A stretch of 64,000 nt of DNA from a virus. Within the stretch, counting starts at the first letter, position 1; each line of letters opens with the position of its first letter. Below are positions 1 to 64,000 of the stretch, one piece after another. The stretch lies in the IMG/VR virus record IMGVR_UViG_3300046804_005798, positions 8,884-72,883 of that record; one strand, given 5' to 3'. The notes below the pieces were generated by a model. That model had not been told where the DNA came from. It worked only from the letters and a program-made list of their open reading frames with translations, and ran no database searches. A program made the position numbers and the translations under genes.

Positions 1-640
1 CTACAAGTCTTGTACCTTCGGCAGAATATTCGAAGATATCAATGTGTCCACCTTCTGCTAGGACGTAATGCAAAACGGGTTTGACTTGTTTGATTTTAAT
101 CTTAAACTTATTTTTTGTTGCTTCTTTGATGATTGGTTCTGCTGCATTTTTAACTACATTCAAAACTGTTGTAGATACCATCGTAGCAGCAGTGGTTACT
201 ACTGCGACAGCACCAGCCGTAGCAACAAGAGAAGGGTCAGGTAAATTAATATCGATTCCATTTATAGTAAAGGTTGGGGTAGTTGATTTATCTGCTGGGA
301 TCTCTGCTATTGGTATTGGAGTTTGAGATGGGGGGGTTTGAGTAATCTGAGGCAGTTGAGGGGGAGGGGTAGTATCTGGCAATCCTCTTTCCTTTGGTTT
401 TTCTTCCTGTTGTTGTTTTTCGCGTTCTGCTTTTACTGCAGCATCAAACTCTGCTTGAGTTGGAACATTAATAACTGGATATTTAATCGTAGTATTTGGA
501 GCATCTATAATAGGTACTTCTAATCCGCGAACCACTGGTGCTTCTGTTGATCTAACAACTGGGGGATTTATTGTTGGAATGATACTAGGACCAGTAATTC
601 TTATGTCAGTGCTTTGTATCTCAATTGGGTTTATTTCCAT
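1..640 (-). CDS. Conserved cyanophage Pro-rich/membrane protein, truncated by the window edge
   Basis: Open minus-strand frame from ATG at 640 (MEINPIEIQSTDIRITGPSIIPT...) to position 1. Not in the ORF track because no stop lies in the window. Confidence 0.75.
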   Translation of the reverse strand, partial: MEINPIEIQSTDIRITGPSIIPTINPPVVRSTEAPVVRGLEVPIIDAPNTTIKYPVINVPTQAEFDAAVKAEREKQQQEEKPKERGLPDTTPPPQLPQITQTPPSQTPIPIAEIPADKSTTPTFTINGIDINLPDPSLVATAGAVAVVTTAATMVSTTVLNVVKNAAEPIIKEATKNKFKIKIKQVKPVLHYVLAEGGHIDIFEYSAEGTRLV

Positions 641-668
641 ACGTTTTAGTATTCTAATTAATACTTAT

Positions 669-676
669 TATAAATA
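669..676 (+). promoter_or_regulatory. T4-type late promoter TATAAATA
   Basis: Exact TATAAATA 27 nt before the endonuclease ATG. Confidence 0.7.
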
Positions 677-702
677 ATACTGATAATATATTTAAGATAA
701 TT

Positions 703-1368
703 ATGAAATATTATACTTATGCATATTTGTGTGAAGATGGAACACCTTATTATATTGGCAAAGGGAAAGAAAATAGAATATACAAAAAACATATTGTTCC
801 AATTCCCACAGAGGATAGAATTTTATTTTTGAAGAAAAATATTTCTGAAGAAGATGCAATTAAACACGAAGTTTATATGATTTCAATATTTGGTAGAAAA
901 AATAATGGAACTGGAATTTTGAGAAATCTTACTGATGGTGGCGAAGGAAGTTCTGGAAGAAAATTATCAAAAGAAACTATTGAAAGAATGAGTATTGCTG
1001 CTAAAAATCGCAAGATAAGTGATGAAGGACGAAAAAAATTAAGTGAAAGAAGTAAAAGAATGGGAAAATGGAAAGGTGAAGATAATCCAGGATCAAAAAT
1101 GAAGGGATTAAAAAGAGATAAACCTTTCACTGAAGAACATAAGAAAAAAATTTCATTATCAAATACTGGAAAAAAACATAATAGAGACATTAAACCATTG
1201 ACAAATTGCAGAAAAATAAAAGTTTATTTTGTTGATGGTTCTATTATTGAATGTTGGGGTATTAGAGAATTTGAAAGGCAATACGGATATTTACCAAAAC
1301 CAGATAATAGAACTGGAAAATTTTATGGTAAAGCAAAAAATATATTAAAAGTAGAAACTATTTTGTAA
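703..1368 (+). mobile_element. Free-standing GIY-YIG homing endonuclease with NUMOD3-like repeats
   Basis: YTYAY...YYIGKG...R, E and NLTDGGEG motifs; basic SKETIERMS/TEEHKKKIS repeats; inserted antisense within a minus-strand operon. Confidence 0.85.
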
Positions 1369-1954
1369 TTTTAGAAATAACTTTGCCATCACCAGTCATT
1401 AAATATCCATTTGGTGATGGTCCAACTATATCAGCACATACTTTTCCATAAGGACTTTTTGGATGAAAGAATCCACCAGATTTAATTACTTCTAAGCACT
1501 TCAAAATTCTTACAATCTCAAAATCTAAACGACTTTTTTCATATTCACTTTGCTGCCTAGCAATTTCGGTTGCCGCTCTTTTCTTACATAATTCCATTAA
1601 ATTTCCATCTAATGGAATATTGAGACCAGCAGAGACTCCCCAGTTGCCATTTCTCGAAGCAAAACTTTCTGGATCATCACTATTATTGCCACTGTGCATT
1701 AAAAATGGTGATATTGAAAATGTTGCTCCTTGGCAACTAACTCCACCACCATATGTATTAACTGCATAAGGACCTTGCAATACTTGAACCGCTTGATTGG
1801 TTACATTGCCCGTAGCAGATGCTGAAGGTCCTGCAATGTTTGTATTACTTGGTGCTGGAGTACTTTGTGCGAATGCGGTTCCAGTTGAAATTATTGTGTA
1901 AAGACAGAGATTGATGTAGTGGTTGATTGTGTTTCTGTAGTGCGGTCTATCCAT
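1358..1954 (-). CDS. Conserved cyanophage secreted protein
   Basis: Signal-peptide-like segment ending TAFA, paired Cys; overlaps the upstream gene. Confidence 0.7.
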   Translation of the reverse strand: MDRPHYRNTINHYINLCLYTIISTGTAFAQSTPAPSNTNIAGPSASATGNVTNQAVQVLQGPYAVNTYGGGVSCQGATFSISPFLMHSGNNSDDPESFASRNGNWGVSAGLNIPLDGNLMELCKKRAATEIARQQSEYEKSRLDFEIVRILKCLEVIKSGGFFHPKSPYGKVCADIVGPSPNGYLMTGDGKVISKITK

Positions 1955-2250
1955 GTTTCTTTAGCCACTCCAGGGCCGAGATAGGTTTCACTGAACTGGA
2001 ATGGGGCACCTTGGGTCATGATACTATAATTTGCTCCCTGTTGGGGAGCACCAGGAATGTTAATATTAGTTCCAGATACAGTATAAGATGTGCCAGTTGT
2101 ATATTCAACTTGGCGAATAGTTTCTATTATTTTTGTAGTAGATTCTGTAGTCGCATTGATTGTGCCCCTAGTAAAATTAGGCACAACACTTTCTGCTAGG
2201 GCAGGACAAGAAAACCCTAGCAGGAACAAACCTGCTAGGATATGTCTCAT
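1891..2250 (-). CDS. Secreted beta-rich hypothetical protein
   Basis: MRHILAGLFLLGFSCPALA signal peptide; Thr-rich; ends SVFTQ. Confidence 0.75.
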   Translation of the reverse strand: MRHILAGLFLLGFSCPALAESVVPNFTRGTINATTESTTKIIETIRQVEYTTGTSYTVSGTNINIPGAPQQGANYSIMTQGAPFQFSETYLGPGVAKETWIDRTTETQSTTTSISVFTQ

Positions 2251-2708
2251 TTGAATACGCTCAACTCAATGCTACGTTGTGCAGTTGCTGTAGTTCCTGC
2301 TCCACCAGCAGTAACAGTAGGAACACCAGTGGGTGATAATGTTCCTGCAAGAGTACCTTTTTCTCCACCAACTTGAGTTACACTATCTCCATAGAGATTT
2401 GGAGAACCAATAACACCATTAGTAACTGTTTGATTTGTTACAGGGGTATCAGCAGCATTGAAACTTTCTGAGAAAGTAAATGCTTGTCCTGGAGTATTGA
2501 TATCATAGGTTCCAGCACCACCTACACCACCAAAGGATGTGGATTGGATATTGGTTCCTGATGCTGAATAAGAAGCACCAATTCGTGTTGATTGAACTGC
2601 GGCACCATCAACTTTCAATTGTACGGAGTCAGTAATTCTTGATGTGATTTCAGCAGCATTAACTGGGATTGCGAAGAATAACGAAAAGGCCAATAGAAGT
2701 CTTTTCAT
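2247..2708 (-). CDS. Secreted beta-rich hypothetical protein
   Basis: MKRLLLAFSLFFAIPVNA signal peptide; ATGA overlap with the next gene; ends SVFK. Confidence 0.75.
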   Translation of the reverse strand: MKRLLLAFSLFFAIPVNAAEITSRITDSVQLKVDGAAVQSTRIGASYSASGTNIQSTSFGGVGGAGTYDINTPGQAFTFSESFNAADTPVTNQTVTNGVIGSPNLYGDSVTQVGGEKGTLAGTLSPTGVPTVTAGGAGTTATAQRSIELSVFK

Positions 2709-2795
2709 TTTTCTTATTTTGTTGTAAACACTATGAGTATTTAGTGTTTATGGTACATTCAATTTGAATAAATAATTGAAAGTATAATAAGAAAA

Positions 2796-3131
2796 ATGTC
2801 AGTTGCTGAAATTAGTAATTTGGTGATTTACAAGGGTACTGATTTTTCTGCAACATTTAATCTGTTTAATCCCGATAGTTCTGCTGCTATTCTTTCTGGA
2901 TTGACTACTTCTTATGCTAAAATTCGTAAACATCCTACATCAACAAATTATCAAGAATTTTCTAAAACAATTGCATCTTCTACTGGCACCATTACTCTTA
3001 GTTTGACATCAACTCAAACTGAACAGTTAAGTGAAGGTAGAAATTATTTTGATGTTATATTGACATTATACGAACAAAAAACTTCAGTTCTTAAAGGAAC
3101 TGCAATGGTCTACGAGAGTGCATCTGTATGA
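2796..3131 (+). CDS. Virion structural protein (BppU-N/Ig-like adaptor)
   Basis: IYKGTDF...GTITLSLT..QT..L..GRNYFDV pattern typical of tail-fibre-adjacent proteins; AATAAATA upstream. Confidence 0.6.
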   Translation: MSVAEISNLVIYKGTDFSATFNLFNPDSSAAILSGLTTSYAKIRKHPTSTNYQEFSKTIASSTGTITLSLTSTQTEQLSEGRNYFDVILTLYEQKTSVLKGTAMVYESASV

Positions 3132-3469
3132 CTTATAAAGTTTCTCTTTCTTCCGGAAATAATTACTCTGTAAAAATACCTCAATCCCAAAAATATAAAA
3201 TAAATTATCAACCCATAACACAACTCATGCCACAATCATTAAGCGAACTAACGGATGTTGAATTGAGTGGTAATAATTACGATAAGTATGTTTTATTATA
3301 TGATTCCATTTCTGGAAAATGGAAGGATGTGAATCCAGATGAGGTGTTGTCCGCAGCAACTACAACTCTTGATGCAAATAGAACAACATACACTCTTCCA
3401 ACTGATTTTGAAGATAAGTTGGCTATAGACCTTGATAATAAAATTGATGTTGATGGTGGATTCTTTTAG
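3128..3469 (+). CDS. Virion structural/tail-fibre accessory protein
   Basis: LSELTDV...VLLYD...KW and C-terminal DGGFF motifs; translationally coupled to the previous gene. Confidence 0.6.
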   Translation: MTYKVSLSSGNNYSVKIPQSQKYKINYQPITQLMPQSLSELTDVELSGNNYDKYVLLYDSISGKWKDVNPDEVLSAATTTLDANRTTYTLPTDFEDKLAIDLDNKIDVDGGFF

Positions 3470-3544
3470 TCTGCATATTTGATAAATAGTAAAAAACTCT
3501 TATATAAGAGTTTCTAGGGTATATACCACTAATGCGAGGATTGA

Positions 3545-6500
3545 ATGGCAGATCCTACTATTAAAATTAAACGGTCCGGAGTTGCGGGAAAAATTCCGAC
3601 CGTAGATAATTTGCAACTCGGTGAATTAGCTGTTAATACTTTTGATGGAAAATTATATATTGAGAAAGATCAAAGTAGTGTGGGAATAGCAACTACAATT
3701 ATTGTAGTTAATCCTTGGTCTGTAGGAACAGGAACGAACACCTATAATACTTATTTTAATTCCGGTTTTGTTGGAATTGGAACCACAAATCCATCATCAA
3801 AATTATCCGTAGTTGGTGATGGATTATTTACTGGAGTTGTAACAGCATCATCATTCAGTGGTAATGCTTTAAGTGCTACTTATGCAGACGTAGCTGGAGT
3901 ATCTACAAGTGTTATAGGTGGTATAGGTTCCATTACACAACTTAATGTTTCTGGTGTTTCAACATTAGGTATTACTAGTGCCACTAATTTAACAACCCAA
4001 AACATTAATAACTCTGGTGTTACAACTACCAACTCTCTGAACATTGGTGCAACACAGGTCATTAGTTCTGCAAGACAACTTCAGAACATTGTTTCACTTG
4101 ATGATACTACTACAGCAACAATTGAATCTGCAATTCAAAATGCAACTAATAATTTTACAAACCTTCAAGTAACAGGCATCTCAACTCTTGGAGTCACTAG
4201 TGCTACAAACTTAACAGCACAACAACTTAATGTTAGTGGTTTATCAACTTTTGCAGGTATTACCACTCATACGGAATCACTCTTTGGAACTCAAGCATCC
4301 TTTACTGGCATAGTAACAGCATCATCATTCAGTGGTAATGCATCAAGTGCTACTTATGCTACCATAGCAGGAGTATCTACAGATGTTATAGGGGGTATTG
4401 CATCAGTTACTTCATTAAGTGTAAGTGGTATAAGCACTTTAGATGGTGCTTCTACAACTAATTTAACAGCACAACAATTAAACGTTTCTGGCATAACAAC
4501 AGTCGGATTTATTACTGCAACAAACCTATATGTTGCTGGTGTTGGAACTTTCTTGTCTTCTGGATTAAATATAAGAAACCCAGAAAATACTTTTGGTTAT
4601 ACAATTGCTGGTAATGCAATTACTGCTGATAGAATTCTTACATTACCAGTCGTCACATCAAACACTGGTATTGCAGTAACCGGATTAAATCAATCATTTA
4701 CTGGAACTCAAACATTTTCTTCGTTAACCGCAACTAGCACTCTTACTGTTTCTGGTACTCTTTCTGTTACTAGTGCAAACATTACTCATACTGGAACTAC
4801 TGAAAACTTTACTGCTGCATCATATACTACAGGTACAGTCACAATAGGTGGTCCATTACAAACTGGTACAATTACTGTAGGACAAGCAACAACATCACAA
4901 ACACTTAACCTTGCTACTGGTGTTTCTCTTGCATCTACAACCAAGACAATCAACTTTGGTACTGGTGGTGCTTCTGGTTCCTTTACTCAAATCAACATTG
5001 GACCAACTGCTGGTGTCGGTACTGTTATTATTAACTCTGGAACTAGACTTGGTATTGGTTCTGCAATTCCAAGAGCGGCACTTGATGTAGTTGGTGATGG
5101 AAGAGTTTCTGGTGTAGTCACAGCAATCACTTTTATTGGTGCTCTTACAGGAACTGCAACAACAGCCTCAAGTGTTGTAGTAGATTCTGTAGGACTTGGA
5201 ACTCATACTTACGGTGATTATGTCAGAGATATTACAGGAACATCCAACCAAATCACAGTTACTTCTGGAACTGGTGAAGGTTCAACACCAACTTTAAGTC
5301 TTCCAAATAATCTAGTTCTTCCTCAAGATGTGACGGTTACAAGAGATCTTCAAGTCAATCGTAACTTAAATGTAACTGGAAATATTACTCTTGGTGGTAC
5401 AACTGCATTTATTAATGTTCAAGAATTGGTAGTTAGTGATCCTGATCTTGTTCTTGGATATAGAACAGATGCATTTGGTAATGATATTTCAAATGATAAT
5501 ACTGCAAATCATGGTGGTATTGCAGTTGCATCTACTGAAGGAACTCCATTAGTTAGTTTGTTTATTGCTGGTATTGAAACTACACCTGCTACATATAAGA
5601 AAATTATGTGGTTTAAGTCTGGTACTTTTGCTGGACTTGGAACTGATGCTTGGTTAACTAATTATGCTGTTGGTATTGGTTCTACTCAATTCCCAACAGG
5701 AACAAGACTTGCTGCTGGTTCAGTTCAATTTACTGAAAATGATTTAGCAGTTGTAAGAAACATTAATGCTTCTGGTATTGGTACAATTCCAACTCTATCA
5801 GGTACTACAGCAACTTATAACACTGGTAACTTTACTACTGGTAATATTGTAACTGGTGTTGTCACTAACATCTCTGGTACTAATCTTAATTATACTGGTG
5901 TTGGTACTATAACGACTCTTAATAGTACAACAGGAAATATAACAACTCTTAATAGTACTACTGCTAATATTGTTACTGGTGTTGTTACAGATATTTCAGG
6001 TACTAATCTTAATTATACTGGTGTTGGTACTATAACGACTCTTAATAGTACTGATGCTAATTTAACAAACATTAATTCAACTGGCATCAGTACTCTTGGA
6101 GTTACAAGTGCAACTAATTTAACTGCACAACAACTCAATGTTTCTGGTGTCTCAACACTTGGAGTTACCACATTCACAGGTGCCGTAAGTTTTGGAACTT
6201 CTGCTTACTTTGGCGATAATAGTAGGTTGTATTTAGGTGATAGTAATGATCTGCAAATTTATCATAATGGAAATGATAGCGTAATTTCAGATTCTGGATT
6301 TGGGCAACTTTACATAGGAACTAATGGAAGTAGAGTAGAGATAAGCAAAGGTTATGGAACTGAATCAATGGCTAGGTTCCTCACAGACGGTGCAGTAGAA
6401 CTCTATTACGATAACTCTAAAGAATTTGAAACCACTGGATACGGTGCTACTGTCTTTGGAGTTCTTCAATCACAAGGACTTCAAGTTAATTCTGGTGTCT

Positions 6501-7612
6501 CAACAGTTGGTTTCTTAACGGCAACCAATATCTGGAATGCTGGCATCACAACCTCTTCAAGACTTACCCTGAACGGAGCAAATGACACCACAGATGGTGG
6601 AGGACAGATATATCTTAATGGAGCAACGGGAAACCGTATTGACTTTAATAATAATGGTGTTGCTGCTCCTACAATTACAACAAGAAGTGCTGGAACCAAG
6701 ATAGTTTTATATCCAAATGTAGGTGGTTCTACTGTTGATTATGCACTTGGTATTGATAATGGCACTTTATGGTATACCATTCCATCTGCACAAAATACCA
6801 GACAACACCGTTGGTATGCAGGAACCACACAACTCGCAGACCTCAAAGGTAGTGGTGAATTAGTTATTGGTTCTACGAGTCTCACAGGAACTGCAACTCA
6901 AAGACTTCAAGTTGCTGGTGGTGCTTATATTAGTAGTTCTGTTGGTATAGGAACCACAAATCCAGAGAAACTTTTACATTTATCAACTTTTGTTGCAACT
7001 CCACTCATTATACAAAGAACAACAGTCAATAATAGTGCAGCAGAATATAGAAATACTACTGCTTCTATGTGGGCAGGTTTATTAAGTAATGCAACTGGAT
7101 GGGGTGTTGGAGCAACAGCAGATTTAGGTGCTGATGCTCAAATTGTAGTTACAAGAACAGGTGGAGAATTACTAGTAGGAAGTGTATCCGCAACAGGAAC
7201 AGCATCACAAAGACTACAAGTTACTGGTGGTGCTTATGTAAGTGGTAATCTTGGTGTTGGAATTACAATTCCAACATCATCTTTACATGTTGTCGGTAAT
7301 GCTTATATTACCGGAGTTACAACTTCTACTGACTTTGATTCACTTTCTGATATAAATTTCAAAACAAATATCAATCAAATTACAAACCCACTTGAAAAGG
7401 TAATGCAGATTCGTGGCGTTACCTTTAATTGGAAGGATGGCAATCGTAATTCTGCTGGTGTTATCGCACAAGAAATTGAAAAAGTCTTACCAGAACTGGT
7501 TCATGGTGAAGAAACCAAGACAGTAAACTATAATGGGTTGATTGGTTTGTTGATTGAATGTGTGAAAAAACAACAAGAAGAGATTAATGAGCTAAAGAGA
7601 AAAGTCAACTAA
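3545..7612 (+). CDS. Tail fibre with C-terminal peptidase S74-type intramolecular chaperone
   Basis: N-terminal IKIKRS...GELAVN..DGKLY; many VGIGTT repeats; C-terminal SDINFKTNI...GVIAQEIEKVLPELV...coiled coil. Confidence 0.85.
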   Translation: MADPTIKIKRSGVAGKIPTVDNLQLGELAVNTFDGKLYIEKDQSSVGIATTIIVVNPWSVGTGTNTYNTYFNSGFVGIGTTNPSSKLSVVGDGLFTGVVTASSFSGNALSATYADVAGVSTSVIGGIGSITQLNVSGVSTLGITSATNLTTQNINNSGVTTTNSLNIGATQVISSARQLQNIVSLDDTTTATIESAIQNATNNFTNLQVTGISTLGVTSATNLTAQQLNVSGLSTFAGITTHTESLFGTQASFTGIVTASSFSGNASSATYATIAGVSTDVIGGIASVTSLSVSGISTLDGASTTNLTAQQLNVSGITTVGFITATNLYVAGVGTFLSSGLNIRNPENTFGYTIAGNAITADRILTLPVVTSNTGIAVTGLNQSFTGTQTFSSLTATSTLTVSGTLSVTSANITHTGTTENFTAASYTTGTVTIGGPLQTGTITVGQATTSQTLNLATGVSLASTTKTINFGTGGASGSFTQINIGPTAGVGTVIINSGTRLGIGSAIPRAALDVVGDGRVSGVVTAITFIGALTGTATTASSVVVDSVGLGTHTYGDYVRDITGTSNQITVTSGTGEGSTPTLSLPNNLVLPQDVTVTRDLQVNRNLNVTGNITLGGTTAFINVQELVVSDPDLVLGYRTDAFGNDISNDNTANHGGIAVASTEGTPLVSLFIAGIETTPATYKKIMWFKSGTFAGLGTDAWLTNYAVGIGSTQFPTGTRLAAGSVQFTENDLAVVRNINASGIGTIPTLSGTTATYNTGNFTTGNIVTGVVTNISGTNLNYTGVGTITTLNSTTGNITTLNSTTANIVTGVVTDISGTNLNYTGVGTITTLNSTDANLTNINSTGISTLGVTSATNLTAQQLNVSGVSTLGVTTFTGAVSFGTSAYFGDNSRLYLGDSNDLQIYHNGNDSVISDSGFGQLYIGTNGSRVEISKGYGTESMARFLTDGAVELYYDNSKEFETTGYGATVFGVLQSQGLQVNSGVSTVGFLTATNIWNAGITTSSRLTLNGANDTTDGGGQIYLNGATGNRIDFNNNGVAAPTITTRSAGTKIVLYPNVGGSTVDYALGIDNGTLWYTIPSAQNTRQHRWYAGTTQLADLKGSGELVIGSTSLTGTATQRLQVAGGAYISSSVGIGTTNPEKLLHLSTFVATPLIIQRTTVNNSAAEYRNTTASMWAGLLSNATGWGVGATADLGADAQIVVTRTGGELLVGSVSATGTASQRLQVTGGAYVSGNLGVGITIPTSSLHVVGNAYITGVTTSTDFDSLSDINFKTNINQITNPLEKVMQIRGVTFNWKDGNRNSAGVIAQEIEKVLPELVHGEETKTVNYNGLIGLLIECVKKQQEEINELKRKVN

Positions 7613-7650
7613 ATAATACAAAATACCCAGTGGAAACACGAAGACGGTAA

Positions 7651-10600
7651 ATGGCAATAAAAATCATAGGTTCTACTATCATCGATGATAGTAGAAATAT
7701 AGTTAACGCTGGTATTGCAACTGTAACTTCCGTAAGCATCGGTAATACGCAAGTTGTCAGTTCTGCAAGACAACTTCAGAATATTATCTCTCTGGATGCA
7801 ACAACAACTGCAACGATTGAATCTGCAATTGCTAATGCTCCTAATACCTTTACTGATTTAAGTGTTTCGGGTGTTAGCACTCTTGGTGTTACAAGTGCTA
7901 CAAACTTAACAGCACAACAACTGAATGTTTCTGGTGTTTCTACTTTAGGAACTGTTCAAATATTATCCGGTATCGTTACAGCAACTTCTGGTGTTGTGAC
8001 TTATTATGGTGATGGTTCTAAACTTACTGATATTCAAGTATCATCAACTTCTGGAATTGCCACTTATGCATCAACTGCTGGTATAGCAACTTATTCATCA
8101 ACTTCTGGAATTGCCACTTATGCATCAACTGCTGGTATAGCAACTTATTCATCAACTTCTGGAATTGCTACTTATGCAAATGATGCCGGTGTAGCATCTT
8201 ATGCAATTTATGCGGCATCTGCAGGAATTGCTACTTATGCTAATAATGCAGGTATAGCAACTTACGCATCAACTGCTGGTATAGCAACTTATGCATCAAC
8301 AGCAGGAGTATCCACTGCACTTCAAAACTCAAGAACTTTTGAAATCACTGGTGACGTTGTTGCATCACAAATCAGTTTTGATGGAACCGGTAATGTATCA
8401 CTTGCAGCCACCATTCAACCAAATTCTGTTGCTCTTGGAACTGATACTACGGGCGATTATGTAACTAACATTACAGGAACATCCAACCAAATCACAGTTA
8501 CTTCTGGAACTGGTGAAGGTTCAACACCAACTTTAAGTATTCCGAATCAGTTTACTGCACCACAAGATGTAACAGTTACCAGAGACTTGCAAGTTGATCG
8601 TAATTTAAATGTAAATGGTAATATCACGATTGGTGGAACATCTGCTACAATTTTCTCATCGACACTAAACATTTATGATCCAGATATTGTTTTAGGTGTA
8701 AGAACTGATGGAAGTGGTAATGATGCTTCAACGGATAACACAGCAAATCATGGTGGTATTGCGATTGCATCAACTGAAGGAACCCCACTAGTTTCACTTT
8801 ATGATGTTGGTGTTGGGGAAACTAATCCATCCACATATAAAAAGTTTATGTGGTTTAAATCGGGTACTTTCTCTGGACTTGGAACAGATGCTTGGATTAG
8901 TAATTATGCTATTGGTATTGGTTCAACACAAGTTCCAAATGGAGTAAGACTTGCTGCTGGTGGAATGCAAGTTACTGATACAACAGTAAGTACTCCGCAG
9001 TTAAGTGTTTCGGGTGTTTCTACATTCACTGGAACCGTAAGTTTTGGAACTTCTGCTTACTTTGGTGATAATAATAGAGCATATTTTGGTGATAGTAATG
9101 ATTTAGAGATTTATCATAGTGGAACTAATAGTTTTATTTTAGATAATGGAACTGGAAATCTTGTTTTAGGAACAAATGGAGACAGAGTTTCCATAGTAAA
9201 AGGAACTGGAACAGAAACTCTTGCAAGATTTAATATAGATGATTCTGTAGAACTTTGGTTTAATAATGTAAAAGAATTTGAAACCACTGGATACGGTGCA
9301 ACAGTCTTTGGAACTTTACAGACACAAGGACTTCAAGTTAATTCTGGTGTCTCAACAGTCGGTTTCTTAACGGCAACTAATATTTGGAATTCTGGTATAA
9401 CCACATCATCATCATTCGTAAAATCTGGAGGAACTTCAAATGAGTTCCTCAAAGCAGATGGATCTGTTGATTCATCTACTTATTTAACTTCTTATACTGA
9501 AACTGATACTTTAGATTCTATCACTACAAGAGGCAATACTACAACTAATGGTATTTCTGTAGGAATCTTAACAGCAACTTCTGGTAACTTTAGTGGTATT
9601 ATAACTTCTTCTGGTGCTAATGTTTCTGGAATAACTACAATATCAGTCAATAGTCCCACTGATGCAGCATTAAGAATTACTCAACTTGGATCTGGAAATG
9701 CTCTTGTAGTTGAAGATGAAACAAATCCAGATTCAACTCCATTTGTTATTGATGCCTCTGGTTCTGTTGGTATTGGAACCACAAATCCAGGATCAAAACT
9801 TACTGTTAATGGTGCAGTACAAATACAACAAGATTCTGGTTCTAATAATAGACTTGTTTTTAGAGGACAACCTGGATCTTCTTATCGTTGGAATATTGAT
9901 AACTATTCATCCTCCAATGAATTTAGAATTTTTAGAGAAGATGATGCTACTGCGGCAAATGGATTTTCTCCCTTTAGTATTAGCACTACCGGTACTTTAA
10001 CTGCTAATAAATTTTCTGGTGATGGTTCTTTACTTACAGGTATTACAGCATCAGGTAGTGGTGTTGCAATACAAAATCAAGGTTCTAACGTTGGAACTGC
10101 TACCACTATAAATTTCAGTACAAATCTAACAGCATCATTTTCTTCTGGTACTGCAACTATATCTCTTTCTAATAATCCTTCAATCAGTGGCATACTTACA
10201 GCAGACCAAGTTTATACATCAAATAATGGTAACGGACAAAATATAAGAATAGGTGATGATTTTTGGTTGGGTGATGTTAATGTAGCAAATACTACACGTT
10301 TTTCTGGTGCTCAAGATAGCACCAGAGCGTTTGTTATTTTTGGTAGTTCTGATGATGTTGCATTAGGAAGAACTGGAACAGGTCCTTTATATTATGGAGG
10401 AAATTTTAATGCTGCTGGAATATCTACACTTGGCATTACTTCTACCACTAACTTAACAACGCAACAACTGAATGTTTCTGGTATTGGCACATTCCAATCA
10501 AGCAATCTAAAAATAAGAAACCCAGCAAACACTTTTGAATATTCTATTGTTGGTTCTGCAATTGCTGCAAACAGAAACCTTACATTACCTTTAATTACTA

Positions 10601-12174
10601 GTAATGATACTGTTGCAGTTCTTGGTTTATCTCAAACTTTTACTGGTGCTAATAATTCATTTTCAGGTATAAGTGCTAGTGGTACATTAAGTGCTACTGG
10701 TCTTCTTTCATTAATTGGTTCAGCCACAGCGGCTCATGTATTTGGTAGCAACCAAGGATCAGGAACGTTAACATTTGGTGGATCTGGTGGTACTGGTACA
10801 ATTACTTTTGGTCGTTCTACTGCAACTCAACAAACTGATATTCAAACAGGTGCATCAGGTGTAGGAACCACTAAAACTATTAACTTAGGTACTAATGGTT
10901 TATCAGGTTCCTTTACTCAAATCAACATCGGACCAACTGCTGGTATTGGTACTGTTGTTATTAACTCCGGAACTAGACTTGGTATTGGGTCTGCAGTTCC
11001 AACAGCAGCACTTGATGTAGTAGGGGATGTTAGAGTTTCTGGTATAGTCACGGCAACAACATTTGTAGGTACTTTAACTGGAACCGCAACAACTGCAACA
11101 GCATTACAAAATGCAAGAAACTTTTCAATCACTGGAAATTTTGTAACTGCTTCCGACATATCATTTGATGGAACTGGTAATGTAGCACTTGCTGCAACAA
11201 TCACCCCAGATTCAATTGGACTTGGTACTTATACAAGTGGTGATTATGTAAAAAATATTTCTGGAACATCAAACCAGATTACAGTTACCTCTGGAACTGG
11301 TGAAGGTTCTACACCAACACTCAGCATCCCATCACAATTTACTGCACCACAAGATGTAACAGTTACAAGAGACCTTCAAGTTAATCGTAACTTGAATGTA
11401 ACTGGAAATATTACTCTTGGTGGAACAACAGCATTTATTAATGCTCAAGAACTAAAAGTTTATGACCCAGATCTTGTTCTTGGTGTTAGAACAGATGGTG
11501 GTGGTAATGATATTTCCAATGACACAACGGCAAATCACGGTGGTATTGCTATTGCATCAACAGAGGGTAGTCCATTAGTTCAACTCTATAATCCTGGTAT
11601 TGGAGAATCAACACTTGCCACATATAAGAAAATTATGTGGTTTAAGTCCGGTTCCTTTACTGGTCTCAATACTGATGCTTGGTTAATTAACTATGCTGTT
11701 GGTATTGGTTCAACACAATTCCCAACAGGAACTCGTCTTGCTGCTGGTAATGTTCAATTTACTCAAAATGATTTGGCAGTTGTAAAAAACATTAATGCTT
11801 CCGGTATAGTCACTGCATCAAGTTTTAGTGGTAATGCTTCAAGTGCTACTTATGCCACAACTTCTGGAGCATCAACAGATGTAATTGGTGGTATTGCTTC
11901 AGTAACACAATTGAGTGTTTCTGGAATATCTACACTTGGAGTTACTAGTACTACTATCTTAACAGCACAACAACTCAATGTCTCTGGTGTAGTAACAGCA
12001 ACATCATTTAGTGGTTCTGGAACTAATTTAACAGGTATTGTAACTTCTATTGTTGCTGGAACTAATATTACTATTTCCGGTTCAACTGGACAAGTTACTA
12101 TTAACTCAACTGCTTCTGGTGGAGGTGGTAGTGCAGATGCTCTTGATATTTTAGAAGTGATGTTATTTGCATAA
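7651..12174 (+). CDS. Long modular tail fibre/adhesin
   Basis: G/T/S-rich; ATYASTAGI repeats; shares several modules with the preceding fibre. Confidence 0.8.
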   Translation: MAIKIIGSTIIDDSRNIVNAGIATVTSVSIGNTQVVSSARQLQNIISLDATTTATIESAIANAPNTFTDLSVSGVSTLGVTSATNLTAQQLNVSGVSTLGTVQILSGIVTATSGVVTYYGDGSKLTDIQVSSTSGIATYASTAGIATYSSTSGIATYASTAGIATYSSTSGIATYANDAGVASYAIYAASAGIATYANNAGIATYASTAGIATYASTAGVSTALQNSRTFEITGDVVASQISFDGTGNVSLAATIQPNSVALGTDTTGDYVTNITGTSNQITVTSGTGEGSTPTLSIPNQFTAPQDVTVTRDLQVDRNLNVNGNITIGGTSATIFSSTLNIYDPDIVLGVRTDGSGNDASTDNTANHGGIAIASTEGTPLVSLYDVGVGETNPSTYKKFMWFKSGTFSGLGTDAWISNYAIGIGSTQVPNGVRLAAGGMQVTDTTVSTPQLSVSGVSTFTGTVSFGTSAYFGDNNRAYFGDSNDLEIYHSGTNSFILDNGTGNLVLGTNGDRVSIVKGTGTETLARFNIDDSVELWFNNVKEFETTGYGATVFGTLQTQGLQVNSGVSTVGFLTATNIWNSGITTSSSFVKSGGTSNEFLKADGSVDSSTYLTSYTETDTLDSITTRGNTTTNGISVGILTATSGNFSGIITSSGANVSGITTISVNSPTDAALRITQLGSGNALVVEDETNPDSTPFVIDASGSVGIGTTNPGSKLTVNGAVQIQQDSGSNNRLVFRGQPGSSYRWNIDNYSSSNEFRIFREDDATAANGFSPFSISTTGTLTANKFSGDGSLLTGITASGSGVAIQNQGSNVGTATTINFSTNLTASFSSGTATISLSNNPSISGILTADQVYTSNNGNGQNIRIGDDFWLGDVNVANTTRFSGAQDSTRAFVIFGSSDDVALGRTGTGPLYYGGNFNAAGISTLGITSTTNLTTQQLNVSGIGTFQSSNLKIRNPANTFEYSIVGSAIAANRNLTLPLITSNDTVAVLGLSQTFTGANNSFSGISASGTLSATGLLSLIGSATAAHVFGSNQGSGTLTFGGSGGTGTITFGRSTATQQTDIQTGASGVGTTKTINLGTNGLSGSFTQINIGPTAGIGTVVINSGTRLGIGSAVPTAALDVVGDVRVSGIVTATTFVGTLTGTATTATALQNARNFSITGNFVTASDISFDGTGNVALAATITPDSIGLGTYTSGDYVKNISGTSNQITVTSGTGEGSTPTLSIPSQFTAPQDVTVTRDLQVNRNLNVTGNITLGGTTAFINAQELKVYDPDLVLGVRTDGGGNDISNDTTANHGGIAIASTEGSPLVQLYNPGIGESTLATYKKIMWFKSGSFTGLNTDAWLINYAVGIGSTQFPTGTRLAAGNVQFTQNDLAVVKNINASGIVTASSFSGNASSATYATTSGASTDVIGGIASVTQLSVSGISTLGVTSTTILTAQQLNVSGVVTATSFSGSGTNLTGIVTSIVAGTNITISGSTGQVTINSTASGGGGSADALDILEVMLFA
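8041..8310 (+). repeat. In-frame 27-bp/54-bp tandem repeats (ATYASTAGI)
   Basis: 8041-8094 is repeated exactly at 8095-8148, then degenerate 27-bp units follow. Confidence 0.9.
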
Positions 12175-12198
12175 ATATTCAAAAACTATAAAGATATA

Positions 12199-12606
12199 AT
12201 GGCACTCGCAAAGGCAAATTTAGGATTTCCAGTTGTAGTTTCTGCAGGAACAACAGCAACAGTTTATAGTGTTGGTTCTGCGAAGACGGCATATATTAGA
12301 AGTATTGTAATTTTTAATAGTAATGTTGGAACTGCAAATACTGGACTTTCACAAACAGTTCAAATCTATGCAGTTCCAAATAGTGGTGGTTCTGTAGGAG
12401 TTGCAACAGCAGGAAATAGAATTGGTAGAGTTTCATTAACTGCTGATGATACATTTTTTTACGATTTGCAATATCCAATTACTTTACAAAATACTGGAGA
12501 TAGCATTCAAGTTTTTAATGAGGGTTCATTTGCGTGGTCACTTTCTGGAATTGCGACGGCAACTAATCCAGTAAATGTTATGATATTAGGCGATAGAGAG
12601 GCATAA
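12199..12606 (+). CDS. Small virion beta-sandwich protein (fibre-associated)
   Basis: Follows the fibres behind an ATAAATA late promoter; YPITLQNTGDSIQV motif. Confidence 0.6.
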   Translation: MALAKANLGFPVVVSAGTTATVYSVGSAKTAYIRSIVIFNSNVGTANTGLSQTVQIYAVPNSGGSVGVATAGNRIGRVSLTADDTFFYDLQYPITLQNTGDSIQVFNEGSFAWSLSGIATATNPVNVMILGDREA

Positions 12607-12610
12607 GAAT

Positions 12611-13579
12611 ATGTCTTTTAGAGCTGCTAAGTTTGGATTAAGAACTGCTCTTAGTGATTATATTCTAAGTGGAAAGAGTAAGACACAACACTCACAGAAT
12701 ATCACAAGAGTTTCTGCAGATGGGGGAACGATTTTAACTCCAGGTAATGGATATCGTTATCATATTTTTACCGCACCAGGAACCTTGCGTATAGGTAATG
12801 GTGGAACTCTTGATTATATCGCCGTTGCTGGTGGGGGCGGTGGTGGTGGAACAGGAACACCTCCAACATTTTCTGGAGGTGGTGGAGGAGCAGGTGGATA
12901 TTTAACTAGAAATAATGTAAGTTTTAATGCAGGAACTTATACAATTACTATTGGTGGCGGAGGTGGGGGTAGCACTGGACCAACTACTAAAGGGGTCGCT
13001 GGAACGCCGACGACTATTTCTGGTCCTCCATTATTTACTACATTAACCGCAACTGGCGGTGGAGGTGGAGGAGCTAGTGGTAGTACACCAGGAAGTACTG
13101 GAGGATCTGGAGGGGGAGGTGCATCTCCTCTCGGTGCTGGTGGCTCTGCAACATCAGGACAAGGAAATAATGGCGGATCTGGAGCTCCAACAGCAACTCC
13201 AATTCCATCATCTGCTGGTGGAGGAGGTGGTGCAGGAGGAACTGGAGGAACTGGAACAACAGGAGCAGCTTCAGGTCCTGGAGGTATTGGATTACCAGCA
13301 TTTCAGGGAGATTCTGGAATTCCTCCAGCATATGGAACACCTGGACCAGCATCTGGAAGATATTTTGCTGGTGGTGGAGGAGGAGCATCAAATACTTCTG
13401 GATCTGGAGGGGGAATTGGTGGAGCAGGGGGAGGTGGTGCTGGAGCAGTTTCTCCAACAGCTACTGGTACTCCTGGAACTACAAATACGGGTGGAGGTGG
13501 TGGAGGAGGCGCTGGAGCCCCATCTGGAACAGGCGGCGGCGGTGGTTCTGGTATTGTAATTATCCGATACCTTGTGTAG
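12611..13579 (+). CDS. Glycine-rich receptor-binding-like virion protein
   Basis: YRYHIFT...VAGGGGGG...GGSGIVIIRY polyglycine domain. Confidence 0.75.
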   Translation: MSFRAAKFGLRTALSDYILSGKSKTQHSQNITRVSADGGTILTPGNGYRYHIFTAPGTLRIGNGGTLDYIAVAGGGGGGGTGTPPTFSGGGGGAGGYLTRNNVSFNAGTYTITIGGGGGGSTGPTTKGVAGTPTTISGPPLFTTLTATGGGGGGASGSTPGSTGGSGGGGASPLGAGGSATSGQGNNGGSGAPTATPIPSSAGGGGGAGGTGGTGTTGAASGPGGIGLPAFQGDSGIPPAYGTPGPASGRYFAGGGGGASNTSGSGGGIGGAGGGGAGAVSPTATGTPGTTNTGGGGGGGAGAPSGTGGGGGSGIVIIRYLV

Positions 13580-13630
13580 TGACAAATTAGAATTAGTATA
13601 GTATACTTTTGATATAGTATAAGTTGAAAC

Positions 13631-14251
13631 ATGGCATTTCAGTCAATATGGTATTTTAGTGATATTCCTCAAAAAATTGTAGAAACAATTGAAGAAGATC
13701 TAACAAATACCTTTCAAGATCAAATGGGAGATTCACGATTGATGGGAGATGCTCTCAATCGTGATAAAAGAAATTCAAAGAATGCGTGGATCCCAACAAC
13801 ACATTGGACTGCAGGATTTGTATGGCATTATATTGAACGAGCAAATCGTGAAAATTTTCTTTACGATATTAGAAATATTGATGGTGAATCAATGCAGTTC
13901 ACCCAATATAGTGAAGGAGAATTTTATGGTTGGCATAATGATGCTGGTATTTCCTGTCATTATAAACCAGTAAGTGTTGGTAACCATCACGAAGGAAGGG
14001 CACAAGATTATTTGAATGAAAATCTTGAACTTGTACGAAAACTTTCATTTGTCGTTCAACTTTCAGATCCTGACGATTATGAAGGTGGAAATCTTCAACT
14101 TCTTGCCGAGGATGGTAAGTCTTATTTTGCTCCAAGAAAAAGAGGAACTGTGATTGTTTTTGACTCTAGAACTCAACACCGTGTTCTCAAAGTAACTAAA
14201 GGAATTCGTAAGAGTCTTGTTGGTTGGGTTGTAGGTCCGAGGTGGAAATAA
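13631..14251 (+). CDS. 2OG-Fe(II) oxygenase (prolyl hydroxylase-like)
   Basis: HND...RKLS...YEGG...FDS...HRV...RKSLVGW motifs. Confidence 0.9.
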   Translation: MAFQSIWYFSDIPQKIVETIEEDLTNTFQDQMGDSRLMGDALNRDKRNSKNAWIPTTHWTAGFVWHYIERANRENFLYDIRNIDGESMQFTQYSEGEFYGWHNDAGISCHYKPVSVGNHHEGRAQDYLNENLELVRKLSFVVQLSDPDDYEGGNLQLLAEDGKSYFAPRKRGTVIVFDSRTQHRVLKVTKGIRKSLVGWVVGPRWK

Positions 14252-14252
14252 T

Positions 14253-14972
14253 ATGGCAGAACAAATGACAGAAGAACAACTCTTCTTCCAGGAAAGATTA
14301 AATACTGGAACTTCTTGGACTCGTAATGAGTTTTTTGAAAAAAATGGATATCTTGTGATTAAAAATCTATGGGATTCCCAAGAACTTTATCGGTCAGTTC
14401 CGGAAGAAAGAGGGCAAATAAATTATTGGGGTAAAGGATTAGATCAATTTACCTACACAGAACTGGAAATGCAAGTAGAAGGTTCTCTTGCTTGTTATTG
14501 GCATCCACAATATCGTTCAATTCATTCCAAAATTCGTATTAAATTAGAAAAAGAACTTGGGAGAAAACTTTATAATACTTATTATTATGACCGTTTTTAT
14601 TTTCCGGGACAAGCACTAACAAAACACGCAGATCGTGATGCTTGTGAGATTTCCGTAACAGTTCATATTAGTTCTAATCTCCAAGAACCTTGGCCGATTT
14701 GGATTAAGACTCCAGATACTTATGCAGATAAGAAAAAAACTTTAATTACTCAAAGAGGCGAAAATCGTTCAGTGATTTTAAATGCTGGAGATGGAATGGT
14801 TTATAAAGGATGTGAGAGACCTCATTGGAGAGATCCAATGCCAACTGAATATCAAAGAACTTGGTATGGTAAAAGAGTAGAAAAAGATGGACTTTATTAT
14901 CATCAAATCTTTTTTCATTATGTTCTTGCAGATGGTCAAAGAGTGCAATATGCAAATGATATGGCAAAATAA
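14253..14972 (+). CDS. 2OG-Fe(II) oxygenase-like protein
   Basis: LTKHADRDACEISVT...GDG..YKG....HWR...QIFFHY motifs. Confidence 0.8.
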   Translation: MAEQMTEEQLFFQERLNTGTSWTRNEFFEKNGYLVIKNLWDSQELYRSVPEERGQINYWGKGLDQFTYTELEMQVEGSLACYWHPQYRSIHSKIRIKLEKELGRKLYNTYYYDRFYFPGQALTKHADRDACEISVTVHISSNLQEPWPIWIKTPDTYADKKKTLITQRGENRSVILNAGDGMVYKGCERPHWRDPMPTEYQRTWYGKRVEKDGLYYHQIFFHYVLADGQRVQYANDMAK

Positions 14973-14993
14973 AAAATACTTTTTGACCCCCCC

Positions 14994-15028
14994 TTGACAC
15001 CAGGTTAAGAGGGGTGTTATGATAAATA
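14994..15028 (+). promoter_or_regulatory. psbA promoter: sigma70-type plus overlapping late ATAAATA
   Basis: TTGACA at 14994, TATGAT ~18 nt later, then ATAAATA. Confidence 0.7.
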
Positions 15029-15067
15029 CAACAACGGGTTAAGAAATGTAACAGGTTCTTAACACAA

Positions 15068-15200
15068 GTTCTTGCCGAAAAGGGACGAAACTCCTCACCG
15101 AGACTAGGCAAGTAAAAGATGTCTCTCATATCCTAGACTGAGGGTGTCTAGGAAATAAGTACCTCCACCATTTCCCTGATGGACTTACTTACTTTTAAAC
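15068..15200 (+). ncRNA. Structured psbA 5' leader, PhotoRC-II-like RNA motif
   Basis: Stems CTTGCC/GGCAAG, TCCTAGAC/GTCTAGGA and CCAT/ATGG within TAAGTA/TACTTA; loops AGGG and CCCT are complementary; sits directly upstream of phage psbA. Confidence 0.65.
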
Positions 15201-15206
15201 GTACAA

Positions 15207-17407
15207 ATGACTGCTACACTTTCACAACAAAAACAAACAAATTCCTGGGAACAATTCTGTAACTGGGTAACTTCAACCGATAATAGGTTGTATGTGGGAT
15301 GGTTTGGAGTCCTTATGATTCCTTGCCTACTTGCTGCTACAACTTGTTTCATCATCGCATTCATCGGTGCTCCCCCAGTGGACATTGATGGCATTCGTGA
15401 ACCAGTTGCTGGATCTCTAATGTATGGAAATAACATCATCTCTGGTGCTGTTGTTCCAAGTTCTAACGCCATCGGCCTGCATTCGTAAAGGAGTGCCTTA
15501 TACCAGAAATGGTATAAGCAAATCGGGTGAATTGCTGGAAACCTAACCCAGTGAAAGGATAAAAGTGTATAAATAGTAATATGGAAACCACTTCTATCCT
15601 AATGACTATCTACGAACAGTTTATTGAGTATTGTAAAATTGAAAACTTTGATAGTCAGTACTATGAAAAACACCATATTGTTCCAAGACATTCTGGTGGT
15701 ACTGATGATAAAGAAAATCTAATTTACTTACCTCCACATATTCACACACTCGCACATTATTACCGTTGGTTGTCATTTCAAGAAATAGGTGACAAAGTTG
15801 CTTACGAAATGAGATGGAACCAAAATATGGAAGGTGTGAAACTTCGTTCTCAACTTGCTGTTGAAACTAATAAACAAAAGGGTAATACTTTTTGGAATAG
15901 TGAATGGCAAAGAGAGCAGGGACTAAAAGGTGGAACAAAAGGAGGTTCTGCTAATACTCAAAACCAGTTTATTGCTAGACAAAAAGTTGGTAAAACTTAT
16001 GGAAAGCAAGTTGGTCTTTCAAGGCAAAAAAGTGATTTGGTAGAAATACTGAAACACTCCACATCTTGGAAACACAAAACTGGAAAAACTGTTACTCTTT
16101 TTCCACAAGAAAGTGTGACTAAACTTTGTGAAGAACTCCAAAGTATTGAATACTTTGATATTCCAAACAAAGCACTTATAGGAAAACTTCTTCGTGGTGA
16201 AAAAAAACAACTTTATGGGTGGTCTTTTACTGGTATGGCAATCAGCAGCCAAGACACAGACGATACTTCTGTGTAAGGTTCATCGACTAGTCGGTTTCTC
16301 AAGCGTGAGATGTAATACGACATTAGCGCCCGACACCCTCAATTTAGGGTGATGATATAGTCAGCACCATAAGGAAACTTATGGATTATGCGTTCTACCC
16401 CATCTGGGAAGCTGCTTCCCTAGATGAGTGGCTTTACAACGGTGGTCCTTTCCAACTCGTTGTCTTCCACTTCCTCATCGGCATCTACTGCTATATGGGT
16501 CGTGAATGGGAACTTTCTTACCGTCTAGGTATGCGTCCTTGGATTATGGTTGCTTACAGCGCACCTGTTGCTGCTGCATCTGCGGTATTCCTGGTCTATC
16601 CTTTCGGTCAAGGTTCTTTCTCTGATGCAATGCCTCTGGGTATCTCTGGTACGTTCAACTATATGCTTGTCTTCCAAGCAGAACACAACATTCTGATGCA
16701 CCCCTTCCATATGCTTGGAGTTGCTGGTGTCTTCGGTGGTTCTCTGTTCAGTGCTATGCACGGTTCTCTGGTTACTTCCTCGCTGGTTCGTGAGACCACC
16801 GAGAATGAGTCCCAGAACTATGGTTACAAGTTTGGTCAAGAAGAAGAGACCTACAACATCGTTGCTGCACACGGTTACTTTGGACGCCTTATTTTCCAAT
16901 ATGCTTCCTTCAATAACTCCCGTTCGCTGCACTTCTTCCTTGCTGCTTGGCCTGTAGTTGGAATCTGGTTTGCTGCTCTTGGTGTAAGCACCATGGCATT
17001 CAACCTTAATGGTTTTAACTTTAATCAATCACTTCTATCATCTGATGGTCGTGTGATTAATACCTGGGCTGACATTCTTAACCGAGCAAATCTTGGTTTT
17101 GAAGTAATGCACGAGCGTAGATTTGGGTATTGCGCTCTTTAAATCGGATGAATTGCTGGAAACCCCAAGTGGGCAATCAGCAGCCAAGTCCTAGATACAT
17201 CTAGGAAAGGTTCAGAGACTACCTGAGGAATAAAGTTTCCTTAATAACAGGCACGAGCGTCCGACACCAGAAATGGTGATGATATAGTCCAATCCTGGTA
17301 GTAATACCAGACAACCAAAGGAATAAAAGAATGCCCATAATTTTCCTTTGGACCTTGCATCTGTTGAAGCAACTCCTGTTGCCTTGACTGCACCGACCAT
17401 CGGGTGA
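15207..17407 (+). CDS. psbA: Photosystem II D1, 3 exons: 15207-15482, 16393-17118, 17330-17407 (359 aa)
   Basis: Exons join in frame: ...NAIGLH^FYPIWE... and ...VMHER^[10 protein letters not shown]...; Glu at position 130. Confidence 0.97.
15483..16392 (+). mobile_element. Group I intron 1 in psbA (910 nt, after codon 92)
   Basis: Exon ends in U, intron ends in G; P1 GCAU^UC/GAGUGC with U-G wobble; core elements GAATTGCTGGAA, AATCAGCAGCC, TCATCGACTA, GATATAGTC. Confidence 0.93.
15581..16276 (+). CDS. Intron-encoded HNH homing endonuclease
   Basis: [18 protein letters not shown]....H..AH motif; TATAAATA at 15568-15575. Confidence 0.9.
   Translation: METTSILMTIYEQFIEYCKIENFDSQYYEKHHIVPRHSGGTDDKENLIYLPPHIHTLAHYYRWLSFQEIGDKVAYEMRWNQNMEGVKLRSQLAVETNKQKGNTFWNSEWQREQGLKGGTKGGSANTQNQFIARQKVGKTYGKQVGLSRQKSDLVEILKHSTSWKHKTGKTVTLFPQESVTKLCEELQSIEYFDIPNKALIGKLLRGEKKQLYGWSFTGMAISSQDTDDTSV
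17119..17329 (+). mobile_element. Group I intron 2 in psbA (211 nt, after codon 334, no ORF)
   Basis: P1 GAGCGU^A/UGCGCUC; core GAATTGCTGGAA, AATCAGCAGCC, TCAGAGACTA, GATATAGTCC; terminal G before AAT GCC CAT. Confidence 0.93.
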
Positions 17408-17413
17408 TATAAT

Positions 17414-17443
17414 AAAGGGGAACTCTTCGGAGTTCCTTTTTTT
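17414..17443 (+). terminator. Rho-independent terminator after psbA
   Basis: GGAACTC-TTCG-GAGTTCC followed by T7, immediately followed by late promoter TATAAATA (17443-17450). Confidence 0.9.
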
Positions 17444-17473
17444 ATAAATATTTATGCACGAAAGAAAACACGA

Positions 17474-17902
17474 ATGACTAAACTTTACTCTGAACTTTAT
17501 AGGACTTGTATGACTTGTAGTAAGGAAAAACTTGCTACTGAGTTCTATGTTCGCAATAAAAAAACTGGAGTTCGACATTCATCTTGTAAAGAATGTGATA
17601 AAGCAAGAGTAAAAGCACGGCATCAAGCAAATCCAGAACGCACGAGAAATAATGACTTGAAGAGAAACTATGGTATAACCCTCCAAGAACATCAACAAAT
17701 GTTTGAAGAGCAAAATGGAGTTTGTGCTACTTGTAAAAGTCCTGGTGATGGAAAATGGAAAAAACTTTGTGTAGACCACGACCATAAGACAGGAAAGGTT
17801 AGACAACTTCTTTGTAGGAGATGTAATATGATATTAGGACAAGCATATGATAATATAAGTCTCTTTGAGGAATATATTAAATACCTACAAAAGCACCAAT
17901 AA
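17474..17902 (+). mobile_element. Free-standing endonuclease VII-family homing endonuclease (F-CphI-like)
   Basis: N-terminal CxxC...CxxC; YGIT...Q.GVCATC...LCVDHDH.TG.VR.LLC..CN motif; directly downstream of intron-bearing psbA. Confidence 0.88.
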
Positions 17903-17903
17903 T

Positions 17904-18023
17904 ATGTCTCATAATAATCAACACGAACCTATGCCTAACTGGGTAATCTGGGCAGGTGTAGGTATGATGATATTCACAGTTCTTATATTTGCCATATTCA
18001 CTCTTTCAATGATGTACTTTTAA
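17904..18023 (+). CDS. 39-aa single-pass membrane peptide
   Basis: MSHNNQHEPMPNWVIWAGVGMMIFTVLIFAIFTLSMMYF; fills the gap exactly; below the ORF-track cutoff. Confidence 0.6.
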   Translation: MSHNNQHEPMPNWVIWAGVGMMIFTVLIFAIFTLSMMYF

Positions 18024-18026
18024 CAT

Positions 18027-18101
18027 ATGTTACTCATTCTTACATTCTTCATACTCTTCGGAGTGTTTATGTTTATAATGTCGATTACCCAAGATTTATG
18101 A
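18027..18101 (+). CDS. 24-aa hydrophobic peptide
   Basis: MLLILTFFILFGVFMFIMSITQDL, starting 3 nt after the previous stop. Confidence 0.45.
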   Translation: MLLILTFFILFGVFMFIMSITQDL

Positions 18102-18131
18102 GAAATAAATATTCACAAGTCGCAAGTACTT

Positions 18132-18503
18132 ATGAATATTCTCCAGTCGCCTCAAGACTACTTGTTCAATTTACAGACAACAAGTTCATCAGAAGCAAGA
18201 CGATTATGGAGAAAAAATATAAAAGAAAGTTGGAATCATAAATGCGCTTATTGTAACTCGGAAGAAAATTTGACATTAGATCACGTTGTTCCACAATCAA
18301 AAGGTGGTTTGGATATTACAAGAAATGTAGTATGCTGTTGTCACTCTTGCAATCAATCTAAAGGACATGAATATTGGAAATTGTGGTATGTTCAACAAGA
18401 CTTCTATAATGAAGATAGTTTGAATAAAATAGAAGACTGGATGAAACCACCAAAACCTACGAATCTTTACGTTTATCGTCCAAGAAGGAATAATGCTTCA
18501 TGA
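18132..18503 (+). CDS. HNH endonuclease (McrA-like)
   Basis: CAYC....LTLDHVVPQSKGG....NVV.CC..CN..K motif. Confidence 0.88.
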   Translation: MNILQSPQDYLFNLQTTSSSEARRLWRKNIKESWNHKCAYCNSEENLTLDHVVPQSKGGLDITRNVVCCCHSCNQSKGHEYWKLWYVQQDFYNEDSLNKIEDWMKPPKPTNLYVYRPRRNNAS

Positions 18504-18643
18504 TAGATTCAACAACTCCATATAAATTATCAGAGATCATCAGAGACACTTGGCCTGGTCTTTACACTTCGCCAAAAAAGACTTATAATGACAATCCACC
18601 ATCTACATCAAATGAATCAGATACAAAAACTTCAACAGATTGA
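18500..18643 (+). CDS. 47-aa hypothetical protein
   Basis: MIDSTTPYKLSEIIRDTWPGLY...; ATGA overlap with the HNH gene. Confidence 0.55.
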   Translation: MIDSTTPYKLSEIIRDTWPGLYTSPKKTYNDNPPSTSNESDTKTSTD

Positions 18644-18876
18644 ATATACTGATCATTATTCGGTCTTTGATAAAAATGGTAAAAAAATCTGCGATACTGC
18701 AACAATTCAGGATGCTATGCTAATGGCATCTTTTGTGGAGGGGGAGGACTTATAAACAAGTTAAAATTCTTCTTGACCAAGTTGTAAATGTTCTATCAAC
18801 AAGAATGGAAGATGATAACCAACTTAAAGCACAAAATATTTTGCCAGAAAGAATGGCAGAACCTGTGATCGTATAA
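18612..18876 (+). pseudogene. Hypothetical gene broken by an extra G in a G5 run (18740-18744)
   Basis: Frame 1 stops at 18755; removing one G gives an 87-aa ORF (...FVEGRTYKQVKILLDQ...) filling the gap; promoter TTTACA-N17-TATAAT at 18561-18589. Confidence 0.6.
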
Positions 18877-18899
18877 ATTATCTTATATACTTAACAATT

Positions 18900-19139
18900 A
18901 TGAAATTTACAGTTTATTCAAAAGACGGTTGCCCCTATTGCAGCAAAATTAAACAGGTGCTGGAGTTGGCAAATCTTGAGCACGTTGTTTATAATCTTGG
19001 CGAACACTTTGATCGCGAAGGATTTTATGCTGAATTTGGAGAGGGATCTACATTTCCGCAAGTTATCCTAAATGACCAAACTCATCTTGGGGGATGTGTA
19101 GACACTGTTCAATATCTCAAGGAACAAAATTTAGTCTAA
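18900..19139 (+). CDS. nrdC: Glutaredoxin (NrdC-like)
   Basis: YSKDGCPYC...TFPQV...LGGC motifs. Confidence 0.9.
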   Translation: MKFTVYSKDGCPYCSKIKQVLELANLEHVVYNLGEHFDREGFYAEFGEGSTFPQVILNDQTHLGGCVDTVQYLKEQNLV

Positions 19140-19498
19140 TGGAATCTACCTTTCACGAAGTTTATTTTGATGTTGAAAAGGCAATCGATCTTGCTTTCAA
19201 TGGACAATTTGTTTTAAAGTTTTATGATTATCTAAAAATTCGTGGAACACTTAAACGTGAAGTAGAAGAATTTATTAAAAGTACTACTGCAAATGAAATC
19301 AGCAATCTTGTGATGGATTTGGACGAATACCTGGAAGGTGGTTCTGATGAAATACATAAACAATTGCGAGAGGGTTATGGACATATTCCAAAACCACAAG
19401 CAAGAAAGATACGGAATTATCTTTATGCGATTCTCGAAGACGCTTGGAAATATAATTATGATAAACGGCCAGGAAGACGGAAAAAGCAAACTAAATAA
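19139..19498 (+). CDS. Conserved cyanomyophage hypothetical protein
   Basis: Likely start is the ATG at 19139 overlapping the glutaredoxin stop; LREGYGHIPKPQARKI motif. Confidence 0.7.
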   Translation: MESTFHEVYFDVEKAIDLAFNGQFVLKFYDYLKIRGTLKREVEEFIKSTTANEISNLVMDLDEYLEGGSDEIHKQLREGYGHIPKPQARKIRNYLYAILEDAWKYNYDKRPGRRKKQTK

Positions 19499-19667
19499 AT
19501 CTGAACCCGAAATTAATCGGGGAGTTGAATTACTACTTAGGAATAGGAGGAAGAGAGAGTCATCAAAACCAAAAACTTTTCAAGTGAAGTTTGGTAAAAT
19601 GATTTCTCTCTTTCGTAGAGAGTTTCATTTCTTTATAGAATTTCACTTTGATGTCAAGAAAAACTAA
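19458..19667 (+). CDS. Small basic hypothetical protein (start uncertain)
   Basis: 3' part of ORF 19338-19667 (INRGVELLLRNRR...) fills otherwise empty sequence. Confidence 0.5.
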   Translation: MINGQEDGKSKLNKSEPEINRGVELLLRNRRKRESSKPKTFQVKFGKMISLFRREFHFFIEFHFDVKKN

Positions 19668-19684
19668 CTCTCTGGAGAAGACAA

Positions 19685-19921
19685 ATGGAATCAGCATATG
19701 TAATAACATTTTCTATAATGTTCACTTTGCTATTTTTTATGGTTGGTAGTATAATAGGATGGTTAACATATATGCATTTGTTAGGAACAAGAACTCCATA
19801 TTTACATCCAGAGTTTTTTGATGAAAATGGACAAATCATACCTGATGAAGTTGTTTCTGTCAGATTTGAAGAAGGATATTTTGATGATGAAGAAGAATTT
19901 GATGAAGAAGATGATGATTAA
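19685..19921 (+). CDS. Membrane protein with acidic tail
   Basis: GGAG SD; one TM helix; HPEFFDENG motif; D/E-rich C terminus. Confidence 0.75.
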   Translation: MESAYVITFSIMFTLLFFMVGSIIGWLTYMHLLGTRTPYLHPEFFDENGQIIPDEVVSVRFEEGYFDDEEEFDEEDDD

Positions 19922-19968
19922 AAAATACAACTAAATATGTTAAATTTATACAATTGCGATTGAAATTT

Positions 19969-20544
19969 ATGACTGCGACAAAAACTAATAAAATTTCAAC
20001 TGAAAAATCAATTGAAATTCTTCCAACTAATCCATTTATATTTGAAATTTTAGAACTTGCATCAAAGCAAAGAAGTAATGAAAAGAAAGTGGAAGTTCTA
20101 AAAATTTATGATGACCCCTCCCTTAAAACTGTTTTAATTTGGAACTTTGATGAATCTATAATTACTCTTCTTCCTGAAGGGGATGTTCCTTATTCAAGCA
20201 CTAGTGAACAGACATCTTACAGCGGAACTTTAAGTTCTAAAGTTCAAGATGCAGTGTCTAAAATGGAAGAATTGGATTCAAATTCTTTAGGATCTATGGA
20301 TCAGGGCAGATCTTCAATTCGAAAAGAATATCAAATGTTTTATAATTTTGTAAAGGGTGGTAATGACGGATTGAGTTCTATTCGTAGAGAAACAATGTTC
20401 ATTAATATCCTACAAGGTCTGCATCCAAAAGAAGCAGAACTTATTTGCCTAGTGAAAGATAAAAAGCTAACAGATAAATACAAAATTAGTTTTGATAATG
20501 TAAAAGAAGCATATCCCGATATTCAGTGGGGTGGCCGTTCATGA
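19969..20544 (+). CDS. Conserved T4-like phage hypothetical protein
   Basis: LPEGDVPY...RRETMFINILQGLHPKEA motifs. Confidence 0.8.
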   Translation: MTATKTNKISTEKSIEILPTNPFIFEILELASKQRSNEKKVEVLKIYDDPSLKTVLIWNFDESIITLLPEGDVPYSSTSEQTSYSGTLSSKVQDAVSKMEELDSNSLGSMDQGRSSIRKEYQMFYNFVKGGNDGLSSIRRETMFINILQGLHPKEAELICLVKDKKLTDKYKISFDNVKEAYPDIQWGGRS

Positions 20545-20876
20545 CAGTAGTTACAGAGAAAGGAAAAAAGATGGCAGAAACTTCAAAGCGAGAAAAAAAA
20601 GTTCTGCCTCATGAGTATGGATGTGAAATTCTTCTTGAGAAAACAACTCTTGAAAAAGCTAAGGATACTTCATTTCCAAATGATGCTTATCTAGTTTGGT
20701 ATAATGAAAATAATGAAGATTTTATTGACTTGGTAAGAGGAACAAGAGTTCGAATTTTTGATATGTATTATGATCGTTTTGGTGCCAATTCAATTCAAAA
20801 AATTGATTTTGGATATGGCAGAACTAACCCAAAACTTTGGGGATATAAACAACCAGAGAAGAAGAAAAAGAAATGA
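20541..20876 (+). CDS. Conserved cyanophage hypothetical protein
   Basis: ATGA coupling; IFDMYYD...GYGRTNPKLWG. Confidence 0.75.
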   Translation: MTVVTEKGKKMAETSKREKKVLPHEYGCEILLEKTTLEKAKDTSFPNDAYLVWYNENNEDFIDLVRGTRVRIFDMYYDRFGANSIQKIDFGYGRTNPKLWGYKQPEKKKKK

Positions 20877-21091
20877 GTGAAGGATTTAAAGGGTTCACTA
20901 AATCTGCTGATGATAAAGAGTTGAGACTTTATATTAAGAACAAAGAAGTTAATAAATTAATCAAGGAATATAAAAAATTAAAAAAATATCAAAGGTCTTC
21001 TATTTTTGAAATTGAAAAACTTTCTGGACAAGAAACGAAAATAGATAAATTAATTAACCAATATGGGATAGATTCTGAAGCAATTGAATAA
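20873..21091 (+). CDS. Hypothetical protein
   Basis: Coupled on both sides; starts MSEGFKGF. Confidence 0.65.
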   Translation: MSEGFKGFTKSADDKELRLYIKNKEVNKLIKEYKKLKKYQRSSIFEIEKLSGQETKIDKLINQYGIDSEAIE

Positions 21092-21417
21092 TGGGAAAAC
21101 ATTACTTACTTAACTTGTATGGATGCTCGTTCGTTCTTTTGGACGACGAGCGTTGTCTTATTGATTTATTAGAAAACGCAGCGGTTGCTAGTGGTGCCAC
21201 TGTGGTTCAGACTATTTCAAAAAAGTTTGAACCACAAGGAGTTACTGTAATTTGTTTGCTTTCTGAAAGTCATATTAGTATTCATACTTGGCCAGAGGAA
21301 GGTAAAGCGGCAGTAGATGTTTATACCTGTGGAGATTGTAATCCAAAGATTGGATGTGACATTATCATTCAACAGTTGTATGCGACCGATCATACATTGA
21401 GTTATATTGAGAGATAA
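21091..21417 (+). CDS. speD: S-adenosylmethionine decarboxylase proenzyme
   Basis: GKH...F.PQGVT...LLSESHISIHTWPE...DVYTCG, with the E-S autocleavage site. Confidence 0.93.
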   Translation: MGKHYLLNLYGCSFVLLDDERCLIDLLENAAVASGATVVQTISKKFEPQGVTVICLLSESHISIHTWPEEGKAAVDVYTCGDCNPKIGCDIIIQQLYATDHTLSYIER

Positions 21418-21419
21418 AC

Positions 21420-21435
21420 TGTAACAAATATTACA
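21420..21435 (+). promoter_or_regulatory. NtcA-type operator TGTA-N8-TACA
   Basis: TGTAACAAATATTACA matches the GTA-N8-TAC consensus and lies just upstream of TTGTCT-N18-TATAAT (21443-21472). Confidence 0.55.
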
Positions 21436-21482
21436 AAAGTGCTTGTCTATATAGTGTAACTAGAGGTATAATAATCCTCTAA

Positions 21483-21785
21483 CGTTCATCCTATGACTAA
21501 AGCACTTTTGCTTTTAGCATGGGTTCCTTTCCTCTTTGTTTCAGCGCCACAAGCATCTAGTATCCAACAGGTTGCTGTTTCTTGTGACACCGCGATGGAA
21601 CTAATGGACATCGTTAAAAACGACGATGTAGTAAACCAAAAGATAGAGGACCGATTGTTATTAGAACTCCGAAAGGATTTCATAGTAAGGTGCTAAAACC
21701 TAATAGGACGGAAGTAAGCCGACGCGGAACGGATCGTTCATTCGCTATTCGCAAATAGCGAACGCAAACGCCGACTGAAGGAACG
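21483..21785 (+). ncRNA. Tandem glnA-motif-like (glutamine riboswitch) RNA; first unit split by an ORF
   Basis: Unit 1: CGTTCA-TCCTAT[ORF]ATAGGA-CGGAAGTAAG...GGAACG (21483-21731). Unit 2: CGTTCA-TTCGCTATT/AATAGCGAA-CGCAAACGCCGACTGAAGGAACG (21735-21785). Confidence 0.7.
21493..21696 (+). CDS. 67-aa secreted two-Cys protein nested in the RNA motif
   Basis: Signal-peptide-like N terminus and a Cys pair; ATG lies within the P2 5' strand. Confidence 0.7.
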   Translation: MTKALLLLAWVPFLFVSAPQASSIQQVAVSCDTAMELMDIVKNDDVVNQKIEDRLLLELRKDFIVRC

Positions 21786-21818
21786 CTCTTTAACCTAAAA
21801 AACTAAGGAGAAAACCTA

Positions 21819-21956
21819 ATGTCTAAAGTCGTATACAGAGGCGTAGAGTATGATACTCAAAAGCGTTTAGAGTATCAACAACAAATGATGCAACAACCTC
21901 AACAATACAACGAAACCTATCGTGGTGTTAAGTTTGTAAAGGAGGGGCACAAATGA
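21819..21956 (+). CDS. DUF4278-like 45-aa peptide
   Basis: MSKVVYRGVEYD...YNETYRGVKF, two YRGV motifs; strong AAGGAG SD; downstream of the riboswitch-like RNA. Confidence 0.8.
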   Translation: MSKVVYRGVEYDTQKRLEYQQQMMQQPQQYNETYRGVKFVKEGHK

Positions 21957-22054
21957 ATACTTACTTCGTTCGTTATCTTAAGAAAAAAGCGAAGAAGGAA
22001 AAACTCCTTCATAACGCACAACTGAATATGGCAAAGCAACCTCAAGTTGCTTAA
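21953..22054 (+). CDS. 33-aa basic peptide
   Basis: MNTYFVRYLKKKAKKEKLLHNAQLNMAKQPQVA; GGAGG SD; ATGA coupling. Confidence 0.65.
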   Translation: MNTYFVRYLKKKAKKEKLLHNAQLNMAKQPQVA

Positions 22055-22060
22055 TAAATT

Positions 22061-22099
22061 AGAGAGGGACTTGACTCCCTCTCTTTTTTTATCTATAAT
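22061..22099 (+). terminator. Terminator overlapping a sigma70 promoter
   Basis: AGAGAGGGA/TCCCTCTCT hairpin plus T-run; TTGACT (22071)-N17-TATAAT (22094). Confidence 0.8.
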
Positions 22100-22122
22100 T
22101 ACCTTTGTGAGGGTTAATCAAG

Positions 22123-22365
22123 ATGGATAAAGAAAAGCTTAAGTTAATCATCAGAAACCTTGAGTCTCTTGTCGATTGTCTTAAATCAGAAGTATATTCT
22201 GATGTAGATGCATATAAACCAGATCTTCAGTATGAAGAAGTAGCACCTTATATTGATGATTACGATGAGGTGTTCTATGATGATGAGAGTGATGAACTAG
22301 CAGATTTAATGAAAGTAAATCAAAAATACAAACTTACAAACGATGATGATGGAGATGGACTGTGA
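22123..22365 (+). CDS. Conserved acidic cyanophage protein
   Basis: MDKEKLKLIIRNLESLVDCLKSEVYSD...DYDEVF. Confidence 0.75.
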   Translation: MDKEKLKLIIRNLESLVDCLKSEVYSDVDAYKPDLQYEEVAPYIDDYDEVFYDDESDELADLMKVNQKYKLTNDDDGDGL

Positions 22366-23114
22366 AACCTATTAAAGCAAAAGACCTTCTTGAACTGGAT
22401 AAAAATCTTGAAGTAGTAATGCTTCAATGTTATCCACTTCCAGAGCAAGTAATTTATCAAGCAGGAAAATGCGACTATTCAGAAACACCAATTCATAATC
22501 AAAAAATTCCTAAACCAAGTGAATGTGGAGAATGGGTTGTTGAACGTCTTTTAAGTAATGAGAAAGGACACTGGGGACCTCTAGAACACCCTTCAATTAC
22601 TTTTTCTGTGTCTGGGTACGTTCACAACGTTGCAATGCAAGCAAGGACCCATAGAGTAGGAGTTAGTTTTGATGTTCAATCTCAACGATATACTGGAAAA
22701 AGAGTCATTAAGGTTGCTAGTGGAGAACTAAAACCAAAAGATGTATTTTATGTCCGCCCTCCAGGATTTTATACTAATCGTTATGGTAAAAAATATGATT
22801 GGACAGAAGAAGATTATGTGGATGAATTAAATTGGATTGTAGAAGGATGTAAGCGTTATGCAGTAAAATATGATAAAGGAATGTGTGAAGAACATATTCG
22901 TGATTATCTTGCTCAAGCAATTCGTCAAAACTTTGTAGTTTCTTTTAATCTTCGTTCAGTTCTGCATCTTTTAGATTTGAGAGCAAAAATGGATGCTCAG
23001 TTAGAAATTCAAGCACTTTGTGAGCAAATTGCACCTCATCTTGAAAAGTGGGCTCCACACGTTTGGAAGTATTATGAAGAGAAAAGATTACATCGTGCTC
23101 GTTTAAGTCCTTAA
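22362..23114 (+). CDS. thyX: Flavin-dependent thymidylate synthase
   Basis: GHWGPLEH, RTHR...SQRY and NLRS..H.LDLR...AQ.EI motifs; GTG start. Confidence 0.93.
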   Translation: MKPIKAKDLLELDKNLEVVMLQCYPLPEQVIYQAGKCDYSETPIHNQKIPKPSECGEWVVERLLSNEKGHWGPLEHPSITFSVSGYVHNVAMQARTHRVGVSFDVQSQRYTGKRVIKVASGELKPKDVFYVRPPGFYTNRYGKKYDWTEEDYVDELNWIVEGCKRYAVKYDKGMCEEHIRDYLAQAIRQNFVVSFNLRSVLHLLDLRAKMDAQLEIQALCEQIAPHLEKWAPHVWKYYEEKRLHRARLSP

Positions 23115-23149
23115 TACTATAAATATTGGTAGAGTAAAACTATCGTATT

Positions 23150-23860
23150 ATGGTTTCACATTACATTTATAAGATAACTAATACTCTAAATCAAAAAATT
23201 TATGTTGGAAAATCTAAAAATCCAAAAGTTAGATGGAGACAACATAAATCTCACTCTAAAAAAAGAAATACAAAATTATATTATGCTATGAGAAAATATG
23301 GTGTAGAAAATTTTACATTTGAAATTTTAGAGGAGTGTTTGGAAAGTCAAGTAAATGAAAGAGAAACACACTATGTTTCTCTTTTGGAACCATATTATAA
23401 TATGACTAATGGTGGTGATGGTGGGGGATTTTTAAACAAAAAACATGGCGATAAGTGGAAAAGTGCAATTAAACAAAGTAATTCTAAAAAAGTTGCTTGT
23501 TATGACTTGGAAGGAAATCTCATAAAAGTTTATGAAAGTTGTAGAGAAGCTTCTTATGATATTTTTGATAAAAACAGTAGAGGCATAGATGCTGTAACCA
23601 GAGGAGAATATCAAACTTATGGTGGATATCAATGGAAATCTTTTGATAAAAAACCAGATTTAAAAATTAAACCGTATAAAAGAACATCGCATAAAATTAG
23701 AAAAGTTGGAAAATATGATTTGTCTAATAATCTAATACAAGTATATGATAGTATGTCTATTGCTGCTGAAAAAAATAATGCTTCAACTTCAAAAATAACT
23801 CTAGTATGTCAAGGAAAAAGAAAAACACACTCTGGACATATTTGGAAATATATTGTATAG
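23150..23860 (+). mobile_element. Free-standing GIY-YIG homing endonuclease with two NUMOD1-like domains
   Basis: YIYKITN..N.KIYVG....RW..H; YNMTNGGDG; TATAAATA at 23118-23125. Confidence 0.9.
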
Positions 23861-23883
23861 TATCCTAAAAACTAACAAGTAAA

Positions 23884-24042
23884 ATGAAAACTTGGTGCTT
23901 AAAAGATCATTTAACCGGACATATTTTTAAAGTTATTCTTACTCAAGAAGAACTTGATAATTTTTTTCAAAAAAATCCAAATGTTAGTGAGTGTATTGAA
24001 TGCATTGAATGTGAAGATGCTCCATCACTAACACTTGAATAA
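23884..24042 (+). CDS. 52-aa hypothetical protein with CxxCxxC
   Basis: MKTWCLKDHLTGH...ECIECIECEDAPSLTLE. Confidence 0.6.
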   Translation: MKTWCLKDHLTGHIFKVILTQEELDNFFQKNPNVSECIECIECEDAPSLTLE

Positions 24043-24071
24043 ATATCCTTACATACTATGGAGGTGTAACA

Positions 24072-24320
24072 TTGGCAACATATCCAGTTTACAATAAAGT
24101 CACAGGCGAACAAAAAGAAGTTACGATGAGTGTTCATGATTGGGACCAGTGGAAAAAAGATAACGCAGAATGGGATAGAGATTGGAGTGATCCATCTACT
24201 TGTCCAAGTTCTGGGGAGTTAGGTGAAGTTTATGATAGACTGAAGAAATCTCATCCAGGATGGAATGATGTTCTACACCAAGCATCAAAGGCTCCTGGAT
24301 CAAAAGTAAAACCAATCTAA
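24072..24320 (+). CDS. Conserved FmdB-like small protein preceding phoH
   Basis: TTG start with GGAGGT SD; ATYPV...GWNDVL...PGS. Confidence 0.7.
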   Translation: MATYPVYNKVTGEQKEVTMSVHDWDQWKKDNAEWDRDWSDPSTCPSSGELGEVYDRLKKSHPGWNDVLHQASKAPGSKVKPI

Positions 24321-24326
24321 TTTTAT

Positions 24327-25088
24327 ATGGCAAGAAGAAAGAGAACATCTGACCAACCAATCGGTGTTGGTATGACTACTAGACAGATGAAGCGTAAGAA
24401 ACCAATTAGTTTTGATATAATGAGGGAGGTTGAACCTCTCACAGAAAATCAAAAAAGATTATTTGAATCTTATGACCAGAACAAACATATCGTTGCTTAT
24501 GGATGTGCTGGTACAGGTAAAACATTTATTACACTATATAATGCTTTACAAGATGTTCTTGATGAAAGAAGTCCTTACGAAAAAATTTATATCGTAAGGT
24601 CTCTTGTTGCTACTCGTGAAATTGGTTTCCTTCCTGGAGACCATGAGGATAAGTCTTCACTTTATCAGATTCCTTATAAGAACATGGTGAAGTATATGTT
24701 TGAGTTACCCGACGAAGCATCATTTGAAATGCTCTATGGAAATCTCAAAACACAAGGAACAATTAGTTTTTGGAGTACTTCTTTTATTAGGGGAACTACT
24801 CTGGACAAATCAATTATTATTGTTGATGAAATGCAAAATCTTTCATTTCACGAATTAGATTCTATTATTACTAGGGTTGGTGAAGATAGTAAAATTATGT
24901 TTTGTGGAGATGCCACACAAAGTGATTTAATTAAAACAAATGATAGAAATGGTATTATTGATTTCCTAAAAATCTTAAGAGTTATGCCATCTTTTGAACT
25001 AATTGAATTCGGTATTGAAGATGTATGTAGATCTGGTCTTGTTAAAGAATATCTAACTGCAAAATACGAATTGGGTTTAACTTTATAA
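24327..25088 (+). CDS. phoH: PhoH-family ATPase
   Basis: GCAGTGKT Walker A; IGFLPG; IIVDEMQN; GDATQSDL. Confidence 0.95.
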   Translation: MARRKRTSDQPIGVGMTTRQMKRKKPISFDIMREVEPLTENQKRLFESYDQNKHIVAYGCAGTGKTFITLYNALQDVLDERSPYEKIYIVRSLVATREIGFLPGDHEDKSSLYQIPYKNMVKYMFELPDEASFEMLYGNLKTQGTISFWSTSFIRGTTLDKSIIIVDEMQNLSFHELDSIITRVGEDSKIMFCGDATQSDLIKTNDRNGIIDFLKILRVMPSFELIEFGIEDVCRSGLVKEYLTAKYELGLTL

Positions 25089-25152
25089 CTTAACACTGGA
25101 CTAGTAATGGAAAACTCTGGCAAAAAATTACAAATCATAATAATAAACAAAA

Positions 25153-25833
25153 ATGACATTTATCCATCATAATTTTTTAGGTGATATAGAATTAGAAAAG
25201 AAAGAAACAAACGGCATTCGATTGTACAATCTTCCTGATGGTCAATGGGTGCCTTCGATTACTTCTGTTACTTCTTTTTATAATCGAGATATCTTTGTTA
25301 AGTGGAGGAAAAGAGTAGGATTAGAAGAAGCAAATCGCATTACAAAAAAAGCAACGGCAAGAGGAACTGATTTTCACCAAGTCTCTCAAGATTATCTTGA
25401 AAACAAAGAACTAAACTGGGATGATTATCAACCTCTAACAAAGTTTATGTTTCATCACGCAAAACCTTATCTTGATAAGATAAATAATATTCATGCAATT
25501 GAAAGAACTCTTTATTCAGAATACTTAGGGCTTGCTGGACGAGTTGACTGTATTGCTGAATATGAAGGAGAGTTGGCAGTTATTGACTTTAAAACTTCGG
25601 AAAAAATAAAACCAGAAGAATGGATTGAAAATTATTTTGTTCAAGAAACATTTTATGCTGCTGCATACTATGAAATGACTGGACAAGTTGTTAAAAAACT
25701 TATTACACTAATGGTAACTCCTGGTGGAGAAGTAAAAGTATTTGACAAAAGGAATAAAGGGGATTATATTAAGTTATTAGTTCGCTACATTAAAGAATTT
25801 GTACGTCACAATACTAGGCAAAATGGAGAATGA
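25153..25833 (+). CDS. PD-(D/E)xK exonuclease
   Basis: PSITSV...RGTDFH...AGRVDC...IDFKTS motifs. Confidence 0.9.
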   Translation: MTFIHHNFLGDIELEKKETNGIRLYNLPDGQWVPSITSVTSFYNRDIFVKWRKRVGLEEANRITKKATARGTDFHQVSQDYLENKELNWDDYQPLTKFMFHHAKPYLDKINNIHAIERTLYSEYLGLAGRVDCIAEYEGELAVIDFKTSEKIKPEEWIENYFVQETFYAAAYYEMTGQVVKKLITLMVTPGGEVKVFDKRNKGDYIKLLVRYIKEFVRHNTRQNGE

Positions 25834-26080
25834 ATTAGAAAAGGTACTGGAAAGTAAATTTTTTTGTCCATCAAGGTTCGCTCAAGAGATTGAGAATCTT
25901 GTTCAAATTAATGAGGATATGAGTTACATTGATGCAATCATTCATTTCTGTGAATTGAATGGTATCGATGTTGAGTCGGTTCCTAAACTTATTTCCAAAC
26001 CTCTTAAAGATAAAATTAAGTATGAAGCAATGGAACTTAATTTTCTTAAAAAAACTTCCCGAGCAAAATTAATTTTTTAA
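25823..26080 (+). CDS. gp33: Late transcription coactivator gp33
   Basis: FAQEIE...YIDAI..FCE.N.I...KLISKPLK.KIKYEA..LNFL; synteny with gp59 and gp32. Confidence 0.88.
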   Translation: MENELEKVLESKFFCPSRFAQEIENLVQINEDMSYIDAIIHFCELNGIDVESVPKLISKPLKDKIKYEAMELNFLKKTSRAKLIF

Positions 26081-26088
26081 TTTATTGA

Positions 26089-26685
26089 ATGATGCCCTTT
26101 GACTGTTATAAAACTTACATTGCATTGAAGAATCACTTTACGAAGGATTCTTATGATTACTTGAAATATTCAGGGAAAACTAGAGCATCATTAGATTCTT
26201 TCTACAAGCGTCGGGATCGTTTCTGGTTTGAAAAGGTATCCAGACAAAAAACAGATAAAGAAGTTGAAGAGTTTTTTGTTGCAAACTTTGTCTCCTGTAG
26301 TGATCCACAATCTTTATGGATTGGTGAGATTATTAAAGAGGGTGAGTCAACATACAAGCAATGGCAGAAGCGTATTCAATCTCTTTCCTATACTTTTAAA
26401 GAAGAGATTAGAAATGTCTTCACCCCAAAAAACTTTAATAGTATGTTTTTGATTCAAACGGGACGACACCCTCAAGTTTTAAAAGAACATTTGCAAAGTC
26501 GTCTTTCTTTGGAGGCAATGGTAATTCTGGATAGAATACTTGGATATAAGTCTCAGTTTGATAAAAAGTTAGATGATCCTGTTTGGAAACTAACTTCTAT
26601 GCGTATGAGTAAGTATTCACCTTTCCTACATATTGATGTATTTCGTTATAAGAAAATTTTGAAAGAAGTAGTTTTAGGAGATTGA
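26089..26685 (+). CDS. gp59: Helicase loader gp59
   Basis: YIALKNHFT...YDY.KY.GK...F.KRRDRFWFEK motifs. Confidence 0.9.
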   Translation: MMPFDCYKTYIALKNHFTKDSYDYLKYSGKTRASLDSFYKRRDRFWFEKVSRQKTDKEVEEFFVANFVSCSDPQSLWIGEIIKEGESTYKQWQKRIQSLSYTFKEEIRNVFTPKNFNSMFLIQTGRHPQVLKEHLQSRLSLEAMVILDRILGYKSQFDKKLDDPVWKLTSMRMSKYSPFLHIDVFRYKKILKEVVLGD

Positions 26686-27029
26686 TGACTTTTTTTAATT
26701 CCGAAGTTGTCCGTGCAGAGATGACAGAAATTGCTGAACTTCAGGAAATAGTTTATCGAAATGTATTTGATTTTCCTAGTATGACCAAAGAGGAAAAGAT
26801 GAATCATATTGATGTTCTTGAAAGACTTTTAGATAAACAAAAGATTCTTTATACTCGTATGAGTTTATCAGATGATCCTGAAGCAAAGAAAATGAAAGAA
26901 AGAATTTATGAATCTGCTTCTATCATGGGTCTTCCTTCTAACGTTGATATGAATATCGTCTTTAATAACATGTCAAAGATGCTTGAAGCAATGAAGGAAA
27001 GAATTGACAAAACAGGTTCAGACCTGTAG
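26682..27029 (+). CDS. DUF1825-like protein
   Basis: FFNSEVVRAE...YTRMSLSDDPEA motifs. Confidence 0.75.
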   Translation: MMTFFNSEVVRAEMTEIAELQEIVYRNVFDFPSMTKEEKMNHIDVLERLLDKQKILYTRMSLSDDPEAKKMKERIYESASIMGLPSNVDMNIVFNNMSKMLEAMKERIDKTGSDL

Positions 27030-27032
27030 AAT
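27004..27032 (+). promoter_or_regulatory. sigma70-type promoter for gp32
   Basis: TTGACA-N17-TAGAAT. Confidence 0.75.
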
Positions 27033-27077
27033 AACGAGGTATACAAAAGCCAAATCCTACTAATACGGAGAAATCTA

Positions 27078-28025
27078 ATGTCTTTCGAAAATCTCAAAAA
27101 ACAATCTAAACTGGGTTCTCTCACTTCTAAATTGGTAAAAGAAGTTGAGAAGATGAGTACAACTTCTGGAGGTGCTGATGATCGTCTTTGGAAACCAGAA
27201 ATGGATAAAACTGGTAACGGTTTCGCAGTAATCCGTTTCCTTCCTGCCCCTGAGGGTGAAGAACTTCCCTGGGCAAAAATGTACTCCCATGCCTTCCAAG
27301 GTCCTGGTGGTTGGTACATTGAAAATTCTTTGACTACTATTGGTCAGAAAGATCCTCTTGGTGAACATAATCGTGAACTGTGGAATAGTGGTTCAGAAAC
27401 AAATAAAGAAACTGTTCGTAAGCAGAAGCGTAAACTATCTTACTACAGCAATATCTACGTTGTAAAAGATCCTGCAAATCCTTCTAACGAAGGTAAAGTC
27501 TTCCTCTTCAAGTATGGTAAGAAGATCTTTGATAAGATTATGGAAGCAATGCAACCTGAGTTTGAAGATGAAACTCCCATCAATCCCTTTGACTTCTGGC
27601 AGGGTGCAAACTTCAAACTCAAAATCGTAAAGAAAGATGGGTATTGGAACTATGACAAATCTGAATTTGGTTCTATTGAACCACTACTGGATGATGACGA
27701 TGCTCTGGAAGCACTTTGGAAAAAAGAGTATTCTCTGACTGCTCTTACTGCTTCCGACCAATTCAAGTCTTATGAAGAACTTGAGCGTCGTATGAATATG
27801 GTTCTTGGTCTGAAGAATGCTTCTCCTACTCGTTCTCGTGCAGTAGTCGAGCAAGAAGATGAACTTGAAGAGTTTGCACAAACTCCCACCGTTCAAGAGC
27901 GTGTAGTGGAAGAACTTGAACAGTCTTATGCTCGTTCTAAGTCTCCTTCACTTCCCAAGATTACTTCAGAGGATGAAGATGAGGATGATGCTCTTTCTTA
28001 TTTTCAGCGTCTTGCTGAAGATTGA
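27078..28025 (+). CDS. gp32: ssDNA-binding protein gp32
   Basis: DDRLWKP..DK.GNG.AVIRFLP; GGWYIEN; YGKKIFDKI; acidic tail. Confidence 0.96.
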   Translation: MSFENLKKQSKLGSLTSKLVKEVEKMSTTSGGADDRLWKPEMDKTGNGFAVIRFLPAPEGEELPWAKMYSHAFQGPGGWYIENSLTTIGQKDPLGEHNRELWNSGSETNKETVRKQKRKLSYYSNIYVVKDPANPSNEGKVFLFKYGKKIFDKIMEAMQPEFEDETPINPFDFWQGANFKLKIVKKDGYWNYDKSEFGSIEPLLDDDDALEALWKKEYSLTALTASDQFKSYEELERRMNMVLGLKNASPTRSRAVVEQEDELEEFAQTPTVQERVVEELEQSYARSKSPSLPKITSEDEDEDDALSYFQRLAED

Positions 28026-28694
28026 TCATTCATAAAGTCTGATATTATCACCTTTCTTAAGGGTCTCGCTAACATATTGCGAAGACCCTTTTTTATATGC
28101 CATAATTTCTTTCATATCATTTAATACAATATTCAGGTATGTTGGTTTCAGTATAAAAATGTTTCTTTTATCCTCTTCAAGTTTTTCTTCATATTCATAG
28201 TTTGTGACTGGAATTGCTATATTTGTTAGAGTTTCTGTTACATCAATATAGAAATCAAAATAAGAAATAGAATAATCTGATTGAACTTGTAGTCCTGCAG
28301 GAACAATTGTTACACCTTGACTATTTTTTATTTCTGGAGTTTCGTAGTGATGTATTCCATTATAAAGAGTGTTATAGTCGCCATATTTTTTGAGAAGGAA
28401 CTCATCAAAATCATTTGCATTTAAAGGCCATTCTGTTTGAACATTGATAACATTGTTACAAATAAGAACTAACCAATCTAATGAAGAGTCTTGATATACC
28501 TTAAATGCAACATTATCGGGTCTATCATCTCCTTCAATTTTATATTTTGTAAAAAATGATAAGTTTTGGAAAATATCTTCTCTTAATTTTCCTCTTTTAA
28601 ATAAATTCTTGACTCTAGCATAATCTCCTATCTGAGCATCTGGTATTCTGCTGACGTAATCTAAGTCTGGAACTTGGCGAAAATAACTTGGCAT
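28026..28694 (-). CDS. gp53: Baseplate wedge protein gp53
   Basis: YF...DDRPD.VA...Y..S.LDW; IHHYET; VTNYEYE...E.KR.I. Confidence 0.88.
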   Translation of the reverse strand: MPSYFRQVPDLDYVSRIPDAQIGDYARVKNLFKRGKLREDIFQNLSFFTKYKIEGDDRPDNVAFKVYQDSSLDWLVLICNNVINVQTEWPLNANDFDEFLLKKYGDYNTLYNGIHHYETPEIKNSQGVTIVPAGLQVQSDYSISYFDFYIDVTETLTNIAIPVTNYEYEEKLEEDKRNIFILKPTYLNIVLNDMKEIMAYKKGSSQYVSETLKKGDNIRLYE

Positions 28695-28695
28695 T

Positions 28696-30072
28696 TTAGA
28701 AACCTATGCTATTGATTTTGTCTGGGGATTCGTTACCATATTCATCATCATATAGTGGAACGAGTTCTTGGAATTGTAGAGATAATTCATATGATGTCAT
28801 AGATGGTTCTCCAGCAAAAGTCATATAATTTCCATCTGGAGTATAATTGACATTACATTGAGTTAAAGCACATTCTTTAAATTTATTTAAGTATGGGTGT
28901 TGTCTATTTTTTGATGTTATATATGATATTGCAAAGGTGTGTGGTGATTTCAAAAGATAAGATTTACTACTTCTCTTTACTGACATTGCTTGTTTAAAGA
29001 ACCTTATAATCTTTCTCACTTCTTTTGCTTCTGCTTCTTCTCTTGGAGATAATCTAAAGGTAAATGAAAATGTTCTTAGACTTGGACTATTAAACAATAA
29101 CTCAAGGTTTGGGTTTACTATTGCACCATATTGTCTTTGCATTATATTTGCAGTGCCAGTTGCAGCTTGAGTAAATTTTGAGGTAAAAATACTTTTTAAA
29201 TCCCCTGTACTACCCTTTGCTTTATCGAGTTGATCTCCAGTCGCGGTTTCTGCTGCTGCTCCACCACCTGAAATAGCAGATTGTGCTATGTCAGCAAAAG
29301 CTTTTGATAGATCATCTAATGAATCTCCCTGCCAATCAACTCCGTTGGAATCTGATATTCCTCCTGGAATTGGTAGTACTACAGTTCCTAAAATTTCTCT
29401 TTTTCCAAGTTCTGGTATACCACCACTACTGACCGACACTATTCTGTTTCCAGCTGCACTTTCTGCAGACTTAAGACCAGATGCAACATATTGCACTATA
29501 CTAAATTTTATACAATCTTGTTCTTCTACTTGTAGAGTTATTGGATATTTTGCATTTCCATAACTTCCTTTACCATACCTTGTTCCATCAGCATAAGTTG
29601 CAGCTTCTTGCGATAATTCTTCTCTTTGTGCATCTGTTGCTGCTTGTTCGGGATTTGTGTCTGGATTTGAAGGTTTTACGTTAGAATCGTTTCCTTTCGA
29701 AATTTGTTCTACTTGTTTTGGTGTTGCTCCTGCTTTTGTTGCAGTTTGACTTGCTGCAGATAAAGCTTGTTTGTTTAAAGCACCACCGGGTTGAAGGGAT
29801 TTTAATTCACTTTCTGTAAGTCCACTGCTTGTTGATAATGCCTTTGGTGGTTTAGAACCCGGTTCCGACCAAGTTTTTCCACCATCAAAACTCTCACCAT
29901 ATGCTACAAATGATTTTCCACTTCTTGTGGTGACTTCTTTTTGTAAAGTGATTGATGATGCTTTAATATTTCCATCACTTACATTAGAATCAAGTTTTAC
30001 ATTGTATGTTTGTCCATTTAACTTAAAAGGATTGCTAGTATCTCCCTTTGCTCCATCGGTATTATATGCCAT
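28696..30072 (-). CDS. gp48: Baseplate tail-tube cap gp48
   Basis: VLPIP.GISD...NPNLELLF.SP.LR.F.F.F...YTPDG...L.FQEL; GAGGAGG SD before ATG 30072. Confidence 0.85.
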   Translation of the reverse strand: MAYNTDGAKGDTSNPFKLNGQTYNVKLDSNVSDGNIKASSITLQKEVTTRSGKSFVAYGESFDGGKTWSEPGSKPPKALSTSSGLTESELKSLQPGGALNKQALSAASQTATKAGATPKQVEQISKGNDSNVKPSNPDTNPEQAATDAQREELSQEAATYADGTRYGKGSYGNAKYPITLQVEEQDCIKFSIVQYVASGLKSAESAAGNRIVSVSSGGIPELGKREILGTVVLPIPGGISDSNGVDWQGDSLDDLSKAFADIAQSAISGGGAAAETATGDQLDKAKGSTGDLKSIFTSKFTQAATGTANIMQRQYGAIVNPNLELLFNSPSLRTFSFTFRLSPREEAEAKEVRKIIRFFKQAMSVKRSSKSYLLKSPHTFAISYITSKNRQHPYLNKFKECALTQCNVNYTPDGNYMTFAGEPSMTSYELSLQFQELVPLYDDEYGNESPDKINSIGF

Positions 30073-30145
30073 CAAACAACCTCCTCACTGAAGGAACCTA
30101 TGAAGATGTGTTGTCCTAAGCAGATAGACATTTGGACCAAGTTTT

Positions 30146-30532
30146 TTATTTATTTAGACGGAATTTTGCATATGGGATGGAAAGCATCTCATCTAGTTCT
30201 TCATATTTTACAACGTGAAGTTTACCCATAATCTCTTCCCATGTATACTGTCTCCCCTCTCTCCAGTGAAAATTAATTGCTTTAAATCCCCATCTTTCTA
30301 ATGAAGTACATGCAATCAGTGGATGTTGGTCATATTCAATATCGGGTGTTTTGGGGGTATAAACAAACGTATAAAATTTTCCTGGTTCTGGATATAAAAC
30401 TTCTTGCTTCAATACATCCATTATAATCATCATTAAATCTTCTGGATCATTTGTATTTGACTCGCCAATTCTTTTTTTGAGTTCTTTCATTCTAGGTGGA
30501 ATGTTTGTATATTTTCCAAAACCATCTGCCAT
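30146..30532 (-). CDS. gp2: gp2-like DNA end protector (short form)
   Basis: PGKFYTFVY.PKT....YDQHPL...INFHW; synteny with gp4. Confidence 0.65.
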   Translation of the reverse strand: MADGFGKYTNIPPRMKELKKRIGESNTNDPEDLMMIIMDVLKQEVLYPEPGKFYTFVYTPKTPDIEYDQHPLIACTSLERWGFKAINFHWREGRQYTWEEIMGKLHVVKYEELDEMLSIPYAKFRLNK

Positions 30533-30975
30533 TACTTGATACCTAATTCTTGTTCTGTTATTATACGAAATTCGATCATATTATCTTTACAGAATTCTTG
30601 TGCAGCACTCCACTTTGCTTGATTAGTTGCATAGGTATAAACTTCATGAAGATAAGACTTAGTTGTTCTTGATCTTGGTTGGGGTGCAACTGTCTCTTTT
30701 TTTGGTTTAATCTCAATAATATACTTTTTAATTTCTCCAGATTGTTCTTTAACTTTAATAATAAAATCTGGAAAATAGTTTCTTATTTTTTGTTTAACCG
30801 GGTCATAGTATTTGATGCGAATTTCTTCACTACCCCATGAAATAATATTTTCATTCAGGTCACACCAGTAGCAAAATTTTCTTTCCCAACTACTTCTACA
30901 TATAATCTTATTTGGATCACCAATGTACTTTTGAGGATAAGATGGTTTGTAGATGCTTTTTATGCTTTCTGCCAT
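30532..30975 (-). CDS. gp4: Head completion nuclease gp4
   Basis: KYIGDP..I.CRSSWE..F...CD...W.SEE...YFPDF...EIKP...NQAKW. Confidence 0.92.
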   Translation of the reverse strand: MAESIKSIYKPSYPQKYIGDPNKIICRSSWERKFCYWCDLNENIISWGSEEIRIKYYDPVKQKIRNYFPDFIIKVKEQSGEIKKYIIEIKPKKETVAPQPRSRTTKSYLHEVYTYATNQAKWSAAQEFCKDNMIEFRIITEQELGIK

Positions 30976-31018
30976 TATCCTTACTACATAATATATAAAG
31001 GTCAAAAAGTATTTATAA

Positions 31019-31867
31019 ATGCCTACTCCAAAAACTTTATCTGATATAAAGGCAAATTTACTTCTTAAACCAGCACTTACTTCACATTTTGAAGTTGAGG
31101 TAGGTTATCCTACAAAGAGAGGAGATTTTTTGAAATACTTAAAAGATAATGGCGTTGCATATACTTCAGCAACCTCTGGGGCATTAACTTTACTATGTTC
31201 TGAGGCAACATTGCCTGGTTCTTCTTTAGCAACTCATGAAATTAATAATGATTTTCATGGAGTTACCGAAAGACATGTTTATAGAAGAATTTATGATGAT
31301 AGAATTGATTTGACTTTTTATGTTGATGCACAAAATTATATGCCAATTAGATTTTTTGAAACTTGGATAAAATATACTGTAAATGAGAGTATTGCTGAGA
31401 AAAGAGAATCTGGTGGAAATATATTGGGTCCCGTGGGAAGTTTAAATTCCCAATATTTCTATAGGGTTAGGTATCCAAATGATTATAAGGGATCTTTGAA
31501 AATAGTTAAGTTTGAAAGAGATTATGCTTCCAATTTGACATATGAATTTAAAGATGCATTTCCGATTTCAATTTCTTCTATGCCAATATCTTATGATTCA
31601 TCATCTTTATTAAAATGTACCGTATCTATGACTTATATAAGATATGTTTTGTATCCATCTTCTAAAAATAATGATAAGGTGCCAGATCAGACACCAGAAT
31701 CTTCTAATAGTGGAGTCGTTTTGAATAATGAATATAACTGGGCACAAAATTATAATCAATCATTTGGGGGGGGATTTAATGCTGGTGGAGTTCCTGACCT
31801 TCCTGCACTAAGTTCTGGCAATACTGTTTCTGGATTTACTGTTGGTGCAAATTCCAACATTGCTTAA
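31019..31867 (+). CDS. Tail tube-like baseplate protein (gp54/gp19 family)
   Basis: LLCSEATLPG...LTFYVD...FFETW...Y.F.DAFP.SI motifs. Confidence 0.75.
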   Translation: MPTPKTLSDIKANLLLKPALTSHFEVEVGYPTKRGDFLKYLKDNGVAYTSATSGALTLLCSEATLPGSSLATHEINNDFHGVTERHVYRRIYDDRIDLTFYVDAQNYMPIRFFETWIKYTVNESIAEKRESGGNILGPVGSLNSQYFYRVRYPNDYKGSLKIVKFERDYASNLTYEFKDAFPISISSMPISYDSSSLLKCTVSMTYIRYVLYPSSKNNDKVPDQTPESSNSGVVLNNEYNWAQNYNQSFGGGFNAGGVPDLPALSSGNTVSGFTVGANSNIA

Positions 31868-31908
31868 GTACAATAAATAAATTTACACTGAATTACCTAT
31901 AGGATATT

Positions 31909-32628
31909 ATGCCTTTACCTAAGATTGCTACACCAACTTATGAACTTGAATTGCCTTCAACTGGAGAGACGATTCGATATAGACCTTTTCTCGTCAAGGA
32001 AGAAAAAGTATTAGTGATTGCTTTGGAGAGTGAAGACACTAAGCAAATTACTAGTGCTATTAAGAATGTTATTAAAAATTGTGTTATAACAAAAAATATA
32101 AAAGTAGAATCCTTACCTACTTTTGATATTGAATATCTTTTCCTTAACATCAGAGGAAAATCTGTCGGAGAAGATATTGAGGTTAATGTGATTTGTCCAG
32201 ATGATCAGGAGACGACAACTACAATTAAGTTGAATCTTGATGACATCAAAGTTGAGAAAAATGAGAAGCACACTAATAAAATAAAGGTTGATAAGAGTAT
32301 TGTGATGGAAATGAAATATCCATCACTTGATCAATTCATTAAAAATAATTTTGATTTTACTGATACAAATGCTATGGAACAATCTTTTGATTTGATTGCT
32401 TCTTGCATTGATAAAATTTATACTGAAGATGAAGTTTGGGCAGCGGCCGATGTAACCAAGAAAGAACTTGGCGATTTTTTGGAACAAATGAATTCATCAC
32501 AATTTAAAGAAATTGAAAAATTCTTTGAAACAATGCCAAGACTATCACATAAGGTTACCGTTGTAAATCCAAAAACTAAAGTTGAAAGTGAAGTTGTTTT
32601 AGAAGGGTTAGCAAGTTTTTTCGCATAG
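31909..32628 (+). CDS. gp26: Baseplate hub assembly chaperone gp26
   Basis: MPLPKIATPTYEL.LPS...YRPFLVKEEK...FDIEYLFL.IRGKSVGE...LEGLASFF. Confidence 0.9.
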   Translation: MPLPKIATPTYELELPSTGETIRYRPFLVKEEKVLVIALESEDTKQITSAIKNVIKNCVITKNIKVESLPTFDIEYLFLNIRGKSVGEDIEVNVICPDDQETTTTIKLNLDDIKVEKNEKHTNKIKVDKSIVMEMKYPSLDQFIKNNFDFTDTNAMEQSFDLIASCIDKIYTEDEVWAAADVTKKELGDFLEQMNSSQFKEIEKFFETMPRLSHKVTVVNPKTKVESEVVLEGLASFFA

Positions 32629-32639
32629 CCCTAGTTCAT

Positions 32640-32819
32640 ATGGATCTGGAAAGTTATTTCCGTCTTAATTTTGCCTTGATGCAATACCATAAATATTCTT
32701 TGACAGAAATTGAAAATATGATGCCTTGGGAACGAGACATCTATGTTGTTTTATTACAACAGCATTTGGAAGAAGAAAAATTAAAACAACAGCAATCGAA
32801 TGGCACTCAATTCTTCTAA
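32640..32819 (+). CDS. gp51: Baseplate hub assembly catalyst gp51 (59 aa)
   Basis: NFALMQYHKYSLTEIENMMPWERDIYV motif; below the ORF-track cutoff. Confidence 0.88.
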   Translation: MDLESYFRLNFALMQYHKYSLTEIENMMPWERDIYVVLLQQHLEEEKLKQQQSNGTQFF

Positions 32820-35232
32820 AAATTTGCCAGCATTAATGCCATCAAAGGCAAAGAATGGGAGTGCCCTTGTTAATGAAAAAATAGATGAAAGGATATTAAG
32901 ATTACTTGGATTAGAAGATATATTTGATATTGATTATGATACTTATTCTTCTCTTTTAAGAGAAAGAATGGCTGCTGCAAGAATGACAAAGCAGACTATT
33001 GCAACAGAAGAAGTTGAAATGATAACTGATGAGTGGAAACGAATAAAGGGTAAAAAAGGTAGATTTAAAGTAAAGAAAATAACTGCAGCAAGTTTTAAAA
33101 AAGGAACCGCATTTGGTATTAATCTTAAAAATAAAAAACTTGTTGCGAGAATAAAACCACTTGCACTCCCTCCAGCAGCGGATGAAATAAAGGGTCAAGA
33201 TGATACTAAAGAAATTATAGGTCTTCTTGGAGAAATAATAAAAAATTTAACACTACAAAATAAAGTTCAAAAAAGTTCTAATGAAAGATCTAGAAAAGAA
33301 GCAGAAGATGCCAAGAGAGGTCTTGCTGAATCTAGATTAGAAAAAGGATTTTCTGCTGCAATAAAAGTCGCTGAAAAAATTATTGCACCGGTAAAATCTT
33401 TATTGAATAGAATTATTGATTTTATAACTCAAATTTTTATAGGTAGATCTATTGTTTTACTTTTGGAGTGGTTTGGTAATAAGGATAATAGGGATAAGGT
33501 TCAGTCCATTATTAGATTTTTTGGTGATCATTGGCCAAAACTTTTAGCACTTTACATTAGGTTTGGGACACAATTTGGAAGGTTTGTTGGTGGACTTTCT
33601 AAACTTGTAATTTCTGGGACATTAAGACTTGTACAACTTGCTGCTAAACTTGTTGGTGCTAAAGGTGCTGCTAGATTCTTAGGTGGATGGGGTGGTAAGT
33701 TACTGGGTGCTGGTTTAACAGTTGCAACAACTGTTGGAACCACTATGGCTTTAAGTAGTGGTATTGAAAATTTTGCAGGACTCGAAAATTTGGGAAAAGA
33801 ACCCCCACCAAAAACTCCTGGTTATTTTGGTGGGGGTTTAGCACAATTTAAAAATCTATTAGGATTTTTTGGTGGTGGACCTGGATTTGTAAGTGGACAA
33901 AAAGGAATTGATAAGGTTCCTGCTATGCTTACTGATGGTGAATTTGTTATGTCTCGTGGTGCTGTTCAAAAATATGGTGTGGGAACACTTGAGTCAATGA
34001 ATGCTGCTGGTGGTGGCACAAATAGACCTAGGATGATAAATGGAGCAACATACGCTTATGGTGGTGGATTAGTAGGTACAGATAGATCTAGCGATTCTTC
34101 TTATAGAAAAAATGAACAAGAATTGAAGAAGCAGAAAAAGGAAGAGAATATTAGTGGTCGTGCAGGGTCTCCTGGTGCTGCTTTATCGGTTCAACAAAGA
34201 GTTCAAAGAATAGAAAAGCAACTTGCAGCACAAAAAGCACTTAGTTCTGGTGGTTTGTCTTTAAAAGGAACGCAGGGATTTGATATTGGTAAAGGTTATG
34301 CAGCATCTTATAAAGGTAGGGATTCTATTGTAGTTAAAGACGCTGTTAAGCAAGGAACGAGATATGGTGATATTATGGTTGAACCAGAAATCACAATTGC
34401 AGGCAAACGTTATTTTGCCCAGCAGAAAGGAAATGATATAATTTATTCTTCTAATTTTGCTAGAGGTTTATCCGGACAGGTAGACAAATATGGTGCTAGA
34501 AATAAATCATATCAAGGAAAAGGTGCTGGAATTCTTGGTGGATTTGGATTAAAGAGGGATAATAAGAGTTTGCCAAAAACTAAAATAATGATGGGTCCAG
34601 ATGGACCATTTGTTGGATATCTTAGATTCCGTGGTGGTCAACCAGAATATGCAAGACCAACAGAAAGAAAGAGTGGATTTTTGGAACAACTTACAAATCT
34701 CTTTGATCCTAAGGGGGCAAGGTCTAGGCAGGAAACTTTGAATGCCCGATCAATGAGACTTTCTGCAATTACTGATTTGGAACAATATAGAAAGGAGGGG
34801 ATGACCGAAGATAACATTAAAAAAATGTTAGGTCCAAATTTATATAAGAATGCCATAAATGATTCAAAAGCAAAACAGTCTGCGTTTTCCAAGAAAAATA
34901 CTATAATACAAGATTCACATAGAGCTCAGGAAAGAAACTATTATAAGAATCGTGGTATTGGGGGAATGGGCGGACTTGGATCTAGTTATCGGGGACAAGA
35001 ACTTCAATTATCAGCAAAAGCAAATGCTGCTAGGATATCGCCAACCAAACCAAAAACAAGACAATTGACACCTCCATCAAGACAACCTGTTGTTGTTAGA
35101 ACAAAACCAGTTGGAAGTGGAAATGGTGGAGTGACAAAATCATCTGGAGGAAGACCAAGAACTCCAAACTTTGGTGCAAGTTGTCCATCTAGCAATGCGC
35201 CAAGAAGCAAGAAAATTTTAGGAATTTTTTAA
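32800..35232 (+). CDS. Tape-measure-like/ejected virion protein
   Basis: Helical, hydrophobic middle; DKVPAMLTDGEFVM motif common at tape-measure ends; position after gp26/gp51. Confidence 0.65.
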   Translation: MALNSSKNLPALMPSKAKNGSALVNEKIDERILRLLGLEDIFDIDYDTYSSLLRERMAAARMTKQTIATEEVEMITDEWKRIKGKKGRFKVKKITAASFKKGTAFGINLKNKKLVARIKPLALPPAADEIKGQDDTKEIIGLLGEIIKNLTLQNKVQKSSNERSRKEAEDAKRGLAESRLEKGFSAAIKVAEKIIAPVKSLLNRIIDFITQIFIGRSIVLLLEWFGNKDNRDKVQSIIRFFGDHWPKLLALYIRFGTQFGRFVGGLSKLVISGTLRLVQLAAKLVGAKGAARFLGGWGGKLLGAGLTVATTVGTTMALSSGIENFAGLENLGKEPPPKTPGYFGGGLAQFKNLLGFFGGGPGFVSGQKGIDKVPAMLTDGEFVMSRGAVQKYGVGTLESMNAAGGGTNRPRMINGATYAYGGGLVGTDRSSDSSYRKNEQELKKQKKEENISGRAGSPGAALSVQQRVQRIEKQLAAQKALSSGGLSLKGTQGFDIGKGYAASYKGRDSIVVKDAVKQGTRYGDIMVEPEITIAGKRYFAQQKGNDIIYSSNFARGLSGQVDKYGARNKSYQGKGAGILGGFGLKRDNKSLPKTKIMMGPDGPFVGYLRFRGGQPEYARPTERKSGFLEQLTNLFDPKGARSRQETLNARSMRLSAITDLEQYRKEGMTEDNIKKMLGPNLYKNAINDSKAKQSAFSKKNTIIQDSHRAQERNYYKNRGIGGMGGLGSSYRGQELQLSAKANAARISPTKPKTRQLTPPSRQPVVVRTKPVGSGNGGVTKSSGGRPRTPNFGASCPSSNAPRSKKILGIF

Positions 35233-35235
35233 TAA

Positions 35236-38142
35236 ATGAAACCTAAATCACTACCTCCATTAAAAATAAATTCAACAAAACTTTTACCAGGTTCTAGCAT
35301 TTCTGCTATCACTAAAAGAATTAGTGTTAAATCTTTATCGAGTGGAGATAAATCTTTTTCTAAAAGTAATCTTGGAATCATAAAAAAACAGGTTATTAAA
35401 ATTGGCGATTTAGTAAAGACTAATACATTATTAAAGCAAGCAGAAGAGACTAAAAAAAGGAAACTGTTAGAACAAAAAAAGTTTTCTGAGAGAGAAGAAA
35501 AATTAGAGGCAAAACCAGAGAAAAAAGAGAACAATAAAGTTAAACTTCCTGGAGTTCCGAAATTAAGTTTTCTTGATAGAATTAAAAAGTTTTTATTCAA
35601 TATTTTACTTGGGTTTATAGTTGTTAGATTGCTACCACAACTTCCTAAGTTAATGGGAGTTGTAAAGTTAGCAGGGCAAGCACTTGATTTTGTCACTAAT
35701 TGGGGAGGAAAATTATTAAATGGTCTTGTGACCTTCATTGATTGGGGATATAAAGCATATGATAATACAAGAAATTTTTTGAAGAATATTGGAGGAGAAA
35801 ATACTCTTAAAGTTTTTGATGGATTTATTGGTGCAATGGATAAGGTAATTGAAGCATCTATTATTGCTGCAATTGCTTTTGGAGAACTTCGTGATACCGG
35901 TGGTGGAGGTCCTGGTGGAGGAAGACCTGGAAGAGGTGGAAGACCTGGAAGAGGTGGAAGACCTGGAGTAACTCAGGGGCGAGGAGGACAAGGACAAAGA
36001 CCTAGAGTTCCTGGGACTGGACCAAGAGTTACTACTGGTCAGGGAGGTAGGTTTAGACTTCCTACCAGAGGAGCAGTCGTTAAAGGTGGATTACTTGGAT
36101 TAGTAACTCTTATTCCCGATATTCTTAACTCTTGGGACTTGTGGCAAAATCAAGGAAGAGGAAAGGATGCATTAAGAACATTTTTTAGTGCTGTTACTGG
36201 TGCTATTGCCGGGTTAGGTGCCGTTGCTGCTGTAGAGGCTGGAGCAGCTGCTTTGGGTATAACCGGTGTTGGTATTCCCGCCGCTATCGCTCTTGCCGTT
36301 ACTGGATTTGCTGCTTCTTCTTTAGCTGGAACAGGTGCATATAATTTAGCTGATGCATTTCTTAGAAAAATAGGATTGGTTGATAATGATCCTGAAACCG
36401 GAAAACCTTATGCATATAGAAGTGGTGGTCCAGTTACAAGAGGTGGAAAATTAACAGGTCCTGCAAAAAGAGAAGTTAAAAAAACTAAAGTAAAGCGAGA
36501 AGTAAGTATTACGCCACCAAAATTAAAACCGGGTGCTGATGTTGGTGGTGGTAAGGAAATAGAAAAAATGTTTCCAAAGTCAACTAAAAGTGATACGATG
36601 AATCCTTTGGGATATTCTGAAAATTTTTATGAAAAGACTAGTGATATTCCTTTCTTTGGTCCAATTTTTGGATTAGTTACTAAAACTTTATTGGGAGATA
36701 AACCAAACTCTCTTGATTATGAAAATATTGGAAAGGGTTTAAATTCTTGGATGAGTAATACATTCAGTAGTGAAGTGTTGAGAACTGGTGGAGCATTTGC
36801 AGGTGGTGGTGAAGTTAATACTGAAATGTTTATGAGAGGTGAAGACTTAACAAAAGTGATTGCAAAGTCAGTAGAGGAGACAGTTTCATCAAGAGTTGAT
36901 AACGTTTTAAATGATTTGATGAAACAGTTGGGATTAAAGGAAATAGATCGTGGAAAAGAACCTGGAGAAACAGCACCTGGTGCAGAGGATGAGCCTTCAG
37001 GTTCTCCTACTCTTACTGGCAACACAAATGCAGAAAAAGTTTTTAGATACTTGGTAGATAACGAAGGATTCACTCCAGAGGCATCTGCTGGTGTTATTGG
37101 AAATTTAATGCAAGAATCTGGAGTCAATCCAAAGTCTAGGCAACTTGGTGGTGGTCCTGGTAGGGGTATTATGCAGTGGACAGAATCTGAAAGATGGGCA
37201 TCTCTAACTGCATGGGCAAATAATTCGGGTAAGGATCCATGGGCATTAGAAACTCAAGTTGAGTGGATGATTAAAGAAATGAAGTCTTATGGAACTTATA
37301 ATAGAATTAAAGGAGTAAGTTCATATAAAAAAGCAGTTGAAATATTTGAGAAAGAAATGGAGAGAGCAGGAACTCCAAATTATCCACGTAGATATCAATT
37401 TGCCGCAGATGCTCTTGCAAGTTTTAGTAGTGGTGCTGGATCTGGTGGTGCTGGCGGAAGTTTCACACAACTCTCAAACAATCCCGATGCAAAGAGAGGA
37501 TCAAAACTTGCAGGAGAACTTGGAAGATTTTTGGATGCAAAAGGTTTGGGGAGATGGGGATCTGGTGTAAATCAACATCCAGAACATCGCCCTTGGAGTC
37601 CAGAGAGTGGACATAGTGCTAATTCACTTCATTATGCATCTCAGGGAGCAAGGGCAATTGATATTGGTGGATATGGAAGAAGTCGTGGATATTCTGACCA
37701 AGATCAAATTCTTGCAGGAATTGCGGAATTCAATAAGTTAAAGGGTGTCAAACCAGTTCAATTATTAAAAGATGGATATCCAGGTCATGATAATCATGTT
37801 CACGTTGCTTATGGTAGAGGTGGTCTTGTCAGAGGATTTACTAAGGCAATCCTTGGAGAAAGGGGTGTTGAGTTTGTTCTTGATACTGATACCACATCAG
37901 CATTAGAACAAAACTTTCCTGGATTTTTGGATGCATTAAACAAAGCAAATTATAATGGAGCTATTAATGTTTTGAGAAATTATGCTTATTATGAATCTGG
38001 TTCTATGATAGAAGTTATTGTGGAGCAACCAGAACCAGAAATTGTTATGGTTCCTGTTCCAACCCCACAACAATCAGTTATTTCATCATCTACACCACTA
38101 TCTTCAAATTCTTGGCGAGATCATGCATATATGCAGGGTTAA
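35236..38142 (+). CDS. Tape-measure-like protein with tail lysozyme and Zn-peptidase-like domains
   Basis: AGVIGNLMQESG...GRGIMQWT (phage tail lysozyme); H...SLHY...AIDI...HDNHVHV (M15/LAS-like). Confidence 0.75.
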   Translation: MKPKSLPPLKINSTKLLPGSSISAITKRISVKSLSSGDKSFSKSNLGIIKKQVIKIGDLVKTNTLLKQAEETKKRKLLEQKKFSEREEKLEAKPEKKENNKVKLPGVPKLSFLDRIKKFLFNILLGFIVVRLLPQLPKLMGVVKLAGQALDFVTNWGGKLLNGLVTFIDWGYKAYDNTRNFLKNIGGENTLKVFDGFIGAMDKVIEASIIAAIAFGELRDTGGGGPGGGRPGRGGRPGRGGRPGVTQGRGGQGQRPRVPGTGPRVTTGQGGRFRLPTRGAVVKGGLLGLVTLIPDILNSWDLWQNQGRGKDALRTFFSAVTGAIAGLGAVAAVEAGAAALGITGVGIPAAIALAVTGFAASSLAGTGAYNLADAFLRKIGLVDNDPETGKPYAYRSGGPVTRGGKLTGPAKREVKKTKVKREVSITPPKLKPGADVGGGKEIEKMFPKSTKSDTMNPLGYSENFYEKTSDIPFFGPIFGLVTKTLLGDKPNSLDYENIGKGLNSWMSNTFSSEVLRTGGAFAGGGEVNTEMFMRGEDLTKVIAKSVEETVSSRVDNVLNDLMKQLGLKEIDRGKEPGETAPGAEDEPSGSPTLTGNTNAEKVFRYLVDNEGFTPEASAGVIGNLMQESGVNPKSRQLGGGPGRGIMQWTESERWASLTAWANNSGKDPWALETQVEWMIKEMKSYGTYNRIKGVSSYKKAVEIFEKEMERAGTPNYPRRYQFAADALASFSSGAGSGGAGGSFTQLSNNPDAKRGSKLAGELGRFLDAKGLGRWGSGVNQHPEHRPWSPESGHSANSLHYASQGARAIDIGGYGRSRGYSDQDQILAGIAEFNKLKGVKPVQLLKDGYPGHDNHVHVAYGRGGLVRGFTKAILGERGVEFVLDTDTTSALEQNFPGFLDALNKANYNGAINVLRNYAYYESGSMIEVIVEQPEPEIVMVPVPTPQQSVISSSTPLSSNSWRDHAYMQG

Positions 38143-38167
38143 ATAGTATAAAAAAGTATTCATATAA

Positions 38168-39541
38168 ATGTCTCAGAAAACAGTAGATTCTAGGTCCGTT
38201 TCTATAGATGAGTTTTTAATTTCCTCTATAGACAATAAAGTTATTAAAGACATCCCTGACATTATAACAGATTTATATTATTATGAGAGTATTTTAGATC
38301 CCTCTATTCGAGTTCAAATAGTTTATGCTGATACTGGTAATACAGTTGAAAAAGATGGAGTTTATAAGACACTTCTTGAAGGAATGCCTTTAGAATATGG
38401 ACTTGATTCTCGAATAAAATTGAGAGATTATAATGATGTTGAGTTAAATTTAAATGTCAATATTAGTTCTATTACTCCACTATCAAAAGACACTACTAAG
38501 TCTTTAGTTGGTGTTGAGTTTATCTCTCCAGAAGCAATAGACAACTATAAATGCGTTGTTAGAAAAAGATATGACGGAAAAATATCGGACCATGTAAGAA
38601 ATATTTTAACTGATTCTGAACTCTTAAGTACGGAGAAAAAACTAGATATTGAAGAAACTGAGAATACCTTTAATTTTTTTGGTAATCAAAAGAGACCTTT
38701 TTATCACATTCTCTGGTTAGCAAAAAGAAGTGTCCCTAGCATACAAAATGCAAAGGGAAATACTGCTGGATTTCTTTTCTTTGAGACATCTGATGGATTT
38801 AAATTTAAATCTATAGATGGAATGTTGTCTGAAAATGAACCTAGTGGTAGTAAGAAAAATATAAAAAGTTTTGTCTACAACCAAACTGCAGATCTTCCTG
38901 TTGAATATGATGGAAAAATAGTAGATATAATTCCACCAACTCCAGGTGGAGATATTCAAACAAAACTTGAAGCTGGTACATATTCTACGAGAACAATATT
39001 ATTTGATCCGTTCAATTGTTATTATGAAGTCATTAATCCAAATTCTCAAGGACAAGCAACTGAGCTTGGATCTGAAGAAAATCTTCAAAAAGCAGGGAAG
39101 TCTTTGCCAAAAATAAATCCAAAATTTAAAAAGGAGGGAAGAAATAAAGATTTTTCAAGAACTCAATACATGCTTCTTGACACAGGTTCAATTCCAAGTG
39201 GAAGTACAAAGCAGCAAATAGAAAAATCAAAAGAACAAAATTTTGATCCTAAAAATATTTTAAACCAATCTTCGATGAGATATAATCAACTTTTTTCATC
39301 TCAAACAACAATAACACTTGACCGTGCCGATTTTAGTTTACATGCAGGAGATTTAATTTATGTAAGCACTCCAGAACTTTCAAGTAAAAAGATTCAGGAT
39401 TTTGATGAATATTTGGGTGGATACTATTTAATTGCTGATATATGTCATTATATAAACATAAAAACTGCTGGATTCACAAAAATAGTAGCAGTTAGAGATT
39501 CTGTTGGCACAAAAGGCACACCAAAATATAATCCACAATAA
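38168..39541 (+). CDS. Baseplate hub protein (gp27-like)
   Basis: YYESILDP...GFLFFET.DGF.FKSID...LHAGD...GYYLI..ICH; position before gp5. Confidence 0.7.
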   Translation: MSQKTVDSRSVSIDEFLISSIDNKVIKDIPDIITDLYYYESILDPSIRVQIVYADTGNTVEKDGVYKTLLEGMPLEYGLDSRIKLRDYNDVELNLNVNISSITPLSKDTTKSLVGVEFISPEAIDNYKCVVRKRYDGKISDHVRNILTDSELLSTEKKLDIEETENTFNFFGNQKRPFYHILWLAKRSVPSIQNAKGNTAGFLFFETSDGFKFKSIDGMLSENEPSGSKKNIKSFVYNQTADLPVEYDGKIVDIIPPTPGGDIQTKLEAGTYSTRTILFDPFNCYYEVINPNSQGQATELGSEENLQKAGKSLPKINPKFKKEGRNKDFSRTQYMLLDTGSIPSGSTKQQIEKSKEQNFDPKNILNQSSMRYNQLFSSQTTITLDRADFSLHAGDLIYVSTPELSSKKIQDFDEYLGGYYLIADICHYINIKTAGFTKIVAVRDSVGTKGTPKYNPQ

Positions 39542-39577
39542 AGTTGTTAAATAGTCATAGTATCTTTACGCATAGTT

Positions 39578-39790
39578 ATGGAAAGCGTAGAACACCACAT
39601 TCAGCATGATAAAAATTTACTTGATGACCCAACTATATCTGCTCAATCAAGAAGACACACTGAAAGTGAATTGGAGTCTTTAGAAAAATGGGTCAAAAAT
39701 CACCCAAACGATCATCATGATCCAACTGCTTTAGAATTATATTGTGACGAAAATCCTGGTGCATTAGAGTGTAAGATATATGAAGACTAA
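39578..39790 (+). CDS. cp12: Calvin-cycle inhibitor CP12
   Basis: C-terminal PTALELYCDENPGALECKIYED signature. Confidence 0.9.
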   Translation: MESVEHHIQHDKNLLDDPTISAQSRRHTESELESLEKWVKNHPNDHHDPTALELYCDENPGALECKIYED

Positions 39791-41517
39791 TGAGTGAAGG
39801 ATCTTTATTTAACCCTGGATTTTTAGGAGCACATTTTAACTGGTGGATAGGTCAGATCGCTGATGATTCCACTTGGAGAGATAATGCTGCATCTGGAAAA
39901 CATGACTCGCCACAATCTGTGCCTGGATGGGGACGCAGATATAAAGTGAGAATTATAGGACTCCATGATAAAGAAGAGGAAGTAATATCTTCAGATCAAC
40001 TTCCTTGGGCTCAAGTAATGTACCCAATTACTGCGGGTGGTGGACAAACTGGTGCTTCTCAAACACCAAATCTTCGTCAAGGAAATTTTGTATTTGGATT
40101 TTTTCTTGACGGACAAGACCAACAAGTTCCTGTAATTATGGGAGTGCTGGGCAATAATGCACAGACTCAATTAAAAACAAAAATAGGCAATAATGATTCC
40201 AACTTTGCAGCAACTAGCGGATATGCTGAAGGAAAAGATCCTCCGATCGGAAGTGCAAAACCAAAAGTTCCTGACGATAGAATAGGAGTTCAAAAACCAA
40301 AAGGAAATATACAATCTGAAGAGTGCTCTCCTGCACCACCGGGTGTCGCTATTAATGAGTTCGGACTTCGTGCTGATAAATCATTAAATTCTCAACAATT
40401 TTCTGATCAGCAAAGTGCAATAAGAGAAGCACAGGCTAGAGGTTTAACCGGAGATGAGAGAACTAGATTCATTCAGAAAGCTGTTGCGGATGGAATAAGG
40501 GCAAGATGTAAAGAAGCAAGTTCACCAACATCTCCTTCTCAACCAGGTGCTACAATTGAAAATCCGGATGATAATCATATTCAAACAAATGCGGACACAA
40601 AAAGAAATGAATTATATTTGAAGAAAAGAGTATTAATGAGTCCATGTGATCAGGTAGGTTCTGCATTAAAAGCGATTAATATATTATTAGAAAATCTCAC
40701 CAGAGATATAGATAAAATTTTACAAACAGCACAAAGTTATATTGACGCAGCTTCTCAAATTTTATCCAGTGATATTAAGAAATTGATATTTGATTACTCT
40801 TGTCAAATAGCGAAGTATATGAAAATTGTTTTTGATAAAATATTGGAATATATTCTTAAAAAAATTAACATTTCTATGGCAAAGACTGTTGATGTAATGT
40901 ATCCAAATCAAAGACATCAATATCTTGATATTAAAGATCAAATTACCGAAAAAATTTATTCTCTTTTTGGTAGAATTATTGAAAATTTATGTGATCAAAT
41001 CGGAGCAGCGTTAAATCAAATACTTGATATAAAAAATCCATCTAGAGATCGTGATCCATATACTGGTTATAATGGAGATGCTCCTTATGTTCCGATTTGT
41101 TCTGTAGAAAAACTAGTTGGAGATGTTGTTGCAGCAAATCAAAGTGATATTAATAATGGTATTGATGAGATTTTGAAAGGTATAAATGTATTTTTATCCG
41201 ATATAAGTTCTCAACTTGCTGAAGTAAGTAGTAGTTTATCTGATATAACTGCCACCATTAGTTCTATAAGTTCTAGTTTAAGTAGTGCATTGAGATTTGA
41301 AAATATAAAATTAAATATTTTTAAAGGAGATTTAAAACCAAGTTGTCCATCTTCCAATTTCTACACGTTACATAAGGGTGGCGGATCTTCTGAAGAAGCA
41401 CAATTTCCAAATTATAGTTCAGTTGCTAAAAATGTACAATCTGCAACTAAAATTTCTTTCTCTCCTGGAATTGACTTTGCACAACCAGCAAAGAACACTG
41501 AAGATTTGAAATATTAA
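39790..41517 (+). CDS. gp5: Baseplate spike gp5, N-terminal OB-fold part
   Basis: WWIGQI...RYKVRIIGLH...LPWA...VFGFFLDG...QVPVIMG; no lysozyme domain evident. Confidence 0.85.
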   Translation: MSEGSLFNPGFLGAHFNWWIGQIADDSTWRDNAASGKHDSPQSVPGWGRRYKVRIIGLHDKEEEVISSDQLPWAQVMYPITAGGGQTGASQTPNLRQGNFVFGFFLDGQDQQVPVIMGVLGNNAQTQLKTKIGNNDSNFAATSGYAEGKDPPIGSAKPKVPDDRIGVQKPKGNIQSEECSPAPPGVAINEFGLRADKSLNSQQFSDQQSAIREAQARGLTGDERTRFIQKAVADGIRARCKEASSPTSPSQPGATIENPDDNHIQTNADTKRNELYLKKRVLMSPCDQVGSALKAINILLENLTRDIDKILQTAQSYIDAASQILSSDIKKLIFDYSCQIAKYMKIVFDKILEYILKKINISMAKTVDVMYPNQRHQYLDIKDQITEKIYSLFGRIIENLCDQIGAALNQILDIKNPSRDRDPYTGYNGDAPYVPICSVEKLVGDVVAANQSDINNGIDEILKGINVFLSDISSQLAEVSSSLSDITATISSISSSLSSALRFENIKLNIFKGDLKPSCPSSNFYTLHKGGGSSEEAQFPNYSSVAKNVQSATKISFSPGIDFAQPAKNTEDLKY

Positions 41518-41572
41518 GTGGGACAATAAATATTAGCAATGAAATCAAAGAACTTAGTATTTAATATATCGA

Positions 41573-44500
41573 ATGGCAAGTAATCTATTCGGACAACCTT
41601 CAAAAGATGATATTAGAGTAGGGTACATCGATCCCAAGTTGGGATATATTAGTGATGTGTCTATATGTGAAGCTAATGAATATGGTAAAGATAATCCAGG
41701 CACGATTTTTTTATTCAAGAATGGTAATAATATTCTTCAATATTTAACTCTTAACGAAGTTAATAGACTTACTCCATCTGATTTGGAGTCAAATCAAGAT
41801 TGTGAAGGAATAAATCAGAAAAAACCCTGCGGACCACCGGTCATTCAAATTTACGGAGGACGTGGAGTAGGTGCTCAAGCAAATCCAGTTATTGGTGCCG
41901 ATGGATCATTGTTGGCAGTTGATTTGGTTCGTGGCGGACATGGATATCAATATAATCCACAGGTAACTGCAAATGACCATTGCTATTATGGTAGTGGTTC
42001 TGTGCTTAAGGCAGTGATTGGAGAGGTTTCAACCGGATTTGAAACTTATGCCGATGAGGAAGATTTTGAAGAATATGAAATTTGCGATCCAAACGAGGTT
42101 GGATTTGGTAGAAAATATGGTTCAAATGGTGAAGATTTAGGTCCATGGGAACCAAGTAATTATGTAAATATAGGATTGGATCCTATAAGGGAAGAGGTAG
42201 AAAAATATGGAAAGGTTGTAAGAGCTCTTGCGAGGTCTCCATTTTGGGATACTCGAAAAAGAAAACCAAATAAAATAACAGCAAGCGATTCTAAAGTAAC
42301 GCCCTATCAAACACATAATGTTACTTTTGGTAGTGCTTGGTCTGACTTTATGAATTCTTATGCGGTTTCTCCAGTTTCACCATCAAATATAAAAGGGAGT
42401 GATTATTCTGGAATACTTTTTACAATGGAATGGAATGAAGATTTTCCTTTGACTGGAGAATACGTTTTTAGGGGATTATGTGATAATGTTTCACAACTTT
42501 ATGTTGATAATGAAAAGGTATTTGATTTAGGTAACTTTAACGGGTCTGTGAATGATGTCAGAAAAATAATTACAGAAGGTATTCACACCATTCGTATAGA
42601 TCTTTTAAATGTTCCAATATATGAAACAAAAGTTACATCAGGATCTAGTTCTAATTTAACAAATAACATTAAACCAAAATTTATTCAGGAAGGTAAAAAT
42701 TATTTTCTAGAAGTTGGTGGCACTGGAACTGGTGAAGTAACAATTTTAATGGATATTGATGACCAAAGTTTTATCGCAGGACTTGCTGCTAAAGAAGTTA
42801 TTATACCCTCAGATGGTAATGATTTATCCTTCAAAAGGAGATCTGATACTCCACAAAAAGAAACAATTAAAAAGACTGGAAAATTTAGTGCTGGAAAAAC
42901 TTATGGACCAATACAGATTAATGGAGCATCTCCGGGTGCAGGAACTCCTAAAGTTAGTAACAATAAGTTAGGTCTTCTTGACACTGATGGAAGTGATGAA
43001 AATATAAAAGTTATCATAACAGATATTAAAAATAATACGAGTTCTTCTGTAAGTTCTCAATCAACAACATCTTCTACTGGACTAATAAAAACAGTTCAAG
43101 TTTTTAATACTTCAAGTTATATTGATAAAGCTAATAGAAAACTTTGGAGAACTAATGCATCTTCTGGACTCAATTCAGATTTTTTGACTCAATATGGAGT
43201 TTCACCTTTTGATACTACAACAAGAGAAGCACAGACTGATAGTTTTGCTGGCATTCATGTTATAAGATGGGAGAGTATAAATTTTCCTATTGATGGTAAC
43301 TACAATATTGATATTATGGTCGATGACAATGTGACTTTATATATTGGAAACCGTTCAACTGGTGGAAAAATTGATGATGGTTCTGGATTATTAAAAGATG
43401 AAATTGTGATTAGGAAGAATGGATTTAATTCTCAAGGTAATAGCAGAGGAAAAACAACAGAATCTAGATTTTTTAAAGCAGGTAGTTATAGAATTAGGGC
43501 TGAGTTGGAGCAAATTTCTGGAAAGCCTTTGGCAAAGGGCAATCCTATGGCTCTTGCTATCAATATAGAGGTTTCCCAAGTTGAACAAAAAATAGTATCT
43601 CCAAAATCTTGGAATGAAAATCCTATGGGAGTTTCAGTAACTATTGATGCTCCACCCGAACCAGCTCCTCCACAAGAGGCAATTCCGGAGCAGGAGGGAA
43701 GATGCCCAAATAATCCAATATGGACGACTAGATTTCCCACCACATCTCAAAGTTGGTATCCAGTTAAATTTTCAAGTCCAAGAATAATAACAGAGACAAT
43801 TACTGTAGACAATCCAACACCAACTCAACAAAAGAAGGAAGTGAGTTTTACTGTTTATGGTGAAGGGGCAATAAAAGATTTATCCTTTGTCTTCACTGCA
43901 GTTGATGGTTCGCACACCTTTGTCATAAATGGTGCAGATACAAATAAAAAATCAAGAGTTGAAAAAATTACTATAACTCCAAATTTAAATTATATTGTTA
44001 AATCCAAAGAAGATTCTTCTAAATTTAGCTCTGTCGAACAGGGTTTGGTTAAGGGTGGAACTAAAGACAAGGAAAGTGGAGTTGGATCCTCAAATAGGAT
44101 TTTCGCAGATTATACTGCAACTAACAATGATAATGATGATATACAAATAACGACATCTATTGGTTCTTTTTCTAGTTCAAATAAGAGAAAGGCAAAAAAC
44201 AGTGGTAGGAATACATATGATTTAACATATAGATTGGAGTCTGCTTCAGCAGTTGTAAATAATAGTACTACTTCAACAAGAACTTATGAGGCTCCTGGTT
44301 GGAGTAGATTTATGAATCGTTATGCAATCTCTCCCGTCAAACCTTTAGATACTCCTGGAAGTGATAGTTCTGGAGCAACATATTCTACTTCTTGGAGTAT
44401 TGACATTCCATATGATGGATTTTATGGTTTAAGAGGAACTAGAGATAATAAAGGTAGGATATTAATTGATAATAATGAAATATCGACTCTTGATGGATTT

Positions 44501-46222
44501 AATAATGAGTCGCCAAAGTTAGTAAAAACTTTTCTTTCTAAAGGAAGGCATACTATTACTGCAGAACTTTACAATGAACCAATAGAAACTCAAAGTGTTA
44601 TAGATCAAAAAATCTTCAGAACTAAAGATTGGCAAGTTGATACCCAAAGTACAATCACTACCCCATCAAAAATAAAAGCAAAATTTGTTCAAAAGGGAAA
44701 ACAATATTACCTGGAAGTTGAAGGGACTGGAAGTGGTGAAATATTCTTTGCAATGGATATTAATGATAGATCATTTATCTTTGGTGTAGCTGCAAAAGAA
44801 ATTAGTATTCCTTCAGATAATGGACAAATATCTTTTAAGAGAAATTCGGATAAAGAAATTATTAGAAAATCCGGAAAATTTAGTGCTGGAAAAACTTATG
44901 GACCAATTCAAATTATTGGTGCCTCACCTGGATCAGGAACTCCTAAAGTCAGTAGTAATAAGTTAGCTCTTCTTGACGCTGAAGGAAATGATGAAAATAT
45001 TAAGTTTATAATAACCGACGTTAAAAACAGTGGAACATCTTCTTCCACTGTTCAGCAGACTCTATCTGGCGGCACATCAAAAGATGGCGTAACATATAGT
45101 GGTCCAAATCTTTTCCATTATACTGATAGTAGATGGGGAGATTTTATGAATAATCATTCAATATCACCATATCTACCTCCACTTGATTCTGATAATCCAC
45201 AGATAAATGGTAAAAAAACTTATACTTGGAAAGGAGTTAAATTTCCTGAAAGTGGACAATACAAAGTGGCATTTCAAGCAGATAATAGTGCATCTTTATT
45301 GATTAATGGAATAAAGGTTTTAGATTCAAGAGGATTCACGGGAATTCCTCCATTTGATGCTGTTAATATTACTGCAGGAACTTATGATATCGTCGTAGAA
45401 ATGGAAAATACTCCAGACTTTACTAATATTTTCACAAAAAATCCTGTAGGATTTGGTCTTGTTATTATAAAGGAAATCTCCCAATCATCAAATAAACAAA
45501 CTCCATGGACATCAAATCCCATGGGAATTTCTGCAATTCTAATTCCACCCCCTTGTCCAAAAAAGTTGAGTGGTAGAGGAGTTGTTACTGAAATTATAGT
45601 AGAAGATCCTGGAAATGGATATACGCCACCACCAACAATAATTCCAAGTACAACAGGAACTAGTACATATCCAGTTATTTTAAGATTAGAAAATGTAATA
45701 GTTACAAATCCAGGTATAAATTATAGATGCGGAGAGGACAAAATTATAGTCACTCCCAGTAATGGTGCAGTGTTAGATTATGAATGCGATTCTTTTGGTA
45801 GAATTACTACAGTAACGCCTGTTAATCCTGGTATAGGTTTTACCTCATATCCAAGTATAACTATTCAAACTGAAACAGGAATTAATTTTGAAGCAATACC
45901 AGTTCTTGTGCCAGTTAGAGATCCTATTGTAGTAGATACGGCAAAACTTATTCAAGTCACAGATTTGGTTGGTCTTAAACAGAATGGTTATATTGATGGT
46001 AGAGCATATTATGGATCTGTATTTTATAAAGATAATGTTAGATATGCTGGATTCTATGAGACTCCGGGAGAACTTGTTCAAGTATATAATACCTTACAAG
46101 AAAGTATTGATGCTAAGGTTACTTCTGCGCCAACTGCAATTGAAAGATCTGGTACTGATACAGAACTCAGTTCTAACAATCCAAAACTCAATATTCCAAA
46201 TACTCCAGAGAATTTTATTTGA
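41573..46222 (+). CDS. Large virion protein with repeated PA14-like beta domains
   Basis: Four G.Y.F...DN...L.(I/V)D-type repeats, an internal duplicated domain, and terminal PG.GY repeats. Confidence 0.7.
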   Translation: MASNLFGQPSKDDIRVGYIDPKLGYISDVSICEANEYGKDNPGTIFLFKNGNNILQYLTLNEVNRLTPSDLESNQDCEGINQKKPCGPPVIQIYGGRGVGAQANPVIGADGSLLAVDLVRGGHGYQYNPQVTANDHCYYGSGSVLKAVIGEVSTGFETYADEEDFEEYEICDPNEVGFGRKYGSNGEDLGPWEPSNYVNIGLDPIREEVEKYGKVVRALARSPFWDTRKRKPNKITASDSKVTPYQTHNVTFGSAWSDFMNSYAVSPVSPSNIKGSDYSGILFTMEWNEDFPLTGEYVFRGLCDNVSQLYVDNEKVFDLGNFNGSVNDVRKIITEGIHTIRIDLLNVPIYETKVTSGSSSNLTNNIKPKFIQEGKNYFLEVGGTGTGEVTILMDIDDQSFIAGLAAKEVIIPSDGNDLSFKRRSDTPQKETIKKTGKFSAGKTYGPIQINGASPGAGTPKVSNNKLGLLDTDGSDENIKVIITDIKNNTSSSVSSQSTTSSTGLIKTVQVFNTSSYIDKANRKLWRTNASSGLNSDFLTQYGVSPFDTTTREAQTDSFAGIHVIRWESINFPIDGNYNIDIMVDDNVTLYIGNRSTGGKIDDGSGLLKDEIVIRKNGFNSQGNSRGKTTESRFFKAGSYRIRAELEQISGKPLAKGNPMALAINIEVSQVEQKIVSPKSWNENPMGVSVTIDAPPEPAPPQEAIPEQEGRCPNNPIWTTRFPTTSQSWYPVKFSSPRIITETITVDNPTPTQQKKEVSFTVYGEGAIKDLSFVFTAVDGSHTFVINGADTNKKSRVEKITITPNLNYIVKSKEDSSKFSSVEQGLVKGGTKDKESGVGSSNRIFADYTATNNDNDDIQITTSIGSFSSSNKRKAKNSGRNTYDLTYRLESASAVVNNSTTSTRTYEAPGWSRFMNRYAISPVKPLDTPGSDSSGATYSTSWSIDIPYDGFYGLRGTRDNKGRILIDNNEISTLDGFNNESPKLVKTFLSKGRHTITAELYNEPIETQSVIDQKIFRTKDWQVDTQSTITTPSKIKAKFVQKGKQYYLEVEGTGSGEIFFAMDINDRSFIFGVAAKEISIPSDNGQISFKRNSDKEIIRKSGKFSAGKTYGPIQIIGASPGSGTPKVSSNKLALLDAEGNDENIKFIITDVKNSGTSSSTVQQTLSGGTSKDGVTYSGPNLFHYTDSRWGDFMNNHSISPYLPPLDSDNPQINGKKTYTWKGVKFPESGQYKVAFQADNSASLLINGIKVLDSRGFTGIPPFDAVNITAGTYDIVVEMENTPDFTNIFTKNPVGFGLVIIKEISQSSNKQTPWTSNPMGISAILIPPPCPKKLSGRGVVTEIIVEDPGNGYTPPPTIIPSTTGTSTYPVILRLENVIVTNPGINYRCGEDKIIVTPSNGAVLDYECDSFGRITTVTPVNPGIGFTSYPSITIQTETGINFEAIPVLVPVRDPIVVDTAKLIQVTDLVGLKQNGYIDGRAYYGSVFYKDNVRYAGFYETPGELVQVYNTLQESIDAKVTSAPTAIERSGTDTELSSNNPKLNIPNTPENFI

Positions 46223-46254
46223 AATGATTAAATAGTGTATACCAATTTATAATA

Positions 46255-46917
46255 ATGGCAACTTCTCAGAATAGATTCAATAATAGATCTGGGTCACCCA
46301 GAAGTGCTGCATATGCATCTGGATCTCTTCCAGAAAACAACACTGCTAAGAAAAATTATACAGGACTTCGTTATGGTAATGATCATGGATCAATAAATTT
46401 TGGACATATTCACAAGTCTGGAGATTGTACTGCAGACGTATTATTGCAAGCTTCTGATGGGAGACACTCTATTTCTTTGGATAAAGAGGGTCCAAGAAAA
46501 TCTTGTACTCAAATTACTGCCCCTGGTAGGATATCTATTGAATCTGGAGAAGACCTTACTGAAACTGAAGACTCTCTTTACATTGGTTCTTGGAATGGTA
46601 ATATAGATATTAATGCATTAAATGGAAAAATCAGACTTATTGGAACTGATATTGAATTAATTGCAGTTGGTGAGGGTGGTTCCAAGGGGAATATTCGAAT
46701 GAAAGCCCCAAGTGGAACAATAGAACTTGATGGTAAAAAGGTAATAATAAATGCAAAGGCAATGTACAAATTGGCAACATCTGGAAAAGCAGAAATTGCT
46801 GCTAATAGTTGCTTGAGTATCTATAGTTCTGTAATAAGAGGCGTGACGGATGCTGTTGCAAATAAAGATGGAAAAAATGGGGGTAGAAACTTCCAAGTCA
46901 AACAATCTGAATTTTAA
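46255..46917 (+). CDS. gp5/VgrG C-terminal beta-helix-like protein
   Basis: NGNIDINALNGKIRL...I.L repeats; position in the baseplate module. Confidence 0.55.
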   Translation: MATSQNRFNNRSGSPRSAAYASGSLPENNTAKKNYTGLRYGNDHGSINFGHIHKSGDCTADVLLQASDGRHSISLDKEGPRKSCTQITAPGRISIESGEDLTETEDSLYIGSWNGNIDINALNGKIRLIGTDIELIAVGEGGSKGNIRMKAPSGTIELDGKKVIINAKAMYKLATSGKAEIAANSCLSIYSSVIRGVTDAVANKDGKNGGRNFQVKQSEF

Positions 46918-46928
46918 GGAGATAAAAA

Positions 46929-47588
46929 ATGGCACAATGTTCTGATGATCTTGCTTTGGGTGGACAGTTGATGGTCGGTGCAGGGCTTCCACCTATGATG
47001 GGTGTTGGTCCTGGAAAAATTAATGGATCTGCTTTTGTTGAAGGTCCTATGCAAATTGGTGCAGCTAAAGAATATGGCAGTGTTGATGCCACAATGATGG
47101 TTGGCAGAACTTTCAATTCTGATTCTAGATCTCCATTTTATTCTTTATGGGCAAAACTTTATTCTAGATTTCAAAGTTTTGTAAGAGTTGATTTACTTCT
47201 AAAATCCAGATATATTGAAGCTGAAGTTGTAAGAACAAGAGTTCTTCAGGCAACAATTAAGAATTTTGTAATTGATCATCCAACAAAACCTGGTAAGAAA
47301 TTAGTTCACACTTGCCTTGAAGGACCGGAAAATGGCGTTTACATTCGAGGAAGAGTATTAAATAGAAACTACATTGAACTTCCAGATTATTGGAAAGAAC
47401 TTGTGGATGTAGAAACAATTACAGTTTCTCTAACTCCAATTGGATCTCATCAAGACATTATTGTAAAAAGAATTGATGAAGAAAAGGTGCATTTGCAGTC
47501 AAAGGCAAATATGCCAATAAATTGTTTTTATCATGTTTTTGCGGAGAGAAAAGATGTTAGACCTTTAGAAGTGGAGATTGACGGATAA
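46929..47588 (+). CDS. Virion protein (spike-associated, paralog A)
   Basis: KNFVIDHP...LVHTCLEGPE..VY.RG...IELPDYW...AERKD domain. Confidence 0.7.
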   Translation: MAQCSDDLALGGQLMVGAGLPPMMGVGPGKINGSAFVEGPMQIGAAKEYGSVDATMMVGRTFNSDSRSPFYSLWAKLYSRFQSFVRVDLLLKSRYIEAEVVRTRVLQATIKNFVIDHPTKPGKKLVHTCLEGPENGVYIRGRVLNRNYIELPDYWKELVDVETITVSLTPIGSHQDIIVKRIDEEKVHLQSKANMPINCFYHVFAERKDVRPLEVEIDG

Positions 47589-48352
47589 TGGCATTTACTT
47601 TTCAAAAATACGGAACATTTGCCGGACCTGGGGTTGATATAAACTATAGAAATAATGATGATTTTTCTTTAGATCCTTTTGATGGATACTGGAATATTGA
47701 TGATGTTTCCATGGTTCTTGCAAATGTAGTTGAATCGCCATCTGATTATGTTTATATGCATTTGAATGGATTTGACACTTCTGTTGTTACTTTAGAAAGA
47801 AGTCAGGGAAATATTCCTAATTTTAATGTAAACGCAAATCAAACAACTTTTAGTGGTAATGTTGATATTGGGGGGGATCTTACTGTAGAAGGTAATTTAT
47901 TGGTCGAAACTATTTCTGGAACTGCTTGGTCAAATTTAGTTAGTGATGTAAACAGTAAGAAATCTTTTGATATTTCTCATCCCTCAAAGGGAGGATATAG
48001 ACTTAGATACATTTGCCTTGAAGGACCTGAGGCAGAAGTTTATTTTAGAGGAAAACTTTCTAATGGAAATGTTATAGAACTTCCAGATTATTGGAAAGAT
48101 TTGGTTGATATTGAAACTGTGGGTGTAACTCTAACCCCCATTGGGTGTTATCAAGAACTCTTTGTAGAAAAAATTGAATGGGGAAGTAAGATTATTGTAA
48201 AAAATAATGCAGGTGGTGCCGTTAATTGTTCTTACGTTGTCTATGGAGAAAGAAAAGATGTTGATAAAAATATTTCAGAATATCAAGGAACAAGTCCTGC
48301 CGATTATCCTGGTGACAATTCTCAATATGTGATTAATGGTGTAAGGGCTTGA
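47588..48352 (+). CDS. Virion protein (paralog B)
   Basis: KSFDISHP...LRYICLEGPE..VYFRG...IELPDYW...GERKD; same C-terminal domain as the previous gene. Confidence 0.7.
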   Translation: MAFTFQKYGTFAGPGVDINYRNNDDFSLDPFDGYWNIDDVSMVLANVVESPSDYVYMHLNGFDTSVVTLERSQGNIPNFNVNANQTTFSGNVDIGGDLTVEGNLLVETISGTAWSNLVSDVNSKKSFDISHPSKGGYRLRYICLEGPEAEVYFRGKLSNGNVIELPDYWKDLVDIETVGVTLTPIGCYQELFVEKIEWGSKIIVKNNAGGAVNCSYVVYGERKDVDKNISEYQGTSPADYPGDNSQYVINGVRA

Positions 48353-48377
48353 CGCCCTCTCCAGGACCTGCTATGAT
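48349..48377 (+). promoter_or_regulatory. sigma70-type promoter for the small-gene/tRNA cluster
   Basis: TTGACG-N17-TATGAT with an extended -10 TG. Confidence 0.75.
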
Positions 48378-48402
48378 ACCTAGGTAATCAACGGACGACC
48401 GA

Positions 48403-48585
48403 ATGCAAGACGAGTACCTCTCACGCTGCGTGGTTGACCCTATCAAACGTACAGTGTACTTGTACTCCAATGAAGGGTCAGAAAAACAATTGACATGTGA
48501 TACTGTTGAAGAGTTTATGAACGTGCTAGAATTCGTTCGTGCTACAGTGGATGAAGAGACACTCTCATACGCAAATCCACTTTAA
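48403..48585 (+). CDS. Conserved cyanophage hypothetical protein
   Basis: YLYSNEG....CDTVEEFMNVL. Confidence 0.7.
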   Translation: MQDEYLSRCVVDPIKRTVYLYSNEGSEKQLTCDTVEEFMNVLEFVRATVDEETLSYANPL

Positions 48586-48644
48586 GTTCCATTTTTGGTC
48601 GAAAAAAATCCCGGTAAAAATTCTCACACGATACTTTTTTCAAA

Positions 48645-48824
48645 ATGCGTCCAGAAACACGAGAATCAATGGAAATGCTGTTCGCAGCAAAGTGGAATGT
48701 TCCAACGGCAGCAAAGAATTGTAATCTTACAAACAAAGAAATGAAGATTACATTTAATGAATATTGCCGTTTACATCCTCCAACTTATGTGGTAGAATCA
48801 GGTAGTCAACTCAGTTTTTTCTGA
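48645..48824 (+). CDS. 59-aa hypothetical protein (HTH-like)
   Basis: MRPETRESMEMLFAAKWNVPTAAKNCNLTNKEMKITFNEYC... Confidence 0.65.
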   Translation: MRPETRESMEMLFAAKWNVPTAAKNCNLTNKEMKITFNEYCRLHPPTYVVESGSQLSFF

Positions 48825-48832
48825 GTTTTTAT

Positions 48833-49114
48833 GCGAGTATGGTGGAATCGGTAGACACACCAGACTTATGAAAATTGAGCCTCATTTGGGAAACCTTGTG
48901 AGTGTAACTCCTCAAATTCGGTGAAACCTGTAAAATGGCAATACCGAGCCAAGCATCGTAAGATGAAGGTGTAGAGACTAGACGGGGAGCACCTAAACCA
49001 AAAGGTATGGTGAAGGTATAGTCCAGACCACAAACCGAAAGGGTAGTGAAAACTATAGTGGTACGAAAATCTGTTGAGCGTATGCTCGTGGGAGTTCAAG
49101 TCTCCCTACTCGCA
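48833..49114 (+). tRNA. trnL: tRNA-Leu(UAA), exons 48833-48867 and 49066-49114
   Basis: Acceptor GCGAGTA/TACTCGC + A; spliced anticodon loop CT-T^AA-AA; long variable arm GAGC-GTAT-GCTC; GTTCAAGTC T-arm; no CCA encoded. Confidence 0.93.
48868..49065 (+). mobile_element. Group I intron (198 nt, trnL/IC3-like) in the anticodon
   Basis: P1 CUU/GAG via AAATTGAG; CAAATTCGGTGAA, AATACCGAGCC, GTAGAGACTAGACGG, AGGTATAGTCC; terminal G. Confidence 0.92.
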
Positions 49115-49159
49115 CTGAGGTTTAACCTCTAAATAGTCAAAAGTAGTAGGAAAACTCCT

Positions 49160-49429
49160 ATGAAGTACAGAATTGATGCCGCATATGTCTGGTACAATCG
49201 CGGAAGACAAATTGTTTTAATGTACTTTATAAATAAAATTCCTTTTACTTTTGATGAACTCGATGACGAATCTTTATTCGACTTAGAGTTGATCAAATTA
49301 GCAGACAATGAAAGACGCTTTGAACCAGAGGACTTGTATCAATCTTCTTACTATCTTATGTTAGAAGAATGTCATCCTCTTATGTTTGAGTTGGATTTAG
49401 AAAATCCTGAAATGTTGCCTGTTGATTAA
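49160..49429 (+). CDS. Conserved cyanophage hypothetical protein
   Basis: IVLMYFIN.IPFTFDE...YLMLEECHPL; CTAAATA late promoter upstream. Confidence 0.75.
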   Translation: MKYRIDAAYVWYNRGRQIVLMYFINKIPFTFDELDDESLFDLELIKLADNERRFEPEDLYQSSYYLMLEECHPLMFELDLENPEMLPVD

Positions 49430-49432
49430 TTT

Positions 49433-49505
49433 GCTGGTGTAACTCAATTGGTAGAGTAATTCTTTTGTAAAGAATAAGTTGCAGGATCGTGCCCTGTCAC
49501 CAGCT
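49433..49505 (+). tRNA. trnT: tRNA-Thr(UGU)
   Basis: GCTGGTG/CACCAGC acceptor; ATTCT-TT-TGT-AA-AGAAT anticodon arm; atypical T-loop ATCGTGC. Confidence 0.88.
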
Positions 49506-49524
49506 TGAGTTCTATAACTCCAAA

Positions 49525-49668
49525 ATGTCACTTATTTCACAAAGAGATAGAGAAGTTGCTGTAAAAGCACTTGAGCATTATTCATCTTTCGTAAAAGACG
49601 AATCTGATAAGATGGAACTGAATGCTCTTATAAATTGGATTAAATTAGAGATTAGTAAAAATGAATAA
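49525..49668 (+). CDS. 47-aa hypothetical protein
   Basis: MSLISQRDREVAVKALEHY...LINWIKLE. Confidence 0.65.
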   Translation: MSLISQRDREVAVKALEHYSSFVKDESDKMELNALINWIKLEISKNE

Positions 49669-49760
49669 ATATCATTACCTGTGACCGGCAAATTTACAGG
49701 AGGAGGGTGAAAATCCCTCCATTTTTATATAAATAATAATGCCGGTTACAGAGTAGAACT

Positions 49761-50303
49761 ATGTCAAAGTATGATTTTCTTCATCAACTTGAAGAGGATG
49801 AAGAGTGTAAAGAATTAAGAGATTACCCTGGATATTTTATTACTACGAAAGGAAGAGTTTGGAGCAGTATAAAAGGAAAGGGTAGATGGATGAGTTCATA
49901 TAAACAAGGGCAATATTATTGGGGGGTTATGATTGGTGGAAGAAATGGTGGCAATAAACTTATACATCAATTGGTTGGAAGAAATTTTTTAAATGAATAC
50001 AGAATTGGACTGAAAATCCTTCATAAAAATGAAAATCTAGATCATCCTAATATAAATTTTTTAGATAACCTTTATGTAGGAACTCAAAAAGATAATATTA
50101 TAGATAAAAATACAAAAAATAGAGGAAGGCACGGCGGAAAACAACATTTGAGTATAAAGCAGGTTGAAGAAATTAAAACTATGTGGTACAATAGTAGTGG
50201 AGAAACCGTTAATAAATTTTCTACAAGAATATGTGAGTTATATGGAGTTAGTAGAACTACAATTTCTTATATCATAAAAGAAAAAACTTGGTATTATGTT
50301 TAG
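49761..50303 (+). mobile_element. Free-standing NUMOD4-like/HNH homing endonuclease with C-terminal HTH
   Basis: YPGYFIT..GRVWS; IHQLV...F; ILHK...NLYVGTQKDN; YGVSRTTIS.I...KTW; TATAAATA at 49728-49735. Confidence 0.85.
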
Positions 50304-50318
50304 AAAGGAGGTAGATCA

Positions 50319-50492
50319 ATTAAAATAAATCTCTGGTACTGTAAAGATATGAGTCAATGGAGATGGACTCTTACTGATGACTCGCGACCTATCCTTAAAC
50401 AGGAATCTGGACAAAGACCATTTCTTAGGGATGCAATGAATGACGTTGCAAATACAGTAGAATATATGTTAGAATGCAAACAAAGTGAGTAA
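50319..50492 (+). CDS. 57-aa protein, probable ATT start
   Basis: (M)KINLWYCKDMSQWRWTLTD...; AAGGAGGT SD 6 nt before ATT; an alternative ATG at 50349 lacks an SD. Confidence 0.6.
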   Translation: MKINLWYCKDMSQWRWTLTDDSRPILKQESGQRPFLRDAMNDVANTVEYMLECKQSE

Positions 50493-50502
50493 AAATACTT
50501 AG

Positions 50503-51144
50503 ATGAAGAGTGAGTATTTTATAGATAAGGTAGGTAAGGAAGAAATCAAAGATCTTCTTTATACCTACCATTATCTTAAAGACGAATCGAAGGATTTCAA
50601 AAGTGGATATAATTACTCACTTTACCGCAAGTCATTCACAGACATACTTAATATTGGCGGGTCTATTGGTGCTTGCATTTTCAGTACTCTCCCAGTTCCA
50701 GAAATTGCAGTAGGAGCATTTGGACTAGAAAGAAATCAACAAGAAGGCATATACGAATTATCAAGACTTTGTATACATCCTGATATTCAAAAAGAAGAAT
50801 ATAATATCACATCTTGGTTCGTCAGTCGTTGTATAAGGAGATTTAGAAAAGATGCCCGCGTTCGTGCTATTCTTAGTTACGCTGACAATAATCACCACAC
50901 TGGAATTATATACAGAGCTTGTAATTTTCAATACTATGGTTTGACTGATAAGAAATCTGACTTTTGGATTAAACAATTAGATGGTTCATTTATCAAACAC
51001 TCAAGAGGTGCTATCAAAGGATTAGATGGAGAGTGGAGAGAGAGGAGTAGAAAACATCGGTATTTAATGATATTTGATAGGGAACTAAAAAAACGCTTGA
51101 CATGGAAAGAAGAATTGTGGTATAATACAAAAGGCGATACTTAA
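50503..51144 (+). CDS. Mom-like GNAT-fold DNA modification protein
   Basis: YHYL...ELSRLC...SWFVSR...ILSYAD...H.G.IY.A.NF.Y.G...KHRY motifs. Confidence 0.7.
   Translation: MKSEYFIDKVGKEEIKDLLYTYHYLKDESKDFKSGYNYSLYRKSFTDILNIGGSIGACIFSTLPVPEIAVGAFGLERNQQEGIYELSRLCIHPDIQKEEYNITSWFVSRCIRRFRKDARVRAILSYADNNHHTGIIYRACNFQYYGLTDKKSDFWIKQLDGSFIKHSRGAIKGLDGEWRERSRKHRYLMIFDRELKKRLTWKEELWYNTKGDT
51097..51126 (+). promoter_or_regulatory. Consensus sigma70 promoter inside the 3' end of the Mom-like gene
   Basis: TTGACA-N18-TATAAT with TGn extended -10. Confidence 0.75.
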
Positions 51145-51168
51145 CCAAACTCCTTCCGTGTGCTTCAG

Positions 51169-51192
51169 AACCTCCCTCGTGGAGGTTTTGTT
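51169..51192 (+). terminator. Rho-independent terminator
   Basis: AACCTCC-CTCGT-GGAGGTT followed by TTGTT. Confidence 0.7.
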
Positions 51193-51235
51193 GTATGATA
51201 AATAATCCATAACGGAAACTATAAGTGTTAATAAA

Positions 51236-54200
51236 ATGGGTCTTTCACGCCTTAATAATTTTCTGAAGTCTGCGAGAGGAACAGTTCTCTACGTTAATCC
51301 TAATGACTTAGATGCCACTGATAGTATTGAAAATCAAGGTAACTCTTTGACTCGCCCATTTAAAACTATTCAGAGAGCATTAATTGAGTCTGCAAGATTT
51401 TCGTACCAGAAAGGTTTAAGTAATGATAGATTTAATAAAACTACAATTATTCTTTACCCTGGAGACCATATTGTAGATAATCGTCCTGGATTCATCCCTG
51501 ATGGTGAAGGTATTTTTCTTCGTAGAGACGGAACAGTAACAAATGATTTCCCACCATATGATTTAAGTACAAATTTTGATTTAACAAATTCAGCAAACCA
51601 ACTTTATAAACTTAACAGTATTCATGGTGGCGTTATTATCCCTCGCGGAACTTCGATTGTTGGGTTGGACTTAAGAAAGACTAAAATAAGACCAAAATAT
51701 GTTCCAAATCCATTAAATGATAATATTGAAAAATCAACTATTTTTAGAGTTACTGGTGGATGTTATTTCTGGCAGTTTTCTTTGTTTGATGCTGATCCAA
51801 ATGGACAGTGTTATATTGATTATACTACCAATCTTTTTGTTCCGAACTTTTCTCACCACAAATTAACTTGTTTTGAATATGCTGATGGTGTAAATGAAGT
51901 AAGTATAGATGATGAATACATTACCAATAGAAATTTTGGTAGAACTGATCTTGAAATGTATTATGAAAAGGTTGGTCTTGTTTATGGACAATCATCTGGT
52001 CGTCCTATTGAACCAGATTATCCAAGTTCAGGTCTTGATATTGAACCAAAAATCGACGAATATCGTATTGTTGGATCAACTGGATTTACTGTAGGTATAG
52101 CAAGTATAATATCAGGAGATGGAATAACTCCTGGTACAACAGTCACTGTAACTACAGAAGATGCTGTTCCTGGATTAGATGTAGATACCCCATTTAGAAT
52201 TGAAGGTGTAACTGCAGATGGTTATGATGGACAATTTGTAGTTACTGAAAAAATATCAGATACTATAATTAAATATCAAGTTCAAAACGAACCAACTCTT
52301 GCATTATCTACTTCTGAAGGAGCAACTCTTACATTACAATCAGATACCGTAAGTTCAGCATCTCCCTATATTTTTAACATCTCTCTTCGTTCCGTATATG
52401 GAATGTGTGGAATTCTTGCTGATGGGGATAAAGCAACTGGATTTAAATCTATGGTTGTTGCACAATTCACTGGAATTGGACTTCAAAAAGATGATAGGGC
52501 ATTTGTCATTTTCGATGAAGAAACCGGATTATATCAAGATAGCTCAGTTCCAGGCAATGAGACTTTAAGTAATAATTCTAGATCTATTCATAATCCAGAG
52601 TGGAGAAATTTCCACATTAAAGCTACTAATGATGCATTTATTCAAAATGTTTCAATTTTTGCAATTGGTTATGCGGAACATTTTGTCACTGAAAGTGGTG
52701 GCGACATGTCAATCACTAACTCAAACTCTAACTTTGGATCTAAAGCATTAGTTGCTAGTGGATTTAAGAGAAATGCTTTTCCTCAAGATGATCTTGGGTA
52801 TATCACACATATTATACCCCCAAAAGAGGTTTCCTTAGATGAATTTACTTATGAATTCAATGCTATTGATGTCGCAAAAACAATTTCTTTTGGGTCAACT
52901 GGAAACTTATATCTTTATGGTCAAACAAACTCAGATGTTTACCCTGATAATGTGATTGAGGGGTATCGTATAGGTGCAAGACAAAATGATAGACTAAATG
53001 TACTTGTTTCTTCATCGGGAACAGTAACGGAATATTCTTCTAGAATTGTAATGCCACAGTCTCAGACAAGTTCTGAGAAATCATTTAATGTTACTAATAA
53101 TTCCAATAATGTATTGACCATTGGAGCGCATACTCTGACAAATGGGGAAAAAATTAGATTTTTAAGTGATATTGGAAAAATACCAGATGGACTTTTAAAT
53201 AATCAAGTTTATTATGCAATCACACAGGTAAATGATGTTGGAATAGGAACGACTCAGATTAAAGTTGCAAAGACTCTAAGTGAGTCTCTTACACATACAA
53301 ACACATCTCCAAAAAATATAACTTTCAATACTAAAGGAGGTTCTTTAAAAGTTGTAAGTAGGGTTTCTGATAAAATATCAGGTGATATTGGACATCCAAT
53401 TCAATTTGATACTACGAGAAATCAGTGGTATATTAGAGTAGCATCGGCAAGCACTGAAAATGGAATTTATAATGTAATTGTAGGATTAGGAACAACTGCT
53501 CTTGGGGAAGCAACATCAAGAACGTATATCAAACGTAAAAAAGACAATAGATCTTTATCCGAAAGAATATATCGTGTCAGATATGTTATACCAAAAGATG
53601 TAGGTGCATCCAACGTAAGACCACCAAGTGATGGATATATTTTACAAGAATCAAACACTTCTATAGGATCTACTGATGGAGAAGTGCAAACTTATTTTGG
53701 TAGTGGATCAATTAGCAATGCAAATGACCAAAGAAACTTCAGATTCATTGCCAATGCAAATTGGCAAAGTAATATTGCAAATGTTTCCACAGAACTTCCA
53801 CACAACTTAACTATCGGTTCTCAAGTTGAAATAATAAATGTAGAGTCTAGTTTAAATCCTACTGGAGTAGGTAATTCTGGATTTAATGGCACATTTTCTG
53901 TCACAGGAATTAGTAGTGCAAAACATTTTTCTTTCAGTTTATTAGATAATCCAGGATCTTTTGCAAATAATACTAATTCTAGGGATACAACCCTCCCGTA
54001 TTTTAAGAAAAAAGAGCATAATAATACATACTATATTTTTAGAAATGAGCAAGTTCAAAAGTTTACACCACAAGTTGAAGATGGTATTTATTATTTGACA
54101 ATTTTAAATTCATCTGTTATTCCGTCAGTTAATTATTTTACAGATGAAAAGTTTTCGCAAAATGTCAAAAACTTATATCCACAACTCGATAAGGATAATC

Positions 54201-57100
54201 CAGTATCAGATCCAATAGAGGCAAAATCTTTTGCACAATCTTCATTAATTGGAGAAACTTTAGTTGATGAACCAAAAAATAGTATTACAAAAGAAACTAT
54301 TTCTAAGAATTTAATAGATGTGGGCGTTGGAATTGGTGTTACTAACATTGTTTCAACAAGTTCAACTATTCACACTATTCATACCTCAATTGATCATGGA
54401 TTAAATCGTATCACCAAAGTTTCAATTGCAAGTAGTGGACTTGGATATGGATTTGCATCTGCAGGAGATCTCTATAATGCACAATTGGTAGGTATTGGAA
54501 CATCTATTACAGGAAAATATGCAACGGCAAAGGTAACAGTCAATGCGGCTGGTAATATTACCAACGTAGTTATTATGGATGGTGGTAGTGCTTATGGGAT
54601 AGGAAATTCTTTATCTGTTGTTGGACTCTCAACTTTTGCTGGATTTACTACTGCAATTGTAAATGTAACCAAAATTTATAATAATGTTGGAGACTCTATA
54701 AGAATTAATGGTGTAAGTTCAGAATCTTATTCATCTTTCAACAATCTTTATAGAATAACTGGAGTTGGTGTAGGATCTGCAAATAGTTTTACTGTAGAGT
54801 CTTCTGTTGGAGTTTCTACATGGGTTTCTAGCACTGGCATTGGATCAGTTGTAACTTCAAATTCAACAGCATATTTAACTGGAGAGACTTTAAGAATTAG
54901 TTCTCTTGTATATGATAGAGTTAGTGGAATCGCTACAGTTATAACCCAAAACAGACATGGACTTAAGATTGATTCAAAAATTAGAATCGGTGGAGCAAAT
55001 CAATCACTTTACAATGGAGACTTTGTAGTTACAGAAAATGTTGGACTTACTTCATTTAGAGTTAAGATTGGAATAGGAACAACTGCACCAACAGCTACTG
55101 GAACACTATATGGTTATAGGGGAGGTGTAACTTCCAATGAAGGTATTGTTACAATTGATAATGAAAATTTAAATGGAAGAATGACATCAATTTATGCAGG
55201 AATTACGACTACTCTATATTCTGCAATAAATGATGTTACTACTGAAAGCATCACTCTTAATGGAATTGATAGTTTAGATGTTAAAATTGGAGATTATTTT
55301 GCAATCGATGATGAAATTGTAAGAGTAAAAACAACAGTTCCCAATAATATTAGTGCTGGAACTCCAATTTCAGTGTTTAGAAGTGTTCTTGGAACAAAAG
55401 CATCTACTCACATTAGCAATTCTGTTGTAAGAAAAATTCGTCCTCTTCCAGTAGAACTTAGAAGACACTCTATTTCTCGTGCATCTAGTCATACATTTGA
55501 ATACGTTGGATTTGGTCCGGGAAATTATTCAACTGCATTTCCAGATAGACAAGATCGACAAATTTCTTCACAAGAGGAACTTTTAGGACAATCTACCAGA
55601 AAAAATGGTGGAATAAACTTCTATACTGGAATGAATGATAAGGGTATTTCATATTCCGGAAACAAAAAACTAAGCACAGTAACCGGTCAGGAAGAAATCT
55701 TTGATACTCCTATTCAAACTATTACGGGCGAAGACATTTCCGATTTTCCAAGTATTAATGTCATCAGCGCAATTGAAGGTAATTTTGGACGTTCCATCAC
55801 GATATCTGGAGGTTCAAATAAAAATTCAGTTTCTGAATTTAATGGTCCAGTAATTTTTACAAATAAATTAACTTCAAATTCGCCAAAAGGAATTGAGGCA
55901 AACTCTTTATATTTGCAAGGAGATGCTGTTGTTTCTAGAAAATTCACTGTGGGTGTTTCAACGCCAACATCTGCAGGAAATCCTGGTGATGTTGTTTATC
56001 TTGACAACCCAACAAAAACTGGATTTGTAGGGTGGATTTATACAAAAGAAAATGCATGGTTCCGTTTTGGTGCAATTAATGAAGCTAGTGTTTCAAACTC
56101 CCCAATTTTTGATACTCTTGGAATTAATACTATCACTGCTGGAGCAAATAGATTATTAGTAAATTCCGGAACAAATCAATTCTCAGTCACTTCTTCTGGT
56201 GGAGTTGGGATAGGAACAACTGATAGAGGATTTAAATTAAATATATCTGGAAATGCCAACATTTCTGGAAATTTAAATATCTCCGGTGTTTTAACTGCAT
56301 CTAATTTTGTAGGTGATGGTTCTTTAATTACAAATTTAAGTTTACCTGCTAGTGGATGGACTAATACTTCCAATGAAGTTTATAATACTGACTTCAAAAA
56401 TGTTGGTATTGGAACATCTGTTCCAAGATTTATGTTTGAGGTTGGGACAGTTGGAATGTCTTCAACAAGCATTTATGTCAATGGTCAAGCAAGATTTGTA
56501 GGTCTTATTACTGCAAATAATATTAATGTGAGTGGAATTATAACAGCAACTTCATACAATCTTCAAAGTTCTTCTGGAAGAATTACTGCTGGGATAATCA
56601 CATCTACTAATTTGGTTGTAGGAACTTCTGGAACTGCTCTTATAACATCTAGTTCTAATATTGGTATTGGAACTCTTACACCAAGAGCAAAATTGGATGT
56701 TGAAGGTCTTACAAGACTTAAAACTTATTCCGAATCTATTACTACCCTGACAAGTGCATCTAATTTTGTTACTATTGATCTTTCAGTTTCACAAACATTT
56801 GAATTGACTCTAACTGAAAATATAAACTACTTTGTAATTGTAAATCCACCAGCAAATTCATCTTCATTTACAATTAAAATAACACAAGGTTCAAGTGGTG
56901 GTTATACTGTTGATTTGGATGATTTTAGAAATATTGGATTAAATTCAATTCCAGTATATTGGCCTGGTGGAGGTATTGTTCCAAATGTTACCTCAACTGC
57001 AAATAGAAGTGACATTTATTCTTTCCGATTATTTGACGGTAACAATATGTCAACTGTTGGAATGTACGCCGTTGTGGTTGGACAAAACTTTATAAACTGA
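51236..57100 (+). CDS. Giant virion structural/tail-fibre-associated protein
   Basis: LYVNP.D.DATD...RPFKTIQRAL N terminus, beta-helix-like region, VGIGT repeats; ATAAATA late promoter. Confidence 0.8.
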   Translation: MGLSRLNNFLKSARGTVLYVNPNDLDATDSIENQGNSLTRPFKTIQRALIESARFSYQKGLSNDRFNKTTIILYPGDHIVDNRPGFIPDGEGIFLRRDGTVTNDFPPYDLSTNFDLTNSANQLYKLNSIHGGVIIPRGTSIVGLDLRKTKIRPKYVPNPLNDNIEKSTIFRVTGGCYFWQFSLFDADPNGQCYIDYTTNLFVPNFSHHKLTCFEYADGVNEVSIDDEYITNRNFGRTDLEMYYEKVGLVYGQSSGRPIEPDYPSSGLDIEPKIDEYRIVGSTGFTVGIASIISGDGITPGTTVTVTTEDAVPGLDVDTPFRIEGVTADGYDGQFVVTEKISDTIIKYQVQNEPTLALSTSEGATLTLQSDTVSSASPYIFNISLRSVYGMCGILADGDKATGFKSMVVAQFTGIGLQKDDRAFVIFDEETGLYQDSSVPGNETLSNNSRSIHNPEWRNFHIKATNDAFIQNVSIFAIGYAEHFVTESGGDMSITNSNSNFGSKALVASGFKRNAFPQDDLGYITHIIPPKEVSLDEFTYEFNAIDVAKTISFGSTGNLYLYGQTNSDVYPDNVIEGYRIGARQNDRLNVLVSSSGTVTEYSSRIVMPQSQTSSEKSFNVTNNSNNVLTIGAHTLTNGEKIRFLSDIGKIPDGLLNNQVYYAITQVNDVGIGTTQIKVAKTLSESLTHTNTSPKNITFNTKGGSLKVVSRVSDKISGDIGHPIQFDTTRNQWYIRVASASTENGIYNVIVGLGTTALGEATSRTYIKRKKDNRSLSERIYRVRYVIPKDVGASNVRPPSDGYILQESNTSIGSTDGEVQTYFGSGSISNANDQRNFRFIANANWQSNIANVSTELPHNLTIGSQVEIINVESSLNPTGVGNSGFNGTFSVTGISSAKHFSFSLLDNPGSFANNTNSRDTTLPYFKKKEHNNTYYIFRNEQVQKFTPQVEDGIYYLTILNSSVIPSVNYFTDEKFSQNVKNLYPQLDKDNPVSDPIEAKSFAQSSLIGETLVDEPKNSITKETISKNLIDVGVGIGVTNIVSTSSTIHTIHTSIDHGLNRITKVSIASSGLGYGFASAGDLYNAQLVGIGTSITGKYATAKVTVNAAGNITNVVIMDGGSAYGIGNSLSVVGLSTFAGFTTAIVNVTKIYNNVGDSIRINGVSSESYSSFNNLYRITGVGVGSANSFTVESSVGVSTWVSSTGIGSVVTSNSTAYLTGETLRISSLVYDRVSGIATVITQNRHGLKIDSKIRIGGANQSLYNGDFVVTENVGLTSFRVKIGIGTTAPTATGTLYGYRGGVTSNEGIVTIDNENLNGRMTSIYAGITTTLYSAINDVTTESITLNGIDSLDVKIGDYFAIDDEIVRVKTTVPNNISAGTPISVFRSVLGTKASTHISNSVVRKIRPLPVELRRHSISRASSHTFEYVGFGPGNYSTAFPDRQDRQISSQEELLGQSTRKNGGINFYTGMNDKGISYSGNKKLSTVTGQEEIFDTPIQTITGEDISDFPSINVISAIEGNFGRSITISGGSNKNSVSEFNGPVIFTNKLTSNSPKGIEANSLYLQGDAVVSRKFTVGVSTPTSAGNPGDVVYLDNPTKTGFVGWIYTKENAWFRFGAINEASVSNSPIFDTLGINTITAGANRLLVNSGTNQFSVTSSGGVGIGTTDRGFKLNISGNANISGNLNISGVLTASNFVGDGSLITNLSLPASGWTNTSNEVYNTDFKNVGIGTSVPRFMFEVGTVGMSSTSIYVNGQARFVGLITANNINVSGIITATSYNLQSSSGRITAGIITSTNLVVGTSGTALITSSSNIGIGTLTPRAKLDVEGLTRLKTYSESITTLTSASNFVTIDLSVSQTFELTLTENINYFVIVNPPANSSSFTIKITQGSSGGYTVDLDDFRNIGLNSIPVYWPGGGIVPNVTSTANRSDIYSFRLFDGNNMSTVGMYAVVVGQNFIN

Positions 57101-57111
57101 GGTAAAAACTA

Positions 57112-60100
57112 ATGCCAGCAAATAATAAGCAGACTACTCTCGATCTTAATGGTCCTATTTTATCATTTATAGTACAACCTTCTTCAATTTCGGCTTGTGG
57201 TATTGTAACTTTTGTTGGAATTGCAACAGCAACTTTTCCATCACAAACACCTTCCAATTCAGCCACTCCAACAGGTTACATCTCTTACAAATGGTACGCT
57301 CAAGACACTCAATCATCTACAGTTAAGTTAACTGATGGATCTTTTAATGGAGCAACTATTTCCGGTTCCTCAACTAATACTTTAACAATAGATTCTCCTG
57401 TTTATCTTAATAAGTATAAATTTTTTGTAGAAGCGGATTATATTCCTTCAGCATATGTAGTTTCTGGATCTGATGTTACTGCTGGTACTGCAAGATCTAC
57501 CGGTAATGCTATTAATGATCCAATAAATTCCAATACTGCAGTATTGACTGCATACCCAGAAATTACAATCATTCAACATCCAAGATCTGTTACATTGGAA
57601 GAATCTGTTTTGAGGATTATAGATGGTTCTGGGACTGATACGTATCTTAAATTAAAAGACACTCCTTTTTATAATGACTTTGATCCGGGAAAAATATATA
57701 CAATTATTTCAAGTAATGATGTTAAAGTTGATGTCCAAGTTTCAGGTGCAGGTGGAGGTTCATCTTATGTTGGAGATGCAAAATCTGTTGGTGGTAACGG
57801 TGGTCTTTCTTCTGGCAAACTTACTCTCCTTGCTGACAAAGAATATAAGTTAATTGTTGGTGGTGCAGGAGGAAATTCTTTAGGAACTCCAGGTATTAAT
57901 GGAGGTGGGAGTAATACTAGAGGTGGTGGCGGCGGCGGTTATAGTGGAATATTTTTTGGATCCGTATCACAAAATAATGCACTAATAATCGCTGGTGGTG
58001 GCGGCGGTGGTGGAACTTTATTTGGAACTAATTATATTTCTAATGTTTATCATGTGTTTAATAATAGTTTGAACAGGCACGAGTTAACACAAACTAGTCG
58101 AGATATTACTGTTAACTATGTTGGAGCAAGTGCAGCTGATGGTTTACCTTGTAGTAATAATTTATCATATAAGCATTACCAAATAATTTTTAAAACTCCT
58201 TTTACGGATGATACTTATTCTATTGAAATCACTAATATAGCACAACAAACTGCAGGTGGAGGATATAAAAGTATTAGCAATAGTGGAATATCAGAAAAAA
58301 CTAAATTTGGATTTAGGATTTGGTTCTGTGCAAATGGATATAATAGTTATGTGAGATCTTTTTCTATTCGCACTAATGGTCTAAAGGAAGGATTTAACTA
58401 TCAACAAGAGGCATCTACTGGAGGTGATGGTGGAGGTTCTTCTGGAAAAAATTCCAATGCTATTGGAAGTGGTAAAGCAGGAACTCAGTCTTCTGGTGGT
58501 ATAGGTGGCCAAGGTAATGGGACTCCTGGAAATCCTGGTACTATCCTGACCGGAGGATCTGGGGCTGGTGGCGGTGGTGGTGGATATTATGGTGGTGGAG
58601 GAGGAGTAATAAGTTCTAATTCAGCGTCTTTAACTGATGGTGGTGGAGGAGGAGGTTCTGGATATCTTCATCCAACATTAATTACTGATGGATCTACAAA
58701 ACAGGGAGCAGGAGCATCTGCCTCAACTGATGGTTCAATATTACTTGATTTTGAACCAATTACTTCAACTGCTCAGGAATTTGAAGCAACTTTTTCTGTT
58801 AATGCTGAAGTAGATGATGATTCTGACAATCAAATTTTATATCAATGGCAATTAAATGGTGTTGATTTGGTTGATGGAGCAAGCACAAAAGAAACCAAAA
58901 AAATAATTAGAATTCCATCAAATAAGTATGGATATCCAGCAAATTCCCTTTTAAGACTTCCTCTTTGGGACAAGAACTCAGATTCTGTTTTGGATTTAAT
59001 CGACCTTACCAATGTTGCAAACACAGTTACTAATACCGGGGTATCATGGGTAACAGGTGGAGGAAAATTCTATAATGGATATGCATATTTTAATGGAAAT
59101 TCGCATCTTGAGATATCTCCTACTTCTGATTTTAATTTTGGACTAGGTGATTTTACCGTAGAATCTTGGGTATATTTTACTCAAAGTGGAATTAATGAAA
59201 TATTTTCTTGTGGACCTTATACGACTGAGAGAAGTGCAACGTCAGCAAGATCCCAAAGTACATATCCAACTACAAATGATGGGTGGTATACTAGAAGTGG
59301 AGTACAACAAGATAATCCATATACTAATGTAAGACAACTAGTAATTCGTTGGGGAGGAACTACAATTTATGATAGTTCCAAAAACACAAACATACCTATA
59401 CCTTCAAGTAATTCTGGTGTAACTGTTGGAAATTATACTTATTTTCCAATTTCAGGGAGAACAGGCACTTCTCAATATGGATGGTCAAGCGATTACAATA
59501 ATGCATTTAATGTTTATAGAGTTTCTTCTTCTTTTACGATTAGAAAAAATTTATCATCACAACTTGAGGCATCTGTAGCAGGAACTTTTGTTTCCGGTGG
59601 AACTTTAAATTTATATACTTGGCATCACGTAGCAGTGTCAAGAAAAGAAGGGTCTATTAAGTTGTTTATTGATGGAAAAACAGTTGCCACTCAATCTTGG
59701 AGAGATATAAACATTAAGTCATCTTCTCCTGTTTTAATTGGAAAGGCATTGAATGCAATTCAAGAATATCCTATAGTTGGAAGAATGCAAGACTTTCAAG
59801 TATATGGAATTTCAAAATATACATCGGATTTTACTGTTCCTTTATCTGGAATGGTTGACTCAAGCCTTGTTTTGGATTTGCCTTTATGGGACGAAGGTAC
59901 AGGAACTTTAAAACTTACTGATTTATCTCCAAATAAAAAAACAATAACTGATGAGTTAACTTATGGAAAGTCGCCCTTATGGAATAAGGGTACTGGGAAA
60001 TTTTATGGAGGTGCTGCTTATTTTAATGGAAAACATTATTTGAATGTTGGGTCAAGTCAAGACTTTAATTTTGGAACTGGAGACTTTACTCTAGAATTGT

Positions 60101-62262
60101 GGTGCAAATTTTCTACATGGACTACTGCTACTACGGAAGTTTTAGTAAATGTTGGTGAAGGTGGTAGTGGTAGGGGAATACGGTTTGCATTATCTAGGAA
60201 CAGTGTCGAAGGGGCCACTTTTTATCTCGCAGACATAAATTCGCGTAGATCAATTGGAACTGTTAGTAATTTGAAAATTGGAACTTGGAGGCATTTAGCA
60301 GTTTCTAAGTCTTCCACATCTGTCAAATTTTATGTTGATGGCAAATTAATATCATCTACAAATACTTCTTCGTGGTCATCTGGAATATTTGGTGGAGATT
60401 CGTATGGTTATATTGGATTGTTACGTGGTTCTGAACCAAATTATCCTCAATGTTATATGCAGGACCTTAAAATTTATAAAGGTCTCAATAAATATCCAAC
60501 AGAATTTACTCCCAACCAAAACTCTAGCATATCGCTTCAATCGGATACTTCCTCATATATTGAAAAATCTATTACTAGTGTCAGTGGATCCAAGACAAAA
60601 AATCTTACCATATCCACAGATGATGTTTCTTATAATTTGTTAAGATGCAATATAACACATCCAACAGCTTGTAATTCTCCATTATACACAAATAGTGTTG
60701 AGTATAATGTTATATCGACATATCAAATTGCCCCAACAGTTGTTCCGGATGAACCTGTTACTCCCCGTGCTATTTTAGAAATGGAAGTTTATTATGCTAA
60801 TGCGACAATGGATTCCAAAACTATTAATCTTTCTACTGAAGGATCATATTCGATATTTAGAACAGTAGAATCAGAATTAATACAAAATACTAATATTACA
60901 TCTTCCGATACTATTTGTTTATATGCAAAAGAGAGAGATCTTTATGTTGAAGTAGAAATGTATGGGTCTTCTGGATCTGGGGCTGGTGGCGGTGGTGGTA
61001 GTAATAATGGTGGAGAGGGAGGATATTCAAAAATTAGATTTTTGATGAAAAAGAATGAAGAATATATTTTGCGTGGAATTAAATCACAAGGTGCTCTTTG
61101 GTTATATAGAAAGGCAAAATTAATTGCTTGTGTTGGCCAAGGTGGATCTTCGGGAAAAGGTATCTCTAATAAAGTGGGCGACCGTGGCGGCCGAGGAGGT
61201 GGAGTTGGTGTAAGTGGCGAAAATGGATCAAATAAACTTGGAGTAGGCGGAAAAGGTGGCGTAGCAATACAGTCCGGACAATTATCAGGAAATGGAATTT
61301 TTGGTTCCTCATCTTCAGAAGTTTTTATATATCCAGAGGACTCAAGAGCCACAAGAAGTCAGACTGGAGGTGGTGGTAGAACAATTTCTTGTACAAAAGG
61401 TGTATATTGGAGGAAGCAAGGAAAAACTGCGTGTGAGGATCTGGGTAAAATAAAATTTTTCTTAGGTGATGGAACAGTAATTCAAAATAGTGCCCAAATT
61501 GACAGAGGATATAAGGATGGATATCCTATAAATCAAACTGGTGGTGCTGGACTTAGTTTTACTGGCGAAGGAGGGCATGGGGCAACAGGCGGAAATTCCG
61601 GAAGTGGGGATTCACTTCTGGGTGCTGGCGGCGGTGGATCTGGATATCATGATGGATCAGTAAGTGTTATAGAAACAACTCTTGGTGGAAATTCATCAAG
61701 AAATACTAGATTTGTTATAAGGGATATAAGCGAAACTCCAAATGATTTTGGCGATTTCTACCAAGATTCTACAGGAAGAATATTAATATTTTCTGCTGCT
61801 ACTGCAGGTAAAGATCCAAGAACTCTTACAAAAACTATTGGAAAAGTTCTTCCTGGGACAGATGCATGTATTGATGATGCAAGATGGCAGAGATTTTTGG
61901 AACTTGCTGCAACACAAGATTATCGTTTAACTGCTACTCTTGATGGAAGAACAACATCAATTACAAAAGCACAACCTTTTAATATTAGAAGAATGCTCAA
62001 TGCAAATTATGTTAAACTCAAAACTAGTTTGACTGATTGGCAACTTGTTCAATATGCATATCCTCTATATTGTTTAGCATGGGACGAAACCAATCTTTCT
62101 TCTCCTGGATATGGTAGTGATTATTCTATTCTTTCTTGGTCAGGAACTAATTATTATTATGGATATTATGGAGATTCTTCTAACTCATTCTTTTCTACAA
62201 CAACATATAGTCATACTACTGCCAATTACTGGATTCTTCCTCCAGGAGTTCCTGATTTTTAA
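57112..62262 (+). CDS. Virion adhesin with Ig-like, Gly-rich and two LamG/ConA-like domains
   Basis: YKW/YQWQ Ig motifs; GDFTVE.W...WHHVAVSR...FIDG twice; polyglycine segments. Confidence 0.8.
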   Translation: MPANNKQTTLDLNGPILSFIVQPSSISACGIVTFVGIATATFPSQTPSNSATPTGYISYKWYAQDTQSSTVKLTDGSFNGATISGSSTNTLTIDSPVYLNKYKFFVEADYIPSAYVVSGSDVTAGTARSTGNAINDPINSNTAVLTAYPEITIIQHPRSVTLEESVLRIIDGSGTDTYLKLKDTPFYNDFDPGKIYTIISSNDVKVDVQVSGAGGGSSYVGDAKSVGGNGGLSSGKLTLLADKEYKLIVGGAGGNSLGTPGINGGGSNTRGGGGGGYSGIFFGSVSQNNALIIAGGGGGGGTLFGTNYISNVYHVFNNSLNRHELTQTSRDITVNYVGASAADGLPCSNNLSYKHYQIIFKTPFTDDTYSIEITNIAQQTAGGGYKSISNSGISEKTKFGFRIWFCANGYNSYVRSFSIRTNGLKEGFNYQQEASTGGDGGGSSGKNSNAIGSGKAGTQSSGGIGGQGNGTPGNPGTILTGGSGAGGGGGGYYGGGGGVISSNSASLTDGGGGGGSGYLHPTLITDGSTKQGAGASASTDGSILLDFEPITSTAQEFEATFSVNAEVDDDSDNQILYQWQLNGVDLVDGASTKETKKIIRIPSNKYGYPANSLLRLPLWDKNSDSVLDLIDLTNVANTVTNTGVSWVTGGGKFYNGYAYFNGNSHLEISPTSDFNFGLGDFTVESWVYFTQSGINEIFSCGPYTTERSATSARSQSTYPTTNDGWYTRSGVQQDNPYTNVRQLVIRWGGTTIYDSSKNTNIPIPSSNSGVTVGNYTYFPISGRTGTSQYGWSSDYNNAFNVYRVSSSFTIRKNLSSQLEASVAGTFVSGGTLNLYTWHHVAVSRKEGSIKLFIDGKTVATQSWRDINIKSSSPVLIGKALNAIQEYPIVGRMQDFQVYGISKYTSDFTVPLSGMVDSSLVLDLPLWDEGTGTLKLTDLSPNKKTITDELTYGKSPLWNKGTGKFYGGAAYFNGKHYLNVGSSQDFNFGTGDFTLELWCKFSTWTTATTEVLVNVGEGGSGRGIRFALSRNSVEGATFYLADINSRRSIGTVSNLKIGTWRHLAVSKSSTSVKFYVDGKLISSTNTSSWSSGIFGGDSYGYIGLLRGSEPNYPQCYMQDLKIYKGLNKYPTEFTPNQNSSISLQSDTSSYIEKSITSVSGSKTKNLTISTDDVSYNLLRCNITHPTACNSPLYTNSVEYNVISTYQIAPTVVPDEPVTPRAILEMEVYYANATMDSKTINLSTEGSYSIFRTVESELIQNTNITSSDTICLYAKERDLYVEVEMYGSSGSGAGGGGGSNNGGEGGYSKIRFLMKKNEEYILRGIKSQGALWLYRKAKLIACVGQGGSSGKGISNKVGDRGGRGGGVGVSGENGSNKLGVGGKGGVAIQSGQLSGNGIFGSSSSEVFIYPEDSRATRSQTGGGGRTISCTKGVYWRKQGKTACEDLGKIKFFLGDGTVIQNSAQIDRGYKDGYPINQTGGAGLSFTGEGGHGATGGNSGSGDSLLGAGGGGSGYHDGSVSVIETTLGGNSSRNTRFVIRDISETPNDFGDFYQDSTGRILIFSAATAGKDPRTLTKTIGKVLPGTDACIDDARWQRFLELAATQDYRLTATLDGRTTSITKAQPFNIRRMLNANYVKLKTSLTDWQLVQYAYPLYCLAWDETNLSSPGYGSDYSILSWSGTNYYYGYYGDSSNSFFSTTTYSHTTANYWILPPGVPDF

Positions 62263-62304
62263 TTATAAATAACTAATAATCTAACTGGGGGAGAGTGAAC
62301 CCAA

Positions 62305-64000
62305 ATGGCAATTAATAAGAATTTTGTCGTAAAGAACGGGTTAGAAGTCGATACAAATCTTATTATTGCAGATTCTAATTCTAATCGCGTTGGTATAGGA
62401 ACTACTCTCCCCCAATATAAATTCGAAGTTACTGAAGATATTGGGTCAAAAACTTTATATGTTGGTCCATCCAAAAATACATTTTCAGTTGTTACTGGAC
62501 CAACTGGACTTGGAAATTCTGTAGGAATTGGAACGTCCTTACCTGGATATTTGCTAGATATACAATCTCCAGTAAGTACTGGACAAACTGCTGTTTATGT
62601 AAAAGGTGACGTTAGAGTTACTGGAATATCAACAATTGAAACTTCATTATTTGTAACTGGAGGTCCTATAGTTGTTGGATCGGTTTCTCCGACAGGAACA
62701 GCAAATCAGATATTACAACTTCATACAGGTGGAGCTTATATTGCTGATAATGTCGGTATAGGAACAACCACTCCGGGAGCAGAATTGCACGTAGTTCCAA
62801 CATCAACCGGTATTGCAGGACTCTTTTCTGGATCAACTTCTGCAGATTTGGTTAGAATTACTCAATCAGGGTCTGGAAATGCATTAGTTGTTGAAGATAC
62901 TGCAAATCCAGATTCAACTCCCTTTGTTGTAAGCACTATTGGTAATGTAGGACTTGCAACCACAAATCCAACGTCAAAACTTCATGTTATTGGTGATGTA
63001 TTAGTAACTGGTATCTCCACATTTAACAATAGAGTAGACGTTGATACCGATTTAAATGTTGATAGAAATGTAACTGTAACTGGAATCTCTACATTTACCA
63101 ATTATATTGATGCTAATGGTGGTGCTTATATTGATAACATCCAAATAGGTATAAGTGGTGATAATGAAATTGATACTACCACAGGTATTTTAACTCTTGA
63201 TTCTGCTGCAGGACAAGTAACCGTTGATGATAGATTATTAGTAACTGGTATCTCCACATTTAACAATAGAGTAGACGTTGATACCGATTTAAATGTTGAT
63301 AGGAATGTAACTGTAACTGGAATCTCTACATTTACTGGTAATGTAGATGCTAATGGTGGTGCTTATATTGATAACATCCAAATAGGTATAAGTGGTGATA
63401 ATGAAATTGATACTACGTCTGGAATCTTAACGATTGATTCTTCTGCCGGTCAAGTAACCGTTGATGATAGATTATTAGTAACTGGTATCTCCACATTTAA
63501 CAATAGAGTAGACGTTGATACCGATTTAAATGTTGATAGGAATGTAACTGTAGTTGGATTTTCTACCTTTAATAATCTTGTAGATATTGATACCGATTTA
63601 AATGTTGATAGAAATGTAACTGTAGTTGGATTTTCTACCTTTAATAACCGAGTAGACATTGATACCGATTTAAATGTTGATAGAAATGTAACTGTAGTTG
63701 GATTTTCTACATTCACCAATGGCCCTCTATTAATAGGCAGTGGAGCATCAACAGGAACCGCATCGCAAACACTTCAAGTTAATAGTGGTGGTGCTTATGT
63801 TTCTGGTAATGTTGGAATAGGAATTACAAATCCAACATCAAAACTCCATGCAGTTGGTGATGCATTGATTGTCGGTGTTGTAACTTCTAATGGTTTTAAT
63901 GCGACTACTGGTAATGATTATAAAATTAATAATACTTCAGTTCTTACATCAACAACTCTAGGTTCTGGAGTAGTTAATTCATCTTTAACTTCTGTTGGAA
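62305..64000 (+). CDS. Tail fibre, truncated by the window edge
   Basis: MAINKNFVVKNGLEV...RVGIGTT; open to the end; TATAAATA at 62264-62271. Confidence 0.8.
   Translation, partial: MAINKNFVVKNGLEVDTNLIIADSNSNRVGIGTTLPQYKFEVTEDIGSKTLYVGPSKNTFSVVTGPTGLGNSVGIGTSLPGYLLDIQSPVSTGQTAVYVKGDVRVTGISTIETSLFVTGGPIVVGSVSPTGTANQILQLHTGGAYIADNVGIGTTTPGAELHVVPTSTGIAGLFSGSTSADLVRITQSGSGNALVVEDTANPDSTPFVVSTIGNVGLATTNPTSKLHVIGDVLVTGISTFNNRVDVDTDLNVDRNVTVTGISTFTNYIDANGGAYIDNIQIGISGDNEIDTTTGILTLDSAAGQVTVDDRLLVTGISTFNNRVDVDTDLNVDRNVTVTGISTFTGNVDANGGAYIDNIQIGISGDNEIDTTSGILTIDSSAGQVTVDDRLLVTGISTFNNRVDVDTDLNVDRNVTVVGFSTFNNLVDIDTDLNVDRNVTVVGFSTFNNRVDIDTDLNVDRNVTVVGFSTFTNGPLLIGSGASTGTASQTLQVNSGGAYVSGNVGIGITNPTSKLHAVGDALIVGVVTSNGFNATTGNDYKINNTSVLTSTTLGSGVVNSSLTSVG
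63001..63712 (+). repeat. Nested in-frame tandem repeats (237-bp and 72-bp periods)
   Basis: TTAGTAACTGGTATCTCCACATTTAAC... at 63001, 63238 and 63475; GATACCGATTTAAATGTTGATAG at 63517, 63589 and 63661. Confidence 0.9.

Follow-up and report, generated by a model that had tools for sequence, protein, structure and literature searches.

A glutamine-riboswitch-like core in the stretch of viral DNA analysed here (64,000 nt, hereafter the window) holds a conserved protein-coding gene of 67 codons within one of its hairpin loops, and the arrangement of gene and RNA is itself conserved. We interpret the leader as a double-core glutamine riboswitch with a nested gene, in which use of the gene and folding of the outer core would be mutually exclusive, and give this reading a probability of about 60%. 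Under it, 21443-22090 would be a small early-type operon of a T4-like freshwater cyanophage, led by a type-1 glutamine riboswitch with two cores and one common helix. The outer core would comprise P1 (21483-87/21781-85), H1 (21489-94/21703-08), the junction CGGAAGTA and a P2-like helix (21717-24/21769-76). An inner, circularly permuted core would sit in the loop of that P2-like helix, made of a P1 hairpin (21727-39), H2 (21741-62) and the junction CGCAAA. The 3' end of the leader would form an anti-SD/SD hairpin ahead of a DUF4278 (IF17-like) gene. H1 would close around the nested gene, whose product is predicted to be small, with two cysteines and a hydrophobic N-terminus. The elements, in window coordinates with strand, are:

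21443..21472, +, promoter-like TTGTCT-18-TATAAT, 10 of 12 matches
21463..21466 with 21476..21479, +, hairpin GAGG/CCTC holding TATAAT in its loop, from the sequence
21483..21487, +, outer P1 5' strand CGTTC; partner GAACG at 21781-85 (nested) or 21727-31 (side-by-side)
21489..21494, +, H1 5' strand TCCTAT, pairing with 21703-08
21490..21523, +, local hairpin at the start of the ORF, CCTATG...CATGGG, -13.4 kcal/mol
21493..21696, +, nested gene, 67 codons (homologues, dN/dS)
21608..21629, +, hairpin inside the ORF, ACATCGTT / GACGATGT, conserved
21668..21677, +, hairpin inside the ORF, TCC-GAAA-GGA (sequence, low dS)
21703..21708, +, H1 3' strand ATAGGA, invariant
21709..21716, +, outer-core junction CGGAAGTA, matching the RF01739 consensus ACGGAAGUA
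21717..21724, +, shared helix 5' strand AGCCGACG, the P2 equivalent (covariation)
21727..21739, +, inner P1 hairpin: GAACG, loop GAT, CGTTC; invariant
21741..21762, +, inner-core hairpin H2: TTCGCTATT, loop CGCA, AATAGCGAA; 4 of 9 pairs change on both sides
21769..21776, +, shared helix 3' strand CGCCGACT (covariation)
21777..21785, +, GAAGGAACG, junction plus outer P1 3' strand (Rfam alignment, window count)
21786..21810, +, predicted expression platform: anti-SD CTCTTTA (21786-92) and TAAGGAG (21804-10)
21819..21956, +, DUF4278-like (IF17-like) gene, 45 aa (PF14105, phrog_5049)
21953..22054, +, 33-aa ORF overlapping the preceding stop codon (ATGA); phrog_545, E 0.026
22061..22090, +, intrinsic-terminator-like hairpin and then a T-run, end of the small operon

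A gene enclosed by two RNA halves

The sequence-only reading had described this anatomy accurately. Its two CGTTCA openings lie, to the base, at 21483-88 and 21735-40. The strands TCCTAT and ATAGGA bracket the 67-codon ORF, the A and T of whose ATG (21493-95) fall within the H1 5' strand and whose stop codon TAA (21694-96) stands 6 nt before ATAGGA, and the second-unit hairpin at 21741-62 has 9 bp and a 4-nt loop. ATAGGA is followed by CGGAAGTAAGCCGACGCGGAACG, which extends to 21731. One copy of GAAGGAACG is present in the 64-kb window, against 0.14 expected.

The nested ORF is a real gene under purifying selection. It has at least 250 homologues, of 66–70 aa, with a median dN/dS of 0.32 and values below 1 in 99.9% of 785 pairs. 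The protein begins with a signal-peptide-like or membrane-anchor N-terminus, followed by two helices bounded by Cys31 and Cys67, both invariant across the homologues. Its AF2 model has three helices, at a mean pLDDT of 55.8 that was too poor for a fold search. No family match was found in Pfam (best E 0.061) or PHROG (best E 0.22), and protein atlas scores of ∼0.8 were at chance level. Tblastn against 50,697 INPHARED phage records returned nothing related, the best hits (E 5, Erwinia phages) being chance ones. Across 185,579 species genomes the family appeared at a single locus, on a 3.8-kb MAG contig bearing the core motif as well, probably a fragment of phage binned in error.

Long-range conservation, which had been anticipated for the split unit, was found. 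Both RNA halves flank the ORF in 71 of 80 related IMG/VR loci, with CGTTCATCCTATG before it and ATAGGACG[G/C]AAGTA..GGAACG after it, and the ATG is at +4 in all 71. Another five loci are cut at the 5' contig end and keep the 3' half. The other four (L017, L020, L022 and L069) are without the 3' half, and the three of them that are readable at the 5' side have AGTTCA for CGTTCA; since the ORF persists in these four without the riboswitch, it can exist without one. ATAGGA is constant though the spacer between it and the stop codon measures 0–14 nt, and some relatives have a TAG stop codon within the ATAGGA strand itself.

Relatives also show the leader with other contents in its hairpins. That of S-CREM1 has GAAA in place of window 21492-21705 and otherwise equals the window's, save for three letters in or beside the H2 loop. 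H1 was short in 53 relatives and ORF-bearing in 29; H2 was short in 59 and long in 15, and held a second nested ORF in 15 of 76. A 38-nt insert occupies the inner P1 loop of L039-43. When loci were fetched from phage and metagenome data with one core motif, 87 of 120 had an ORF-bearing hairpin. A scan of cellular genomes with a 16-nt core motif was uninformative, because nearly all of the 120 matches listed were chance ones in unrelated GC-rich genomes.

One helix common to two cores

The resemblance to the glnA model on which the sequence-only reading relied was borne out for the native second unit, where 21733-21789 scored 33.1 bits (E 2e-5) against Rfam Glutamine (RF01739), and not for the split first unit, which cmscan of native 21400-21900 with permissive filters left unmatched by RF01739 even at E <= 10; both units are below the gathering score of 35 bits. 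First units with short loops scored 35.6 (DSL-LC02), 28.9 (S-SRM01), 24.4 (S-PM2) and 20.4 bits (S-CREM1). The P1 letters of the model, CGUUC/GAACG, and its junction letters ACGGAAGUA and GAAGGAACG are all present in the window, and the place of its P2 helix, past the GUA junction, is taken by the inter-core helix 21717-24/21769-76. Neither window unit has the private P2 hairpin that the model calls for. Glutamine-II (Downstream-peptide, RF01704) was unmatched in 21400-21900 at E <= 10; the S-PM2 first unit scored 24.6 bits against it, below the gathering score of 33.

The inter-core helix covaries. At six of its eight positions, 95 or more of 96 distinct leaders have a standard pair, with pair types such as UA 75/GC 19/UG 2, AU 90/CG 2/GC 3/GU 1 and GC 86/GU 4/AU 6, and none of 2000 shuffles reached the observed covariation in these 96. 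A further test found three of six pairs changing on both sides, with the observed value reached in 0 of 500 shuffles. The single-core relatives L070/71 close the same helix with an AAA triloop. Because the covarying helix is common to both units, neither is a complete aptamer alone; and since it joins them, we infer that an inner, circularly permuted core lies in the P2 loop of an outer one.

This helix contradicts the earlier description of the units as simple tandem aptamers standing side by side. In such an arrangement two independent aptamers, each with its own CGTTC/GAACG helix, would exert pseudo-cooperative control. Identical P1 letters do open and close both units, glutamine doublets are treated as tandem in PMC9481103, and the side-by-side fold with H1 comes to -87.2 kcal/mol versus -85.9 for the nested fold. 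The covarying helix would nevertheless cross both P1 helices, neither unit has a P2 hairpin of its own, and the single-core relatives, with their triloop on the same helix, count against it as well, so that we hold two independent aptamers to be very improbable. The P1 helices leave this comparison where it is: the outer P1 5' strand is invariant in 87 of 92 resolved leaders and unlocated in the other five, the remaining three strands are invariant in 92 of 92, and because of this invariance covariation does not choose between the nested and the side-by-side partner. The inner P1 linker measures 3–5 nt in the 92 resolved leaders.

Covariation had also been looked to for the long-range stem around the ORF, and here the answer was divided. 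All six pairs of H1 around the window's ORF never vary in 35 sequences, so the window's own stem is without covariation support; the ORF-spanning stems of a sister layout, by contrast, covary strongly. Among 81 distinct sister hairpins, of 138–195 nt, pairs 1-5 are standard in 81, 81, 81, 78 and 77, positions 3-5 show 3–4 pair types each, and the observed value was reached in 0 of 2000 shuffles. In every one of the 81 the ATG lies 3–5 nt into the closing stem.

The sister layout (DSL-LC02, S-SRM01, DSL-LC03 and many IMG/VR contigs) resembles that of the window in its double-core leader, its ATG within a stem and its small two-Cys proteins. It differs in having the ORF in the second hairpin: sister ORFs lie in the inner-core hairpin, continue across the core to a C-terminus ..IDAKAD and end at the UGA of GACUGAAGGAACG, whereas the window ORF belongs to the outer hairpin, encodes a long hydrophobic N-terminus and ends 6 nt short of the stem. 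Homology of the two ORF families was considered and is not established (hhalign E 0.031, probability 1.6%).

Invariance of H1 could instead reflect a disabled outer sensor, its first core inactivated by the 208-nt insertion and its halves kept for other roles, the 5' half as a short leader for the ORF and the 3' half to supply a strand with which the second core pairs. A unit missed by cmscan and an MFE fold without H1 are as such a history would have them, and the shared helix alone could account for conservation of 21717-24. It does not explain ATAGGA and CGGAAGTA (21703-16), invariant beside a variable spacer. Covariation of the sister ORF-spanning stems also argues against loss of the outer sensor, as does the C-to-A change in the P1 5' strand of the lineage without the 3' half. 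We judge this history to be improbable, and return below to the double-core riboswitch with a functional outer core.

The start codon and proposed control

The nested AUG follows P1 by 5 nt and is no more than about 21 nt away from the 5' end of the RNA; it is without an SD, and there is no room for one. Nearest-neighbour folding favours the local hairpin at 21490-21523 over H1. Replacing the local hairpin by H1 costs only 1.4–3.2 kcal/mol in otherwise identical folds, the MFE structure is without H1, and full aptamer folds lie 5–8.5 kcal/mol above the MFE. The local hairpin is predicted to bury the ATG and to compete with H1 for its 5' strand; its pair 22-34 is AU in 30 sequences, GC in 2 and GU in 2. 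In the hairpin at 21608-21629 one pair is CG in 33 and UA in 2. The ten letters of TCC-GAAA-GGA (21668-21677) are identical to the entire H1 hairpin of S-CREM1.

Synonymous divergence in the ORF is 5- to 10-fold lower in three blocks, one of which is the GAAA-capped hairpin: dS falls to 0.22 over codons 1-11, to 0.096 over codon columns 37-47 and to 0.089 over columns 58-63, versus 0.6–1.1 elsewhere. Such constraint is one of several observations that weigh against the ORF being a passenger gene, placed in a loop that tolerates insertion, expressed independently of glutamine and left alone by a riboswitch that controls only the DUF4278 gene. The position of the ATG is another, fixed as it is within 3–5 nt of the stem opening in the sister hairpins (81/81) and at +4 in the 71 window-family loci, and so are the want of room for an SD and the location of the P1 and H1 5' strands within the ribosome footprint of the AUG. 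A passenger would sit easily with the wide variation in loop and linker lengths (e.g., the insert of L039-43), with the coexistence of short-loop and ORF-bearing hairpins and with the persistence of the ORF alone in four loci. On balance we find a passenger gene unlikely, although it is the strongest of the competitors to the double-core switch.

Downstream, the ORF at 21819-21956 matched phrog_5049 (E 1e-10) and, below the 25.3-bit cut-off, PF14105 (19.1 bits, E 0.0017). The anti-SD hairpin before it was predicted in all four constrained folds, and the 33-aa ORF that follows is annotated as a CDS in S-SRM01 too. Because a DUF4278-like gene with its anti-SD/SD hairpin is still downstream, the nested ORF is an extra gene, and its earlier designation as the regulated gene does not stand.

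In three studies, RNA contigs begin at 21472 and extend across the ORF and both cores into the DUF4278 gene; such contigs show neither strand, level nor true 5' end, and DNA is possible in these libraries. Their cover is absent at 21387-21444 and beyond 22054, gaps that prove nothing. The start at 21472 that they have in common is a weak hint of an RNA end, and is inconsistent with a start 7 nt past TATAAT. One contig start at 21472 abuts 22 letters that match nothing in the window and that we take to resemble a sequencing adapter.

For the double-core switch we propose the following mechanism. The leader is predicted from its sequence to bind glutamine. A ribosome on the nested AUG would cover the 5' strands of P1 and H1, so that the outer core could not fold while the ORF was being translated, nor the ORF be translated once that core had folded. 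With glutamine the fold would be stabilised, pairing the nested AUG and turning the nested gene off, and the tail would be drawn off the SD of the DUF4278 gene, turning that gene on as in gifB. At low glutamine the ORF would be translated and the sensor held open, so control of the two genes would be reciprocal in direction. The local hairpin and the two ORF-internal hairpins with constrained synonymous sites probably organise the 208-nt 'loop'.

More tentatively, a single glutamine-sensing fold may act in both directions, choosing which of two small proteins is made from one mRNA, a possibility that we rate below even odds. At low glutamine, ribosomes would load at the stem-buried AUG, make the two-Cys protein and keep the sensor from closing; high glutamine would close the sensor, which would then silence the nested gene and unmask the IF17-like one. 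The nested coding sequence would then double as an RNA scaffold that lets the 208-nt 'loop' close, and relatives with genes in both hairpins would have three outputs per leader.

Known systems and significance

The closest known relative is the type-1 glutamine riboswitch (RF01739), for which PMC6212724 describes glnA aptamers upstream of DUF4278/gifB genes, translation enhanced by glutamine and, in the gifB leader, an analogous expression-platform model. Like the Synechocystis gifB/IF17 leader treated there, the window has P1 CGUUC/GAACG followed by a hairpin, the two junctions ACGGAAGUA and GAAGGAACG, a DUF4278-like gene downstream and a tail able to pair with the SD. It departs from that type in having two cores with a common helix rather than one three-way junction, a hairpin that encloses a 67-codon gene, a score below the Rfam gathering score, and a phage rather than a cyanobacterium as its bearer. 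Two glutamine-type cores per leader are also found in the tandem riboswitches of PMC9481103, which catalogues 157 glutamine doublets; its tandem units, as that text presents them, are pseudo-cooperative, whereas the window's cores are joined by a covarying helix, one inside the other, and carry a gene.

Two further comparisons concern the gene, whose two invariant cysteines and purifying selection are described above. Homing endonuclease ORFs are housed in peripheral loops of group I introns, and there too a protein gene occupies a hairpin loop of an RNA whose core must fold. Unlike in those introns, the window's start codon is in the closing stem, the RNA is a predicted ligand sensor on the same mRNA, and the nested protein bears no sign of a mobility enzyme. 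In leader-peptide attenuators and uORF-coupled switches, the RNA fold depends on whether a ribosome occupies a short upstream ORF, much as it would in our model. Unlike in leader-peptide attenuators, the window ORF encodes a conserved protein under purifying selection and not a throw-away sensor peptide, and the competing fold is a putative metabolite aptamer.

The first test of glutamine binding was reportedly that of Ames & Breaker (2011). Our literature search found no description of a gene-in-aptamer layout in the papers that it covered, in agreement with the sequence-only reading, which knew of none. The layout is common in phage and metagenome data and the element is missed by standard RNA-family scans, which affects riboswitch counts in such data. 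Riboswitches are usually described as non-coding leaders acting on downstream genes. Here a conserved gene is enclosed by the predicted sensor, one of whose helices includes the gene's start codon, so that sensing and translation would be physically coupled with no separate expression platform. Because the gene lies within the sensor hairpin, nitrogen sensing and translation of the ORF should compete on one RNA. The leader offers a natural test system for the tolerance of long insertions in aptamer hairpins, and it points to a family of small phage proteins linked to the nitrogen status of the host.

A gene family in the first hairpin of the leader

The letters of the leader are as the sequence-only reading had described them, with a whole ORF in the P2 loop of the first of two glutamine-riboswitch-like units. 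The first unit opens with CGTTCA (21483-21488) and TCCTAT (21489-21494), the ATG lying at 21493; the 67-codon ORF ends at 21696, six bases follow, then ATAGGA (21703-21708), the 3' strand of hairpin H1, and CGGAAGTAAGCCGACGCGGAACG closes the unit up to 21731. The second unit has CGTTCA at 21735-21740, a 9-bp hairpin with a 4-nt loop (H2), and GAAGGAACG at 21777-21785.

This layout is real, and so, judging by its sequence evolution, is the nested gene. At least 250 homologous proteins were found at E <= 0.1 in a large protein collection, and the 120 matches listed were all 66-70 aa long. They begin with a hydrophobic N-terminus (MTKALLLLAWVP..), joined by a variable linker to a conserved body in which Cys31 and the terminal Cys67 are invariant. 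Among 41 distinct coding sequences (66-70 codons) median dN/dS was 0.32, and 99.9% of the 785 pairs with dS > 0.1 gave values under 1. No Pfam or PHROG family matched the protein, no relative was present among 50,697 phage records, and a protein atlas gave no useful match; its AF2 model was poor (pLDDT 55.8, three helices). One source labels some 68-aa homologues (P0011, P0013, P0021, P0067) "site-specific recombinase XerC", a label with no support in the sequence. The only occurrence in 185,579 species genomes was on a 3.8-kb MAG contig that also carries the riboswitch core, so the family looks phage-borne.

Gene and RNA are closely linked. In IMG/VR the peptide patterns matched 356 stretches, 263 of them coding for a relative, and the best 80 of these were analysed. 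Both RNA halves surround the ORF in 71 of these 80, with CGTTCATCCTATG at the start and ATAGGACG[G/C]AAGTA..GGAACG past the stop. Five more retain the 3' half on contigs that end at the 5' side, and four (L017, L020, L022, L069) are without the 3' half, having a terminator directly after the ORF. AGTTCA replaces CGTTCA at the 5' side in three of these four, and L069 ends before that point; the four form one lineage in which the 67-aa gene persists but the 3' part of the riboswitch and the DUF4278 gene are gone. Between the stop and ATAGGA the spacer measures 0-14 nt (some loci have the stop TAG within ATAGGA itself), and the ATAGGA strand beside it is invariant.

Synonymous divergence was 0.22, 0.096 and 0.089 in codon columns 1-11, 37-47 and 58-63, and 0.6-1.1 elsewhere; the low blocks match three predicted structures within the ORF:

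21490-21523, local hairpin CCUAUG..CAUGGG (-13.4 kcal/mol), which takes the H1 5' strand and buries the AUG
21608-21629, ORF-internal hairpin, coinciding with a low-dS block
21668-21677, UCC-GAAA-GGA hairpin, coinciding with the block of dS 0.089

Compensatory changes in these structures were few (two pairs, four cells), and the structure was derived from the very sequences scored, so slid controls flatter it. The ten letters of the last hairpin, TCCGAAAGGA, are the entire first hairpin of phage S-CREM1 (L003:797-806), and may be either what remains of the original hairpin tip or a GNRA hairpin with a function of its own. With H1 in place of the local hairpin, a fold is less stable by only 1.4-3.2 kcal/mol; the full sensor folds are 5-8.5 kcal/mol less stable than the MFE, in energies without tertiary or ligand terms.

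In a scan of the native sequence with the Rfam Glutamine model, as the sequence-only reading had proposed, the second unit was recognised at 33.1 bits (E 2e-5), slightly below the gathering score of 35, and the split first unit had no Rfam match. The S-CREM1 leader is that of the window except for a GAAA loop replacing 21492-21705 and three letters in or beside the second-hairpin loop. The region is annotated as a glnA riboswitch in the S-CREM1 record, and likewise in PMC9964418. Short-loop first units of relatives scored 35.6 bits (DSL-LC02, above the cut-off), 28.9 (S-SRM01), 24.4 (S-PM2) and 20.4 (S-CREM1). From their sequences, such natural short-loop leaders appear to be nature's own edit, the counterpart of a collapsed first unit.

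The shared helix and the nested double core

The stretch 21717-21724 (AGCCGACG, after the first junction) pairs with 21769-21776 (CGCCGACT, before the last junction). Across 96 distinct leaders, six of the eight positions are a standard pair in at least 95, with compensatory types at three (U-A 75, G-C 19, U-G 2; A-U 90, C-G 2, G-C 3, G-U 1; G-C 86, G-U 4, A-U 6), and the other two are conserved A.C or C.A mismatches; none of 2000 shuffles equalled the observed value. In an aligned set of 22 distinct leaders, both sides change in three of six pairs and 99.2% of cells are paired, compared with 26-46% in slid controls, and 0 of 500 shuffles equalled the score. Single-core relatives (L070/71) close the same helix with an AAA triloop, so the shared helix is P2 of an ordinary core.

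Plain tandem aptamers, the drawing in the sequence-only reading, would set two P1 helices side by side, and the shared helix would cross them. That drawing is not supported, since the covarying helix joins the two units, and should give way to a nested double core: an ordinary core carrying in its P2 loop a second, permuted one, with a closed P1 (GAACG-GAT-CGTTC), H2, and then CGCAAA. The four P1 strands are unvarying in all 92 resolved leaders (the outer 5' strand was not located in 5 of the 92), which leaves covariation unable to decide between nested and side-by-side P1 pairing. None of the six H1 pairs varies in the 35 sequences compared, which is neutral as to pairing. Of the conservation and covariation looked for in these long-range pairs, the former was found and the latter was not. 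Overall, support for the enclosing fold is good at the level of the class, and at the window's own locus the fold is plausible.

In five loci (L039-L043, at about 943-985) a 38-nt hairpin-like insert enlarges the loop that joins GGAACG to the second CGTTCA, and L136 is similar. PMC9481103 counts 157 doublets and 4 triplets of glutamine riboswitches, which it terms pseudo-cooperative. The sequence-only reading knew of no description of a gene within an aptamer; nor did we find one, or one of the shared helix, in the literature searched on glutamine/glnA riboswitches and cyanophages, with few subscription journals among it, so that absence is not proven.

Phage setting and proposed control

The source record (72,883 bases) is about 35% complete. 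The speD gene, a PhotoRC-II RNA, two group I introns and a tRNA mark the window as from a T4-like cyanophage, and its nearest named relatives are Kyanoviridae phages. Features outside the cores are:

15060-15166, PhotoRC-II RNA
17069-17311 and 48858-49047, two group I introns (92 and 59.6 bits)
21091-21417, speD, just upstream of the leader; relatives carry an S-adenosylmethionine decarboxylase annotation under the match
21472, end of a promoter-like site
21953-22054, 33-aa ORF, in ATGA overlap with the stop of the DUF4278-like gene; conserved, annotated in S-SRM01, weak phrog_545 match
22061-22084, terminator-like hairpin
22362-23114, thymidylate-synthase-like gene
49433-49505, tRNA

A 236-aa ORF (23150-23860) follows the thymidylate-synthase-like gene; by its motif, its start resembles that of a GIY-YIG endonuclease.

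In three studies, metatranscriptome contigs start at 21472, cross the ORF and both cores and extend into the downstream gene, as far as 21812, 21957 and 21929; they are evidence of bridging only, not of strand, level or genuine ends. At 10-28 positions their letters depart from those of the window, so they come from relatives. The start common to the three studies, 21472, is the last T of TATAAT, in a hairpin loop; in one contig it adjoins 22 letters without a match in the window, presumably sequencing adapter by their resemblance. Processing, and not transcription initiation, may account for position 21472. There is no SD at AUG 21493, and the RNA 5' end probably lies within ~21 nt of it.

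Directly after P1, CUCUUUA (21786-21792) is predicted to pair with UAAGGAG (21804-21810), just upstream of the DUF4278-like (IF17-like) gene. For the gifB leader, glutamine binding was proposed to melt a comparable helix and enhance translation (PMC6212724).

We infer that the leader functions in glutamine switching. Reciprocal control would be expected, because initiation at AUG 21493 would place the ribosome over P1 and the H1 5' strand, and in a folded, ligand-bound outer core the AUG would be paired. At low glutamine the sensor would be open and the nested gene made, its translation delaying or preventing sensor closure; at high glutamine the IF17-like gene would be made. The gene might instead be a passenger in a hairpin loop, or the outer core might be disabled.

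Relatives with an ORF in the second hairpin

Relatives frequently carry an ORF in the second hairpin (DSL-LC02, S-SRM01 and DSL-LC03 among them). A 23-nt core motif led to at least 120 IMG/VR loci; among the 120 matches listed the second hairpin was long in 87, short in 28 and unresolved in 5. The 81 distinct long hairpins among them span 138-195 nt, and their closing pairs 1-5 are standard in 81, 81, 81, 78 and 77 of the 81. Positions 3-5 show several pair types (at position 4, A-U 37, U-A 17, C-G 13, U-G 11), and 0 of 2000 shuffles equalled the observed pairing. Each of the 81 has its ATG 3-5 nt inside the 5' strand; in the window's first hairpin it is at +4. The second-hairpin ORFs run through the core to a C-terminus ..DAKAD, the stop being the UGA in GACUGAAGGAACG. 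They fall into many divergent groups (e.g. L048/L049:954-1130), all of which start hydrophobic and have one Cys ~8-20 residues in and another close to the end; the letters of ..DAKAD, found in most, are dictated by the RNA core.

From the best 80 of the 263 first-hairpin loci, 76 have the 3' half; their second hairpin is long in 15 and short, like the window's, in 59, and two have a single core. Conversely, 83 of 119 second-hairpin-motif stretches have a recognisable first core directly upstream, whose hairpin holds the window's ORF family in 29, is short in 53 and is neither in one. The three sets of loci share contigs and are not independent samples. Both hairpins can be occupied at once, and to the second-hairpin ORFs the window adds a first-hairpin gene family.
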